A stretch of DNA of 63,997 nt, the filler included, from Basidiobolus ranarum (lineage: Eukaryota), in NCBI GenBank assembly GCA_040143965.1. It is 7 parts of 7 records of this genome, joined end to end, with 100 filler letters (N's around TTAATTAATTAA, not from the genome) between each part and the next. Parts side by side here need not be neighbours in the genome. Positions count along the whole stretch, not along the records: positions 1 to 9,206 come from JASJQH010007735.1; 6 more parts are not named here. The stretch is one strand, 5' to 3'. Of this stretch, positions 1 to 63,997 are shown piece after piece. The position numbers and the translations under genes are program-made. Each line of letters opens with the position of its first letter. Position 1 is the first letter of the stretch. Below the pieces are notes generated by a model. The model did no database searches. It was not told where the DNA came from and worked only from the letters and a program-made list of their open reading frames with translations.

Positions 1-5
1 CCTAC

Positions 6-115
6 AACTTCTCAAAAGCAGCAGCATCAAAGATCTTATCATTGGCAGGACCAGAACAGTCGATTGTGAACTTGTAGGTAACCTTCTTGGCTTTGACTTG
101 CTTAGCGGCGGACAT
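6..115 (-). CDS. RPL22: 60S ribosomal protein L22, first exon (gene continues off the window edge)
   Basis: Manual translation MSAAKQVKAKKVTYKFTIDCSGPANDKIFDAAAFEK, then a GT donor at position 5. Confidence 0.9.
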
Positions 116-1170
116 GATAGTGATACTATTGCTGACTGTGGAGAGAAGGAGCTGAAACGTTGAGCTCGTGGTTTTATTTCATTCGAACTTTTCTCATAGT
201 GCTTCATGATTGGTTATTCTACCACCGGGTCATTTTGTGATTCCAGAAGAAATTGATGTTAATCTGATAGTGCTATCTGATATACAAAGACCAAATATAG
301 TATTTTTCAAAAGCCTTGGAGTCAAAATAAACGTTACAATAAACAGACTTTAAGTGAATAGCAATAATGATTGATATGAGATGCTATCACACTAGAAATA
401 GTTGGAGGATTTGAATAAGATTGTTTAGGGTTGGCTTCTAGTAACTAAAGTTGTTTGAACCTGAGGTTGATAGCAAATAAAATCTGTCAATCTATTCTAT
501 AAGAGAGCAAACGTGAGGTTTGAGATTTAGTTGGAATGCAACTTATAATTGATTTTCAGACCAAGGTTGAAATCTGCTCCGGAATTATCTACCCCATCAG
601 TATAGGAGTTGTCGAGTTAGTGACGAATTTAAGAAACCCAATTCGAGGCCCATTAAGTACAAAGACATATACACTATTATCTTGCTCTTAGTCATACTTC
701 CACTATTTTATGGTTTTTGTAGTTCCTTAATAGTTTAAAACTCTGTTCCAAGAGTGTAGCTTAACTAGACATTGAATGGGAATTAAACGCTTCATTTATT
801 CCTATACAACCATTAGCTGTTGAAAATGCCATGGTTTAGGCATCTGTATAGTCATATAGCTAGCTTCACTATGTTATTATTCAACATCTTCATGAGGAAT
901 ATATTTAGCAACTTGGAAGTTCTCAAATTATAAGATTTTCTCAAACTTTGCACTATATGTTGAAACTAACATAGCCTAAACATCTAAACTTCTTTTGTTG
1001 AAATTAGCATTACCTAAACACCTATATAGTCATATATAGCTTAGTATTTAGTTATCCTATATTGAACTAAGATATTACCCATTATTCGATATCAGAATTT
1101 ACTTAGAAGTTTGAAGATATGTAGATTTTGATGACTTGTGCTAGAAGCCCCAAACTTTGCACACATGTTT

Positions 1171-1500
1171 CTGGGACCTTCCTTAACATATTCTATACGT
1201 GAATTTGTTAACATCTTGACAAAAGTATAAATGTCAACTTTCAACTCAATAAATCAATAAGTGAAAACCACCAATTTCTCTAATTCTCCAAACCACTTCT
1301 AACAGGCTCCTAAATACTTTAACAGTTCCTGGGACCTTCTTTGACATATTCTACATGTTTGTTTGCTCACTCTTCAACACATTCTACATGTTTTTTTGCT
1401 TACCCCTTGACAAAACTATATAAATTAATTAATAAGTGAAAGCCATCATTTCTTTTTAGTTCTCCAAACCACTTCCAACAAACACCCAAAATACTTCAAC
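1171..1500. repeat. Degenerate tandem duplication of about 160-170 bp (1171-1328 and 1329-1500), possibly a TE remnant
   Basis: Both units contain CTGGGACCTTC, ACATATTCTA, CTTGACAAAA, AATAAGTGAAA, TTCTCCAAACCACTTC and AAATACTT in the same order. Confidence 0.7.
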
Positions 1501-2190
1501 ATTAGCATCTTGGAGAATTAGAGAGTTTTATAACCTTGTTTCCTGAAGTAAAGCATACTGTTCATCAGAGGAATACTCTTGGGCAGTCTGTTGGTACCGT
1601 GGTAAGTGTTTTCAGAAGCTAAATAATTGTGTTGTGAAGTTTTGCTTCACTACAAGCATAGAGTCAAGAACTCATTATTTGTACCATTTGAGATAATTTC
1701 ACTTTAACAACACTCCAAAAATCAACTCAAGTAAACGATTCAGAAATAAATTTACATGCCTCTGACCAAGCTGCCAATAGCCGACATATGACTTTCTTGA
1801 CCCATTAATTGACACACAAACATGTAGTTGACTAACGATTGTGTTTGTCAATGGAAACTATTGTACTCAACTAAGCTCGTAATTCAACAAGTGCATTGGG
1901 TTTTTTCTGACTATTTGACAACATGCTAGAAGTACATTTTACTACAAAGAGAACTATGTGCTTCCAAAGTACCTCATGTTTAAACTAATAATTTATGAAT
2001 TGAGGATCTTATTAAATAATGGTATAAATTCACAAAGGAGGACTAAATGGCATATGAGGTGGTAAAGTGCCGCTAATCTAAAGAAACAATAGCATTAACT
2101 CAAAGATTACCTACACAGGTTACAGGTTGGAGTTTCGATTGCAAGTATACTATTTTGCTACATACTTTCTTAGCCAATATAACCGCATAT

Positions 2191-3341
2191 TTACACTGTT
2201 CTGGTGGAGTTTTCGTTTTGCCTTCCTGGTGTAAAAGCGTGATCTTCAGTCTCATTTTCACCGCTACCGTTAGGGTGTACCTGAAATAGAACATTAGATA
2301 TCTGATATGTAATCACAAGAAAATGTATTGTATTCACCGATCTGTTCAGAATCATAGTTTTGAGCTCCTCTTTAAGAATCAAAAATACCAGAAGTTAGGC
2401 GTATCCATAAATGTATAAAACTATGGCTGTATCGTTAATGAGTTTACCAAATTTCTGATCGGATAGCTTGTTGAATCTAATGGAACTGGAGCCTTGATGG
2501 TCTCCATAAAGATTGGAGTCCATAACTGAGTACTCGGCACAATTCTTTGCAAATTCTGCAAATACTTCTGGCTTGTTACGGTACCTGAAATGAATAAAAC
2601 GTTACTCTAACGCTTCGGATACTGCATGAAAGAGGATGGTTGGTTACATTAACCAAGCTTCTTGATTTGGACAGTTATGTTGTTGGAGGTTGTCAAGAAC
2701 GGATTTTTTGAATGAACTCTTGATATAATAAAGTATATGCGAAATAAAATCCTTATGAGGAGTCCAATGCGGAAAACGCTGCTTCAAAGAAAAACGACGA
2801 TACACATCTACTAAAGGATGGAATACGTCGTTAATGAAGTCAACGGAAGGTGCCTTGTCAGGATACGTAGGTAACGTTAAGGATAATAAGAGAATAAAAG
2901 TCAAAAACATTTAAGCTCGTTAAAAAAGGATATTCTTGTGGGATGACAAGCTTGAATTTGAATATTCCATTTCGATAATATCCCTTGTGAACAAAGATTG
3001 TACCATACCAAACTATTTCGACCATACATAAGGATTAGAAGCTTATTTATAAATAACATTATGAACGATAATAAATCACTACCGTTCATGTTGTCTAAAG
3101 ATGGCATCATATAGATTCCACTGGGGCAATGGCTTGGATTCCGAAGGTTGGTAAATTCAATCATGAGTTCATAACGCTTGAAGTATTGAGAATAAAATTG
3201 TGGGCGTTTTTTTTGAGATACTCTTTCTGAAGCGGCTTCCGAATCATCTTGCTCATACAACGCACTATCAGTCTTTGGGCTTCTAGTGGCTTGAATTGAC
3301 AATGAAGTGCCTTGTCTAGGAGTACCATTATTTGACATCAT
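2191..3341 (-). CDS. AKTIP/Ft1-like ubiquitin E2 variant (UEV) protein, multi-exon
   Basis: Spliced: GIYMMPS..VWYGTIFVHKGYYRNGIFKFKLVIPQE|YPDKAPSVDFINDVFHPLVD..WTPHKDFISHILYYIK; UBC fold with no catalytic Cys after HPLV. Confidence 0.8.
2867..2933 (-). other. U12-type AT-AC intron (67 nt) in the AKTIP-like gene
   Basis: 5' splice site ATATCCTTT, branch TCCTTAAC 9 nt before the terminal AC; removal joins CAA GA|G TAT CCT (QEYP) in frame. Confidence 0.92.
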
Positions 3342-5064
3342 AATCCACGCTGCTATATTGGGGTAGTGAAAGGAACCTTAGCTATACCTCAAAGAAGACC
3401 TGATGTATGAAGGCTAATTTTGTGAAACATTTAACCCTTATACGAAGTGAAAGTAATAAGTAAATTCAGGAGTAAACTGCTATCATGTTTCATAGTTAAC
3501 TCAATTTATTGATTAGTAAATTTTATTTAACATTTACAAATTTTGACTAGTAAAACCAACATTTAATCTGCCACTAAATAGTTGCAGAAATTTGATTAAT
3601 CCATGACATTCTGTTAATTAAAGCTACGAATTTATACCAGACTATACATGTACTCCACGGCATCAGAACCTTTATCCTTACGAAGAGTAAAAAAAGTATT
3701 TAGGTAAGAACGAAGATGAGGAGCTTGAACTACTCATTCTAGAATCTCTTTATCAATACACTTCTGATCAACATTGCGAGTTTCGGGAATGGTTTTCTTT
3801 CGTTGTTTCTCATCGAAAAATTCATCTGATGGAAGTGGCTACAACGTAAGATTGATTGACACGTATTAAAGGGACTCCGTTCACTTTATAAGGACCAGTA
3901 ACTAGCAATAAACCAGAGGTAAGCCGCTTCAAATGCACCATTCTCTTACCACAGAATCATACAGCCAAGAGAACAATTATACCAGGGGTGCAGGAAGCAC
4001 AAAGTATAGTGGGCTTGGCAGTCTTACGAGAGGCTTTAGGTTGGACAACATCTTATGCAGGATACCAACGAGGAGCTTTGTTCAAAGAGAGAGCTCATTA
4101 CCATTTTCTCGCCGTTAACTTGTTCATGGTAGCTGAGTCATTTGCTTTTATAAAGGGCACGCCTGAACGAGAGAGGTTAGTAATGCCAGGAGCGAGGAAG
4201 AATTCTAGGCTTGTGAGACGTGTTTTTAGATTCACCACTAAAAATAGTTTTTGAACAGTAGTCGATGGATGTAATGGCTTGCAGGTTGGTCCGTTCGAGA
4301 ATGTCATTTAGATTTTTGGATTATATTGACTCGTTTTAGAATTGATAACTCGCCAGGTACTGTAGACCACTAGATATAGAATTACCAAGAGAGGGCAACT
4401 TAGGATCACCATTCATAAAAATATACAATACTTTGTAGCCAATCAATTCGGTGTGAGGGAATTATCAACAAACCTTTCACTAATCCCTAATAAAATAAAA
4501 GACAATTTACATTACAACACTTCAGTTGTATAAACCCCAACTTGACGGTAGAGCACATTCCGAAAAAGTAAAGAAATATTTGTTCAAAACAAATTCACAC
4601 ATTGATTTGACCAGATCATCCGTGGCAATATTCACTTGGGTGCCAGGTGCTGAACAAAACAGAGTCATCGGGTGAAGATCGTACAAATTTACCAGTCACT
4701 TCCACAAAGCTTCTGTGATTGAATTGAGAATGGGATTGGAACTTTGAAGTATTGATCAATTTGGATCAGCAAACAAAGAAATCTAGATGGAAAGTCGTCA
4801 CTTAGCACAACAGAAAGAAGTCCAAAATGCCTTATCCATTTTGATTGGTTATACTTTACTGTTGACATGACTTTTAGAAGCTCTTGACTGGAATAAAGTT
4901 TTATTAATATATTTCCTCCTATTTAATTGGTAGAGTCGTTGTTTTGTTCAGACACGCAGTTGACACTCAGGTACACGTGATGTGATTCGCGATTTAACTA
5001 TATAATCCACATAACACGCTATGGCAGCAAACATTCTCACTCTACTCAACCATTTCAATCATTA

Positions 5065-6402
5065 ATGCCTGAAGTTATTTCTATTCACGTCGGCCAAGCC
5101 GGTGTTCAAATTGGTAATTCTTGCTGGGAACTTTATTGCTTGGAACATGGAATTCAACCTGATGGCTTTATAAATGAATCTGTCGCCACTGGTCAAACTA
5201 CTTGCAAAACATTCTTCTCTGAGACAGGCTCAGGTAAATATGTTCCTCGCACCATCTTCGTCGATCTTGAACCTACCGTGGTGGATGAAGTTCGCACCGG
5301 AGCTTACCGTGATCTTTTCCATCCGGAGTTTCTTATCTCTGGTAATGAGGATGCTGCTAATAACTATGCTCGCGGACATTATACTATCGGAAAAGAGATT
5401 ATTGATGGCGTCGTTGACAAAGTACGTAAACTCGCAGACAATTGCTCCGGTCTCCAAGGTTTCATGGTTTTTCACTCATTTGGTGGTGGGACGGGCTCTG
5501 GTTTTGGGGCACTTCTGATGGAGCGTTTGTCAACTGATTATGGGAAGAAATCTAAACTAGAGTTTTCCATTTACCCGGCCCCTCAAGTGTCCACCTCATG
5601 TGTTGAACCTTACAACTCTGTGCTAACTACACACACAACCTTGGAACACTCGGACTGTTCCTTCATGATCGATAATGAAGCCATATATGATATATGTCGT
5701 CGTAACCTAGATATCGAACGTCCAACTTACAGCAACCTTAATAGAATCATTGCCCAGGTGGTATCTTCTGTCACCGCTTCGCTTCGTTTTGAGGGTTCAC
5801 TCAATGTCGACTTGGCCGAATTTCAAACCAATTTGGTTCCGTACCCTCGAATTCACTTCCCATTGATCACCTATGCTCCGATTATCTCTTCCAGTCGTGC
5901 TTATCATGAGCAATTATCTGTCTCCGAAATCACAACGGCGTGCTTTGAACCGAATAATGTTATGGTCAAATGTGATCCACGTCACGGGAAATACATGGCT
6001 TGTTGTTTGTTGTATCGTGGAGATGTGGTACCCAAAGATGTTAATGCAGCCATCTCAACTATCAAGTCAAAAAAAACCATTCAATTTGTTGATTGGTGTC
6101 CTACAGGATTCAAAGTAGGAATCAATGGTCAAGCACCAACCAATATTCCTGGTGGAGATCTAGCCAAAGTTAACCGTGCTGTCTGCATGCTAAGTAATAC
6201 CACTGCTATTTCAGAGGCTTGGTCACGATTGGATCACAAATTTGATCTCATGTACTCCAAACGAGCATTTGTTCACTGGTATGTTGGAGAAGGAATGGAG
6301 GAAGGAGAATTCAGCGAAGCCCGTGAAGATCTTGCGGCTCTCGAAAAAGATTACGAAGAAGTTGGAATGGAATACGAAGAAGAAATTGAAGAAGAATATT
6401 AG
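5065..6402 (+). CDS. Alpha-tubulin, intronless, divergent N-terminus
   Basis: 445-aa ORF with [26 protein letters not shown] and C-terminal EEY. Confidence 0.97.
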
Positions 6403-7315
6403 AAAGTGAATATTTTTTATCAATGATTTACCAGGTTTGTACAGTGTATAGTAAAAATAGAACAGTGAGCAAACCACATCCAAGTGGCGTGTCAACATCA
6501 AATCAAATAAACATTCATACACAGTTTTCGAAGGTGACAAAAAATCTCTCCTCAGTTGTTACGCCATCAGTAGCAAAGTAGTTATTGTGGACATATGCAC
6601 AAAGTGTGTTTAGCTTCATCTTGAGTTCTGCCCAAATACTGACAACCAAGTCATATTACCAGCGGAATGTATGGGTATCCAAATTTACTATTTGGGATGT
6701 CTAAAAAGATGAATCGAATACTAGTGAATATTTCGGAATTACCCTTCAATTCAATCTGACATTCTCGTGGCTATGAGAAATTCCCGCAAAGCACAAGTCA
6801 CACTTTTACATTTCTACCTGTGGCGGTGTATGATATAGTCCGTTACTTCCGTCAAACTCACTCAATTTTTACTGCAGGTGTCTCAGGAGATGTTTCTAAT
6901 TATAGGTGATTCTAGTTACATGCCTTTTATTCATGTAATTCATTATGTAATTATTGAACCTCATAGAAAGGTATAGCCTGTCATGTCAAACCAATCAAAG
7001 CTCTTTTGAAATTCGCTATACACATATAGTGGAGGGCCTATTCATACGTCACGGGAGCATCAGTTTACAAGCCAGTAGTAACAGTTAATGCCACTAATTC
7101 TAATAGGGCTATTTTGGATCAAATGTATGTTTGATGGTTCTCGTATCATGTGCACTTCTTGCTACTGGTAGTTAATAGGAGGTAATTTGTATTTAATATG
7201 CGTTTAACCGGTGCAAGTCAAGGCTCATAGAACAAAACTTCGAACGGTGGTGTTTATTTATATTTTGTGACTTTGAATGAAAAGTCAAGTTAGTCGAAAC
7301 TCCACTAAACTAGTC

Positions 7316-9206
7316 ATGTCTTCCAACTCTCTACTCTTACGGCTCTTCAACTCGGAATTTTTCACTTCCTGGTTGGCCATTTCTTATATTTTTAAGTATC
7401 CACACTCTGTGGGTATCCAGCATTATTTGTGCAAAGAGTTGACGAAGTTTCCACTTTCCGAGATTGAGTTTTTTTTACCTCAAATATGGTACGTTGCTCT
7501 TACTCAGAACTGCATTCAATGTTCAAGTGCTCATATTATTTCATTTTTTTAGTCACCTGTTGATATCTCGCCCAGAGCAGTCTGTTTCATTAGAGAACTT
7601 CTTACTCGAACGTTGCAAACTTTCCACGCACATTGCTATTTTGGTATTTTATTCGATTTTTGATACTGATAAGTCATCCTACTTAAATGTTACTCGGATA
7701 CTACTTAGACTTTTTGGTATCTCCAGGCATACATGTCTGATTTATCTTCAACTCCTCACTCTTCATCTTACAGATTGTGCAAACGTATGCACAATCAAGT
7801 TCAAAATATCATTTTCAAAGAGACATGTGATGAACACAACGAAATTCTCAAAAAACAACCTAAAGTAAGAGAGAATGTTTTTCCTGCGCTTGTTGGGATG
7901 AGCGCTCTTCTTGCTGGTATAGCCAACTCAACTTTAGCCTTGAATACTGGACAAATGGCTATTGAGCAAGGCAGACGAGCACCTTTTTACCAGCCTGTAA
8001 ATCAGGATAATACCACTGAGAAGACAACTGAGGGTACTTTGATAACCAAAGATAAAGAACTTAGTACTGAGCCGTTGGATATTCAGAGCTCAAGTGCTTC
8101 TTACAGGGGATCTAAGGCTTCCTCTCGTATTCCTACGTCATCCCCTACCTTAGAGGATTTATATAAAGGAAGGGCTTTTTCTTTTGGCCATTATATCAAA
8201 AGCACTGCTGCTAGACGTAGCTATGAACGGATTTCTACATTAAATCTTTCCTCTTCAAAGTCGTTGGATAGAAGGGAAACTGAGTCTTATTCCGAAGCTA
8301 CATCACCAGCTCCTGATTCGGATTCAGATTTTGAATATGACTTATTTCTCAACTCGAAGCCTTCAAAAAGAAAGCAGTTGATCGACGGGCATTACTTCCA
8401 TTCAGAAATGTCGTTTGTGATAGCTTTGGTGGATATATCAAATCGATTGTGTATGCTCCCAAAAAAAGCAAGACATATCTTTTTAAAATTGGAATATATA
8501 TACACTCTTTCTCTTCAAATTGATGAGCTCATTTCGCTAGTAATTTATATACAGATTACCCTTAACTTTTCTTACTCAGCTCTTTGCACGCCGAACTTTC
8601 GTTACTCAACCATAATCTGCCTGCTGACGTGTGTATTCCACTTTGGTGTCCAGCAACCGTGGACAATCCATACATCACAAAATCGTACGGATCCCTCCAC
8701 CAGATGCAGTTGTTCTTAACTCTGCCGAAAGAGTACGTATTGGCTTTAATACTCATACTGGATAGTTTAGTAGTAATCGTAAGCACCGTTATAGGTTCCG
8801 TTTCTCATTATGGTGGAGGTCATTGAGACAGATGCTGATTTTGATGAATCTTTATTACTCAAGTATAAACCTTCGGCCCCAGCTCAGGCTGAGGAGGATA
8901 GTTCAGACTCGGACTCCTCTGATTCATCTCAGAGGCCAATTCATATGGGTATGAGTGTCCGGTTCTTGGTTCTATCTATTTATATAAACGGATGGGAGTT
9001 CTTGGTCGAATACTGAATTGATGTCAATTAATAGGTGATGAATTTAAAAGAACTACCTCAATGGCAAGCACTAAATCGCTGGATATAACCGATTGCGAAG
9101 GGATATCTTCTCAACTTAGCCTCAGCGCTTCTCAAACCAATAAAGAACATTTTGAGAAGGTTGTACCACGTCGTAATTCTTGCGCAGATGATGGTTTTGC
9201 CGAGCA
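7316..9206 (+). CDS. PIK1: Phosphatidylinositol 4-kinase Pik1/PI4KB, 5' part; truncated by linker, one apparent frameshift near 8673
   Basis: LLLRLFNSEFF, EIEFFLPQI, YFHSEMSFVIALVDISNRL, ARLSSLHAELSLLNHNLPADVCIP, HHKIVRIPPPDAVVLNSAER|VPFLIMVEV. Confidence 0.9.
8475..8575 (+). other. U12-type AT-AC intron (101 nt) in PIK1
   Basis: 5' splice site ATATCTTTT, branch CCCTTAAC at 8559-8566, 3' end ..TTCTTAC; splicing gives AGA C|TC AGC TCT TTG CAC (RLSSLH). Confidence 0.88.
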
Positions 9207-9306
9207 NNNNNNNNNNNNNNNNNNNNNNNNNNNNNNNNNNNNNNNNNNNNTTAATTAATTAANNNNNNNNNNNNNNNNNNNNNNNNNNNNNNNNNNNNNN
9301 NNNNNN
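9207..9306. other. Artificial contig linker
   Basis: 100-nt block of Ns with central TTAATTAATTAA. Confidence 0.99.
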
Positions 9307-9317
9307 AGTAAGAAATA

Positions 9318-11181
9318 TTAAAGCGCAAAAACTTCGTTGATTAGTTTCCTTCTAACAATTTCATAAACCCTTTGACTGCGAAGGCGAAGCATATGCCGAT
9401 GACTAAATGTAAAGGGGGAGTGTCGACTTGCGTACTCTGCGTACTGACAGGAAAATACACCACAATCATAACCGTTCTCTTGACTTGGGATTTTCTAAAA
9501 AGGAACAATACTAGATTTAATACTTTGGCTAGAACGATCGCAACCGAGATTGAGGAATACCTTTGGGGTATAATTCGCCCATTTAGAAAGATCAAAATCA
9601 AGTATCTTCTTCGACTTCGCCTCTTCTTTAAGATAATTTCGCAGTGCCTGACATACATGTTAAACAATGGTTCGGAATTGAAGCTAGACATAAGCAACTT
9701 ACTTTGAGGCAGCGCGAGTTGCTTGACAGAAGAGGATCGTAGTATTCAAACCTTTTCAACTTGTTATTGATAATAGCACAGCACCAGTGAACGCCCAGGT
9801 GAATGGGAATAATCACCAACTCCTTAGAAAACAGATCCACCTAAAGACTGTTATTAGCAACCTTGAAACAAGCTCTTTATACAAATATACCACATGCCTT
9901 TCGAGTCCACCTTTGAACTTTAGGGTATCCATGCTCTGTTAAAAGCGGATAAAAATAGGTATTGAAAACATGGACTGACGGGTATTTATCGGGTTGGATT
10001 TTGGCCCGCTCCATAATAAGAGCGCCATAGAAATTGACAAGCTGGATCTTGGATTAAAATGAAGTTGATCAACTGCGAGTATATACAAACAAAATGAACC
10101 TCGTCATTGAGCCATTGCTCGTCTCGTAATCGTAAGATATCTTCTTGACGAATAGTCATGTTGAATCCTTCGATATTAACTTGCGTTCTGCAATTCAGCA
10201 CCTCCTCGACCTACAAAACCTCACAGGTTAAACAGAGGCACTTGAATATTATATATATTGTTGAGTGGTGTCTAATTACCTTCTTTAATTCAGCAGGTCC
10301 TAGAGATTTTAGTTCTTTTTTGGCAGTTCGTTTTTTAGATGAACTCTTCGCAACCTGGAGGGACAAATATTAGAAGTAGCAACAAGATGCGGCCTGATTA
10401 AGAGTCTACCTTGGTTGAGGGGGACTCGGTGACATTCCTACAGCAGAAATAAATTAGAAAAGACAAGCAAAGTGAATGGAATGCAAAGATCAATCATACA
10501 GTGAAAGCTTTTGAATATCCTCTCTCAAATCATTCTTGATAGCTTTAATGCCTTTACATAGAGGCACCTCCTCTCGACATTTATGATCATTGTTTGTCTT
10601 ATCAGCTGTTTTAGAACTTCGCTATGGATATGATACAGTAAGGATTTGTTACTTCGAAGCGAGTATTTTAAGGAAAAGTATACGTTGATCTTCTCAGCTA
10701 CTACCTTTGATTTATGCTTTTTCTTGGAATCTGAAATCCGATGGAGTTAATAAGAGTAAATGCAAAATACCTAGCTTTGACACCTACTTGTAACTTCACC
10801 TTCAGATTTATCTTTGAAATTGACTATGGGGAATGAGGATGAATTATTAAAAGCAAATTGATTAGTTAGTAATCTAACAACATAGGAGAGAAAAAGAAAA
10901 GTACAATACCAATAGGGATGTCTTTGACTGTTAAAAACAAGTTTGTGGACTTTAAGCGGTTGAGCTACTTGAAAGTAAATATTATTCAACAATCAACAAC
11001 ATCGGTCACAACCAGCAGAAACAGTAAAAAAACTCAAGCAAATAGTTACCAAAAGCCGGAGTGTTACTTTTCGCTTGAGCTCGATGCTTTGTTTCTTTTG
11101 GATTAACCGATCATGGTCTAGCAGTTTTCGTTTTTTATTTTGAATAATGTGTAAGTCTGCTTTTTCGCGAGGTTTTTTCAT
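9318..11181 (-). CDS. ULP1: Ulp1/SENP-family SUMO protease (peptidase C48), multi-exon; 5' exon structure uncertain
   Basis: Spliced motifs LRDEQWLNDE, FNTYFY, IIPIHLGVHWCC, FEYYD, PSQENGYDCGVF; stop at 9318-9320. Confidence 0.85.
9841..9897 (-). other. GC-AG intron (57 nt) in the Ulp1-like gene
   Basis: AAG|GCATGT...GCTAAT...TTTAG|GTG gives RWTRK|VDLF; the unspliced sequence has an in-frame TAA and nearby GT donors are out of frame. Confidence 0.8.
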
Positions 11182-12278
11182 GATCGAAAATTAATCTTCG
11201 TCGTGAGATATGACTGCCCTTAGAGAAGTATTAGAATGCTGAATTCGATAACAAGCTCTGAAAACCTTTTCCAATCTACGTTCAAAGTCGCTTCGGACCG
11301 TCGGTTCACATATCTATGTATATTGGAATCTTACCGTACTCTCGGAGTCAATCAAGAATGTTGGACACTGGTGGTAGCTTACCCCACGACCTAGCGATAT
11401 AATGAAAGAAAATTGATGTGTAAAATTTCTCTGTTATTTTTAGCGACGAAACACATTCACATTCGTTGATTCTAAGTGTGACCATTAAAGCTGAATTGCT
11501 TCGTATAGAATCATTGGCTCTTAATTAGAGGAATATCAGTGTGAATATGGATTTTTTTATGGAGATACAATTCTAAATGGATCAGTAAGCTCGCTCACGC
11601 GTCGAAAAAATCAATCATTTTTTGATCGGTCATGTAGTTTCCTTGTTAACTGATCACTCAAATGATAAACAACATTATTACTATTTATGTATGAGGCTCG
11701 TTTGACTTAAAGAGAAACTTCATGCATTCTTTCAAACTAACTTTATTTGTATCAGATTGTACTCTAAGTAGCTATTTCGGCGATTCACCTAATATTACAA
11801 TATTCCGGAATATTTTGAATCCATATTTCTGTATATTGCAGAACCTTAGAGAAGATAGAATAAGGGATGGTTGTTTAGCGAATAGCCTTGTATTGCCTGC
11901 TCACATGTGTACAACTGTAATTTCCAGTTATTAACGCTATATCTGATTTCTGCCAGTTTAATCGACCTTTATTGACGACTTTGTGCTTGAAACTGCTTCA
12001 AATATTCCTGCCAACATACTCCACAGTACTATCACCTTTTCTGCGTTGGAATTGGACAGTATCACTACTACATATTTTAGGATATATCCCGAATTCGACC
12101 AGCAAAAGAGAACCTTCGTACATAATCAAGATTATGTTCAACTGATTTTAATATGATATGTGATAAACAACATGAGTAGTGTTCTAAATGATGAGATAAA
12201 AGTGAATGACGGCAATTGAGCAATACATATCTCAGAAGTTGCTCCCTATGTGTATAGAGGAAAGATACTGAAGGCAAA

Positions 12279-13636
12279 TCAATGTGATTCTGAGGCTTCT
12301 TTTGACTCTAAAGAAGCAAGCTCCTGCTCCAAGCGATAAAGGTCTTTGCGATATTGTACGATACTATTCGTATCTTTAGCTGTAGTAGCATGGGAGACTG
12401 CTTGGACAAAATAAGAAAAGGCTTCCTGCTTATCGCCCTTGTTCTAAATCAAAATGAAAAGAGTAAGCATCAACATACTATTGTATAATAAACATACCAT
12501 GACCATATTACCTCATAAATCATACCCAAGTTATGACTAATGACTCCGGCGCACTCCTCACATTCCTTAACGCTAACGCCCTTCTTGGCCATATTCAGAG
12601 CTTTCTGAGCCCAAGAAATGGCTTCTTCATATTTTTTCATGCCATAATGTATTTCAGCTAAATGGCCCATGACAATCGCATCTAAGCAAGTAATATCATC
12701 TTCCTTGGTACCCTTGATAGGAGCAGTAGAATCTAATTTGTGCATCAATTTATATTCTTTGGCCTTATGAAGGATTCCAAGATACAAAGGTAAGGCATAC
12801 TCGTAGTTTCCTTGCAAAGCATACATATCGGCCATCGAAACCATAATACCAAGTTCTTGAGGACCAGGAGTCTGCGGGGTGTTAGATACCTTTGCTCGTA
12901 ATTCTTGGGATATTTGCATGCCCAATACCAAATATTTCTCTGCACTTTGATACTCACCTAATCTCATATGAATATCTCCCAGATATCTACAAAGTTTAAC
13001 ACGTAATTCTTGACTCTCGGGATTGTCAGATGCTTTCCAGGCTCTTTCAAATATTTCAATAGCTTCTTTCCAGAAGTATCCTTTCGGTAGTGCTTTTCCT
13101 AAACGAACTAGAATTCCAGATACCTCTGGTGATGAATCTGGTAAATTTTGCTCTGTACTGGCAATCTTCAAAGCCGCACCCAGATAAACTGCGGCAATCA
13201 CAGGGTCAGAAACCATCTCTTCCCGAAAATATGCACCTCTAAGAAACTTGCGCGCAGCTGGGTCAAGATTAGGACTGGTAGGATGCAGGTAATACTCAAT
13301 GTACAAGTGCAAGCCTTTCCAAAGCGACAGTCCGATAAGAAATATCGACGTAGCACCTAGAACGACAACCTTCAAGGTATCAAGTGGTAAATGAACGAAC
13401 CATTTCTTGACAAAAGGACTTACACGTGGGGTAGGGTGGGGTGTTTGTCGAACCGAAATAAGATTACGAGTGGATATCCAATTTAACTTGTTAAACGTTG
13501 GCTTCTCAAAACGTTTGCTAAGTAAATGGGAAGTCTGAAAAGTGGTGAAGTTTTTGGAGGCAACTTGTGGAAATCTAGAATTTTTGACCGCAAGATTGGT
13601 ACAGCGTGTAACAATGGGGATAAACCTAGGAATCAT
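12279..13636 (-). CDS. TPR-repeat protein with mitochondrial-type presequence and one TM segment (Mgr3-like), 2 exons
   Basis: Basic N-terminus, hydrophobic VVVLGATSIFLIGLSLW, TPR-like helices (YLGDIHMRLGEYQSAEKYL); second exon ends at TGA 12279-12281. Confidence 0.7.
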
Positions 13637-14003
13637 CTTTGGCGGAAGTTCTTGGCTAACTGAGGGAACTCAATGGTACTTAGTAGCTTGTATTAAAAAG
13701 AAAGAGAGCCGCTTGGAATCACACTAGTTACCTTTCAATGATCTAACTGAAGATCGAACCTACACACTCACAGAAATGACAAATTTTCTCGTGATGTCAT
13801 TTTGAGATTTATCAAGAAATAGTTGAGATAAATATATCGCATTAATATAATCCTAAATATGAATGTTGGATGAATTTCTTAAATACCAAAAAGAAAAAGA
13901 GATTCTAATTCTGCGGAAAATTAATAGAAAATTTCTTTCGATATTGAAATTGTGAATTATGACTGTGACTCTTTACCTTCAGTCCTTGTGCTTGATATAG
14001 AAA

Positions 14004-15694
14004 ATGTCAAGTAAAAATTTCTTGAGAACTCTTTCTTCAGTGTCCAGTCAAACCTCTAATGTTAGAAGAGTAGGAATCCCTTTGCTACGCGCCACATGTT
14101 CTTCTTTATTGTTACGCCGCTTTAACTTACCCAATGCTTTACTGACAAGAAACATGGGGACTATCCAAAAGCAGGAGCCATTAGTCACAATTAATCAACT
14201 TCAGACAACAGTTACCGAAAAACAATGTCCAGGCTGTGGTGCTGAGTTTCAAAAAGAGGATACTTCTAAGCCAGGGTATTTGCCTAATTTTCATGGCTCA
14301 GGAGCAGCTCAGGTGAAGAAGAAGCGTGAAAAGCATTTAAGCACCGAAGATTTTCAGAGAGTAATCGAAGAGCTAGATGATGATCTGAAAAAAGAGTTTT
14401 TGGGTCCCATGGCAGTTATGAATTCTACTTCGCCTCAGTTACCGAAATCTGACGAGCCTTCCATTACACGCACCTTATGTCAACGTTGTTTCAACCTTGT
14501 TCATTATAACAAAGAGCCTGCTATTTGGGGAGAAAATGCAGTTACCGATCGCTCATACTTGAAATTCCTAAAAAGAAAGCGCAATGCAATTGTAGTTAAA
14601 GTTTTTGATATCTTTGATTTCCCAGGTTCATTTCTGGAGGATTTGGAAGATTTCACTGCTGACGTGAAGCACGTTATCTTAGTTGCTAACAAGATTGACT
14701 TACTCCCTGGTGATATTAATCGTAATCGAGTCATCGACTGGCTCCGTAGACGCTCGAAAGCTATGGGATTAACCAACGTCTCTAGCGTCCATTTAGTAAG
14801 CGCCAAAAAGAACCACGGAATCCGCGAATTAGCAAATACCATTGCAAGTCTACGTGAGCCAAAAGATGATGTTTATCTTGTCGGTTGTACTAACGTTGGA
14901 AAGTCAGAGATAATCAACAGTTTAATGAGAGTGTGCCAGGGTCGCATCCACAAAAAGAATAAGGTCACTTCCTCATTACTTCCAGGAACTACCATCGGTA
15001 TGCTTGGTATCCCCTTACAGAGATTCGGTCACGCCTTTGGAAAGTTAGAGCAGAACGAAATAGACAAACCCAAGCAGTTTCTTTACGACACACCTGGTAT
15101 CTTGAATAAAGAGCAATTAATCCATTTTTTGAATCACGACGAACTACGCTATGTGATTCCCAACAAACCGATGAAACCCGAGACATTTATGATGACACCA
15201 GGTATTTGAGTATCCGTCACATTCGGCTTGATTCTGATACTTACAGTTTTCAATTAGGTAGGTCATTGTTGCTTGGTGGCTTGGGACGACTAGACTATAC
15301 TGATGGCCAAGACGATATATTAGTGACAGTATTTAGTCAGGTCCTTCCCCACTTCACTAAAATTGAAAAGGCAGATGTTTTATGCGAGCGATTGGCAAAT
15401 GGCGAGAGCACTATTCTCCTCCCACCTATTGGAGATTCCAATAGACTCAAGAACTTCCCTAGACTAATTGAGGGCGCTGAGTTCACATTGTCTGGTATCC
15501 ATCGCTCTATGGCTACTATGGATATCGTACTCACCAGTATTGGATGGTTCTCGATCACTGGACTCTTCGACCGTGCTACTCTTAAGGTATATTCTCCAGG
15601 AGGGATCGGAATTCGAACTAGAGAGCCATTGCTACCTTTCGAATTCCGTGGCCAGGTTTCGAAATATCGATCGAATACACGTAAAACACGTTAG
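14004..15694 (+). CDS. GEP3: Mitochondrial circularly permuted GTPase, Gep3/NOA1/YqeH family, 2 exons
   Basis: CPGCG...CQRC zinc motif, NKIDLL (G4), VSAKK (G5), GCTNVGKS (G1), PGTT, DTPG. Confidence 0.9.
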
Positions 15695-16575
15695 ATTATC
15701 TTTCCAAAGCACCACGTTAGTTCATTCGCTTCATCATTGTTATTTATGTAATTTAGACCGGGCATATTTCTGTTTGTTTCATATCTTGAGAGCAAACGCT
15801 CAACACCGGGAATATTTTGAGCCTCAACAAGTATAGGTGATTTGATGAATAATACTCAAAATAAAGTTCAAGTAATTCATTACTTTCCAGACTCATAAGT
15901 AACATCCAAGTATACCTACTACATCCTCGGTAGAAATACATCAATGGCCCTGATGCAAGTATATGTAGTTCTATTTTGTGAACTAAGAGCTAGAAGACAA
16001 CGCCAAGACTCTCGAAGATCCTAAAAATTGGGCATAGCTTTAAAGAGCTGCGAGTGATCACTAGCTAAAGCAACATGTAAACCGAGCGACTGTCGAGTAA
16101 AAGCAATAGATATCCAAATATATTGAATATCTGCGTTGTGATTACCCCTTGAGAATGTAGACATTAGAATACTCAAAAATATAAAAATGTGTGGTTTCTT
16201 TCCAGATGTTCATTAGATAGTTCACAACCTGCCTCGCAGCTTTCTATAGCAGGTACCTGGCATGTACAATATTTACAGTTTGCCTGATATACATCATATC
16301 TTGATGAGCCCCAAGTGATGTTATCAGTACATCGTATGGTGTGCTATTGGCTTGTATCCATTTCTGCATTCAATACCCACTACCTTTTTTGGTTACTTTA
16401 TATACACTACTCCACCCATAGCTACCGTCTTCTTTCAAAAAATTGGCAACATCAACTCCAATTCGTGTCTGCTATAATGTCTTACTTTATTTCATCTCAA
16501 TTGTTATCATTTCTTTACTGACATAGGGTAGAGGGCCTGGTAATTGCCAATGACAGAATACGATCACACGGTCAC

Positions 16576-16974
16576 TCAGTCCCCTCTGCATGTTGCTCTC
16601 TTCCCTTTGCCGGGCCAATCCTTCAGATCCGAGTTTTTGGGGTCAATTCGTCTCGAGAAAGGCCCACCTCCTGGGGAGCGAGGCCACACAAGGTTCCCAT
16701 TACGCTTGAGCGTCTTGAGAACCTTCCTGATCTTGCTGGAGTCTTTGTCAATCGCATAGCAGCCTATATCTTGTGGACACTCGAATGCGGTCCTGGCCAA
16801 GAAAATCAGGTCCCCATGGTAACAGATGGCATTCTGGCCATGTACATTGATGATCAGCCCGGGGTAGTTTCTTGGAGTGAAAGAATTGCGGTGGTTACGG
16901 TCGCGGCTATCAGCGCTTAGCACCATATGTGACAGTGCGAGTAGAGCGAAAAGGAGGACGATGAAGCGTTGCAT
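16576..16974 (-). CDS. Small secreted orphan protein (132 aa, 4 Cys, ends in RGD)
   Basis: Signal-peptide-like MQRFIVLLFALLALSHMVLSA from the internal Met of the 167-aa ORF; intronless; visibly higher GC than flanks. Confidence 0.6.
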   Translation of the reverse strand: MQRFIVLLFALLALSHMVLSADSRDRNHRNSFTPRNYPGLIINVHGQNAICYHGDLIFLARTAFECPQDIGCYAIDKDSSKIRKVLKTLKRNGNLVWPRSPGGGPFSRRIDPKNSDLKDWPGKGKRATCRGD

Positions 16975-18505
16975 AAGTGTTGTTCGATGTTTTCTGATGT
17001 CCTTGGGGTCATTTGGCTCTTTATATCCTCTCTCAGCTTCAGTATGCTTTGCACTGTGGTCATGGCTCTGATGAAACATGGCGTTGTATAACTGCTACCT
17101 CACACCTCTCATCCATTCACTTCTACCTATAGTGTAGCGAGTCTGTATGAAGAAATCTTCAGTGCTCCACACAATCGGCAGTTGAAGCAGACAGAAATGG
17201 ATATTGGCGGAAACAGGCTGGAAAGGAGAACAAATAGGAATTAGGATCACCTATTGACATTCAGCAGCAACATCAGCATCGCTATGCGCGATTGGCTTGT
17301 TATGGATTCTTTGATCTATTCATATGATTGGTCAACCTTATTTAGACCATGCTCGAGAACTCCACTGCCGAAGAACTGGTGCCAAATGTTCCCTTCATTC
17401 GCGGTTGTCTCAATCTTCCAGGTCATGGTGAATGGTTGCCTAAAGATAGACAAGAAGTGAGTAAATGACTGTGTGGCTGTAGAAAGAATAACATCCTGTG
17501 GATGAACCTATTTAATCAGATGACAATCGCATGATTCCAGTAGGTTTAATTCATTGCGATATCTGAAGGTGCTGGGAATACCGCCTCAAGCATGCTTCGG
17601 GTGTATATTTCGATGGGATTGATTTATAATACTTCTCCCTTATTAATACAATCAAAAGCATGCATAGTGATGTCTTCACTCAATGTGATTTCCAATTGAT
17701 ATTTGATTGAGAAACACGTAAGTGACGAGTACTCCATAAAGCTGGACATGTACCGAAACAAAACTAGGCGTACTAATTAAAGGGATACATTCATGGTGCT
17801 TTTCTAGTGTAATTCGTACATTTTTGTAGCGTAGTTGATTTGATATTAATAGCGAATTTAGAGAAATATTTATTGGACGCATTCGGGAAATCTGAATGAG
17901 ATGTGTGACACCTGGTTTATATCTATAATGGAAGACCTGGATTTGACAAACTAGATTCTTTACGCAAGCAAGTGCCAACTAAAGCCTGATTACGAAGAGT
18001 TGCTATGTAGAATTTTCCAAGGTAAAACCACCTCACTGATCAAGTCCGCGTACATGTGTTAACTAGCGTAGCTGTAAACGGCTTAGGCAGATCTGTATAT
18101 AATATAGTAAACAACAATGTTTTTAGAATAACACAGACTTGGTGCATTTTTCATAACCTTTGACACATAGGAATCAGCAGACTAGGTTGGTTAGACCTTT
18201 GTCTGAAACTACCCCCTAACGCCCTTTTGAATGACCTACCAATCTATTAATTTTCCTTCGTACTTGTTCTCAATTAAGCGCCACATACTCAAAGCTTAAC
18301 TATATTTGAGTTCGAATTCTTTGGGGAAGAGAATTAAATAACCCTAGTAACTATTAAGTTGGTGGGCAGTTTCAAGTGCTGCAACATCAATTTAACCAAA
18401 TCTCGCCAATTCGATTTCTTATTGTTAATATATAGCGTACTTACTAGCAGTCCATGTCTAGCGTATAGTTGGTACAGCAATTTTCTTGCGCGATAAAATC
18501 ATAGA

Positions 18506-18605
18506 NNNNNNNNNNNNNNNNNNNNNNNNNNNNNNNNNNNNNNNNNNNNTTAATTAATTAANNNNNNNNNNNNNNNNNNNNNNNNNNNNNNNNNNNNNNN
18601 NNNNN
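18506..18605. other. Artificial contig linker
   Basis: 100-nt block of Ns with central TTAATTAATTAA. Confidence 0.99.
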
Positions 18606-19106
18606 AATAGTGACGCTAGAATTAAGGTAAATCCTTTTGTATTCCCCCCCCAACATTGATAAACTGTACTGATATCATGTTTAGGTTATCGCAGCCACAA
18701 ATCGTATCGATATCCTTGACCCTGCCCTTTTACGTTCCGGACGTTTAGATAGAAAAATTGAATTCCCTCTACCAACCGAGGAAGCTCGTGCTCGTATTTT
18801 ACAAATTCATTCACGTAAGATGACAGTCGGATCTAATGTGAACTTTGATGAATTGGCACGTTGTTGTGATGAATTCAATGGAGCACAATGTAAGGCTGTC
18901 TGCGTAGAAGCTGGTATGCTTGCTTTACGTCGTGGCGCTGTTGAGCTTAGTCACGAAGACTTTATGGACGGTAAGTTTTGATTAAATATGTACCATCTAT
19001 AAACATCCATAACCATGAATGATTTATGTTTAACTCGTTGATAACGTCATTAGGTATTCAAGAAGTTATGGCCAAGAAGAAGACCTCTTTGAAATATTTC
19101 GCTTAA
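18606..19106 (+). CDS. RPT5: 26S proteasome AAA ATPase Rpt5, 3' part
   Basis: Manual translation [30 protein letters not shown]...[17 protein letters not shown]...[10 protein letters not shown]. Confidence 0.92.
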
Positions 19107-19776
19107 TTTTCACCTACATTCAATTTTTCCCATCTCTCACCCCACCCTACCCTACCTCACCTTCACCATGACCCTTATTAGTTGGCTGTAAAATCAATTC
19201 ATAAAGTGATATCTAGACAATATGAACAAGTACTTTCATTTGAAGAGCAGATCGCTAGTCCACGCATCAGGCTATTATTCATATCATTCAATATTTGTGT
19301 GTCTCCCAAGTTAGTATTCTGAGCACTATTAGGGTCAGGGTCAGGGGGGGTAGATGTTTATGGGAAAATCAGAAAATAAAGGAAGAAAGAAAAAAAAGAA
19401 GAAAAAAATAAACAACAAAGGAAAGGAAAAAAGAAATATCGAAATTGTCAGGATATTGAAAGAAATCTCGGGGAAATATTCCATCGATAATCTTTATAAC
19501 AAACTTACTGACGTTTTCACTTCCAAACGATTCATTCAACTCAGGTCACGGGGGCTAAAGTTTCTCTTTCCCTAAAAAGTTCTTAGTGGAAAAGATTTCA
19601 ATAAAAGCAGTATTTCGCCAATTTATTAGGATTAAAACTGTGTACTGACTGTATCATATTGACTTAGTGGTGGTGTTAACTTCAGTCAAGTGAGAGAACC
19701 CTCAAAAAATATCTGCTTCATATTGCTGTTTTTCTTTACGTAACTCCAAATCTTTGTCCAGTAGATTTGGTATAGC

Positions 19777-22700
19777 ATGACGACTAGGTAAGCTTTAAAT
19801 ACTGTACTTGATAAATCGGAAGGTTCTTTTTAATAAAATTGAATCTAGACTTGATCGTCTTGTCCTGCTGCTGGACACCGGGTCAACAGCCTCTGTACGA
19901 ACAACAGCTGCCCAACAAATTGGAAACATTCAGAGACAACACCCGTCAGAATTATATAATCTGCTCTCTAGAGTATGTTATTTCCCTTCCTTTCCAACTG
20001 TCATCTGACTCTATTTAGGTTACTTGTCAACATAAAGGTTAAATCTCTACCACCACTTTAATTTTAGGTCTTGGTTCATTTAAAAAGTAAAAATTGGGAG
20101 ACTAGAATTGCTGCCGGTCAAGCTATCGAAGCCATCGCTAGTAATGTTCCACTTTGGAACCCCATAGAAAGTGAGTGGTTGAAGTTACTTTATTAGGGAT
20201 GGTGTTTGATGTAAACTAAACCTATGCTTTTCATCCACACTTTTTTTTCATTCTAGCAAATGTAAAAAGTGAGATCTCCTTACAAAATGATAAAGCACTG
20301 AAGAACAAATTGACTTTTGATCGATTTGATATAACCGATGTACTTCGTAATGGCAAAAAGCTATTAGGATCTGCTGGCAAGGTGAATATTTCGTAGAGTC
20401 GATTTCTTTGGAATTCCTTCTAAAATTTTCACCGATTAATTCTAGGAATATGATATCGATCTAAACGACCTTGATCCAAGTGAAAGACTTGCCCTTCAGA
20501 GAAAAAATCTCAAACAACGTCTAGGCTTAGGCAGTCAATTTATGGATGGTATGTGACATTAAGGTGACCTCAGATGATGTTGACCGATATCCTAATTCCG
20601 AACTTATTTTTAGAACTACTGGATGACAACGATTTATATGGTTCTCAAAATCAGCAACAGCAACAGCAACAACAACAACCATACCCACATCCACACTCCC
20701 AACCACTACTACACCAGCATCCTCCACCATTTATTAAAAGCGAGCCAATGCCAATAAAAATTTTACCGCCAGTTAAATTTGAAACTTCATCCACTGGAAG
20801 CGTTGTTCAACCACCTGCTACAATGCCTCTGGAGCCTGATCTTTCTGTTGATACTTCCGGACTAAGTGCTAGAGAGAGAAATCGACTAAAAAGAAAAGCA
20901 AAACTAGACGCGAAGATGAAGACCAAAGACAAGTAAGTTCATTGTCTTTCACTTCATTTTTCAATCGAGTTCTTACCCAAGACCACTTTCCCTTCTAGAG
21001 TTCGAGTTGTGGACCTGGGAAAGCAGAAAGGAAAAGAAGAGTCTTCATCCGCTGCCGTCGTCGTTAAAAAAGAAGCAAATGGTATACATTCCGACTCTTC
21101 TAACTTTGTCCAACACGAAAATTCTAACTTTTTGGTCAGAAGTAGCAATTGTGTCGGATAAGAACGGTCAGCCTGAAATCAAACAAGAGAAAGTTATCGT
21201 TGATCCTCGTGCGAAGAATTCCTCGGGTATACCTGTAGAGCAACCATCGAATGAATGGCCATTTGAGGGAATATGTGATATTCTTTCTATGGACTTATTT
21301 GAGTAAGACCATCTTTTTTGTCATCGGTAGAGATAGATTTAACCATTCATATTTTAAATAGTCCTACATGGGAAGTGAGACATGGTGCTGGTCTTGGACT
21401 GCGAGAGATCTTAAAATGCCACGGAGAAGGAGCGGGTAAGATTCTGGGTTTATCCGTGGAGGATAACGAGAAGCGACACCATCTTTGGCTCGAGGATATT
21501 TGTATCCGACTGTTATGTGTATTCGCTTTGGATCGTTTCGGTGACTTTGTTTCTGATCAGGTTGGCGAAAAATTTCACTTCACATCTTTATATTTATATA
21601 TATATTCTCAACCAAAGTAATTCTACTGTTCCGGACTAATGTAATTTTCAAATCCGAAGGTTGTCGCACCTGTTCGTGAGACTTGCTCCCAAACTTTAGG
21701 TGCGTTGGCAAAGCATATGTCTCCCAAGGGGATCGAGTTGGTGGAAAAATGCCTTCTGCAATTAATCCATCAGAATGATATTAAAGGTAGCAATGGAAAT
21801 ACCGTAGGATCCATCTGGGAAGTACGTCATGCTGGCCTACTTGGGCTTAAATATTTAGTAGCAGTTCGAAAAGATCTAGTAGAGCTGGTCATTAATGGTG
21901 CCGTTGGTGCTGTTGTAATGGGTCTCAAGGATAATGATGATGATGTACGAGCTGTTTCAGCGTCCACGCTTCTTCCTATTGCTGACTCATTTGTCAGACT
22001 TCTTCCCAATATGATACCTATCGTTCTAGAGGTCCTATGGGATTGTCTTATCGACTTGAAAGACGACTTGACAGCTTCTACCGCTAGTGTCATGGACCTC
22101 TTAGCACGGTTATTTTCTTTTGACGAAGTTCTCCAATATATGCAAGTTTTAACCGTTGCAGATCCTCAGCGTGGTCTAGTTACCCTGATCCCTCGTCTTT
22201 ATCCCTTTTTTCGACACACAATTACTTCAGTACGCTCTGCAGTGTTACATACACTGAAAACCTTCCTCGGAATGCAAGGAATGGAAGGTTGGGTTGATAC
22301 TAGATGTCTTTGTTTGGTTTATCAAAACCTTTTAGTTGAAGAAAAGCAAGATATATTGGACTTGTCAGCCTCTGTTTGGACTGAGTTGCTCTCTCATGTA
22401 AGCCGTTCAGCCCCGGATCGTATACAGAGTATGTTTGCCCCAACCATAGGATCCTGGTTCTCGCTCCTAATGACACCTCTTGGAATACCTCTTGATACAA
22501 GGTGCTTCTTTTTGCCTAGAGCCTTAATCACTACGGAGGTTCTGAAAAATAATCAGGATAGTGATCACAGTGGCTTTAGTCATAATATTGATGTGGGTAT
22601 GATCCAGCAAGATTTCTCTTTAGTATCCCAGGACACTGTGGTAAGAGGAAGACTTGCGGGTGCCAAAGCTATAGGGATGTTAATATCTATTTGGCCCCGA

Positions 22701-25700
22701 GAAACCCTGGAACTCACATTCCAAGAGATTATTCTATCATTTTTGAGATCTCCTTGGGCACTGCAGCGACAATTGGCAGCAGTAGTTACTGAGGAATGGG
22801 CAGTGGCTGTGCTTAGCGGGGTAATTAATCCTAGCATTACCACCACAGTGCCATTGGCTTCAGTCCTCTCGGGTAACTTGATCAACTCTCTTGAATCAGA
22901 AAGCCCAGAATTTTATCTTGAACTCGTTTCAGTACTTCGTCGTATCCGTGGAGAATGTCAAGCATTATTGAATTCTTTTGTGTCAGATGGAAATTTACCT
23001 CCTTCAGATGTTCCATCGATTCCCGTGCAGTGTGCAGGTGAAGCAGGCTCTGGTCCACAAGCATTCAGTATTGATTTGGCGAGGACAATAGCCACAGAAA
23101 CTTTTGAACATCTGAAGTCAAAGATCGCAGCCAGAACACGTAAACAAATTTTGTCACAACTTATGGATAGACAAAGAAGAGTGATCGCGTCCATTGGATT
23201 TTATGAAGCCACCAAACAACAAGCTGATGTATGCACTAGTGCTGCCGTCTCCGGAGCTGTAGTGGCCTTTGGAGTTCTTCCCAGAAAATTGAATCCAGTC
23301 ATTCGATCCATCATGAATTCTATCAAGTTTGAAGAAAATTATGAAATACAACAACGTGGTGCCACTGCTCTATCGAACATGATTTCTATTTGCACTTCCC
23401 CAGTTCTGAATCTTCGGGTTAATCCTACAGATAAAATCATCAAGAATCTTGCCGCTTTTCTCTGCTCTGATCCCAGTACTACACCTGTACTTCAGGATAT
23501 AACTCAAGAAAATGGTATATACTCTTTACTGAAAGCAAAGGGAGAGCAAAAAGGCTCCGGAAAGGGTCTCACCATCACCTCTTTAGACACCGATCCTATT
23601 GATAAGAAGATAATAAATGAAGAAGATGAGACAGTGAGACAGGCCAAGCTAGTCAGACGAGGAGCCCAAGCAGCTCTTCGAGAGTTAGCACGTCGATTCA
23701 AAGCGGATCTTTTCCATATTATTCCAAAACTTTGGGAGTGCATGTGCCAAAGTTTGTTTGAGACTTTCCCACCAGATAAGAAAGACCTACCGAGCTTTAA
23801 AGCAAGTGACTCTGTCGGGCAGGATGTGATTGATTGTTTACAAGTTCTCAGCTCCATTACACCTTTCCTAGATGCGGGGCTCAATTCACAAATTGCCGGA
23901 GTCCTACCAAGTGTCATCCAAGCTTTACGCTCTAGATACATGGTAATTAGAAATATGGCGGCTCGTTGTATGGCTGTCATGTGTAATTGTATTACTATCC
24001 CAGCAATGCAGGCAGTAATAGAGAAGATTCTCCCATTACTTGGAGATACACAAAATATCATGAACAGACAAGGAGCTGCAGAAACGATTTACCATGTTGT
24101 TCAAACCATGGATTCGAACATTCTACCTTACGTGATCTTCTTGATTGTTCCTGTTCTAGGAAGAATGAGTGATGTCGATGAAAGTGTAAGAGTAATCTCT
24201 ACTAATTGCTTTGCTTTTCTCATCAAGCTGGTCCCATTGGAATCAGGAATCCCCGATCCACCAGGTATCCCAAGTGAAATGCTCGCTCACCGCGACAAAG
24301 AGCGCAAGTTCCTTATGCAGCTCTTGGACAGTAGTAAATTGGAGTCATATCCTATTCCAGTGGGTATTAAAGCAGAGTTGCGTAGTTACCAGCAAGATGG
24401 TGTGAACTGGTTAGCTTTCTTAAACCGATATCAGTTACATGGGATTTTATGTGATGATATGGGTTTGGGTAAAACCCTTCAATCCATTTGTATTCTTGCT
24501 AGCGATCATCATGTTCGTTCAGAGAAATACAAGAAAACCAAATCCCCAGATTGCGCGCATATGCCCTCTCTTGTGGTTTGTCCGCCTACTCTTACTGGAC
24601 ATTGGTATCATGAGATCCTAAATTACACAGATAATCTTCGTCCACTAATGTATACCGGTGGGCCGAATGAGAGAAAGCGTCTTCGACCCAAGATCAAAAA
24701 GCACGACATCATCATTATGTCTTACGATATTATTAGAAATGATATTGAAGAGCTATCCGAAATCCATTGGAATTATTGTATTCTGGATGAAGGTCATATC
24801 ATTAAAAACGGGAAAACGAAAATCACGAAAGCAACCAAAACCGTCAAAGCAAACCATCGACTTATCTTATCTGGTACCCCAATTCAAAACAATGTCTTGG
24901 AGTTGTGGTCCCTCTTTGATTTCCTTATGCCTGGTTTCTTGGGTACTGAAAAACTTTTCAATGAAAGGTTCGGAAAGCCCATCTTGGCCAGTAAGGACAG
25001 TAAGAGCTCTTCTAGAGATCAAGAAGCCGGCGCCTTGGCCTTGGAGGCACTTCATAAGCAAGTATTGCCGTTCCTTCTTCGTCGTCTGAAGGAGGATGTT
25101 CTCGACGACTTGCCTCCCAAAATCATTCAAGATTATTACTGCGAACTAAGCGATCTTCAAAAGCAACTCTATGAAGACTTCGCCAAGTCCCAAACAACTC
25201 GTTCTCTTCAATCGGATTGGGATGAATCTCAAGTTCCAGAGAAAGAAGAGGCTGAAGCAGGAAAGAAGAAAGCAACCCATATCTTCCAAGCTTTGCAATA
25301 TCTCCGTAAGCTCTGCAATCATCCACTTCTTGTTGTCAACCCTAAGCATCCTGAATACAACAAGGTGATGAGTGTTATGGAAAGCAGCAAATCTTCAACT
25401 CATGATCTTCAACATGCACCCAAGCTTCAGGCCCTACGTCAGTTATTGTTGGATTGTGGAATCGGTGCTACTGCTGAAGCCGAAGCCTCAGATCCTATGT
25501 CTGGAGGTGCAGTTAGTCAACACAGAGCTCTTATTTTCTGTCAACTAAAAACCATGCTTGATATCATTGAGAATGATCTATTCAAGAACCTCATGCCGTC
25601 AGTCACTTATATGCGTCTGGATGGTGGTGTTGACGCTAGCAAAAGACACGGAATTGTTCAGAAGTTCAATCAAGATCCTTCGATTGATGTTCTTCTGCTT

Positions 25701-26210
25701 ACAACCCATGTTGGTGGTCTCGGTCTTAATCTCACCGGGGCCGATACAGTTATCTTCGTCGAGCATGATTGGAATCCAATGAAAGATCTACAGGCTATGG
25801 ATCGTGCGCATAGAATCGGGCAAAAGAAAGTAGTCAACGTGTATCGATTGATCACTCGTGGAACGCTAGAAGAAAAGATTATGGGGTAATTGTTTTAATA
25901 TGTGTGTCAGTTCTGTGGATGTAACCTTTCTAACCTTCTTCTTTACAGCTTACAAAAGTTCAAATTGAACATCGCCAATTCCATTGTCAATCAACAAAAC
26001 TCTGGCCTCCAGAGTATGGACACCGATCAAATTCTTGACCTCTTTAATGTTACCCCAACCGAAAATACCCGACCCACGAAGAGTGACGATGCTAGCGGTT
26101 CCAAGAAGCTTCCCCAAAAGGCAATACTCGAGAACCTCGAGAATCTCTGGGATGAAAAGCAGTATGACGAAGAGTATAACCTGGATCATTTCATTGAATC
26201 TTTGAAATAG
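19777..26210 (+). CDS. MOT1: TBP-associated SNF2 ATPase Mot1/BTAF1, multi-exon
   Basis: MTTRLDRLVLLLDTGS start, WEVRHG HEAT repeats, DDMGLGKTLQ, DEGH, HDWNPMKDLQAMDRAHRIGQ. Confidence 0.97.
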
Positions 26211-26700
26211 ATTTGATATTGAGCATTTATCGAGCGTATATCGAGCATATATTGAGCGTTTAAACAGAACCAGCCCTTTCTCCCTTTGCCTATTCAAACA
26301 TGTACAGAACGATCATCACTTTTCGAACCTCAATAGAACTTCCCAACTTATTCTCCTTTTCCCTAATTTTCCCAAGAGTATATTATTGTTTTAAATATCA
26401 TTCTCCATCTCAAAAGCCTCCCCTCAGTTATCTTTCACAAAGTGTGTGTAAGTGTGTATTCACTTGAGAGAAAATAAACCCATCTCCCTAACATTTATAT
26501 ATCTTTGGTTGAATTCTCGATATAACTCATATAGCATACATGCATATACACTTGCGTTCACCCATCGATGATATTGATCACGATCCAGATGACTGGAAAT
26601 CCCAATAAAAATAAGTAATCATTTAAAAATTCAAAAAATTTTGACTTGCCACTTCTTACACACGCACATTCTAACAAGTAACCTTGACCTTTCTTTTACG

Positions 26701-26919
26701 ATGATTACTAAACATGCTCCTTACATGGGTGAACGTGGTTACGGTTTCACTCAAGCTATGCAACGTGCTCGTCTTCCTTATCGTACTAGAAACGTTGTAA
26801 CCGGTGTGGTTCTTTTCGGCTTTGTTACTTCAGTTTATTATTACTCGGTAGCTGCTGTGAAACAAGACGATTTTGACGACATTCCACTACCACCAGTTCC
26901 AGAGAAAACTAACCAATAA
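26701..26919 (+). CDS. COA3: Cytochrome c oxidase assembly factor Coa3
   Basis: FTQAMQRARLPYRTRNVVTG-TM-YYYSVAAVKQDDFDDIPLPP matches the fungal Coa3 pattern. Confidence 0.8.
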   Translation: MITKHAPYMGERGYGFTQAMQRARLPYRTRNVVTGVVLFGFVTSVYYYSVAAVKQDDFDDIPLPPVPEKTNQ

Positions 26920-27223
26920 CTGCTTCACTTGAACCTGTATGTAAAAGAGGAGACTACCTTTTGAACCTTTTATTTTCAACTATACCTTGGTTTCCTTCTT
27001 GTTGCATATATAGTAAAAAATAAATGGACCTTTTGAATTGGTCAGTTTTCTCTTGACTAGAAAGTAGAAGTTCATATCATTTATAATGTAAGGATATACT
27101 ATTCGTAATTTAAAAAATATTCAAGGTTAACAAGATATATACTTTAATGCAATATGAAGGGTATCGAATCCTTTTATTTACCACGTTATGGAGGATTAAA
27201 AATTTACATAGTAGCATAGATGT

Positions 27224-27800
27224 TTATAATATTAAGGGAGTATCGGTGACGGATAATTGAATAGAATCTAAATATTCCATCTCGGGAAAGAAACCATTCC
27301 ACCATTTTTTCATGGATCTAACTGGTGTTATATGACAATTATGATAGGAACCTCTTTCTTTAACAGAGGCCAACCATGGTTGAAAATAGAACCACTTATC
27401 TCCACAAGAACCAGAATCTAAGTAAAGTATGATGATTTTGCTACTTTCCTTAATAGCTACGGAGTTCATGATTGACTGATCCTTGCCTACGAAGTGTCCT
27501 TGACGGAGATAGTAATCATGGGTGTCATAAAAGGTATCTGACCACCATACAACGAGCTCTTTACGGCCACCAAAAAAAGTGCCTAAGCAGTTAAAGTCAA
27601 TATCATACTTTACAAAGGACACTAACATAGGTTGCACTTACCTTCAATGAGGTCAAAATCAACAGGCCCATCGTTATATCGCCAAGATTTTAGTTTTTCA
27701 TCAGGTGGGTACACAACACCCAAAAGTAAACTATCCATACCGGTCTGGGCTTTCCCTTCAGCAAACACTTCATGAACTCTAATAGGATCAGGCCAATTGC
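27224..27800 (-). CDS. Putative HtrL/YibB-like glycosyltransferase, 3' part (intron 27583-27641)
   Basis: LIE|GTFFGG...FVGKDQSIMN...DKWFYFQPWLA; family assignment from recalled motif resemblance. Confidence 0.5.
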
Positions 27801-27900
27801 NNNNNNNNNNNNNNNNNNNNNNNNNNNNNNNNNNNNNNNNNNNNTTAATTAATTAANNNNNNNNNNNNNNNNNNNNNNNNNNNNNNNNNNNNNNNNNNNN
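27801..27900. other. Artificial contig linker
   Basis: 100-nt block of Ns with central TTAATTAATTAA. Confidence 0.99.
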
Positions 27901-28168
27901 ACTCCAGATCTCCTTACATTAGTTAAGAAACTACAAAAGTAGTTATGGCTTCTTTGTTTTGTTTGAAATAAAGATTTCACCTTTTGGTGACTGTCTCCCC
28001 CCCTAACCCTATATAGATGCTTAGGCAAAGCTAATTTCTACATTAAGAAGCCCTACCTGACTCCCTTATAGCTTACCGTTCTACACGTTGAAAGTGCTTA
28101 GGGTTATGGTGTACTGTGGTCATAATAATTTTTAAGTGACGATATGATTTTTCAGGTATTAAGTGATA

Positions 28169-28368
28169 GTTTGTGGCACGAGTTATTGCGCTCCTCCCCA
28201 TCAATAGACACGAAGGCCTGATTTCAAAGAGAACCGCACCCAACCCATTCCTATATTTTTCAATCTTCAATTTATATACGGCCTAGTGCTTAATCGACGG
28301 ACTCCTACGCGGAGCCATCATCGCAAAGGTGCTTTTAGATAAATTGTGATAAATGCGTTGTAAGGATT
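28169..28368 (-). ncRNA. Box H/ACA snoRNA, snR37/SNORA10-like, copy 1
   Basis: Hairpin-H box (AAAATA)-hairpin-ACA+3 nt; 3' pocket TGGGTG/CAAT complementary to LSU GGAUUG-U-UCACCCA, 14 nt from ACA; near-identical to copies at 32631 and 36899. Confidence 0.75.
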
Positions 28369-28386
28369 GGTTAAAGCATTGTAGCC

Positions 28387-28418
28387 ATATATATTGTGAA
28401 TACGTCTTCAGTGGGATT
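28387..28418 (-). promoter_or_regulatory. AATCCCAC + TATA upstream module of snoRNA copy 1
   Basis: GTGGGATT at 28411-28418 and ATATATA at 28387-28393; same motifs upstream of the other two copies in otherwise divergent flanks. Confidence 0.6.
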
Positions 28419-28598
28419 AGATTTATTCCTGGCGAGAAGTAAAATAACTGATATATCATTTAAGTCTAGAACGCACTTGGTCTGGAACGTATTTGGTAAA
28501 TTCACAAGTGTTCACTAGATTGTGCATAGATCTGAGTAATCTTAAGTGAGCCATATTATAGTGCACAGTCTATATTAAAGTTATTTTGCAGATGATAT

Positions 28599-29624
28599 TT
28601 AGTTTTCCTCAATAAAGCCACCCATCATAAACTCCATAATCTTCTTTGCTAGCCAGATACTATCATCAGAAACATTGAGCTGTTGGTATACTTCATTGGC
28701 TAACTCTGGCGACAAACTCCCGGCCTTTTCTTTAAAACGAGTGATCTCTTCAACGATGCTTGGTGTGAATTCGGGATGTCCTTGAATAGTGAAGATATGG
28801 TTGGGCTTCAACATTGCTTGAACTTCACATAAATTTGAAGAGCACAACACTTCTAAACCAGGTGGGCTATAGGTCACTATGTCCTGATGTACTTGTTGTA
28901 GTTTCTAAGATAGTAATATCATTTAAAATACAATAACTTTCGATAAAAGAAGCATAAGTGACATACCAAACTATCTCTGTTGGTTTTAAGTAGCTTCTTT
29001 CCTGCGGTATTAAGTTGGACTTCGGTGAGGCCAATCTAAGGTGAAACCATTTAGAAATAAAAGGTTATACGCGTATGCTTATTCAATATCCTACCTCCCA
29101 ACCTTTCTTGTTTTTTGCAACTGTACCGCCCATAGCGCGTGCAATTAATTGGTGCCCAAAGCATACTCCGACCAATTTACATTCTGGTACATCTGTGATT
29201 AATTGCTTGAGATATTCGTTCAAGTGGAAAATCCAAGGTTCGTCACTAGCGGCAGAAGCGGCTAAGAATAGAACGTAAAGTATAAATAAAGATTTTAACT
29301 TGAACCACCATAAAGTTCCGTTAGATTCATACCAGATCCGGAGAGAATAATCCCTTGAAAACCAGAGTGTTCAGAGGGATATTGCATTTTGGTAACATCA
29401 AAGTTTTCCCATTCTACCTTGATATTTCTCCCCGATAGAGCGATGGCCTTGCGTAGCATTTCTGGGAATATCTTAGTATAATCCCCGTGTTGCTCAACAA
29501 CATTAGCGGGTGGGGTATCAGCAACGAGAAGAGCAATCCTTAAGGTAGTAGAATGCTCGGAGATATTTGTGGTAGGTTGAAGTCTCTCCATTTTAGACTC
29601 AAGGTTCATAAGTTCAGCTTCCAT
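28599..29624 (-). CDS. Class I glutamine amidotransferase-like protein (YLR126C-like), multi-exon
   Basis: GIILSGS, LVGVCFGHQLIARAMGG nucleophile Cys, TIQGHPEF. Confidence 0.88.
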
Positions 29625-30390
29625 TTTTCTTTGTATTGTAAAGTTACGGTTGCAAAGGCTAGTCAGATATATATAACTTCTCGAGGTTTTGTGTACTCTT
29701 GGGCCGAATCCTGGATTGCTTCCGTAATCCAATCTTGAGTTTTTGCCAGATCTGTTCTAGCGCAAATCAATCCAATAAGCAGCCTTATTTAGCGCCTCTA
29801 TCGTTTATCCGATGTACCTATTGACCATTTTTACCAAAAGTTGACTATTAATTTACTCAATAAAAGAAGAAGCGACATAAACATTCTAAATGTGATTCGA
29901 AATGGAGCAAGTGTGTAAAATGGTCGATAATCGGATAGGGTTAGGATCGATGGTAGCCAATCATACGAATAGCATCAACAAAAGTCCATAATTCCTATGT
30001 GGCTAATATACTAATATCAGTATCTGAGCATTGGAGAAGATACCATATCACGTGAACCAAGGTTAGATATTTCATGGCTTTGTTTGTTCAAGAAAGAATC
30101 CAGTTCGTTTCAGGGAGCACTTTGTACGCAACGTTGACATAATCAAATCATGACCTGGTATCATATTTATAAACTATCAATTGTCTTTATAGTTTAAGGA
30201 GGATGGAATATTTTGAGAAGCAATCTAAGCCACCATTCATTGAATCTAATAGTGAAGGATTTGACTGAACCGATGGATGGCTTAGCTGTCAACAAAAGTA
30301 TAAAATCTCCTACAATCCGTAACCATTCCAACGCAACAATAAATATTTCAATAACTACACATCTTTAACTTTCTTGATAGTTAGAACACT

Positions 30391-31623
30391 ATGAAATCCC
30401 TTTTGTTCCTACAACTAGCTCTGCTTTCTAGCGCCGCCGTAGTGAAATATCCTAACTCCGGTCGCTCACGTGGAAGCAGTAACTCAGTTTTCGATATTTT
30501 AGCCGAGGACAACCGTTTTTACGACTTCTTGGATGTGCTATCTAAAGAACGTAGTTTGACTGATGATTTACAAGATAGTAAGCAGGAGGTCACTGTATTC
30601 GCTCCAACTAACCAGGCATTTGAGAAACTGCGAAACACATACCAGGGTAACCTTCCACGTGAGGAACTAAGAGATGCCGTCCGTTATCATTTTATTCCTG
30701 AGTGGCTCGAATATGAAGATTTAAGAGAAGAGAAATTGATAGAAACGCAATTGAGGCCACGCGGATTGGACGGAGAATATCAGAAAATTCGCGTTGTACG
30801 TAGAGAAGGGCATGTCGTATTGAATAATCTAGTATCAATTAGTGAAGCTGATTTGGAAGCTAGAAACGGGATTGTTCACGCTGTAGATGATGTCCTACTA
30901 CCTCCACCAAAGGTTACTGATTTGATTTTCCGTATGGCAAATAAGTTCTCTACTTTTAGTGCCGCTCTTCAAAGGACAGGTCTGAATGATGATTTTGAGA
31001 GAGAGAAAGGAATAACCGCCTTTGTACCTACAAACTCTGCATTCAGAAAATTAGGCTGTCGTGCTCTAAATTACCTATTTGGTGAGGAGGGTGAAAAAGA
31101 TCTAAGAAGAATTCTTGAATTCCACTTTTCTCCAGAACTAGTCTATGGTACAGAGATTGAGGAACAAGCTGGTCATCGTGGAGGCAGCAAGGATCGTAAC
31201 AGATGGAATCGTGGTCGACGAGGCGGTCGGGATGATGATGATGATGACTATGGTCGGGGTAGGCGTAGAGGCGGTCGCCGCGGCTCTGACTGGGAAGAGG
31301 ATCGTGATTTGGATAGCAAAGTAACTCCTGCTTTTAACCTGAACTATCCTCGAGGTAGCCAAGGTAACCGTAGAGGTCGCTCAGGTTATAATGATGTTAC
31401 TGAATTACCATCATTCTTGCGTGGAGAGAAAATTTATCTCGAAGTGAAGAAAACACCTAGTCGTAGAGTTTATATTAATGTTAACGATGAAGCACGTGTA
31501 ATCTTCTCCGATATTCCATCTGAAAATGGCGTCTTTCATGCGATTGACCAAGTTTTATTACCTGAAAATTTGGATATCCCTGACTACGACTGGTTTGATA
31601 ACGATGATCAATGTGATTTCTAA
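30391..31623 (+). CDS. Secreted fasciclin (two FAS1 domains) with an RGG/Asp-rich insert
   Basis: Signal peptide; TVFAPTNQAF...NGIVHAVDDVLLP and TAFVPTNSAF...NGVFHAIDQVLLP. Confidence 0.9.
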   Translation: MKSLLFLQLALLSSAAVVKYPNSGRSRGSSNSVFDILAEDNRFYDFLDVLSKERSLTDDLQDSKQEVTVFAPTNQAFEKLRNTYQGNLPREELRDAVRYHFIPEWLEYEDLREEKLIETQLRPRGLDGEYQKIRVVRREGHVVLNNLVSISEADLEARNGIVHAVDDVLLPPPKVTDLIFRMANKFSTFSAALQRTGLNDDFEREKGITAFVPTNSAFRKLGCRALNYLFGEEGEKDLRRILEFHFSPELVYGTEIEEQAGHRGGSKDRNRWNRGRRGGRDDDDDDYGRGRRRGGRRGSDWEEDRDLDSKVTPAFNLNYPRGSQGNRRGRSGYNDVTELPSFLRGEKIYLEVKKTPSRRVYINVNDEARVIFSDIPSENGVFHAIDQVLLPENLDIPDYDWFDNDDQCDF

Positions 31624-32346
31624 GTTATTTTTTTATGTTGCCCCTATACCACTGAATGGAAAAAAACACGGTAAACTGAAATACTATGTAACTTTTTTAT
31701 GGAGCTAAAGAATACCCTTGGTTACTAAAAGCATGTAAAAAACCCCGCTATATAAATGTTGAATATGTGATCAGTGATAAACAATAAAACTCATTCAATC
31801 GGAAAACTATGGATATTGAATGGAGCGAAAACCAAGTCTGAATATAAAATCATAACCCGGTATTCCACATAAGGAGATTTCGGGGATAGGCCCCGGAATA
31901 TTGTAGTGTTACAGATGCTTAAAAAACATAGCAGTATGAGTAACTTCGTTTGTGTGAATTCTTCAAGGCATTTGATAGCAATATTGCAACTTTACTATAG
32001 AGAAACGTGATGATTTACACTTGGATCCTGGCCTCGCATTCTAATTATCATAACATCAACGTCATCTCTGGTTTCATAATTTTCTCACCCTAAAGTCCAA
32101 CCAAATATGACCAACATTGAGTGGCAATACTTGTCCTTCAATCAAAATGCTCTGGTACCAAGTTAAAATTACGATTCATATTTTCGTACTTCCAACCTTC
32201 CTGACATATAGCAATTCCACATTTAATCCGATAACAATTCAAACTAAAAATATCCAAAATGATTGAAGCGATTTCTAAACAAAACTTTGCGCTAATCTAA
32301 CTAAAAGAAAATTGAGGTAACATATATAAAAGTCACATAAAAACGA

Positions 32347-32417
32347 TGCGCCGTCCGGGAATCGAACCCGGGGCTAAAGCTTGGGAAGCTTCAATTCTAC
32401 CACTGTACTAACGGCGC
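32347..32417 (-). tRNA. tRNA-Gly(CCC), intronless
   Basis: GCGCCGT acceptor stem, anticodon arm GAAGC-TTCCCAA-GCTTT, GGTTCGATTCC T-loop, downstream T-run. Confidence 0.95.
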
Positions 32418-32630
32418 TTTTATATTTTGAAGAAACTCATTCAATATCCCTATCTTCATTCTATCGTAAAGTAGTCAGAGAGTATTGATCTCTGGTGATA
32501 CTCATACTTTGATGCATACTATACGTTCAAATACAAATACATCCCAGCTCCTTGAGTCCTGTCGTAGTAACCATATACAAGGTTATATTAGAAATAATAG
32601 TTTGAATGATTTTAAAGTAATAAGGGGATA

Positions 32631-32830
32631 GTTTGTGGCACGAGTTATTGCGCTTCTCCCCATCAATAGACACGAAGGCCTTATTTCAAAGAGAACCGCA
32701 CCCAACCCATTCCTATATTTTTCAATCTTCAATTTATATACGGCCTAGTGCTTAATCGACGGACTCCTACGCGGAGCCATCATCGCAAAGGTGCTTTTAG
32801 ATAAATTGTGATAAATGCGTTGTAAAGATT
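32631..32830 (-). ncRNA. Box H/ACA snoRNA, snR37/SNORA10-like, copy 2
   Basis: 200 nt, differs from copy 1 at about 3 positions; same ACA, H box and pockets. Confidence 0.75.
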
Positions 32831-32850
32831 AGCATAGATTTCAACTCTGC

Positions 32851-32880
32851 TTATATTGTAAAACATCGGATAGTGGGATT
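32851..32880 (-). promoter_or_regulatory. AATCCCAC + TATA upstream module of snoRNA copy 2
   Basis: GTGGGATT at 32873-32880 (same -43..-50 offset as copy 1) and TTATA at 32851-32855. Confidence 0.6.
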
Positions 32881-33691
32881 GAAATGATTACCTCAGTAAT
32901 TGAATTAATCCTATAGCACCATACTAAAGCAGCAATATCGGTCAGGACAACCTGTTTAACATTGTCACACAGAAAATGGAAGTTGCCTAGTGGCTAATAA
33001 TAGTGCTTTACTAATTCGAGTTATTTACTCACCAACAGATAATGGTTAAGCGATGGCAGAATTGATCATGTCGGGTTAAGCTATAATACCTAGAAATCAT
33101 GGTTTTCACTGCAGAGTCAAGATAGCCAATGGAACAAGGGTTAGGGTTACGGTATATATTAAAGGGCTAAATAGCGACATGGATTGTTTTCCATCTAGAA
33201 TTTATCAGATGACCAGAACACAAATCAGCTAAGGGAGCAATATAATGTCAAAGTATCAATAGAACAATACAATCAGAGAATTTTTTCAATCGAATTCTTA
33301 AGGACTTCAACTTTTTTCGTTACTAATAATTGGATAGATACTCCCCTGCTTATTGAATGACCCCAAAAAGTTCAGTTTTAATATGATAATATTCAAAGTT
33401 CAATCATGTCTTAAGTAGTAAATTGGTCACCTAAAATCGTAAGCTGCATCAAATAGTCAGTAGGTTACGACTTAGATTTTTTTATATAATTAGCGGTCCT
33501 CATTTTTTACGACTTAGAATTTTTTTCCCTCTCTTCCTCTTCAATTTTTTATCTGACTTTCCCCTCCTATACCTTCATTTATTCAGTGATAGTTCGCTTT
33601 TGACAACTCTCGCTGAAAGCCGTATTGTTCTTCCCCTTTAGTTTCATCCAAATTTCCCACTTTTTCCTCGGCTAAAAACCGTCCTGTTACT

Positions 33692-36605
33692 ATGTCTGAT
33701 TCAGAAGACGACGTTCCCCTCGGCTATAAAGCCCAACGTAAACTTCAAGTAACTTCGGATTATGACTCTGACGACGATGTTCCACTTCAAAAGCGTTCCC
33801 AAGTCAACACGTCCGTAAAGAAAGAAGGTATTTTCCTTTTGTCGTTTTATTCATCTTTGGTGCTCCAACAGCGTTGACACACGACGTGTATCACTATTAT
33901 ATAGTATAAAGTTGAAAATTATCCAAATAACCTCTTTTTTAACGTGTTTTTATTTACACAGAAGCATCTTCCGCAACATTACCAGCGTTGTCCAACGGTT
34001 CTAACGGTGTGAAGAGGAAACCGGAAGTACAAAAGGTATAGCTATGTTTTACTTGGTCATGTTCAGTACACGTTGAAGTCTATCTTCTAAATTAGGAAGT
34101 CACTAGATTTGTGAACCTATCGCTAGGGATATAATTTATCCCACCAATTACGAATTGATCCCAATTCATTTTAGAATACACTGTTTAACCTATGTACTCT
34201 TGTTTCTAATCAACCTAGGATTCGCGTAAAAAAATCAAAACAGAAGATTCCTCTGATGATGAACCTTTGGTAAACTTCATATTTTCTATTGATATTGAAA
34301 GTTTTACGCGTTTTAAACTAGAATTTTCCCTTCCAAATTCTACCATTTAGGTTAAGCGTGTTTCTCGAGTTAAATCAGAACCTAATTCTAATAAGCCTTC
34401 TGCTAACGCAGCTAAAAAACGTGTCAGCAGTGTTAAGGATGAGTCCGATGATGATGTACCTTTGGCTAAGAAAACCGCCAAAACTACAGTTAAAAAGGCT
34501 ACACCTCGCGTGAAAAAAGAGGCTACTCCAAGCACTCCTTCTGGTCGCGGAAAGAAGACTAACGAGGAGACACCATCCAAAGACAAGGGCAAAGTGAAAG
34601 AAGAAGAGGAGGAAGAGACCTACAAATGGTGGGAAGATAGCAATCAAGATAACACCATCAAATGGAATACTTTACAACATAATGGTGTCTTATTTCCACC
34701 CGATTATATCCCTCATGGGGTGAAAATGAAGTATGAAGGTAAAGTAATCGAGTTACTACCGGAAGCTGAAGAGGTTGCCGGTTTCTTTGCTGCCTTACTT
34801 GGCTCAGATCATGGAAATAATCCCACATTCCAAAAGAATTTCTTTAACGATTGGACCGAGTTGATCAAGAAGGTATATGCAGAGAAGAATCAAACCCCAC
34901 CTCCCATTAAAGAGTTTTCGAAATGCGATTTCACTCCTATGTTTGAACACTTTCAACGTGAAAAAGAAGCCAAGAAATCCATGACCAAAGAAGAAAAGGC
35001 GGAAATAAAGGCGCAAAAATTACTCATTGATGAGAAATACGGTTACGCCATTCTAGACGGAAGAAGAGAGAAAGTTGGTAACTTCAGAATTGAACCTCCA
35101 GGTCTGTTTCGTGGTCGTGGTGAGCATCCTAAAACTGGATGTCTCAAGCAACGTGTTCAACCTGAACAAGTCACCATCAATATCGGAAAAGAGGCAAAGT
35201 TGCCTGAAGCACCACCTGGCCATCAATGGGGTAAAATCATTCATGACAATACAGTTACATGGCTAGCTATGTGGAAAGAGAATGTCAACGACAATATCAA
35301 GTACGTTTTCTTGGCTGCTGGCAGTTCCCTTAAGGGTCAGAGTGATTTAAAGAAATTTGAAAAGGCACGAAACCTTAAAAAACTTGTGGGAAAGATTCGA
35401 CGCGATTATATGAACGATTTGAAAGACAAGGTGATGGCTACAAGACAACGAGCCACAGCCTTGTACTTGATCGATAGACTTGCGCTCAGAGCTGGTAATG
35501 AAAAGGGTGATGATGAAGCTGATACTGTCGGTTGTTGTTCCTTACGGTATGAACATATTGAATTGGTTCCTCCCAATACAGTTGTGTTTGATTTCTTGGG
35601 TAAAGATTCTATCAGATATTATAACGAAGTCAATGTCGACGAGCAAGTATTCAAAAATTTGAAATTGTTCAAGAAGCCACCCAAGGGCGAAGGTGATGAT
35701 CTTTTCGATCGACTTACCACCCAATCACTTAATAAGCACTTGTCTTCCCTCATGCCTAGTCTTACCGCCAAAGTATTCCGTACTTACAATGCGTCTTTCA
35801 CGTTTCAAGATGAGCTCAAGAAGACTCCTGTCGATGGAACGATCGCTGAGAAGTTGTTGGCTTACAACCGTGCCAATCGACAAGTGGCAGTTTTATGTAA
35901 CCATCAAAGGAGTGTTAGTAAAGCTCATGGTGCCCAGATGACTAGAATTCAAGATAAATTAAGGGCACTTAAATACCAACGTCGTCGCCACAAGCAACAA
36001 TTGGCCTTGATGGATCCTAAACTCAAGAAAAAGCGCCCTGAGCTTTTTGAGCCTGAGTCGGATCTTGAAGATGAGTGGGTTGAGGAGTATGAGAAAGACA
36101 TGCTAGAGAAAGAGCGTGAAAAGATCAAGGCGAAGTTCGAAAAGGATAACCAAGTGCTTAAGGAAAACAAGGAAAAACCACTTCCACAATCTGAACTCAA
36201 GGAGTTGTTGTCCAAGGTGGATGAGAAAGCAAAGGAGTTGAAACAAGAGAAGAAAACAGGAGAGGTTTACGCTATCAAAAAGAATGCTACCGTGGAAAGA
36301 TTAGAGACTGCGATTAGTAAACTTACCGAGAGAATTTTGACTACCAAAACCACTATGGTGGATAAAGATGAAAACAAAACCACTGCTCTTGGTACATCCA
36401 AAATCAACTACATCGATCCCCGTATTTCTGCTGCTTGGTGCAAGAAGTATGATGTTCCTTTGGAGAAGATTTTCAACAAGAGTTTAAGAGATAAGTTCAA
36501 GTGGGCTATGGATGTTGATGATGATTGGGTAAGTTGATTTAGAGGATTCCATTGTAACTAACCCTACATGATACTAACGAACTTTTTAACATCTAGGAAT
36601 TTTAA
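33692..36605 (+). CDS. TOP1: DNA topoisomerase IB, 5 exons
   Basis: KWNTLQHNGVLF, EPPGLFRGRGEHPK, LALRAGNEK, ADTVGCCSLR, catalytic SKINYIDPR; micro last exon GAA TTT TAA at 36597-36605. Confidence 0.98.
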
Positions 36606-36898
36606 AATATCTGTTATTTCAACAAACAATTGACGCTCTATTTTCCTATTATTGTTGATGACAATCGAGTTAGAAACAGTGTTGACTCACGACCTCTTCA
36701 TCCAACTTTTGGAGACTTTAAGTGATTTTCACCTTTTTTATACATAGTATTTATATTTGTTGTAGAATAAAAATTATCCACTCCAAACCATTTTACTCGA
36801 TATAAAAATCTTCCTAATTATCCATAACGAAATTATCAACAATCCCACACTTTCATTTATATCCTATTTTATATATCAGTCAAGTTTCAAATATGATG

Positions 36899-37092
36899 AA
36901 TCTTTACAACGCATTTATCACAATTTATCTAAAAGCACCTTTGCGATGATGGCTCCGCGTAGGAGTCCGTCGATTAAGCACTAGGCCGTATATAAATTGA
37001 AGATTGAAACAAATAGGAATGGGTTGGGTGCGGTTCTCTTTGAAATCAGGCCTTCGTGTCTATTGATGGGGAGAAGCGCAATAACTCGTGCC
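36899..37092 (+). ncRNA. Box H/ACA snoRNA, snR37/SNORA10-like, copy 3 (cut by the gap just before the ACA box)
   Basis: Inverted near-identical copy; H box AAACAA at 37007-37012; AATCCCAC at 36841-36848 and TATATAT at 36870-36876 upstream. Confidence 0.7.
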
Positions 37093-37192
37093 NNNNNNNN
37101 NNNNNNNNNNNNNNNNNNNNNNNNNNNNNNNNNNNNTTAATTAATTAANNNNNNNNNNNNNNNNNNNNNNNNNNNNNNNNNNNNNNNNNNNN
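37093..37192. other. Artificial contig linker
   Basis: 100-nt block of Ns with central TTAATTAATTAA. Confidence 0.99.
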
Positions 37193-40100
37193 GGACTTAC
37201 CCTTAGATTTTGTTCAACTTTGTTCCAACTTGCGGGAAATCAACTTGAGTGGAAACGGTTATAAATACGTTCCAAGTAGTGTTCGACATACACCAAAATT
37301 GCTCCGCCTTGACTTGTCAAATAATAGTCTTAAAGAGATTGAATCTGCTCAGTTGCATTACGCCAGAGAGTTGACGGATTTAAATTTCTGCAACAACCGT
37401 ATCAATACGATTCCCCGGGAATTCGTTGAGCTTACCACATTAGCATGTCTCAATTTATCGAACAACAAGTTTACTGAGTTTCCGTTGGCTATCTGCAGTC
37501 TAATAAGTTTATCCGTTCTAGATCTGTCGATCAACAAGATCCCTTCTATCCCTGATGGAATCGCAAAGTTAGTACACTTGGAGCACCTTTGCCTCGCCTC
37601 GAACACAATATCTGGCTCGCTTCCACAGGCTATCAGGTCATTGGTGAATCTGAAAGAATTAGACATCCGGCAAAACAAGATCTCCGATTTGGAAGCTTTA
37701 GGATCTCTTCCGAAGCTCGTAAAGCTATTGAGTGACTACAATTCATTATCAAATATCAACACTAATTTTCAAGCGTTGGAGAGTCTTAGTTTGAGCAAGA
37801 ATCATCTCACCCAATTTACCTTATCGTGTGTTTCCGACTCTCTTGTCGATTTGAATCTTTCTTCTTGTAAATTAGCTACGCTTCCACCTGACTTATTCGA
37901 AGGACTTGCCAGTTTAGAGCGCTTAGTTATGGACAATAATCATTTTGTTTCGATTCCCGCTTCGGTCTGTTCACTCTTGAAACTGAAATATTTTAGTTGT
38001 ACGGACAACCAACTGGCATCGTTACCTTTGGACCTTGCCCGACTTCAAGAATTGGAGATGATCGATGTTCATAACAACAATCTAAAGTCCCTTCCTACCC
38101 AAATATGGTGGTGTTCCAAGTTAACATCCCTTAATGTTAGCTCCAACATCCTGGAAACATTTCCTCACCCAACTTTAGCACCAACCTCGTTTCCCAATGA
38201 AACAGACACCAAACTAGACGAGGAGCAAGATATTCAGAATATCCCGCCACCATTATCTCTGTGCCTTCGTAATCTATACTTGGGAGATAACCGACTTACG
38301 GATGAGATTTTCCTTCCGATTAGCTTCCTCACGGAGCTACGGGTGTTAAATGTCTCATTCAACGATATATACGACATCCCACCCAATTCTTTATTTGATT
38401 TAGTAAATTTGGTCGAGTTGTATATTTCTGGTAATCAACTGAGCTCATTACCAATTGATGAAATCGAACGTCTTCGGAACCTTAAAGTTTTCCATTTGAA
38501 TGGAAACAAACTTCAAACTCTTCCTGCTGAACTTGGGAAAATTCGACATTTGCAAGTATTAGATGTTGGTAGCAACAATTTGAAGTACAACATTACTAAT
38601 TGGCCTTACGATTGGAATTGGTATGATTTTGATCCCGTTATAAGATGTATCCCCATCCTCGTTACTACTCCTCCTTCTCTTGGTTTATTTGATTGTAAAG
38701 TGAATTAACATGAGTTTTATTTCTTGTTAGGAATTATAATTTGGAGTTGAAGTATCTCAACTTGTCAGGAAACAAAAGACTAGAGATCAGAAACAATCTC
38801 ACCGAGTTCGATAGAAATCGCGAGAGAAATCTTACCGATTTTAGTGCTCTTTCGGATTTAAGAGTTCTAGGATTGATGGATGTTACCTTGATGGTTGGTG
38901 TTCCGGAAGAAACTATCTCTCGTCGTATACGAACATCCACTTCAGAGGCCAATCGAATGGGATACGGTATGGCCGATAGTTTAGGCCCCTGTGGACGACT
39001 ATGCGCGTGGGATCTAGCAGTTCCTAGATTTAGAGGATCCGATAAAGAATTCCTTTTTGGATTGTTTGATGCCAGAAATATCGAAGATGGAGGATGTAAA
39101 TTCTCTCAATATTTAAACGATTGGTTTGCGTTTCATTTTGATACGGAGCTGAAGAAACTCCCGGGTAATGATATGGTGGAGAACGCCTTACGTCGTACTT
39201 TCCTCAGTCTTGAAAAAGAACTGGGAGCAATTGCAATTAGTGAAGGGAAAAAGGGGGGAGCTACTGCGGTGGTTGCTTATATCAATGATCATACATTATA
39301 CGTAGCAAATGTTGGAGATACACTCGCTGTTGTATCTCGTGGTGGTAGAGCTCGACTCATTTCTATGAAACATATTCCTTGGAATCCAGAAGAAATCAAT
39401 CGTATTCGTGATACAGCCGGTTACATATCTTCCGATGGACTTATTGGGGGGAAATTGGATGTTTCGAGAGGGTTTGGTTTCTTTCCTTTCCTTCCGGCCA
39501 TGAATGCCAACCCATCTATCGAAAAGATTCAGCTATCCGAGCAAGATGAATTCATTATTATGGCCAGCAAAGGACTTTGGGATCACATTTCCTATCAAAC
39601 CGCTGTCGACATTGCGCGTACATCCCGTAACGATCTGTTGGTTGCTGCTCAGAAACTTCGGGATTTTGCTATAGCGTATGGAGCTAGAGTCAATATTGTG
39701 GTGATGGTCATTGGAGTGAGGGATTTGTTCAAGAAAAAATCGAAACCCGGAAACCGGTATTATAATCATACTACTGGTGGAGGTTTGTTCGGTTTCGCTG
39801 ATGATGGAGATGAGACCAACCAAGGATTTAAAAAAAACCGACGTGGAAAAGAAGAGCTACCAGGAGATTCGGTTTGTTCATTTACCATCATTGATTTAAT
39901 CATTTCAATCACTCATTCCATGTTTTTATTGTAAACCAGACACTAGCACGTCTTGGAAGAGAGGTTCAACCACCTGTAGGCCAGGTGGCTCTTGTTTTTA
40001 CCGATATCAAGAACTCCACATTTTTATGGGAAACCATGCCCGAAGCTATGCAATCGGCCATTGGGATGCACAATTTGATTATGAGGAGATTGCTTCGAAA

Positions 40101-41112
40101 CATTGGCGGATACGAAGTAAAGACTGAAGGAGATGCCTTTATGGTCTCGTTCCCTACCGTTACGTCGGCATTGTTCTGGTGCCTCAATGTTCAAATTCAA
40201 TTGTTACAAGCGGACTGGCCTCAAACTATACTAGAGTGTGAGGACGGAAGAGAGGTATTTGGGCCTGGACTTACAAATGAGCTACTCTATCGTGGTCTTT
40301 CGGTTAGAATGGGGATTCATTGGGGTTCACCAGTATGTGAGGCTGACCCCATTACTCAGCGTATGGATTATTTTGGACCTATGGTTAATCGCGCAGCTCG
40401 AATCTGTAATTGCGCGGATGGTGGGCAAATCTTTGTTAGTTCGGATGTTGTGACGGCAATTAAAGAAGTTATGGAGACCGATGACACATTTGAAGAGGAT
40501 CATCCAGATAAATCCCCTGGACCACAGCTAGCCAGTGATGAATTAGCCCTCCAAAGGCTTGGGATTTTTATCGTGGAAGTTGGTGAACAAAAACTGAAAG
40601 GCTTAGAAAATCCCGAAGTTCTCTCTATGATTTTCCCCAAGATTTTGTCAGGTCGTATTGAATTTTGGAAAAAAACACAAAATCCTACCGTACAGATATA
40701 TGAACCAAATATGTCTCAGACCATTGACCCTAGTTTAGTGCGCTCTTTAGGCTATATATGTCTTCGTTTGGAGCGGATTGCTGCTGACAATATGATTCTA
40801 TCGAGTCGTAGAACCTCTAGGCTTTATTATTTAAATGGTCTTTTGGCCTCACATATCCAAGATAACGCCGACGATCAAGAGCTACTGAGGATCATGGAAG
40901 GCTTAATCTCTAGAATCGAGAACGCCTTTTCCACGATATATCTTGAAAAGATCCGCCCAGTTGCTAATATTATTGATGAAGTGCTAGGAAGTCATGATAA
41001 TGATTTTAGTCTATTGGACTTAGAACAACTCAAGCTGGTGCTTCGAGCGTATCAAGCAGCACTTTGCCCTGTATCCACTCACCTATCAGCATATCCAGAT
41101 GATGGACTGTGA
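37193..41112 (+). CDS. CYR1: Adenylate cyclase (LRR + PP2C-like + class III cyclase), 5' end missing
   Basis: Many LRRs, NWPYDWNW, PP2C LYVANVGD, cyclase VFTDIKNST / YEVKTEGDAFMV / DYFGPMVNRAAR. Confidence 0.96.
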
Positions 41113-42482
41113 TTGTCGTAGCGTCTTCATCTCAGCCCAAATTAACCACTCCACGCCTTTTCTCATAATTGATTTTCACCACCCCCAAGTTCTTCGCAAA
41201 TGATTTTTTATTCTTGTAATATCACAACCCTCGAAAGTAGTCATCTCTATACTTCAACTGGCCAACCCTCTCGAGTCTTTCTACTCATTGTACATTTCTT
41301 CTAGATCTAGAATCTGTGTCATTTCATTATCTATTACCTTATAATTATAAACATGAGCAATGAAATCCACTATTATACACAATGCTTCCTAATATTCCCA
41401 AGAACGTAGAAGGCATTGTTTTGATGTGGGATAATCTCATGAGATTGGCGTTCTTTCAAATATCCACATGTTAACTCTTATTGGTTTGCTTATATGAAAG
41501 TAGTAGCCACTTCATGCTATGCCAACCTTGATATAAGGCGTTTTTTGAGACCTGGAGCACTGCTGTTAATAAGTTGCAAAATTAGAACTTATCTTGGGTA
41601 GTTAATTGGTTAAGTTCAACAACAATCTACCAGTTGTATATTTTTGTATGAAAGAACACCAACTCAATTTTGGCTTAAATTTAGTTGACCCATTTAATCA
41701 GCTTTAAACATGGCCAATGATTCCAGGGATCGTCCCAATGCTGTGATCCTCGGTAGTACCAATTGGATATGGGAATCCCGCGGCATTAACGAAGGAAATT
41801 ATCTACATCAACTTAAGGAAATTATCCAAATACGATACCTATATTTAGCTACTGCAACTTTATCTCCATGATTCATGCTTAATGAATGTGAGGTGGGGTA
41901 GCTTCATAAAGCTGAATCTAACCTAGATCCTTCAAACTGATTAGAAGCCACAGGTAATACTCGATCTTGGCCTCTGGAAGGTACCTGAGTATTGTTTAAA
42001 TGTCTCTCGATTTAATTCATTTACAAAGCGATGTTGGTGTATTCAAGTACATTGTATGAACGGAGTCTCAGATCTTGGAAAACCCCAGAACCTACCATCC
42101 AAGTGAGATCAATTCCTTGGTGCGTTGTTTCCGAAGCTACCAAGGAAGAGATTAATGATGATTGTTGCTGGATGACGATCAATGGTTAGTGGTTAATGGT
42201 TAATTGGATGTTATTTTTTGAGGCTGATTCAAACTCATGTAGTTGGGCCTATCAAATCACTCCTAGTTAATTAGCAGAAAATGGTTGCAATATCGCCCAA
42301 AAATATGCTAAGAACCACGGAAATATTTCCAGAGTGATTCATTCCGGACTGCGTGTTTGGCTAATGCCGCATACGTTGGTCCTCTAAGATTCTTGGCTTA
42401 CAATATTCCAGTAACAATTCATTAATTCCTTCGCTAAAATGGCGGTTAATCGAGGAGATTGGACAAGGATCATATCATATAG

Positions 42483-43298
<816 letters not shown>

Positions 43299-44714
43299 AT
43301 AGTTCAGTCTGTTGTAGTAGTAATCAAGTTGATTAATCATATTCCCCACTGATAGTACCCCCCTCCCCCAATGCTTGAATTACCTAACCATAGGGGGTGG
43401 AATGGGAGAAGTTGATGCGAAGCGGATCATCAACCTATTGAAATTCCAATCTTTCCCGATCTCCCCTTCCACTTCTAACCTTCGCTGTACATTTATTCAG
43501 CTCTTGCTCCTCGCTCTGTCATTTGACAGACTGTATTCTAGTACATCGCCTACTTGATTACCAATCGTTCTTAAACCCAGATGATTCATTCAGAAACCGA
43601 AGCCACCTGAACAATAAAATAATGTATTTTACTTCAATCATACTTCTGCTTGATGATGATGGTATCTCATTTGGTAAGAACATGTGGTTTTGGACTATAA
43701 TACATGGTCTTGGTAGATCAGAGTTAGCCCATGCATGCAATGAATCTGAATCCCCGTGTACATCCATTCTCTAACATTTAATATAACAAAGCGATCATTC
43801 TGCTATCTACTCTATAAACCCAGTTCATTTAACCTAGCCTGTTACGTAAGTAATTGACTAACCAATTGTGAAGTTTTAGAAGGTCAAGACCCAATAGAAT
43901 AAGGAGTATTATGCACACCAAATGAAGATCCATTTGAGTGATTACATAATCCACTCAGAGATGGAAAGGGGTCAAACAAGGAATTAATGACCCCATTGAT
44001 TACACAAGCTTCATCGGTGGCTGGATTTTAGGAGTACTTTGCACGATCCACTGAGAATCGAGATTATCTAATACATTTGACCAGGAGAATTGATTTCGAT
44101 TTGATTCAATTCAACTAAATACTGGCATACTGAGCTTTCAATGATGATTGTGACAAATGTATAGAACAAATTAATTGATAATTGTTTCTGTTCATCATCT
44201 TACTCCTTAGTAGTGCATTCCCTCGGTTAGTGGTAACTCCTTTTTCATGAGTGGATTTTACAATTCTTTTTAGAATACTATTTATATATCAATCACACTC
44301 ATTCACTAGTGGGCATCACTATTCCTAATAAACAATTATTGTCATGATATAAGCATTTGGGCTTTTGATGGTTTAATTACCGTATACTTTCAATACTAGA
44401 TAAAATGGCTCAGATAGAGTCTGGTTCAATCACAGAAATGTAATCTATAAAATGCTCCACTATCTCATCCATTCCCAATACAATCCATATTCTTTTTTAT
44501 ATTGACCAGTTTTAGCAGTATAATTTCAAGTGAATGTTGATTAAAATTCGGTTTAACTTACTGCTTAACCAAGAGTCATGTAGGAACTTCAAATGAATGG
44601 TATATTTAATAATGAGTAAACATATATTATGATTGCAAGTAAAATTAGATTCATTTCTAGGGAATAAATTCAACAAAAATAGGGAATATTTAGGTCATGG
44701 AATGAATAAACTAT

Positions 44715-45074
44715 CTAAATCTTGGGGAATTCATCTTGTAACTCTTGAGAAAGTTGCTCAGTACATACAGCAGTCACTATCTCATTACCAAATCCATGAG
44801 AGATATTACCAGTACATGGAATGTTGGAGGTGGATGGATTCGGTTGTGAATCTAATGATGGCTTTGGACTCTCCAATGGTGATTTTACATCATGATTGTC
44901 AGATGAATTTGCTCCAGTATAGTCACGCACTTCACGTTTCTCAAATACCTCATCGCCATAAGTCCAATCTTCATCCCAGTATCTGGTTTCATTCTCACTA
45001 ATTTGTGCAGCTAAGGGAAAAGCGTGAACATATTTTAAGAGTAAAAATAAAGATAGAAAAGAAGAATATTTCAT
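44715..45074 (-). CDS. Small secreted orphan pre-pro-protein (119 aa)
   Basis: Signal peptide MKYSSFLSLFLLLKYVHA|FP, acidic pro-region ending EKR, two Cys. Confidence 0.6.
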   Translation of the reverse strand: MKYSSFLSLFLLLKYVHAFPLAAQISENETRYWDEDWTYGDEVFEKREVRDYTGANSSDNHDVKSPLESPKPSLDSQPNPSTSNIPCTGNISHGFGNEIVTAVCTEQLSQELQDEFPKI

Positions 45075-45694
45075 GGTATCGATGAAAAATACTCTATGAA
45101 ACTCAATCCATTTTATACACTTGAAAGGGAAATTCTCCGAATTATCCTTCGGTGTTTCCTTACTGTGACCTTCATCTTGGGGTCGTGTACAATGGCATCT
45201 CTTGAATAACTCCCCCGCCTTTTCTTTAAGGTGGTAATTTACTTGGAAGTGGGGCTCTATTCATTCTAGCCTTTGTAATATGCAATGCATATCAGTCTTA
45301 GATAATAGCAATTGTGCAATGGCATGAGCATAAATTTACGATGAAGATGCTTAGAATCCAACCCATCACAGAATTCACACCTAGCATTGAATTCACAGTT
45401 TAATAAACATCTCCTACCAAAGAACAAAATAGAAACTCCCACCAAAAAAGAAGTTCAAGAAAATCAAGTATATATTTGACAAATACTTCAGAAACTACGG
45501 GAAAGAAACAAATCATGGAGGGAATTTCCAATGAGATGCGTGTGGTGAATGAACTAATCGATTGTTGAAAGTGTGGAAATAAGGACAACCATCATTTCAT
45601 TGTAGTGTGAAATAAACTCCGAACTGGTTTCTATTCCATGGATAATAAAGAAATACATGTGAATTAGATGGTAGGTCAACTTGTCTCGTGGGGT

Positions 45695-46381
45695 CTAATT
45701 CATGCATCCAGAGCAGCTAGATTTCATTCCACCCGAATTACTGTTACCATCTAGTTGTACATTGTTCGCCTGGTTTGGATGGAAGTTTTGCTCGGGTGCG
45801 GTATCCAACATCTTCTTTTTGATTTCTCTGTTAATAGAAGGTTGGTTTACTTATAGAAAAGAATGAATACACCAACTCAAGATAACTATACCTAGCCAAA
45901 CTGTAGAATGCTTCTTCAACACCAGCTTTGGATTTAGCACTGGCTTCAACATATTGAATTCCATACTCTTCAGCTAATGCTTCACCTTGGTCGTGTGTAA
46001 CAGCCTGGTTGTTGATGATGTTTAGCAAGAGAAAAACTATGTCCTTCCGATAATTTATATAAAATAAACCTTACCTTTTTATCTTCAATATCACATTTGT
46101 TTCCAATCAAAATTTTAGATACACCCTCATTAGCATGTTGTTCAACATTCTTGATCCAGTTACGAACATCTGTGAAGAAGAGTCAAGAAAGATACACGCT
46201 CCACTATGAAAAAAAGGGAAATTAAACCATCAGAAGGTAAAGGATACTGTTGAAAGAACGTTCATCGGTAACATCAAATACTACGATGATACCCATGGCA
46301 CCTCGATAATAGGCTACAAAAAATAATATATCATGAGTTAATTAAATCTATTCCAATTTCACTGCAAAATGAACTTACCAG
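45695..46381 (-). CDS. Rab8/Sec4/Ypt2-like GTPase, 3' part
   Basis: [63 protein letters not shown]. Confidence 0.92.
46170..46247 (-). other. U12-type GT-AG intron (78 nt) in the Rab gene
   Basis: 5' splice site GTATCCTTT, branch-like TTTCTTGAC 12 nt before the end of CAG; splicing gives AAC A|AT GTT CGT (NNVR). Confidence 0.85.
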
Positions 46382-46481
46382 NNNNNNNNNNNNNNNNNNN
46401 NNNNNNNNNNNNNNNNNNNNNNNNNTTAATTAATTAANNNNNNNNNNNNNNNNNNNNNNNNNNNNNNNNNNNNNNNNNNNN
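46382..46481. other. Artificial contig linker
   Basis: 100-nt block of Ns with central TTAATTAATTAA. Confidence 0.99.
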
Positions 46482-46870
46482 GATACGGAAAACGTATCCT
46501 TTGAATTCATCACCGAGAGAATCTCCGGGGACTTCAGAGGACATACGTTTATCGTAGAAAGCACGACTATATTTAGAGAATCATTGGTTTAAGATGATGA
46601 TCCATGGATGATTCAGATTATACAACGTGCACTTACACCTTACGCTCATCGTCGATTTCGATGGTTTTTTGGCAGCCAGTGGCTGGATTAGCGATGTTCA
46701 ACTAATAAAGAAAAATTAAATATTAGGAAGGACAATTATGGTGCTCGAATGAATAGAAATATAGGAAACAATAAACTAAATTATTTCTCAAGGTCAATAC
46801 AGCCTAGCTAACTATAACATGTAACGAGCGCAGTGTATATAAAGTTGGATGGATCCCTAATTACCTTCAT
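46482..46870 (-). CDS. RPS6: 40S ribosomal protein S6, 5' part (exons 46865-46870, 46637-46701, and about 46566 down to the linker)
   Basis: Manual splice [52 protein letters not shown]. Confidence 0.93.
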
Positions 46871-48668
46871 ATTGGATGCACAGAAAACCCGTTGAACGTG
46901 CGTGAAAGAGAAGGACCTCCTCCTGAAATTTTTCCTTTTTTTATTATGCGATCCAATTTTCGCCAATTTAGGGCTATTTAATATCACCCTATTTCGGATC
47001 GAAATTAAATTACACCAGCATTTTTTTTCTTTAACATTATGCCATCGGGACCCCCTACCATCAATCTGCAAAAAACTAGTAGTTACTAACTATTTTCCCA
47101 GCATCACTTTCGCGAGCATCCAAGTCGTGTGGATAAGCTAGCGCGGCACCCTGCTAGAAGACAAGTTCTTGATTTTGTAGACATAGCATTGATTCAGATT
47201 TGATCTATGTCACGTGATCTAAACTGTAGTTTCAGCATCGAATATGCCTTATGTTTGAGTTTAATAACCCGTTGCATTTTCAAGAGCTTGAATTTCTTGC
47301 AAGTTCCAAGGGCCAAGTATGCTGGTATGAAACATGAGAGCTTTTGCAAGCTTCCTGGGTTTGAAACAATGAGAAATACATAAGTGGTTAGAAGCTAAGA
47401 TTACAGATCTGGTTGGTGTAGCAGCAGAAATATAAGGATCATACATTCAGGGTGCATATACGGCCATTAATTATGAACCTGAGTTCAGGTGTCATTGTTA
47501 TTCATCTTCTACTCAATATTCTTTTCCACCCAGTTTGGACTAGAACTTGTGCAGTATATATATCCATTGGCCCAAGTGGCGCTTAAATGAGAGCCCTGAA
47601 GCCTGCTGAAGCTCACGTGTTGACTATTCTTGACAGATCTGAATGCAAAATCACGTGTTCACGGATCAACTTGTTACCATGTTGATTCGAAGGATCTAGA
47701 TCCAAAGGTCGATATATACATCTTTTGTAAGATGCCCCAGTAACCACCATTTCACCTATTTTTTACGCAAACCAGGAGTTGCTCAACGTGGCTCCAATTA
47801 GTATTTTAGCTTTGAATCTGGCTTTACTCTATAGATGATGACATGTCACATCGATCACGGCTTGATTTGAAGGTGCGTCGATAAAGCATGTCAACCCAGT
47901 TATGAGGCAATTTCGTAGAGAACGTCGTTATTGTGCATTCCATTAGCTGATATCGCACGTTCAAGATCGTGGGTGTGGGTTTCATTTGATGCCTTAATAT
48001 TAGGACTGCAATCACCCAGTGCCTATGGGCTTACGATAGAGGCCATCGAGTGACCAATTACATCACATTTCTCATGGCGCTTGCATAGAGTCTGAACGTG
48101 TGAGAATGTGCATCTGGCCACATACATCGCCACAAGAAATCCATATCAGTCCGAGTGAAGATTTGCCTGCAGTGGATCTCATTTGCTCTTACATATTTTG
48201 GGGAGAAATATATTTCAATTATAAACAAGCTTCCATGTGTTCTATGCCCCCATTGGTGATTGGATGGCTATAAGCGATTGTAGTAATGATTATCTATTAG
48301 TATGTGTATTCCTAAGGAATATGTAAGGAATGCTTAAATTTGTCGGAGAAAGTATGGACTAAGCGGACATTATGGTTTTTGAGTAATTTAGATTCAAACA
48401 TTAATATGTATTTAAACAAGTTAGAAATCTCGTTCATTAAGCAAGTCGTGTTAATACATAATATAGATAGGTTATATATATATATGGTATAACATTCTTT
48501 AGTTTTAAGATTTTCATGAGTACGGTCACACGAAATGTAAGTATCAATTTTGTGATTAATGGATTAAAGCGAGAGCGAGATGAGTATCTCTTCCTCACGT
48601 TATTTGAGTTGTAACTAACCGAAAAATTTCCTCCTCTAATAAAGACCAAGTTGTCTGAACACTGTATA

Positions 48669-51600
48669 ATGGGCAGTTCGCCGCCGTCACCACTGCCACC
48701 ATACTATAATTTAGTGGTACCACAAGAAAAAAATTTGCAACTTCCTTCACCTTTATATCCTTATTCCTTATCACCTCTTGACCCTACTCAAGAAACTCCA
48801 AATACTGAATCCAAGGATTATTTTACCCATAGCACTTCAGAATCTACAAAGACTACATATAATAGTCCACCACTTCCACCACGGCCAACACGGAGTAGCC
48901 AGGGTAGTATTGATTCATATAAAGAGCGCTATATATCTTATAATGATCATGCCAAGTTGACCAACGATTCAGCAACTCATTATTCGAACATTCCGCCTGA
49001 AGAAAGCCAGGACACTTCGAGAAAAGATTCAACACTATCGCGTAGGTCAAAAATAACGGGACACAGAAGACCAGTTCCACAACTACCACCAAGATCTTTG
49101 AATTCCAAGTGCAGTAGTGATGCTTCCCCTTCAACAGTATACAAGACTATTCCACAGGGAAATCATTCTATCCCTGAACACCGAAATTCTCCCCTTTACA
49201 AAAGACCAGTCCCAGCAATTCCTACTGTTCGGTCTGTCTCTTTAGATACTCAACAGGCTCAAAATATCTCCTCCACTCAGAGTGACTTGACTGCCTACAA
49301 CCACCCTTGTTCAGATAAAGTGGAAGATTCTACCCCAAAAGCCTCTCCTTCCCTCGTATATGATACTTTGAACAGCAGGAAACCTCGACACGAGGTAAGA
49401 GCTTAGTAACTTAAACTTGAGTTGATTTACTAGCATGGAATTATATTTGCTTCTTCGATTAGTTCATATATTGATGTACTGACTTGTTCATCTTTATTTA
49501 AAGGAAAGAGTGCATCAACCGAGTAATATTCGTCCCCAATTGCAACCAGGACCTTCAGCAAAGCCATTAGCAAATGGTATTGGTACCCAACGACACAGTT
49601 CACTACTCTTAAAATCCCATTTAAATGCGAAGATGAGACCGCATACATATCGAAAGGTATCTTTACCTGAATTAAGCCAACACCCATATAATAAGGTAGA
49701 TATAAATGGATGGAGCCCCGAACGTGAGAATGCTTCTTGGAACGAAGCAAAGAAATCAAGCAATGGATTGGAACCTGAGCCAATATCTAACGAAATCAAA
49801 GAAGCTTTCACATCTGCAGAAAGTTCTCCAACATCTACTACTTGCTCTACACCTCAAATCACTCCAGCATTTGTTGGTAATCTGGAGACCATAAAGGATG
49901 TAGATTCTGATATGAATTTAACTACTCACCTTAGGCATTTAATCAGCATGGACAATGTTTCTCTAGCTTCGGATATGTCCAGTGATGAATTCAGTTTAGC
50001 CACTTCACTCTGTGACAAAGAGTTCAAGGACTTGGATGAAACCTCTAGTATACACGCGGAGAATACGATACTTCACGACCAAGAAAATGACGAGGCTTCA
50101 ATTATCTCTCAAGACTCGATTAAGTCGGATGATGTTTATAAGGCTTCGAGAAGCTCTAGTTTCAGTTCGTTGTCCAGAGAATCCGAATCTTCCAGAGAGC
50201 CTAGAAAAAGCTATGAGACAATATCCGAAAATGTTCGTAATCCATTTTCAGATCCTATTTCTTTTATGTTTATACTAACCGTGCTCTTACGAAATAGTCA
50301 AGATGCTGGGTAAGTACAGTTTCACTAGATATTGTCCAGTATTTATCGGAGGACGAGATTAAGCGACAGGAGATTATCTTCGAAACAATTATACAGAAGA
50401 GGAGTATTTAGCTGACTTGAAGCTAATCGAGAAGGTATTTCATTGATATCTCATTTCCATAAGATATCGGGAGTACTTACTAGTTTTCTGGGGATAAAGG
50501 TGTTTCTGGTCCCACTTAGAGAGAAGAAAATCATCAAAAAGGACCGAGTAGATGCATTCTTGCAACAGCTCTTCTCTAATGTAAAGGAGTTGGAACTGAT
50601 TCACAGCAGAATTGTCGCAGCTTTAACTGCTAGACAAAATGAATCGTCGGTAGTGAGTGACATTGGAGATATTTATTTGAATGAGGTCAAGTCAATGGAA
50701 GCTTATCTCGAGTACGGTACCAATCTGATCATGGCTCAACGGGTTCTGGACAAAGAAATGACAAAAAATCAGAAGTTGATCAAGTTTCTGCAAGTAAGTG
50801 GCATTGTTGCGAACGATGGCTGAATATAACATAAGATGATCTCATACATATTTCATCTAGGAACAAGAAAGAAATCCAGAGACAAGAAAGTTAGATTTGA
50901 AAAGTTTCATGAATAGACCCACTACTCGTTTGGGAAGATATACTCTTTTGTTTGAAAGTATTCTCAAGCACACTCCTGAGGATAACCCCGATAGTAACAT
51001 CCTTAGGAACGCTATGGAAGGAATCAAAGACATTCTTAAGAAGATCAATCTAGAGGCAGGGATTATGGATTCAATGTTGCGAATGCGCGACCTGACCGAC
51101 CAGATAGCCTTCAAATCTGGTGAATTCCAAGTTCGTATTATCCATTTCGCACTCATCAAGATTGTTTGTACTGATTGGTAATCAATGTGCTCTTGGATTG
51201 AATAGGACCTGCAATTAAACGACCCAAATCGAAAGCTAGTTCGTGAAGGGCAGTTTAAGAGTACTGGAAACTCATTGCGCGTATTTCTCTTCGACCACGT
51301 ATTTTTACTGGCCAAGGAGAAAAAGGGATCTAATGGGCAAGTAGTCTATCGCGTCCACGGAAGGGTAAATACCTTTTTAACACTAAGCCTGGCTCTTCTC
51401 AACAATGGTCTAAATTGATATTCTTTCGCTAAGCCCATTCCACTGGAATTGCTTACTTTCAATGCGCTTGACTCTGATTCACCTACGATGGTTGAATCAG
51501 CAAAGTCAGGTTTCCCATTTTGTTTCACGCATATAGGCAAACGTGGCTCTACTTATACCCTGATCGCTTCCTCTCCCGCAGACAGAAAACAATGGATCGA

Positions 51601-52717
51601 TAGGATACAGGACCAACGTGCACGTAGAATAATGGAACGACAACATGTGTTTGATATCATCACCATATCCGACTCCACATTCGGACTCGTATGTAGAACT
51701 AATTGCTCCACACATTATGTTACTCCTCAGAACTCTCGAAAGATTGTGATTGGAGCTGACGATGGTGTATATGTTGGTATCGAAGGAGACTCTACTAGTT
51801 TCACGAAAGTTTTGAATTTAGAAAAGATTCGACACATTGAGATTCTGGAGGATTACAAGATGATGTTGGTTCTGCAAGACAAACTATTGCTTAGTTACAG
51901 TATCGCTCTTTTGGATGATCCGAAAAAGCTCTCCAATCGCAATGGACAAAAGCTCGCTTCAAATGTCACTTATTTCTGTGCGGGTGCCTTAAATGATCGC
52001 AAATATGTGGCTGTTCTGAAGCTCAAAGGATTGAAATCGTCTTGCAAAATTTTAGAGCCCATATAAATTAGCCAAGTCAAAGGAAAGTCCAAACTCCTTT
52101 GCCAGAAGAACGGTTATGCGCTTAGACTAGCGAAGCAACTCTGTATCTCGACCGATCCCCATTCGATACGCTTCCTGAGCAAAAAGTTGTATCTCGTATC
52201 TAACAAAGGTTTCGAAATTATTGGTCTAGAAAAAGAGGCGCACAGAACTGTACCTGATCCGAAAAACGAACGAGAATTCGACTTCGTTTTTAAATACGAA
52301 CACAATAGGCCTTTGGCCATGTACCGAATTGGTCCGCATGAGTTATTGCTCTGTTACAGCGAATGTGCATTCTATATTGATAATGCGGGACACCGCTCAA
52401 GGCCCAACCTTTTGATTGAATGGGAAGGCCAACCAACAAATCTTGCCTTCCATTATCCATACTTGATTGGATTTGACCCTTCATTTATTGAGATAAGAAA
52501 TGTGGAGACCGGGGCTTTGGAGCAAGTAATAGAGACAACCGGGCAAAGATGTTTAAACAATGGTCAGAACCAGACAGGGATTTACTGTGTTATGGAGCCA
52601 TTTCAAAGTCATCATCAGTACATATTCCAACTACGAATGCCGGCTCGTTCACAGCCATTAGTACATGATAGTAGCGCTGAAGAAAGCTCCAAGCTTGCAC
52701 TTTCTGATGTAGTATAG
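48669..52717 (+). CDS. Rom1/Rom2/Rgf-like RhoGEF (DH-PH-CNH), with a frameshift near 50390 and an in-frame TAA at 52064-52066 in this assembly
   Basis: EIKRQEIIFE, RPTTRLGRYTLLFESILKHT, VFLFDHVFLLAKEK, CNH motifs IEWEGQP..YPYLIGFDPSFIEIRN. Confidence 0.8.
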
Positions 52718-53688
52718 TTATTGATGGCTTCTAGTTTCTCAGTTCAGTTTTCTTCCCATGTTGTTGAGTCCATCATTAATCTTAATTGATCCATTTGTAA
52801 CCAGCCTCTCACACACTAGTTTCCTGACTCGTAGATATTTACCTACCCTATTCACTTCATAGATTCTATCTATATTTAATTCATCCATCTCTTCTCTGGA
52901 TAACCTTTAATACTTATCGACTACATCACTTTAATAATTGTTCATATATAAATGTATATCCAATATTCTGCCAATATTCACCCATGAATTCAACATCGTA
53001 CACCGAGGAACAGGATTGTGCACAGGTTGCCACCATTGTTTATTCTTGCAAAATAGCAGGTTACTCCTGTACCGCTTGCCCAGCCGTACAATGTGGCACC
53101 TCCCCAACGTCGAAATATGTTCAATAGGAAACCTGATATATAGCCAGTTACCCAGAATTTGTTGTCTAGGGTATAGGCTTGAGTTTCATTCCAAGCAGAT
53201 CTTGGCTTTGCTCATTCACATGGATTTACAATTGAGTACAAATGAATTCTCAAGCCTATTCCCATATGAGGTCTTATTGGCTTTGCACATATTCTAATGG
53301 AAGATTTGGATCAGTGAGGTGTGAACTGCAGAGTAACCCATTTAGAGCATCGAAAAAAAGTGAAATGAGAATCGATCACCTAACCCTAACCTGCCACATG
53401 ATTATACGAATGACAGGCTTTGATTGTTTCCATGTAAGGCAAGACACTTCTAAACAGCAAATCGGTATTCCTTAATTGTCGGCGAAATTAAGTTTCATCA
53501 ATTTGCGAGATTTGGAAGGATTACAACAGTCTTATATTATAATAAGCTCACTGCCCCTATTTGTAGTCATCGTTTGTATAATTTCTACATCGTTACTCTT
53601 TCATTCCCTCCTCCCTTCGTTAGTATTTACTCCATTTTGTCAGGTTTTCAACGTATATTCTCCCTTGTGATCGATATAGTAGTACATA

Positions 53689-55130
53689 ATGGCTTACTAT
53701 AAAAAACGTAACGACGATCCAGACCGTATAATACCTGTCGAAGAGAGTTCTTCTAGCACTATACTAGATACAAGCTCGGGTCAAAATCTATACAACCATA
53801 CACGGTCTGACGAAGAATATGCACGTCAATTATATAGAGAAGATCATCAACTTCAGCAAACCAACTATTCCCAACAGAGACAAATGCCTCCACCTCAACC
53901 AGGTTTTCTCGCCTCAGCGGATTATCCTGGACAGGCTGGCTATTATTCCTCGAGACCTCAGCAACAACAACAGCAGCAGCAACAATATTCCCAATACCCA
54001 ATGCAACCACCACCACCACCACAAAATGCATACACACTGCCTTTACTTGACCCAAAGCAAGCCAATATTCAAAAACAGATGGCGAAAAGAAGATACTGGG
54101 CACCATGGTTTATTAGAACTGTTAGTTTAGCACAACTTGTGTTGGTAATTTATTCGCTCTACAGAAACTCGCAGTTAACTGGTAGTTGGATCCAAACGAA
54201 GCCTTATTTTAACTGGCTAATTGGACCTGCACCTGAGGTAAGAGTCATCATGACCCCATCTAATTACTCATATTCATACACACACGCATATACTTATTAT
54301 TGTTTCTCTACTGGCTAGACGTTGATTAATATTGGCGCTCGTTTCGTTCCATGTATGCATAGTACCAAAATGCTAAACCAGCCAATTGTATGCGGTAACC
54401 AGGGAACCTGTAGTCTAGAGGAATTATGTGGTTTTGGCGGGTTTAAAGGAGGAGAGCCAAATCAATGGTTCAGATTTATAACGCCAATCTTTTTGCATGG
54501 TGGGGTTCTTCATTACCTCATCAACATGACATACCAACTTAGCAGTGGATCCCAGATGGAGCGTGATATGGGGCCTTTTAGAATGGCATTGTTGTACATG
54601 ATCTCCGGGATTGGTGGCTTCATCTTCGGCGGCAATTTTGCTCCACAAAATTTACGTAAGTTGAGAGCTGTGTGAAATTTTATTCTCATAAACGTTTGAA
54701 TTAAACATTAATATTAGCTTCTGTTGGCGCATCGGGTGCGTTATTCGGCCTCATCGGTTGCCAGCTTGTAGATTTGATACAACATTGGAGTCTATATCCT
54801 AATCCTTGTGGTGAACTCTTCAAGATGATTATCCTGTTAATCATTAATTTTGCTATTGGATTGTTGCCGAGCATTGATAATTTTGCACATATTGGTGGCT
54901 TTGTATGTGGTGTTTTCACTGCTTTCGTGCTACTCCCAACCGTTCATACTTCCAATACTGATAAATGGGTCAAGCGCTTGCTCATGGTTGTTGGCTTGGT
55001 AGTGGTAGTACTACTGTTTTGGTTAGGTTTGAAATATTTCTACAGTGGCGAAGATCCAAGCAGCTTCTGTCCCTGGTGCAAATATTTTAGTTGTTTGCCC
55101 ATTAATAACTGGTGTGATGCCGTTTACTAG
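53689..55130 (+). CDS. Rhomboid intramembrane serine protease, 3 exons
   Basis: QWFRFITPIFLHGG..H, catalytic VGASGALFG, IDNFAHIGGF. Confidence 0.93.
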
Positions 55131-55538
55131 TAGTATAGTGTTTTAGCCTAAAATGAGACAATTTAAAAAAGTTAGACACTTCATAAAATATATGGGACGA
55201 TTGCAAAAAAAACTTTGAGACGAGTGAATGTAAAAAAAATAGGTAGTGGGATTTTTTTTTGTAGACGAAGCGCATTAATGTTCAAAGACTTATACTGTAT
55301 CTTGGATTAGTGTGGCGGTAACTACAAAGGATGGGTTGGTTTTTAGTGGGTCGACTACTACTAGCTAATAAAAGACCCCCTTTCTTTTAGAGCTTGTGGA
55401 GGGAGTCTGTCTGCAAAATCGCTCTGGTCTTTTGCCGTTTTCACGCAGCCCAAAAAGAATATGTCGGAAATTCAAAGTAGCTCCATATCACGAATCATAT
55501 CGACATCGTAAGAAGATAGGAATTCTTTTGGTAGATTA

Positions 55539-55661
55539 TCAATTTTTCCACACGAAATAGTCGTTTTGATTTTACTGCATTGCTCGACGATAGATTTTAC
55601 TGCAGCCAACACTTCTTCCTCCGAGTTACCCTTCTTCTTCATTTCATCTTTTGCTATCTTT
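55539..55661 (-). CDS. Possible 3' end of an unidentified protein, truncated by linker
   Basis: Open frame KIAKDEMKKKGNSEEEVLAAVKSIVEQCSKNQNDYFVWKN* running from the contig edge. Confidence 0.35.
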
Positions 55662-55662
55662 A

Positions 55663-55762
55663 NNNNNNNNNNNNNNNNNNNNNNNNNNNNNNNNNNNNNN
55701 NNNNNNTTAATTAATTAANNNNNNNNNNNNNNNNNNNNNNNNNNNNNNNNNNNNNNNNNNNN
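55663..55762. other. Artificial contig linker
   Basis: 100-nt block of Ns with central TTAATTAATTAA. Confidence 0.99.
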
Positions 55763-56344
55763 TGACAGAGTGTGAAGGTCTGGGATTTTGATACGGGAGA
55801 ATGTAAATTCGATTTACGAGGGCATGACAACGACGTTGAATGTGCTGCCTTTGCCCCCACACAATCGTACCCCTACATTAGGGAACTTGTCGGGATAAAT
55901 GTATGCCTAGACATTTATGTTACAAGGCAAGATTCTAAATTTATTTACCTACCTTTAGGGAAATTCCAAACAGCCCCTACCTGGCCAATTTGTAGCTTCA
56001 GGATCCCGAGATAAAACCATCAAATTGTGGGATGCTACTGGGCAGTGTATTCGCACTTTTGTAAGTTCTACAAACCACATTAATATCATACAAAGCCTTA
56101 CATTCACTTCCAGGTTGGGCATGATAATTGGGTTCGTGGTTTGGTATTCCATCCAAGTGGTAAATTTCTTCTGAGTGTTTCTGATGATAAAACTGTTAAA
56201 ATATGGGAGATTAAAACTGGACGCTGTATAAATACCTTCGAGGCTCATAGTCACTTCGTGTCATGCATAGCCTTTCATACTCTGAGCCGTATAGTTGCTA
56301 CTGGGAGTATTGACATGACCGTAAAAATATGGGAGTGCCGCTAG
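55763..56344 (+). CDS. LIS1: LIS1/NudF/Pac1 dynein regulator (WD40), 3' part
   Basis: [62 protein letters not shown]. Confidence 0.92.
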
Positions 56345-56953
56345 ATTAAAACGGGTCATACTTGGGGTAATGTCCACTCATGGAACCGGATAACTCTACA
56401 TGTTTTTTATCGTTGTAAGTTTGTTGAGTAATCTTTCTCGAATTATCTATACCTTACATACTAAAGAAACCAATCACCGTTCCCTAGTTTCTATCAACAT
56501 ACACCCATTCGTCAACTTTAACTATATTTGCATTATTATTTGTTAATAATTCCCACATCAACGTCTACTCCCATGTGCTTAGCTACTCACAGGATTTTAC
56601 TCTAAGCTACTCACATAATATATACCCACTATATCCTATTACTATATGTATTTCCTATGCTTAAATGAATTCGAACTAAATATCCTAGAAATAGGAGTTG
56701 AAACTCAAATACCACATAAAACTCAATGATCTCCAATGAAATATCCATATTTCAGATTGAGAATGGCATATTTAGTAAAATGTACGGATAATTCGGTGAT
56801 ATATAACATTAATCAAATCTAACTATTGAAGTATGCTACTGACAAACTGAAAAAGATGGCTTGAAAATAGGAAGAGAATAAAGATCAATATGATATCATA
56901 GAACTTTTAAAGTTACCAATGTGAGATTTGGTAAAAAATTCGAACTGCGAAAC

Positions 56954-59240
56954 TCATGGAGATCTAGTATTTCGTAAATCAACAATGTCAAAATCCAATT
57001 TCATCACCTTGACATGGCTGCTTTCACCAACATTGGCATCCTTGAGGGTAGAAAGATTTAGTCAAATATTATTCTAAACATATATCACTGATAAGCCAAT
57101 GAATCATACTGTGTATAGTGGGCCGCCTTCGTGTGGATGGAACAGGCGTGAGTCGCGACATTGTGAGACAATACCCAAGCCTGGAGGGTCGGTTAAGCGA
57201 AATATACCAGTGCTTAAGTTGAAAATGAGTTTAGCTTGGGAAAGATTAAGAGTGAATAACAATAGACTTGAACCTTGGCTCGTGTTTAGGAGCACATACA
57301 ACGGCGATCGCCTCCGGCAACATCAACTGATAAGAACAATGGGTATGAACATCCACCGAACTCATAAAGCAGGTTTGTGTTGGATGGGTCTACACGATTG
57401 ATATATTAGTCATTGACTTAAAAAGTATGGGTATCACCTAAAGTCATGTACATGAATCCACCCGAGGGTCATTAGATCATTTTCATCTTGGTATGAGAAT
57501 AACTCCTCTTCGTTCGTAGTCGTACATGTATCCGAGGTTGATGTTTGCTTCGGAATGATTAAAGTGGTGATAAAGAAGGCATTTTGTTTCTTTTCATACA
57601 ATAATTAGAAAGCAATGTTTGAGTTGATATAAGAGATGAAAGAGTGGTGATTGTGTAGAAATGGGTAAAATACCAATGTTCCTGATAAAATACCACAGGT
57701 CTCCAAGTTGGCAGTAGTGTTTTTCCCAGCTATCAACAAAAATCTTTCCATTAGATTCGAAGGAAGGTGCATTAGTCGAAGTGGAGATCCACACTCAGTG
57801 GTAGCTACAAAATGGAAGCTTTAGATCTGATGAGCATGGAAATCACAAAATAGATAGTTTACCAGTAGATACTATATTTGCAGGTGATGAGACATCAGAG
57901 TAAATACTGGGCTTTGGAGGGAGTGAAGGTGCCAAATTATCTGGCATAACAAGTGGTGCAACAGCTGCAGTTGGCATTGAGCAATAATCATGTGGCTTTG
58001 GGGGAAGTGCTTGATATTCAGACCTAAAAGTACTAGAGTTCGGAGAGAGGCCGGATGATGGTAAACGAGAGTTTGAAATTTCATAAGAGTCATAATGATC
58101 TCCACTCCTTGGATGACCAACGTATTCTTGCTGAGGTTTCGTTGGAAGATTGGGTGGAATAGTCGGCAAATGCGAAAGATTATTGAGCTCTTGAGACCTA
58201 TAATTGAACCTGGTACGTTATGAGTAAAATTATCCTCTTCTCTTGTCCAAATATGAGTACAAAGGAGATAGTAAGTACCCATCGCTTTTGTTATGGTTAG
58301 CGACATTCGGATAAGCCTAAAAACAATCGAACGTAAGTAATCTTAAGAGATGACAAGGAATCATATTTGCTTGATTATGTACCTCGTGGAAATTGGCATA
58401 ATCGTTAGGCCTTTAAGAAATACATTAACTACTGATAGCACTAAGATGGAATGTGTGATTTGTATAACAATCAAAAAGCAGTATATACCCAGCACTATGG
58501 CTTCTCTTTCCTATATCGACACCTTCTAAAGCCTTTACTAAAGACCAGTTAGGATCCGGTTGTGAAAACCGCTCATTCGATTCAGCGAAGTTAGACTTCT
58601 CTGTCGCATTGGGTGCAGTTGTTGTAGATTGCCTCTTCTGAGAAGTAGCTAGAGCCACCAAATATTTGTCTTTAGCCTCTATATACTTTTTGCGACGTTC
58701 CTCGAGAAGTGGTTTGATCTTTTCAAGAATATCTAAGGCAGCAAGGCATTTCTACACAAAGATAATCAGAATTACCAAGAAATATTTGACAGTTGGATTG
58801 ACATGTGAAGTGTAAAGATGGGCCTTACTTTCTTTAGGTCACCCAAGAGCTTCCGATTCTCGGGTAATTTGTATCCTGGATGCTTTGGCATTTCGTGAAT
58901 GATAAGGCTACGAAATACAACACATTAATAACACTTTAAATAGCAGTAAAGGGAAGTGGGTATAGGAAGGAAACATACTTGCTGAATTTAAAATATAATA
59001 AATAAGCTTTTTGAAGGTCACGCTCTTCATAATATATTCTGGCCTAGTTTCAAGTCGTATTGAGCATTTCGCTAACTGTAATGTGAACAAAAAATATGTA
59101 GTAACCTGACGATATAGCAATTCTGTGGAGCGACAATACAGCTTCAAGGAAGTATTCAAATCTATGACGACTTGTGCCCTAGAATTGAGTTCCTTAATTG
59201 ACAAATACTCTTCATCCGTGGGTAATATTTGGGTATTCAT
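56954..59240 (-). CDS. AMSH/STAMBP-like JAMM deubiquitinase, multi-exon
   Basis: N-terminal USP8-dimer/MIT-like region; [36 protein letters not shown] (JAMM), FRLTDPPG. Confidence 0.93.
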
Positions 59241-60940
59241 GGTAAACGTTGACTCTTTGCAAAGAATTGGATCAGAGTGATGCTAAAGTTAAAGATTACC
59301 GAACTAACTAGTTACCTAAACGAGCAGAGATTACACTTGAGTGTTTGATTATTAAAACTCAGTATTTTATCTTACAGGAATCTACGGAATTTAGCAGCCT
59401 AGACAATTCAATATTTACAGCCGGAATTCATGCTCAAGATCAAGGTTTAAGTGAAAGGACGGATTGATCAGGATTACAATAGTTTATTCCAAATAATACC
59501 GTTTTTATATAAAATTATACATAATTTCAAAGATGTTCAGCTAATATTTACTTAAAGCTCCTACTGATGTTTCTACTGGGGAATTCTACCCCCGACAAGG
59601 CTAGTATAAGCTTAAATTATCTGACTAACATGATGGCTATTTTAAATTTTGGTTCAATACTGCTAAGTAGTAATAACAATATTACTTACCTTCTGCTGCT
59701 AGCAAGTGTTTGGCTTAGCATAGTGAGATAAGCAAGTTTAAGTGCTGCATTGACGTTATACTCGAATCAAGCCTATTGCAACATACATCTAGAGCACATA
59801 ATAGTATGTTATTGGAGGTTACAGCGTAATAGTCGACTGAAGCGCATGTTGAAAGCACGAAGCACCATCAGGAGTCTTTTTGTTATTCCCAATGAAATTA
59901 TCTCATTCAATGTCGCTGTTATGAGGTAAAAAGTATACTTTAAATGCCAACAGTTCATAAATATCGAAATATTCACAAACTATCTGGGCTTATACATTTT
60001 GCGCACTCCATTCCGTATCTAATATCGATGAAGGAAAGGTATTCAACAGAAAAATAACTAAAAATATAATCTTGCTGTAAATGTTCGCTGATTCTGACGA
60101 TATATAAAAATCGTTAGATCATATACTGTTTATATAAACAAAAATGCTGAAGCTACGCTCCACCTTTTCAGTAATCTTTAGAGAAATGAATCTTACTACT
60201 ACGAATAACACTACTTTGGGTAATATAAGCACTCCATATATGTATCCTTTGGATTAAACACCGACGCTTACCATTATGCTTTATTTGTTATATTCTACCT
60301 ATCTAAACAAATTAATCAAGTTATTTTGCATTTACTATAAATGAAAAGCACTGAATGTAGATTGTTCCTATCATCCTATCAAGTTTTGGAATACACCTTT
60401 GAGTAGTGCATCCGCATGCACTATCATGCTAGTATCTATTTGGATTAGCATTGTTACTTCGAGATAAAAAGCAGTTAAACCTGACATGGTTCTTACATAA
60501 CTAAAGTGATGAAGTAGAAGCTCAACATATTTGGAATTGATTTGTCATGATCGGATACCAAGCTCAGGTGCTTAAAAATACTTCCGATGGCGAAAAGCTG
60601 CCTTTCTGTATCTTTTGTGATTTATAAAAATGATTTTCTAGTTTCGCGATTTAACGATCAGATATTGTGTGGTTAACGTCGATCAAGCTTTGTACTACCC
60701 TGGATAACATTTGAACCAATAACCCCTGTTCACCTTACGTCTTTCCAGCTTCAGATGTCACCAAAAATTCATTCCCTCCTCACACTAAGGTTTTATACTC
60801 TCTGCACAAAAACACGACTTGTGTATGCTTAATTGTTGAATTAAGACTCATAGTTTGTGACCTTTCCATCTGTTTTAAGTTTCTTACTCTTTATTTGAAA
60901 CCTTCGTAATTACCTATTAGCACATACAAAGCAGTACACA

Positions 60941-63900
60941 ATGTTCTGGCGTTTTGGTTTTCATACAGTATCTCCTGTTGACACTTTACTCGAAAAAGAT
61001 GATCTTACAGTTGAAGAATTGATGGATCAAGATGATATTCTTCAAGAGCTAAGAGCAGCGAACAGCAAGCTGATAGAATTGTAATTTCGTTTTTCGTTAT
61101 TGTTAATAAGAATATTTATTTATCATCGTTTTACGAAACTCAACGCGTTTGCATAATACGCGACTTTTGGAAACTTTTGTAAAGATCACTCAGTCGTAAC
61201 CTAACGTATATTTCCTTTGAAATGCTATAGTTTATGTCAACCAGAGGTGCTTGGTCGACTTTTCGAATATTTAACCTGCAATTTGGAAGAGCAAGAAGTG
61301 AATATGAAGTAATAGTTCAATAACTTCAAAATTGTCTTATTGATTTACTAATGTTAAGTATTAATTATTCCTCGATTAGATACCCTTATATAGCTGGCGA
61401 GATCCTTTCATGTGAAGAAGTATGGGGACTTAGTAAAGCCATCCTTGATAATAAAGAGCTTTTGTCATCCTTTTGGGAGATCCTCGATAGGCCTGCTCCA
61501 CTCCACTCCATGCAGGCTGCGTATTTTAGTAAAATAGTTTGCACACTCCTTGCAAAGAAAAGTGACGAGGTTTGCTTTATCCTTTGTACGTTATTTGCTA
61601 TGATAAACAAAGCTAAAGTATAGATTTAAAGATGATTGCCTTCATCCGAGACCAGCCTGATATAATTGACAAGTTTCTATGCCATTTGGAGACCCCTGTT
61701 ATTATGGACATAGTGTTGAAACTCATCAGCCTAGACGAACTACCTAGTGGCACTGGTGTTGTTGAGGTTAGCATAATCAATAAGCATTCACGTATATGGT
61801 ACGATTCTCAACCCTCGATTTTAGTGGCTTTCTTCCGAAGGACTCATGAGCAAATTAATTGATCGCTTGAGTCCAAAATGCGACCCAGAGGTAATTATAA
61901 GGTCACCCATACATTCTATTGACAGTTGATTAACTTATTTCAAAATAGACATATTCAGCAATTGCTCCCATAATTTTGGATATCATTACCATTTCCAAAT
62001 CGAATAGCAACCAGCAGCCGAACGCTGGCACGAATCCTTTAATAACCGAGCTGAAGAGGTTTCATTCCGCAATCAGATTATTGTTCGGAATATTCACTAA
62101 CTTATCTTTAATGATCAGTAAGAAGATAGCCTCACGCCTAGTGGATTATATGTTGGATACTACGTCTTCCAATGCAGCCTCAGTGTTGGTCAATGGTGTA
62201 GGGATATTTGTTGAATTGATTAGACGTAATTATAGGTTGGTGTTACTGCCTTTCATTGAAATCTTCACTCTTAAAACCACTCCTAAATTTCTTCATCGTT
62301 TCTTCTAGTGACGAAGAGCCAGCTGCGCTATTTCAGTACACCGAGCCCATTACTCCAATTGATCTAAGTGACATGTTAAAGGTCCTTAGTGACCGCCTTA
62401 GCGATTTTCAAACTATTTTAGCGAATCCACGTAATGTGGTAAGTAGTATATATTTGCTAAATTTGTGTATCCTAACTTACATTTTGATAATGAATATTAC
62501 AGTCAGAGTTCATTGATACTACCATTGGTAAAGTAAAACCTCTAGGTTTTGAGCGTCTTAAAGTATGTGAACTTTATGCTGAGCTGCTTCACTGCGCCAA
62601 CGTGAACGTCTCCGATGCTGAATCTGGAGATGAAACTCAAGGAGTTTCTCATCAAGAAGATGGTAATGATACAAGTTGCAATTGAAAACTCCAGTGGGTA
62701 TATTCTAAACATTATTGGTTTTAGCTAGTACTAGTTTGAAGCGAAAATACGTTGAGTATCAAATTGTCTCTACTTGCTTGGTAACGAAATCTTCCATATG
62801 CCCACTTTTGGTGAAGTTGTTCTAAATATTCTGATTTGATAGGATTTATTTTTTGAATACCCTTGGAACAATTTCCTTCACACGATAGTGTATGATATAT
62901 TACATCAAATTCTTAACCTTCCGTATGAAGTGGATGTGAACAAGGCTCTTATTCTATCGGTAAGATATGCTGTGCTTTCATTGATTTGACCCCTTTTCGT
63001 AATGGTATTTAAACTTCTTGTCTAGGTCTTCAACGATGCTGATATTACCTCTAGAATTACTAAAGCTCAGCAAGAATGTGATTCTGAGATGTTAGTGTCT
63101 TATTAACCTTCGCTTTTTTATATCTTGATTTAACTGACATTACATTAGTACACATGCCAAACAGATTCGTCCTGGATACATGGGTCACTTGACATTCATT
63201 GCCGAAGAGGTTGTGCGCTTAATCGAAAGATCTCCTGAAGTTGCCGCAGATGTTAAAGGTATTCCATTAACTTATTCATTCATCATCTCACACTGTTGAT
63301 TATTAATTTTGTTGACGTGTAGATAAAATCCAGGCTGAGCCTTGGAGAGAATATGTGTCTAAAACTTTGCGTGAAATCAAGGAGAGGGATCAACAGCCAC
63401 TTGGTGGACAAAGACCTAATCTTTTGAACGGGTTCAATGACACAGATGATGATGACGATGACTACGAAGATGAGGATGATCTTGATCGTGAACAGCTTGC
63501 TAGATATTTAACTCCAACTGGTGAGCTCAGAAGCCAATTTGTGTCTTCTTTTGATGATGACGACGAAAGTGACGAAGAGGATCCCGATTGGTTAAGGTAA
63601 GCTTTGATATGCAAGTATCTACTAAGCAGTTGATGGGTATTCAATTGAATTTGATGTACAGCAAATTGGCACCAACTGATGGCTCTTACAGTATGAACCT
63701 GGTATGTATTCTCATTTCATCCCTGACTTGCTGAGTACTAAAACAAGTGTCTATATATTATAATTTAGGAGAATATGGAATATGATGGTGATGATCAGGT
63801 CAGTATCTTTTGGAAGAGTATGCTATGAGTCAACTTGCTAACGTGATTATTGTAAATAGCTGCGCTCACCTCCCATCAGTACCTCTAAAGAAGATCAATC

Positions 63901-63997
63901 TGATCGAGTACTCACTATAGGAGATTGGTCTGCTGAATTCCAAGATAGAGTTGGATCCCATTCACAAGGTTCGCGCGGTGCTCACGCCCCTACAGTA
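60941..63997 (+). CDS. SIT4/PP6-associated regulatory subunit (SAPS domain), many exons, runs off the window
   Basis: MFWRFGF..DTLLEK, YPYIAGEILSC, PLGFERLKVCELYAELLHC, FFEYPWNNFLH, GYMGHLTFIAEEVV. Confidence 0.93.

Follow-up and report, generated by a model that had tools for sequence, protein, structure and literature searches.

The DNA analysed here (the window, a stretch of 63,997 nt from Basidiobolus ranarum) is made of seven contigs joined by runs of N (9207-9306 and five later ones), and the gene with which this study is concerned lies wholly on the first, which spans positions 1-9206. This gene is read from the minus strand and has six coding exons, whose conceptual translation is exactly P0002, a protein of 271 aa under the NCBI name Basidiobolus ranarum; the AT-AC junction of the gene's second intron is therefore already part of the public annotation. 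The features of the gene, in the order of transcription, are:

3083..3341, minus strand: AKTIP/FTS coding exon 1 (gene model as in P0002)
3013..3082, minus strand: intron 1, GT-AG, 70 nt
2934..3012, minus strand: exon 2, Pfam UQ_con positions 30-55
2867..2933, minus strand: intron 2 of 5, U12-type AT-AC, 67 nt, phase 2 in Glu113
2923..2933, minus strand: minor 5' splice site ATATCCTTTTT, a complement of the U11 5' end in this genome
2876..2889, minus strand: branch region of the AT-AC intron, core TCCTTAAC at 2883-2876
2867..2869, minus strand: 3' splice site TAC, whose end lies 9 nt past the branch motif
2648..2866, minus strand: exon 3, Pfam UQ_con positions 57-113, starting GTATCCTG, a word resembling a minor donor that the E-Y-P codons spell
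2585..2647, minus strand: intron 3, GT-AG, 63 nt
2448..2584, minus strand: exon 4
2370..2447, minus strand: intron 4, GT-AG, 78 nt
2338..2369, minus strand: exon 5
2281..2337, minus strand: intron 5, GT-AG, 57 nt
2191..2280, minus strand: exon 6, through the stop codon

The encoded protein contains a UBC domain (PF00179, 61 bits with a cut-off of 27), its best solved relative is the AKT-interacting protein 8qat_D (E 4.7e-19, with UBE2A next at 1.5e-12), HPL replaces HPN, and residues 128-143 contain no cysteine. Because of this combination of domain, best match and missing catalytic features, the predicted product is to be classed by sequence as an inactive E2 variant of the AKTIP/FTS type, in agreement with the AKTIP-like E2 variant named in the original prediction. 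It is like the known AKTIP/FTS proteins (human 8qat_D, and Aspergillus FtsA as presented in the accessible text of PMC4091831) in having a UBC fold that lacks the catalytic cysteine, and like the human protein in particular as its best sequence match of solved structure. The same source places FtsA in an FTS-Hook-FHIP complex that serves the dynein transport of early endosomes. The B. ranarum genome has five matches to the FHIP-like family PF10257, a likeness to that complex at the level of genes alone; by analogy, the most likely role of the protein would be in an FTS-Hook-FHIP dynein adaptor.

The second intron carries a full set of minor splice signals. The donor, ATATCCTT in its short form, agrees with the U12-type consensus RTATCCTT, the branch consensus TCCTTRAC is matched close to the 3' end, and the terminal TAC supplies a YAC acceptor that restores the conserved reading frame, so that donor, branch and AC acceptor lie where they had been predicted. 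From the known U12 model, the branch adenosine would be at 2877 or 2878. The intron splits codon 113 after its second base; its removal joins GA to G and yields IPQEYPDKAP, the typical E2 segment that AT-AC splicing had been expected to give, and its retention shifts the frame and leads to a stop at 137 aa. The strict pattern of donor, branch and acceptor occurs once in the whole window, at this intron, with a chance expectation of 0.0012 per window and 1.2 per genome (order-2 Markov estimate); the class assignment refers to this strict consensus match.

To compare this junction with others, we enumerated all GT-AG, GC-AG, AT-AC, AT-AG and GT-AC pairs that lie between 3010 and 2651, span 21 nt or more and connect the reading frames of exons 2 and 3 with no intervening stop, and scored the resulting proteins against a profile of 21 homologs, all of them from outside Basidiobolus. 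There are 211 such pairs (82 AT-AC, 53 AT-AG, 42 GT-AC, 29 GT-AG and 5 GC-AG), and the proposed AT-AC junction ranks first, with 341.0 bits; its lead is modest, the runner-up scoring 333.9 bits and the best GT-AG pair (2908-2854, donor GTTTTTGA) 329.8 bits. The 24-residue length that the AT-AC junction gives to the span from F106 to H129 is also found in 131 of 164 homologs. One element of the original prediction has to be withdrawn, namely that no GT-AG pair restores the frame: 34 of the 211 pairs are GT-AG or GC-AG, although in these the donors are poor or the conserved segment suffers.

A paralog of the gene (G000:C73:339-405) has an AT-AC intron, likewise of 67 nt, at the same codon. The first 11 nt of the two introns are identical, and the branch motif and the TAC are conserved, whereas identity is 33/67 nt overall and 10/38 in the middle; the flanking exons are identical at 62/79 and 164/219 positions. 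Conserved ends around a diverged middle are the pattern that a selected intron presents, and, as judged from these alignments, the intron would be older than the duplication that produced the paralogs. Public annotation holds three isoform models for the paralog, two of which splice the AT-AC intron and one of which (P0003) reads through it.

The AKTIP intron is one of many of its kind in this genome. A strict search returned 48 AT-AC hits versus 1 in the reversed control, and 35 GT-AG hits versus 0. Two of the AT-AC hits lie in a tandem repeat on contig C1661 and are probably false; with these and one duplicated GT-AG row dropped, 46 AT-AC and 34 GT-AG hits remain, an AT-AC share of 46/80 (58%) that is pattern-based and covers short introns only. 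For human minor introns, the share given in the available part of PMC10639083 is about 26%. The 48 AT-AC hits fall into phase 2 (24), phase 1 (17) and phase 0 (7) under a longest-open-frame heuristic, the shortage of phase 0 that the consulted text of PMC7367187 describes for U12 introns. Two minor-intron motifs on the same strand, about 1 kb apart, occur at each of two loci, L017 (G000:C80) and L034 (G000:C6897), possibly genes with two minor introns.

For the related species B. meristosporus, the accessible parts of two reports give 249 minor introns (0.554%, a density above that of any other fungus; PMC10639083) and 237 (PMC11347168), and the former gives 205 for Rhizophagus irregularis. 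Since Basidiobolus is by this account the fungus richest in minor introns, the AKTIP intron is what one would expect of the genus, and adds one more minor intron to it; it agrees with those of B. meristosporus in genus and class, and differs in belonging to another species. A clean junction is annotated in the orthologous proteins of both B. meristosporus and R. irregularis, and the corresponding introns may already be present in introns.info and MIDB. The name AKTIP occurs neither in the main text and supplement of PMC10639083 nor in the supplement of PMC11347168, as far as these were available, and its Ensembl identifier is likewise absent from the latter.

The minor snRNAs that the original prediction called for are present. 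At least one full-length copy each was found of U11 (84.6 bits, Rfam cut-off 39), U6atac (66.3 bits, cut-off 33), U12 (49.4 bits, below the cut-off of 53, E 2e-7) and U4atac (46.6 bits, below the cut-off of 53, E 2e-5), and none of the four in 14 control genomes. The copy numbers are lower bounds, because each search scored 41-50 out of several thousand first-look candidates. Candidates for proteins specific to the minor spliceosome are one match above cut-off to PF05253 and one to PF18036, putatively U11-48K and U11/U12-25K; PF05253 also has a match in 1 of the 14 control genomes. A TCCCA word lies about 55-70 nt upstream of all four minor snRNA genes (L001-L004), and is possibly a shared promoter element. 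In B. meristosporus, too, U12 and U4atac are listed as putative only in the available text of PMC11347168.

Computed pairings connect these RNAs with the intron and with each other. The segment 2889-2878 is a perfect 12-nt complement of this genome's U12, the longest among the 80 strict hits, and the branch/U12 duplex has an energy of -14.9 kcal/mol, with 1 of 300 shuffles as low; the donor/U11 duplex reaches -6.1 kcal/mol (3/300 shuffles as low), and the two U4atac/U6atac stems -26.3 kcal/mol (stem II, 0/300) and -10.0 kcal/mol (stem I, 4/300). An A stands directly before the branch motif in 36/80 hits, versus 832/2880 background bases, which is suggestive only of co-variation between U12 and branch. 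Two pairings are no better than shuffles, that of the donor with U6atac (-2.8 kcal/mol, 219/300 as stable) and the short U12/U6atac helix (-2.9 kcal/mol, 121/300). The first of these fails because U6atac (L001:1501-1634, i.e. G000:C89:21836-21969, plus strand) reads GUCGA where the model has AAGGA, and a pattern search of the genome found no second copy. The poor complementarity is a property of the snRNA, not of the AKTIP intron.

A U6atac of this sort has a precedent. The accessible text of PMC2396436 describes a "CC variant", [GU]CCGA, that pairs poorly with minor donors and occurs in Trichoplax, cnidarians, Acanthamoeba, Physarum, Physcomitrella and oomycetes; for R. oryzae and P. blakesleeanus it gives AAGGA. 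The B. ranarum RNA resembles the variant in that the donor-pairing pentamer is replaced and the pairing with U4atac is intact, but its GUCGA is one base off GCCGA, and the host list in that text includes no fungi. Among titles in a literature search that covered few subscription journals, we found no fungal paper on U6atac with AAGGAGA. B. ranarum can be cultured, has perfect minor donors by the dozen and carries a U6atac that lacks AAGGA; it may offer a system in which to study the puzzle of donor recognition posed by that variant (PMC2396436, in the part available).

One could argue from the same box that some non-standard or hybrid machinery acts on the AT-AC junction, or that the junction is used in the absence of U6atac/donor pairing of the human type. 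The single U6atac copy found has GUCGA as its donor-pairing box, U12 and U4atac are divergent, and the available text of PMC11347168 discusses hybrid spliceosomes and calls the U4atac of B. meristosporus divergent. Yet U4atac/U6atac stems I and II are complementary within the genome, U11 and U12 match the AKTIP intron, and the similarly non-pairing CC variant is found in many lineages that have minor introns (PMC2396436, same part). We regard a departure from the standard machinery as unlikely, and it would alter one step of the mechanism, not the class of the intron; human-type pairing between U6atac and the donor is itself doubtful in B. ranarum.

The signals, the best-scoring junction, the paralog, the four snRNA genes and the complementarity to U11 and U12 all bear out the U12-type reading, and we hold with high confidence that the AKTIP intron is real and functional and would be removed by the fungus's own minor spliceosome. 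It is like other U12-type AT-AC introns in its donor, its branch motif, the short distance from branch to acceptor, its AC end, its non-zero phase, its position as the sole minor intron among GT-AG introns and the presence of cognate snRNA genes; it differs from them in being short, in the unusual length of its branch/U12 complement, and in the absence of the AAGGA box from the U6atac that accompanies it. In the established minor spliceosome pathway, an intron is recognized by U11 and U12 and joined by U4atac/U6atac/U5. Applied to the AKTIP intron, U11 would pair with donor positions +4 to +11 and U12 with the branch region, where an adenosine about 10-11 nt from the 3' end would bulge out; U4atac would deliver U6atac as U4atac, U6atac and U5 join; the branch A would attack the donor; and the AC at 2868-2867 would serve as acceptor, restoring the E-Y-P motif of the full-length protein as GA is joined to G. 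Left unspliced, the transcript would encode the 137-aa product, and since the premature stop has three introns downstream of it, such a transcript would be a likely target of decay.

The age of the intron can be approached through protein models in which it was mistaken for coding sequence. Reading through a phase-2 AT-AC intron leaves EYPF on the donor side (NILF in the next frame) and, on the acceptor side, SLT or FLN followed by T-Y-P, as seen in the window and in P0003. Among 23 NCBI-named Glomeromycota models, which are not independent of each other, the donor is translated (EYPF) in 5, the site is skipped or replaced in 12, and 6 are clean; EYPF read-in occurs in 0 of 214 other proteins, most of them without a species name. 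The residue at the site is D in the clean models and E in those that read in, as expected if the third base is the one with which the intron begins. The Acaulospora model has both the donor-side and the acceptor-side signature, the Geosiphon model has FLN then T-Y-P, and P0216 has NILF, SLT and T-Y-P, that is, the donor, branch and AC acceptor in translation, with an implied AT-AC intron of 76 nt. In addition, P0086 is reproduced from its near-twin L039, a Glomeromycota-like AKTIP transcript, by exactly one of the deletions tried, which removes 11 nt (L039:287-297), starts at the homologous phase-2 site and ends at AC; by sequence this reads as splicing to an alternative AC acceptor that lies 11 nt downstream.

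It thus seems very likely that Basidiobolus shares the AT-AC intron with Glomeromycota, in which it is known from protein models alone, and the intron probably predates the split between the two. These models also indicate a fixable error of annotation, with 17 of the 23 broken at the AT-AC site. The expectation that gene finders would mis-model the gene fails for the B. ranarum record itself, but holds for the family, in which one of the three paralog isoforms is wrong as well as most of the Glomeromycota models.

Among human and mouse genes, the intron has no listed counterpart. AKTIP is in none of eight supplementary files of human and mouse minor-intron genes from PMC6717393, in which the control UBE2H was found, so that, as far as those files extend, the AKTIP intron is not a known animal-shared one; early gain in fungi and loss elsewhere are both possible. 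Apparently common to two early fungal lineages and unlisted in human and mouse, the position provides a test case for gain versus loss. A literature search, with few subscription journals covered, returned no relevant paper on AKTIP together with a minor or U12 intron.

A feature of exon 3 bears on the side of gain. The exon starts with GTATCCT, which agrees with the minor donor at 7/7 bases, more than in any other of the 82 strict hits, and the paralog matches at 6/7; aside from these two AKTIP paralogs, none of the 82 has a downstream exon start that is donor-like at more than 5/7. It might be supposed that the intron was gained early in fungi at a D/E-Y-P coding word which read as a minor donor beforehand and which the insertion duplicated, and that Basidiobolus and Glomeromycota then retained it, with loss, or absence from the start, in other lineages. 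Clear gains of U12 introns are rare, the accessible part of PMC2831892 reporting one case. We consider this history rather improbable: the Tyr-Pro codons alone explain the donor likeness of the exon start, no other hit exceeds 5/7 donor-like bases, the exon begins with T in the L039 transcript, and loss in animals is both the simpler account and the commoner process. Target-site duplication as a general origin of Basidiobolus minor introns was rejected, 6-7/7 matches being confined to the AKTIP paralogs among the 82 hits.

A recent gain within Basidiobolus alone was first suggested by the metagenome, where 0 of 17 AKTIP loci have an intron at this codon. Several of these loci are transcript-like or intronless and thus carry little weight, but L040, L042 and L053 are genomic and clearly intron-bearing. 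The absence of AKTIP from the human and mouse tables would fit such a gain, as would the other E2 genes of B. ranarum, in which L105-L134 (30 of the 52 PF00179 matches) have no U12-like motif or intron at the exact AKTIP position. The idea was dropped on the Glomeromycota proteins, in which translated donor, branch and acceptor signatures stand at the same codon in several genera, and a gain restricted to Basidiobolus is now very unlikely. A scan of viral contigs for a Glomeromycota genomic relative found none among 272 candidate stretches. Metagenome locus L053 has an apparent 88-nt GA-AG intron (1373-1460), judged against its contiguous relative L048, 8 nt downstream of the AT-AC site. In two of the E2 genes, L120 and L126, an AG acceptor lies 2 nt upstream of the homologous site, in phase 0 before D-Y-P; they were rejected as carriers of the same intron on account of this different position.

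Two further readings concern the junction itself. The major spliceosome could use a nearby GT-AG pair, at best the 55-nt one from 2908 to 2854, with the U12 motifs incidental; this pair keeps most of the domain, and the GT-AG and GC-AG pairs that restore the frame are not few. Its donor is poor, however, it replaces DK by six intron-derived residues at a place where most homologs have no insertion, the U12 signals alone are conserved in the paralog, and the public gene model uses AT-AC, all of which makes splicing at a GT-AG pair highly improbable. An unspliced insertion into a dead gene copy, as the premature stop on retention and the read-through isoform P0003 might suggest, or an artefact of assembly, is a scarcely credible account of the segment, given intact exons in both paralogs, splice signals kept around a diverged intron middle, a B. 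meristosporus protein 90% identical with the same junction, and 46 similar introns elsewhere.

The AKTIP intron may not be the only minor intron in the window. At 46170-46247, on the minus strand, a Ras-family (Rab-like) gene has a GT-AG intron of 78 nt in phase 1, with donor GTATCCTTT, branch TCTTGAC and acceptor CAG, which is a probable U12-type intron of the GT-AG subtype. Closer to the AKTIP gene, at about 3680-4170 on the minus strand, lies what is probably a processed pseudogene of ribosomal protein L6e, decayed by stops and frameshifts and without visible introns, and an apparently intronless reading frame, which by eye we take to be alpha-tubulin-like, extends over about 5065-6402 on the plus strand.

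Follow-up and report, generated by a model that had tools for sequence, protein, structure and literature searches.

Three copies of a 200-nt unit on one contig

The window, a 63,997-nt stretch of Basidiobolus ranarum DNA, consists of seven contigs of ~9.2 kb each with N/TTAATTAATTAA spacers between them. One contig, at positions 27901-37092, carries a unit of ~200 nt in three copies that are 97.9-98.5% identical and lie in unrelated surrounding DNA. When copy 1 was compared with the whole window by blastn, it was matched over 200/200 positions at 100%, 200/200 at 98.5% and 194/194 at 97.9%, in agreement with an initial annotation that had placed three near-identical copies here and on this contig only. 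A fourth copy was not found in the window by this search, the remaining matches being of 11-14 nt and attributable to chance (E 4.2). The features discussed below are as follows.

28169..28368, minus strand: copy 1, predicted snoRNA gene, complete; conserved 197-nt block ending in ACA, plus 3 nt; Rfam match and two-hairpin fold
32631..32830, minus strand: copy 2, predicted snoRNA gene, complete; Rfam match; 98.5% identical to copy 1
36899..37092, plus strand: copy 3, predicted snoRNA gene, truncated on its 3′ side where the contig stops, just short of the ACA box; Rfam match; 97.9% identical to copy 1
28411..28418, minus strand: AATCCCAC 42 nt before copy 1, then TATATAT at 28387-28393
32873..32880, minus strand: AATCCCAC 42 nt before copy 2, then TATAAG at 32850-32855
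36841..36848, plus strand: AATCCCAC 50 nt before copy 3, then TATATAT at 36870-36876
28354..28361 (copy 1, minus strand), 32816-32823, 36906-36913: single-stranded 5′ leader motif ACAACGCA, present in the Afu_182 and snR10 consensus
28330..28336 (copy 1, minus strand), 32792-32798, 36931-36937: 5′ hairpin pocket, 5′ strand AAAAGCA, complementary to LSU GCUUUU
28290..28296 (copy 1, minus strand): 5′ hairpin loop CGAUUAA, unpaired in the fold, at the place of yeast CCAUGAA
28276..28281 (copy 1, minus strand), 32738-32743, 36986-36991: 5′ hairpin pocket, 3′ strand CCGUAU, 15 nt before the H box
28261..28266 (copy 1, minus strand), 32723-32728, 37001-37006: H box AGAUUG in the hinge, homologous to AGANNR of relatives
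28237..28242 (copy 1, minus strand), 32699-32704, 37025-37030: 3′ hairpin pocket, 5′ strand UGGGUG, identical in the consensus of both Rfam models, snR10 and Afu_182
28185..28188 (copy 1, minus strand), 32647-32650, 37079-37082: 3′ hairpin pocket, 3′ strand CAAU, 14 nt before ACA
28172..28174 (copy 1, minus strand), 32634-32636 (copy 2): ACA box, outside the contig for copy 3

The similarity has sharp borders, and the flanks of the copies resemble each other no more than shuffled sequence does; downstream of the ACA, copies 1 and 2 stay weakly similar for ~30 nt more (identity 0.71 in the 35 nt that come next, where shuffling gives 0.60 on average, sd 0.05). Only five sites vary among the copies within their 194-200 nt. 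These fall in the leader (5), the linker that follows the H box in the hinge (112 and 114), the apical loop (149) and the partner of U137, which is G or A (176), and they leave boxes, pockets and stem pairing untouched. Two changes are private to copy 3, both in the hinge.

Fold and box motifs

Both the minimum-energy fold and a fold constrained at the pockets gave two hairpins, at about 19-106 and 118-194, in a hairpin-hinge-hairpin-ACA layout, with a stability that is ordinary for such a sequence (z -1.25; 21/200 shuffles equally stable). Folding recovered the 3′ hairpin described earlier, GGAATGGGTT...AACTCGTGCC, together with its upper stem TTCTCTTT/GGGGAGAA. The ACA said to follow this hairpin immediately does so in copies 1 and 2; since copy 3 ends at 37092, directly before the ACA, the box is visible in these two copies only. 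As for the ANANNA H box that had been reported, the homologous hexamer is instead AGAUUG (ANANNG), while copies 1 and 2 also carry a canonical AAAAUA, placed 7 nt beyond it and 22 nt from the 5′ pocket. Among the 74 full-length relatives described below, the H-box columns read AGANNR, ending in A in 43/74 and in G in 31/74, and two relatives share AGAUUG. The distance from pocket to box lies within 14-16 nt in both hairpins: CAAU stands 14 nt before the ACA, and the 3′ strand of the 5′ pocket 15 nt before the H box.

The 3′ pocket and its predicted LSU rRNA target

The pocket strands first proposed for copy 3, TGGGTG at 37025-37030 and CAAT at 37079-37082, were confirmed in position, with CAAT 14 nt from the ACA in copies 1 and 2. 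Their target, AUUG-UU-CACCCA, and the geometry of the pocket had been read correctly, and the pairing was found on LSU fragments from other eukaryotes (2-3 distinct sequences, confirmed by Rfam LSU_rRNA_eukarya). In these, CACCCA of the A loop pairs with UGGGUG and AUUG with CAAU, leaving UU unpaired. The unpaired U was then placed against the yeast modified positions tabulated in PMC5699541. Placed as yeast U2923, it brings 11/11 known modified positions (2865-2975) into register, as against 6/11 when placed as U2944, and offset 0 (U2923) is the unique best fit within an 817-nt LSU fragment. In that table snR10 is the guide for 2923 and snR37 the one for 2944 (PMC5699541), and the accessible text of PMC2879522 likewise has yeast snR10 guiding Psi2923 in the LSU A loop.

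Since U2923 fits 11/11 and is the snR10 site, the RNA reads as a guide of the snR10 type and not of the snR37/SNORA10 type. The predicted target of its 3′ pocket is the A-loop counterpart of yeast U2923, which is how snR10 is defined functionally. A snoRNP containing Cbf5/dyskerin, Nop10, Nhp2 and Gar1 would convert this U, in the peptidyl-transferase centre, to pseudouridine.

Rfam families and metagenomic relatives

In Rfam, copy 1 matches RF01496 (Afu_182) with 70.2 bits over model positions 1-195 and copy 2 with 68.7 bits, both above the cut-off of 65; the 3′-cut copy 3 reaches 56 bits (E 1.2e-9, model 1-191), under that cut-off. The sole other family-specific match among those listed for copy 1 at E<=10 is snR10, which aligns end to end (27.2 bits, E 3.9e-4, model 1-245) and takes in AACGCA, GGGUGC, GCAAU and ACA. 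A motif scan of metagenome contigs yielded 114 loci with 79 distinct sequences, including 74 full-length relatives, the closest only about 71% identical to the Basidiobolus RNA. When 20 of the metagenomic loci were searched against Rfam, Afu_182 was matched by 16/20, with 15 at or above the cut-off, and snR10 by the same 16 (38-59.9 bits, E 1.9e-10 to 4.3e-5). Only one other family reached E 0.01 in the 20 loci, Histone3, in the flank of L007. As both models are matched by the same 16/20 loci, the Rfam families Afu_182 and snR10 are, judged by these alignments, one family. The gathering cut-off of RF01258 snR10 (70 bits) was reached neither by copy 1 nor by the relatives, so orthology with snR10 rests on pocket, target and layout.

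The search pattern for relatives fixed ACAACGCA, TTGGGTGC, GCAAU (as GCAAT) and ACA, and the invariance of these in the alignment is therefore not evidence. The stems covary strongly. In an alignment of 77 sequences, 24 stem pairs were scored; 89.6% of their cells are paired, compared with 35-46% when partners were slid, and 285 cells are changed on both sides, compared with <=63; the observed values were matched by 0/500 shuffles.

The Basidiobolus RNA resembles yeast snR10 (RF01258) in its H/ACA layout, 5′ leader AACGCA, A-loop target U2923 and identical 3′ pocket (UUGGGUGC ... GCAAU, 14 nt before ACA). It differs in its length of about 200 nt rather than 245 nt, in its score of 27.2 bits against the cut-off of 70, and in having three gene copies, where yeast snR10 is single-copy. 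With Afu_182, typed 'sRNA' in Rfam and without a clan, it has a full-length match and all of ACAACGCA, AAAAGCA, the H box AGA.., UUGGGUGC, GCAAU and ACA in common. No other member seen diverges as far (nhmmer 34 bits, with 67-171 for the relatives); 2 nt are missing ahead of the 3′ pocket, and the lower stem is compensated, reading GGGUU/AACUC where the family has GAUC/GAUY.

A possible second guide pocket in the 5′ hairpin

In yeast snR10, the guide domain is described in the 3′ hairpin only, in the accessible text of PMC2879522, whereas the Basidiobolus 5′ hairpin keeps a pocket of guide geometry. Its predicted pairing is unequal, with 6 bp from AAAAGC and only 3 bp from CGU, around GAC(A/G)-UU-GCUUUU, as read on a few LSU variants from outside Basidiobolus. 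The complementary LSU site places its UU at -69/-68 relative to the A-loop site. Among the relatives, AAAGC is present in 58/74 and CGTC in 55/74, the latter always with AAAGC (both strands in 55, AAAGC alone in 3, CGTC alone in 0, neither in 16). The chances appear evenly balanced that AAAAGC and CGU direct pseudouridylation at a second site, 69 nt upstream of the A-loop one.

Human SNORA21 (ACA21), which we take to belong with the snR10/Afu_182 family, is similar in being a double guide, directed at two sites in 28S rRNA. These we assume to be 4401 and 4470, 69 nt apart, a spacing equal to that of the two predicted Basidiobolus sites. SNORA21 itself is absent among the Rfam matches listed for the Basidiobolus RNA. 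In the accessible text of PMC5552212 the targets are printed as 'U4401 and U4480', and the human RNA differs in being shorter (133 nt as printed) and intronic.

The loop of the 5′ hairpin bears on another function. Yeast snR10 has a 7-nt pre-rRNA processing element, CCAUGAA, in this loop (PMC2879522, accessible text). The Basidiobolus RNA lacks the exact element, and its CGAUUAA agrees in 5/7 letters; in the relatives, CCATGA occurs in 52/74 and the full heptamer in 11/74. CGAUUAA may replace the yeast element.

Upstream elements and origin of the copies

The motif AATCCCAC has five matches in the window against 1.98 expected, and three of these sit upstream of copies 1-3. The copies are very probably paralogous, independently promoted genes for one snoRNA. 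They would derive from an old duplication, at the DNA level, of a unit with its promoter, after which selection or gene conversion would have kept just the RNA-coding part constant.

Alternative explanations

The initial annotation had the RNA class and LSU region right but identified the RNA as a snR37/SNORA10-type guide for the equivalent of yeast 25S U2944 and human 28S U4491. That guide is also of the H/ACA class, and its pseudouridine lies in the same LSU domain, 21 nt further downstream (PMC5699541). We give this identity practically no credence and rejected it: besides the poorer fit of U2944 and the assignment of 2923 to snR10, neither snR37 nor SNORA10 is among the matches listed when copy 1 was searched against Rfam at E<=10, a listing in which one lower-scoring match, from the clan of a listed family, was suppressed. 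It is also highly improbable that the copies are a dispersed repeat, such as a SINE-like retrocopy or other mobile unit, or an artefact of assembly. Sharp borders and unrelated flanks would suit a mobile unit, as would the position of copy 3 at a contig end, which is common for repeats; yet poly(A) tail, terminal inverted repeat and target-site duplication are all absent at the copy borders, and AATCCCAC with a TATA-like element, which a retrocopy would be without, precedes the transcribed block at similar spacing. The 80 relatives fetched each lie on their own contig, with one match apiece within 400 nt either side. Because every copy carries substitutions and flanks of its own, the three are not one collapsed locus.

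Silencing of some copies is compatible with a snoRNA gene family, and we think it unlikely, if far from negligible, that activity is confined to one or two copies, the others being young pseudogenes. The two private hinge changes of copy 3 and its 3′ end beyond the contig would agree with this, as would the accessible text of PMC5824354, in which one gene per species is usual for fungal snoRNA families; against it, the five differences leave boxes, pockets and pairing intact, and the upstream motif and TATA-like element are kept in 3/3 copies. A further reading is that of a regulatory lncRNA without a snoRNP role, as Aspergillus afu-182 has been described in azole and temperature responses. 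Afu-182 was cloned, seen on northern blots and called an 'entirely novel ncRNA' (PMC2377427, accessible text), and its deletion alters sub-MIC azole growth in two Aspergillus species (PMC13439689, accessible text). We regard this reading as very unlikely. A sequence-independent role would leave unexplained the H/ACA boxes, pocket geometry and covarying stems kept in 74 relatives, a regulatory phenotype could itself stem from snoRNA function, and that function is not addressed in the accessible text of PMC13439689 and PMC13015456, where 'snoRNA', 'snR10' and 'pseudouridyl' have 0 occurrences.

The snoRNA family and afu-182

Weighed against these alternatives, the locus very probably holds three paralogous, independently promoted genes for one predicted H/ACA snoRNA of the snR10/Afu_182 and, presumably, SNORA21 family, in line with the locally triplicated, intergenic box H/ACA gene of the initial annotation. 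A by-product of note is the link from a Basidiobolus snoRNA to the Aspergillus 'lncRNA' afu-182. There may be an even chance that afu-182 is an snR10/SNORA21 orthologue, a double-guide H/ACA snoRNA found from Zoopagomycota to Ascomycota, with phenotypes that are ribosomal and three Basidiobolus copies that could be condition-specific. If this is true, afu-182 RNA would act on two uridines in the peptidyl-transferase centre, the Aspergillus azole and temperature phenotypes would be ribosome effects, and the three separately promoted Basidiobolus copies could serve different conditions.

In the accessible part of the literature, afu-182 is in print only as a novel ncRNA or 'long non-coding RNA'. 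Its Aspergillus nidulans homologue, in the accessible part of its description, follows a same-strand gene at 240 bp; in Basidiobolus, same-strand ORFs end ~230 nt upstream of copy 1 and ~360 nt upstream of copy 3.

Three copies of a predicted guide RNA gene in Basidiobolus ranarum

When copy 1 was used as a blastn query against the whole window (seven contigs of ~9.2 kb each, with artificial spacers N/TTAATTAATTAA between them), it was found in three places only, at 100%, 98.5% and 97.9% identity, and the remaining matches, of 11–14 nt, were attributable to chance. This confirmed the three copies reported in the initial annotation, which had also correctly described them as intergenic. All three belong to the contig at 27901-37092.

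Copies of the repeat unit
28169-28368, minus strand, copy 1, complete unit
32631-32830, minus strand, copy 2, complete unit
36899-37092, plus strand, copy 3, unit cut by the contig end

In a scan against 4227 Rfam families, copies 1 and 2 matched RF01496 (Afu_182) over the whole model, with scores of 70.2 and 68.7 bits (cut-off 65 bits), while copy 3, flagged as 3′-cut, scored 56 bits against the same cut-off of 65. When copy 1 was scanned permissively, at E up to 10, six matches were listed, among which snR10 (RF01258) came second (27.2 bits, E 3.9e-4, model positions 1–245) and was the only match besides Afu_182 with a meaningful E-value; its alignment to copy 1 runs from a 5′ AACGCA through GGGUGC and GCAAU to ACA. 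The snR37/SNORA10 identity proposed initially was not borne out, since the scan of copy 1 gave Afu_182 and snR10 rather than either proposed family; neither is listed at E up to 10, where one unnamed, lower-scoring match of the same clan as a listed family was suppressed. The RNA folds into two hairpins with a hinge between them, followed by ACA. The fold energy is unexceptional (z -1.25), and stability by itself does not reach significance. The contig ends two letters after the copy 3 hairpin, so that the ACA box of copy 3 is absent from the data: an ACA does follow the hairpin in copies 1 and 2, but copy 3 itself is cut before it. The pocket coordinates assigned earlier were exact. A single-stranded leader, ACAACGCA(AA) (28354-28361; alignment columns 8-15), is common to snR10, the Afu_182 consensus and the window RNA, and no role for it was found in the literature searched. 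Basidiobolus belongs to the Zoopagomycota. Judged by sequence, the block comprises three genes that encode a predicted core ribosome-modification guide, which corrects the annotation: what could be masked as a repeat would be three guide genes in an early-diverging fungus.

Origin of the copies and shared upstream elements

The copies differ at five positions in total. One lies in the leader (position 5), two in the hinge linker 3′ of the H box (112 and 114, both in copy 3) and one in the apical loop (149, in copy 2); the fifth, position 176, is G in copy 1 or A, either of which pairs with U137. Boxes, pockets and pairs are all untouched by these variable sites. The flanks resemble one another no more than shuffled sequence does, with identities of 0.55–0.64 over 150 nt upstream (shuffled 0.57–0.59, sd ~0.02) and 0.54 downstream past 35 nt (shuffled 0.55). 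Outside the RNA block, the copies have two features in common, AATCCCAC at 42, 42 and 50 nt upstream of copies 1, 2 and 3, and a TATA-like run at 25, 25 and 29 nt. There are five matches to AATCCCAC in the window, against 1.98 expected, and three of the five lie upstream of copies.

Matches to AATCCCAC, one per copy
28411-28418, upstream of copy 1
32873-32880, upstream of copy 2
36841-36848, upstream of copy 3

An origin of the copies by retrocopying does not fit the upstream elements that they share outside the RNA block. Because the flanks are unlike while AATCCCAC and the TATA-like run are shared, we favour an old duplication, at the DNA level, of a promoter-plus-gene unit, after which constraint or gene conversion would have been confined to the RNA block; this agrees with the pattern of copies and flanks. 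As a family-wide promoter element, AATCCCAC did not hold up: among the matches listed, the full 8-mer occurs in 3/69 distinct relatives for which 150 nt upstream could be read, in a single closely related group and ~135 nt ahead of the gene, and is therefore a lead only. The form (A)ATCCCAC(A) was also seen about 132–147 nt upstream of the homologous gene in the metagenomic loci L040, L042, L060, L096, L105, L029 and L012, mostly one closely related group, and may be a promoter element in common or a product of chance.

Afu_182 and snR10 as one family

Relatives were sought with a pattern built from blocks common to the window copies and the Afu_182 and snR10 consensus lines. In metagenome contigs, this matched at least 114 stretches, comprising at least 79 distinct sequences, of which 74 were full-length relatives by nhmmer (67–171 bits). 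Locus L094 was matched in its 3′ part alone, and L006, L015, L072 and L113, which are GC-rich and gave no match by Rfam or nhmmer, were rejected as chance hits; all five were dropped before alignment. Among the matches listed, the window RNA stands furthest from the rest (34 bits, identity at most ~71%). Afu_182 was matched by 16 of the 20 loci scanned with Rfam, 15 of them at or above the cut-off, and the same 16 match snR10 over the whole model (38–59.9 bits, E 1.9e-10 to 4.3e-5), while the four chance loci match neither. The sole other family at E 0.01 among the 20 was Histone3, in the flank of L007. Since the same 16/16 family loci match both models, Afu_182 and snR10 are, on this comparison, one family.

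The three window copies were aligned with the 74 relatives among the matches listed. RNAalifold on the MAFFT alignment recovered a single element, the upper 3′-hairpin stem (11 pairs, eight with compensatory changes), and MAFFT had shifted the window copies by two columns in the lower stem; we therefore specified 24 stem pairs ourselves, drawn from the basal stem of the 5′ hairpin and from both the lower and the upper stem of the 3′ hairpin. Because per-sequence folds, mapped to columns, gave consistent support for the basal 5′ stem alone, the upper part of the 5′ hairpin was excluded from the count. Standard pairs occupy 89.6% of cells, compared with 35–46% when partners were slid by 1–3 columns, and both sides have changed in 285 cells, compared with at most 63. 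None of 500 shuffles came up to the alignment's own values for paired share, cells changed on both sides, pair types or covariation score. The lower stem of the window RNA corresponds, with compensated changes, to the GAUC/GAUY stem top of the relatives. In the relatives, ACAACGCA, TTGGGTGC, GCAAT and ACA were fixed by the search pattern, so the invariance of these blocks is not evidence.

Lower-stem pairs of the window RNA, assigned by hand
G118-C194, G119-C193
A121-U191, U122-G190, G123-C189
G124-U188, G125-C187, U126-A186, U127-A185

The 3′ pocket fits the LSU A loop at the snR10 site

The 3′-pocket target was examined in eukaryotic LSU fragments standing as contaminants in prokaryote assemblies. 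Rfam LSU_rRNA_eukarya was found in 16 of 20 scanned loci (model positions ~2525–3400), of which the 12 longest fragments were used and L122, L123, L152 and L153 left out. Across loci L115-L153, many prokaryote assemblies hold short, often low-coverage eukaryotic LSU rRNA contigs, that is, contamination. For yeast 25S, the available text of PMC5699541 lists Psi2865, m5C2870, Psi2880, Um2921, Gm2922, Psi2923, Psi2944, Am2946, Cm2948, Cm2959 and Psi2975, with snR10 as the guide for Psi2923 and snR37 for Psi2944. The first unpaired U of AUUG-UU-CACCCA was set at each candidate position and the bases at the 11 modified sites were compared. Set as U2923, it gave the right base at 11/11 positions in 11 of the 12 fragments and at 8/11 in the twelfth, which contains N; over the 70 nt on each side of the site, the 12 fragments represent three distinct sequences. 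Set as U2944, the fit was 6/11 (4/11 in the twelfth fragment), which led us to reject the snR37 site: the target sequence recognized initially was right, while the site assigned to it, U2944, was wrong. In an 817-nt fragment, offset 0 was the unique best fit, with 11 positions, the next best giving 8. The predicted 3′-pocket target in the host LSU A loop is AUUGUUCACCCA.

A second pocket in the 5′ hairpin

Yeast snR10 has a further role in 18S processing (PMC2879522, available text). At the place of its loop element, the Afu_182 consensus has CcAUGAA; among the matches listed, CCATGA occurs in 52/74 relatives and the full heptamer in 11/74, and the window copies carry CGAUUAA (5/7 letters) in an unpaired loop. 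Beneath CGAUUAA, a second internal loop shows guide geometry, with AAAAGCA on its 5′ side and CCGUAU on its 3′ side, the latter beginning 15 nt ahead of the hinge box AGAUUG. Among the matches listed, AAAGC is present on the 5′ side in 58/74 relatives and CGTC on the 3′ side in 55/74; the two occur together in 55/74, CGTC never occurs alone, and 16 have neither. In 60/60 motif-bearing sequences among the matches listed, 14–16 nt separate the motif from the H-box AGA, and it was this 5′-pocket geometry that placed the likely H box at AGAUUG. In relatives among the matches listed, the homologous hexamer reads AGANNR, ending in A in 43/74 and G in 31/74, with AGAUUG itself in two. The 16/74 relatives without both strands (alignment columns 49-56 and 132-139) have, for example, AGTTTTCG replacing A.CGTC; one sub-lineage, like yeast, seems to have undergone coupled loss of the second guide function.

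The LSU fragments contain GCGAC(A/G)-UU-GCUUUUUGA, with UU at -69/-68 relative to the A-loop site, which is complementary to both 5′-pocket strands (6 + 4 bp in most relatives, 6 + 3 bp in the window). The predicted target in the host LSU is GAC(R)UUGCUUUU, 69 nt upstream of the A-loop site, where the 5′ pocket would guide a second pseudouridine at the site equivalent to yeast 2854. Human SNORA21 presumably targets two uridines of 28S, U4401 and U4470, separated by 69 nt. Given the complementarity of both strands 69 nt upstream and this assumed SNORA21 spacing, the RNA is probably a double guide of SNORA21 type, with the chances that the 5′ site is guided in Basidiobolus about evenly balanced. 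The available text of PMC5552212 gives the SNORA21 sites as ‘U4401 and U4480’, and yeast 25S 2854 is not among the modified sites listed in that of PMC5699541.

Implications for Aspergillus afu-182

Rfam types Afu_182 as ‘sRNA’, with no clan, and snR10 as an H/ACA snoRNA. In the available text of PMC2377427, a 2008 screen, Afu-182 is an ‘entirely novel ncRNA’, unclassified, and no H/ACA snoRNAs were identified experimentally; the available parts of two 2026 papers describe afu-182 as an intergenic lncRNA controlling sub-MIC azole growth, for whose homologues complex approaches are said to be necessary (PMC13439689), and tie it to thermal adaptation (PMC13015456, preprint). The terms ‘snoRNA’, ‘snR10’ and ‘pseudouridyl’ are absent from PMC13439689 and PMC13015456. 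Within the literature searched, ‘afu-182’ occurs with ‘snoRNA’ in PMC2377427 alone, the identity of afu-182 with snR10 is not stated, and Basidiobolus snoRNAs are not mentioned. That snR10 exists in filamentous fungi was already known, as a dermatophyte ncRNA was labelled snR10 via Rfam in 2013 (PMC3890542, available text) and Neurospora Nc_HACA_13 was matched to it (PMC5824354, available text). What is new is the Basidiobolus member and the link between Afu_182 and snR10, two Rfam families kept apart that this locus joins, the class and the family being already known.

Because Afu_182 and snR10 match the same 16/16 loci end to end, Aspergillus afu-182 appears to have all features of an snR10-type H/ACA snoRNA. 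Yeast without snR10 is cold-sensitive (PMC2879522, available text), which would sit well with the temperature phenotype of afu-182. If afu-182 is a snoRNA, this provides a concrete and directly testable mechanism, and a simple motif, or a covariance model, should be enough to find its homologues.

Gene neighbourhood

Copy 1 is preceded, at ~230 nt, by a same-strand ORF that is amidotransferase-like by reading of its translation, with no Pfam domain found in the fragment tested. Copy 2 is flanked by a fasciclin-domain gene on one side and by the topoisomerase I gene on the other, and copy 3 begins ~360 nt past the topoisomerase I stop. No tRNA adjoins copies 1 or 3.

Genes near the copies
32347-32417, minus strand, tRNA-Gly(CCC) (Rfam 59.2 bits; ARAGORN)
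33617-36537, plus strand, topoisomerase I gene, first exon acidic and serine-rich (~33690-33800)

The tRNA-Gly(CCC) follows copy 2 on the same strand, 213 nt away. The topoisomerase ORF matches, at 100% identity, the protein that NCBI lists as ‘DNA topoisomerase 1 [Basidiobolus ranarum]’, which makes the host an early-diverging fungus. In this gene an intron of ~500 nt precedes the main ORF, and the motif DDDVPL is present in both exons.
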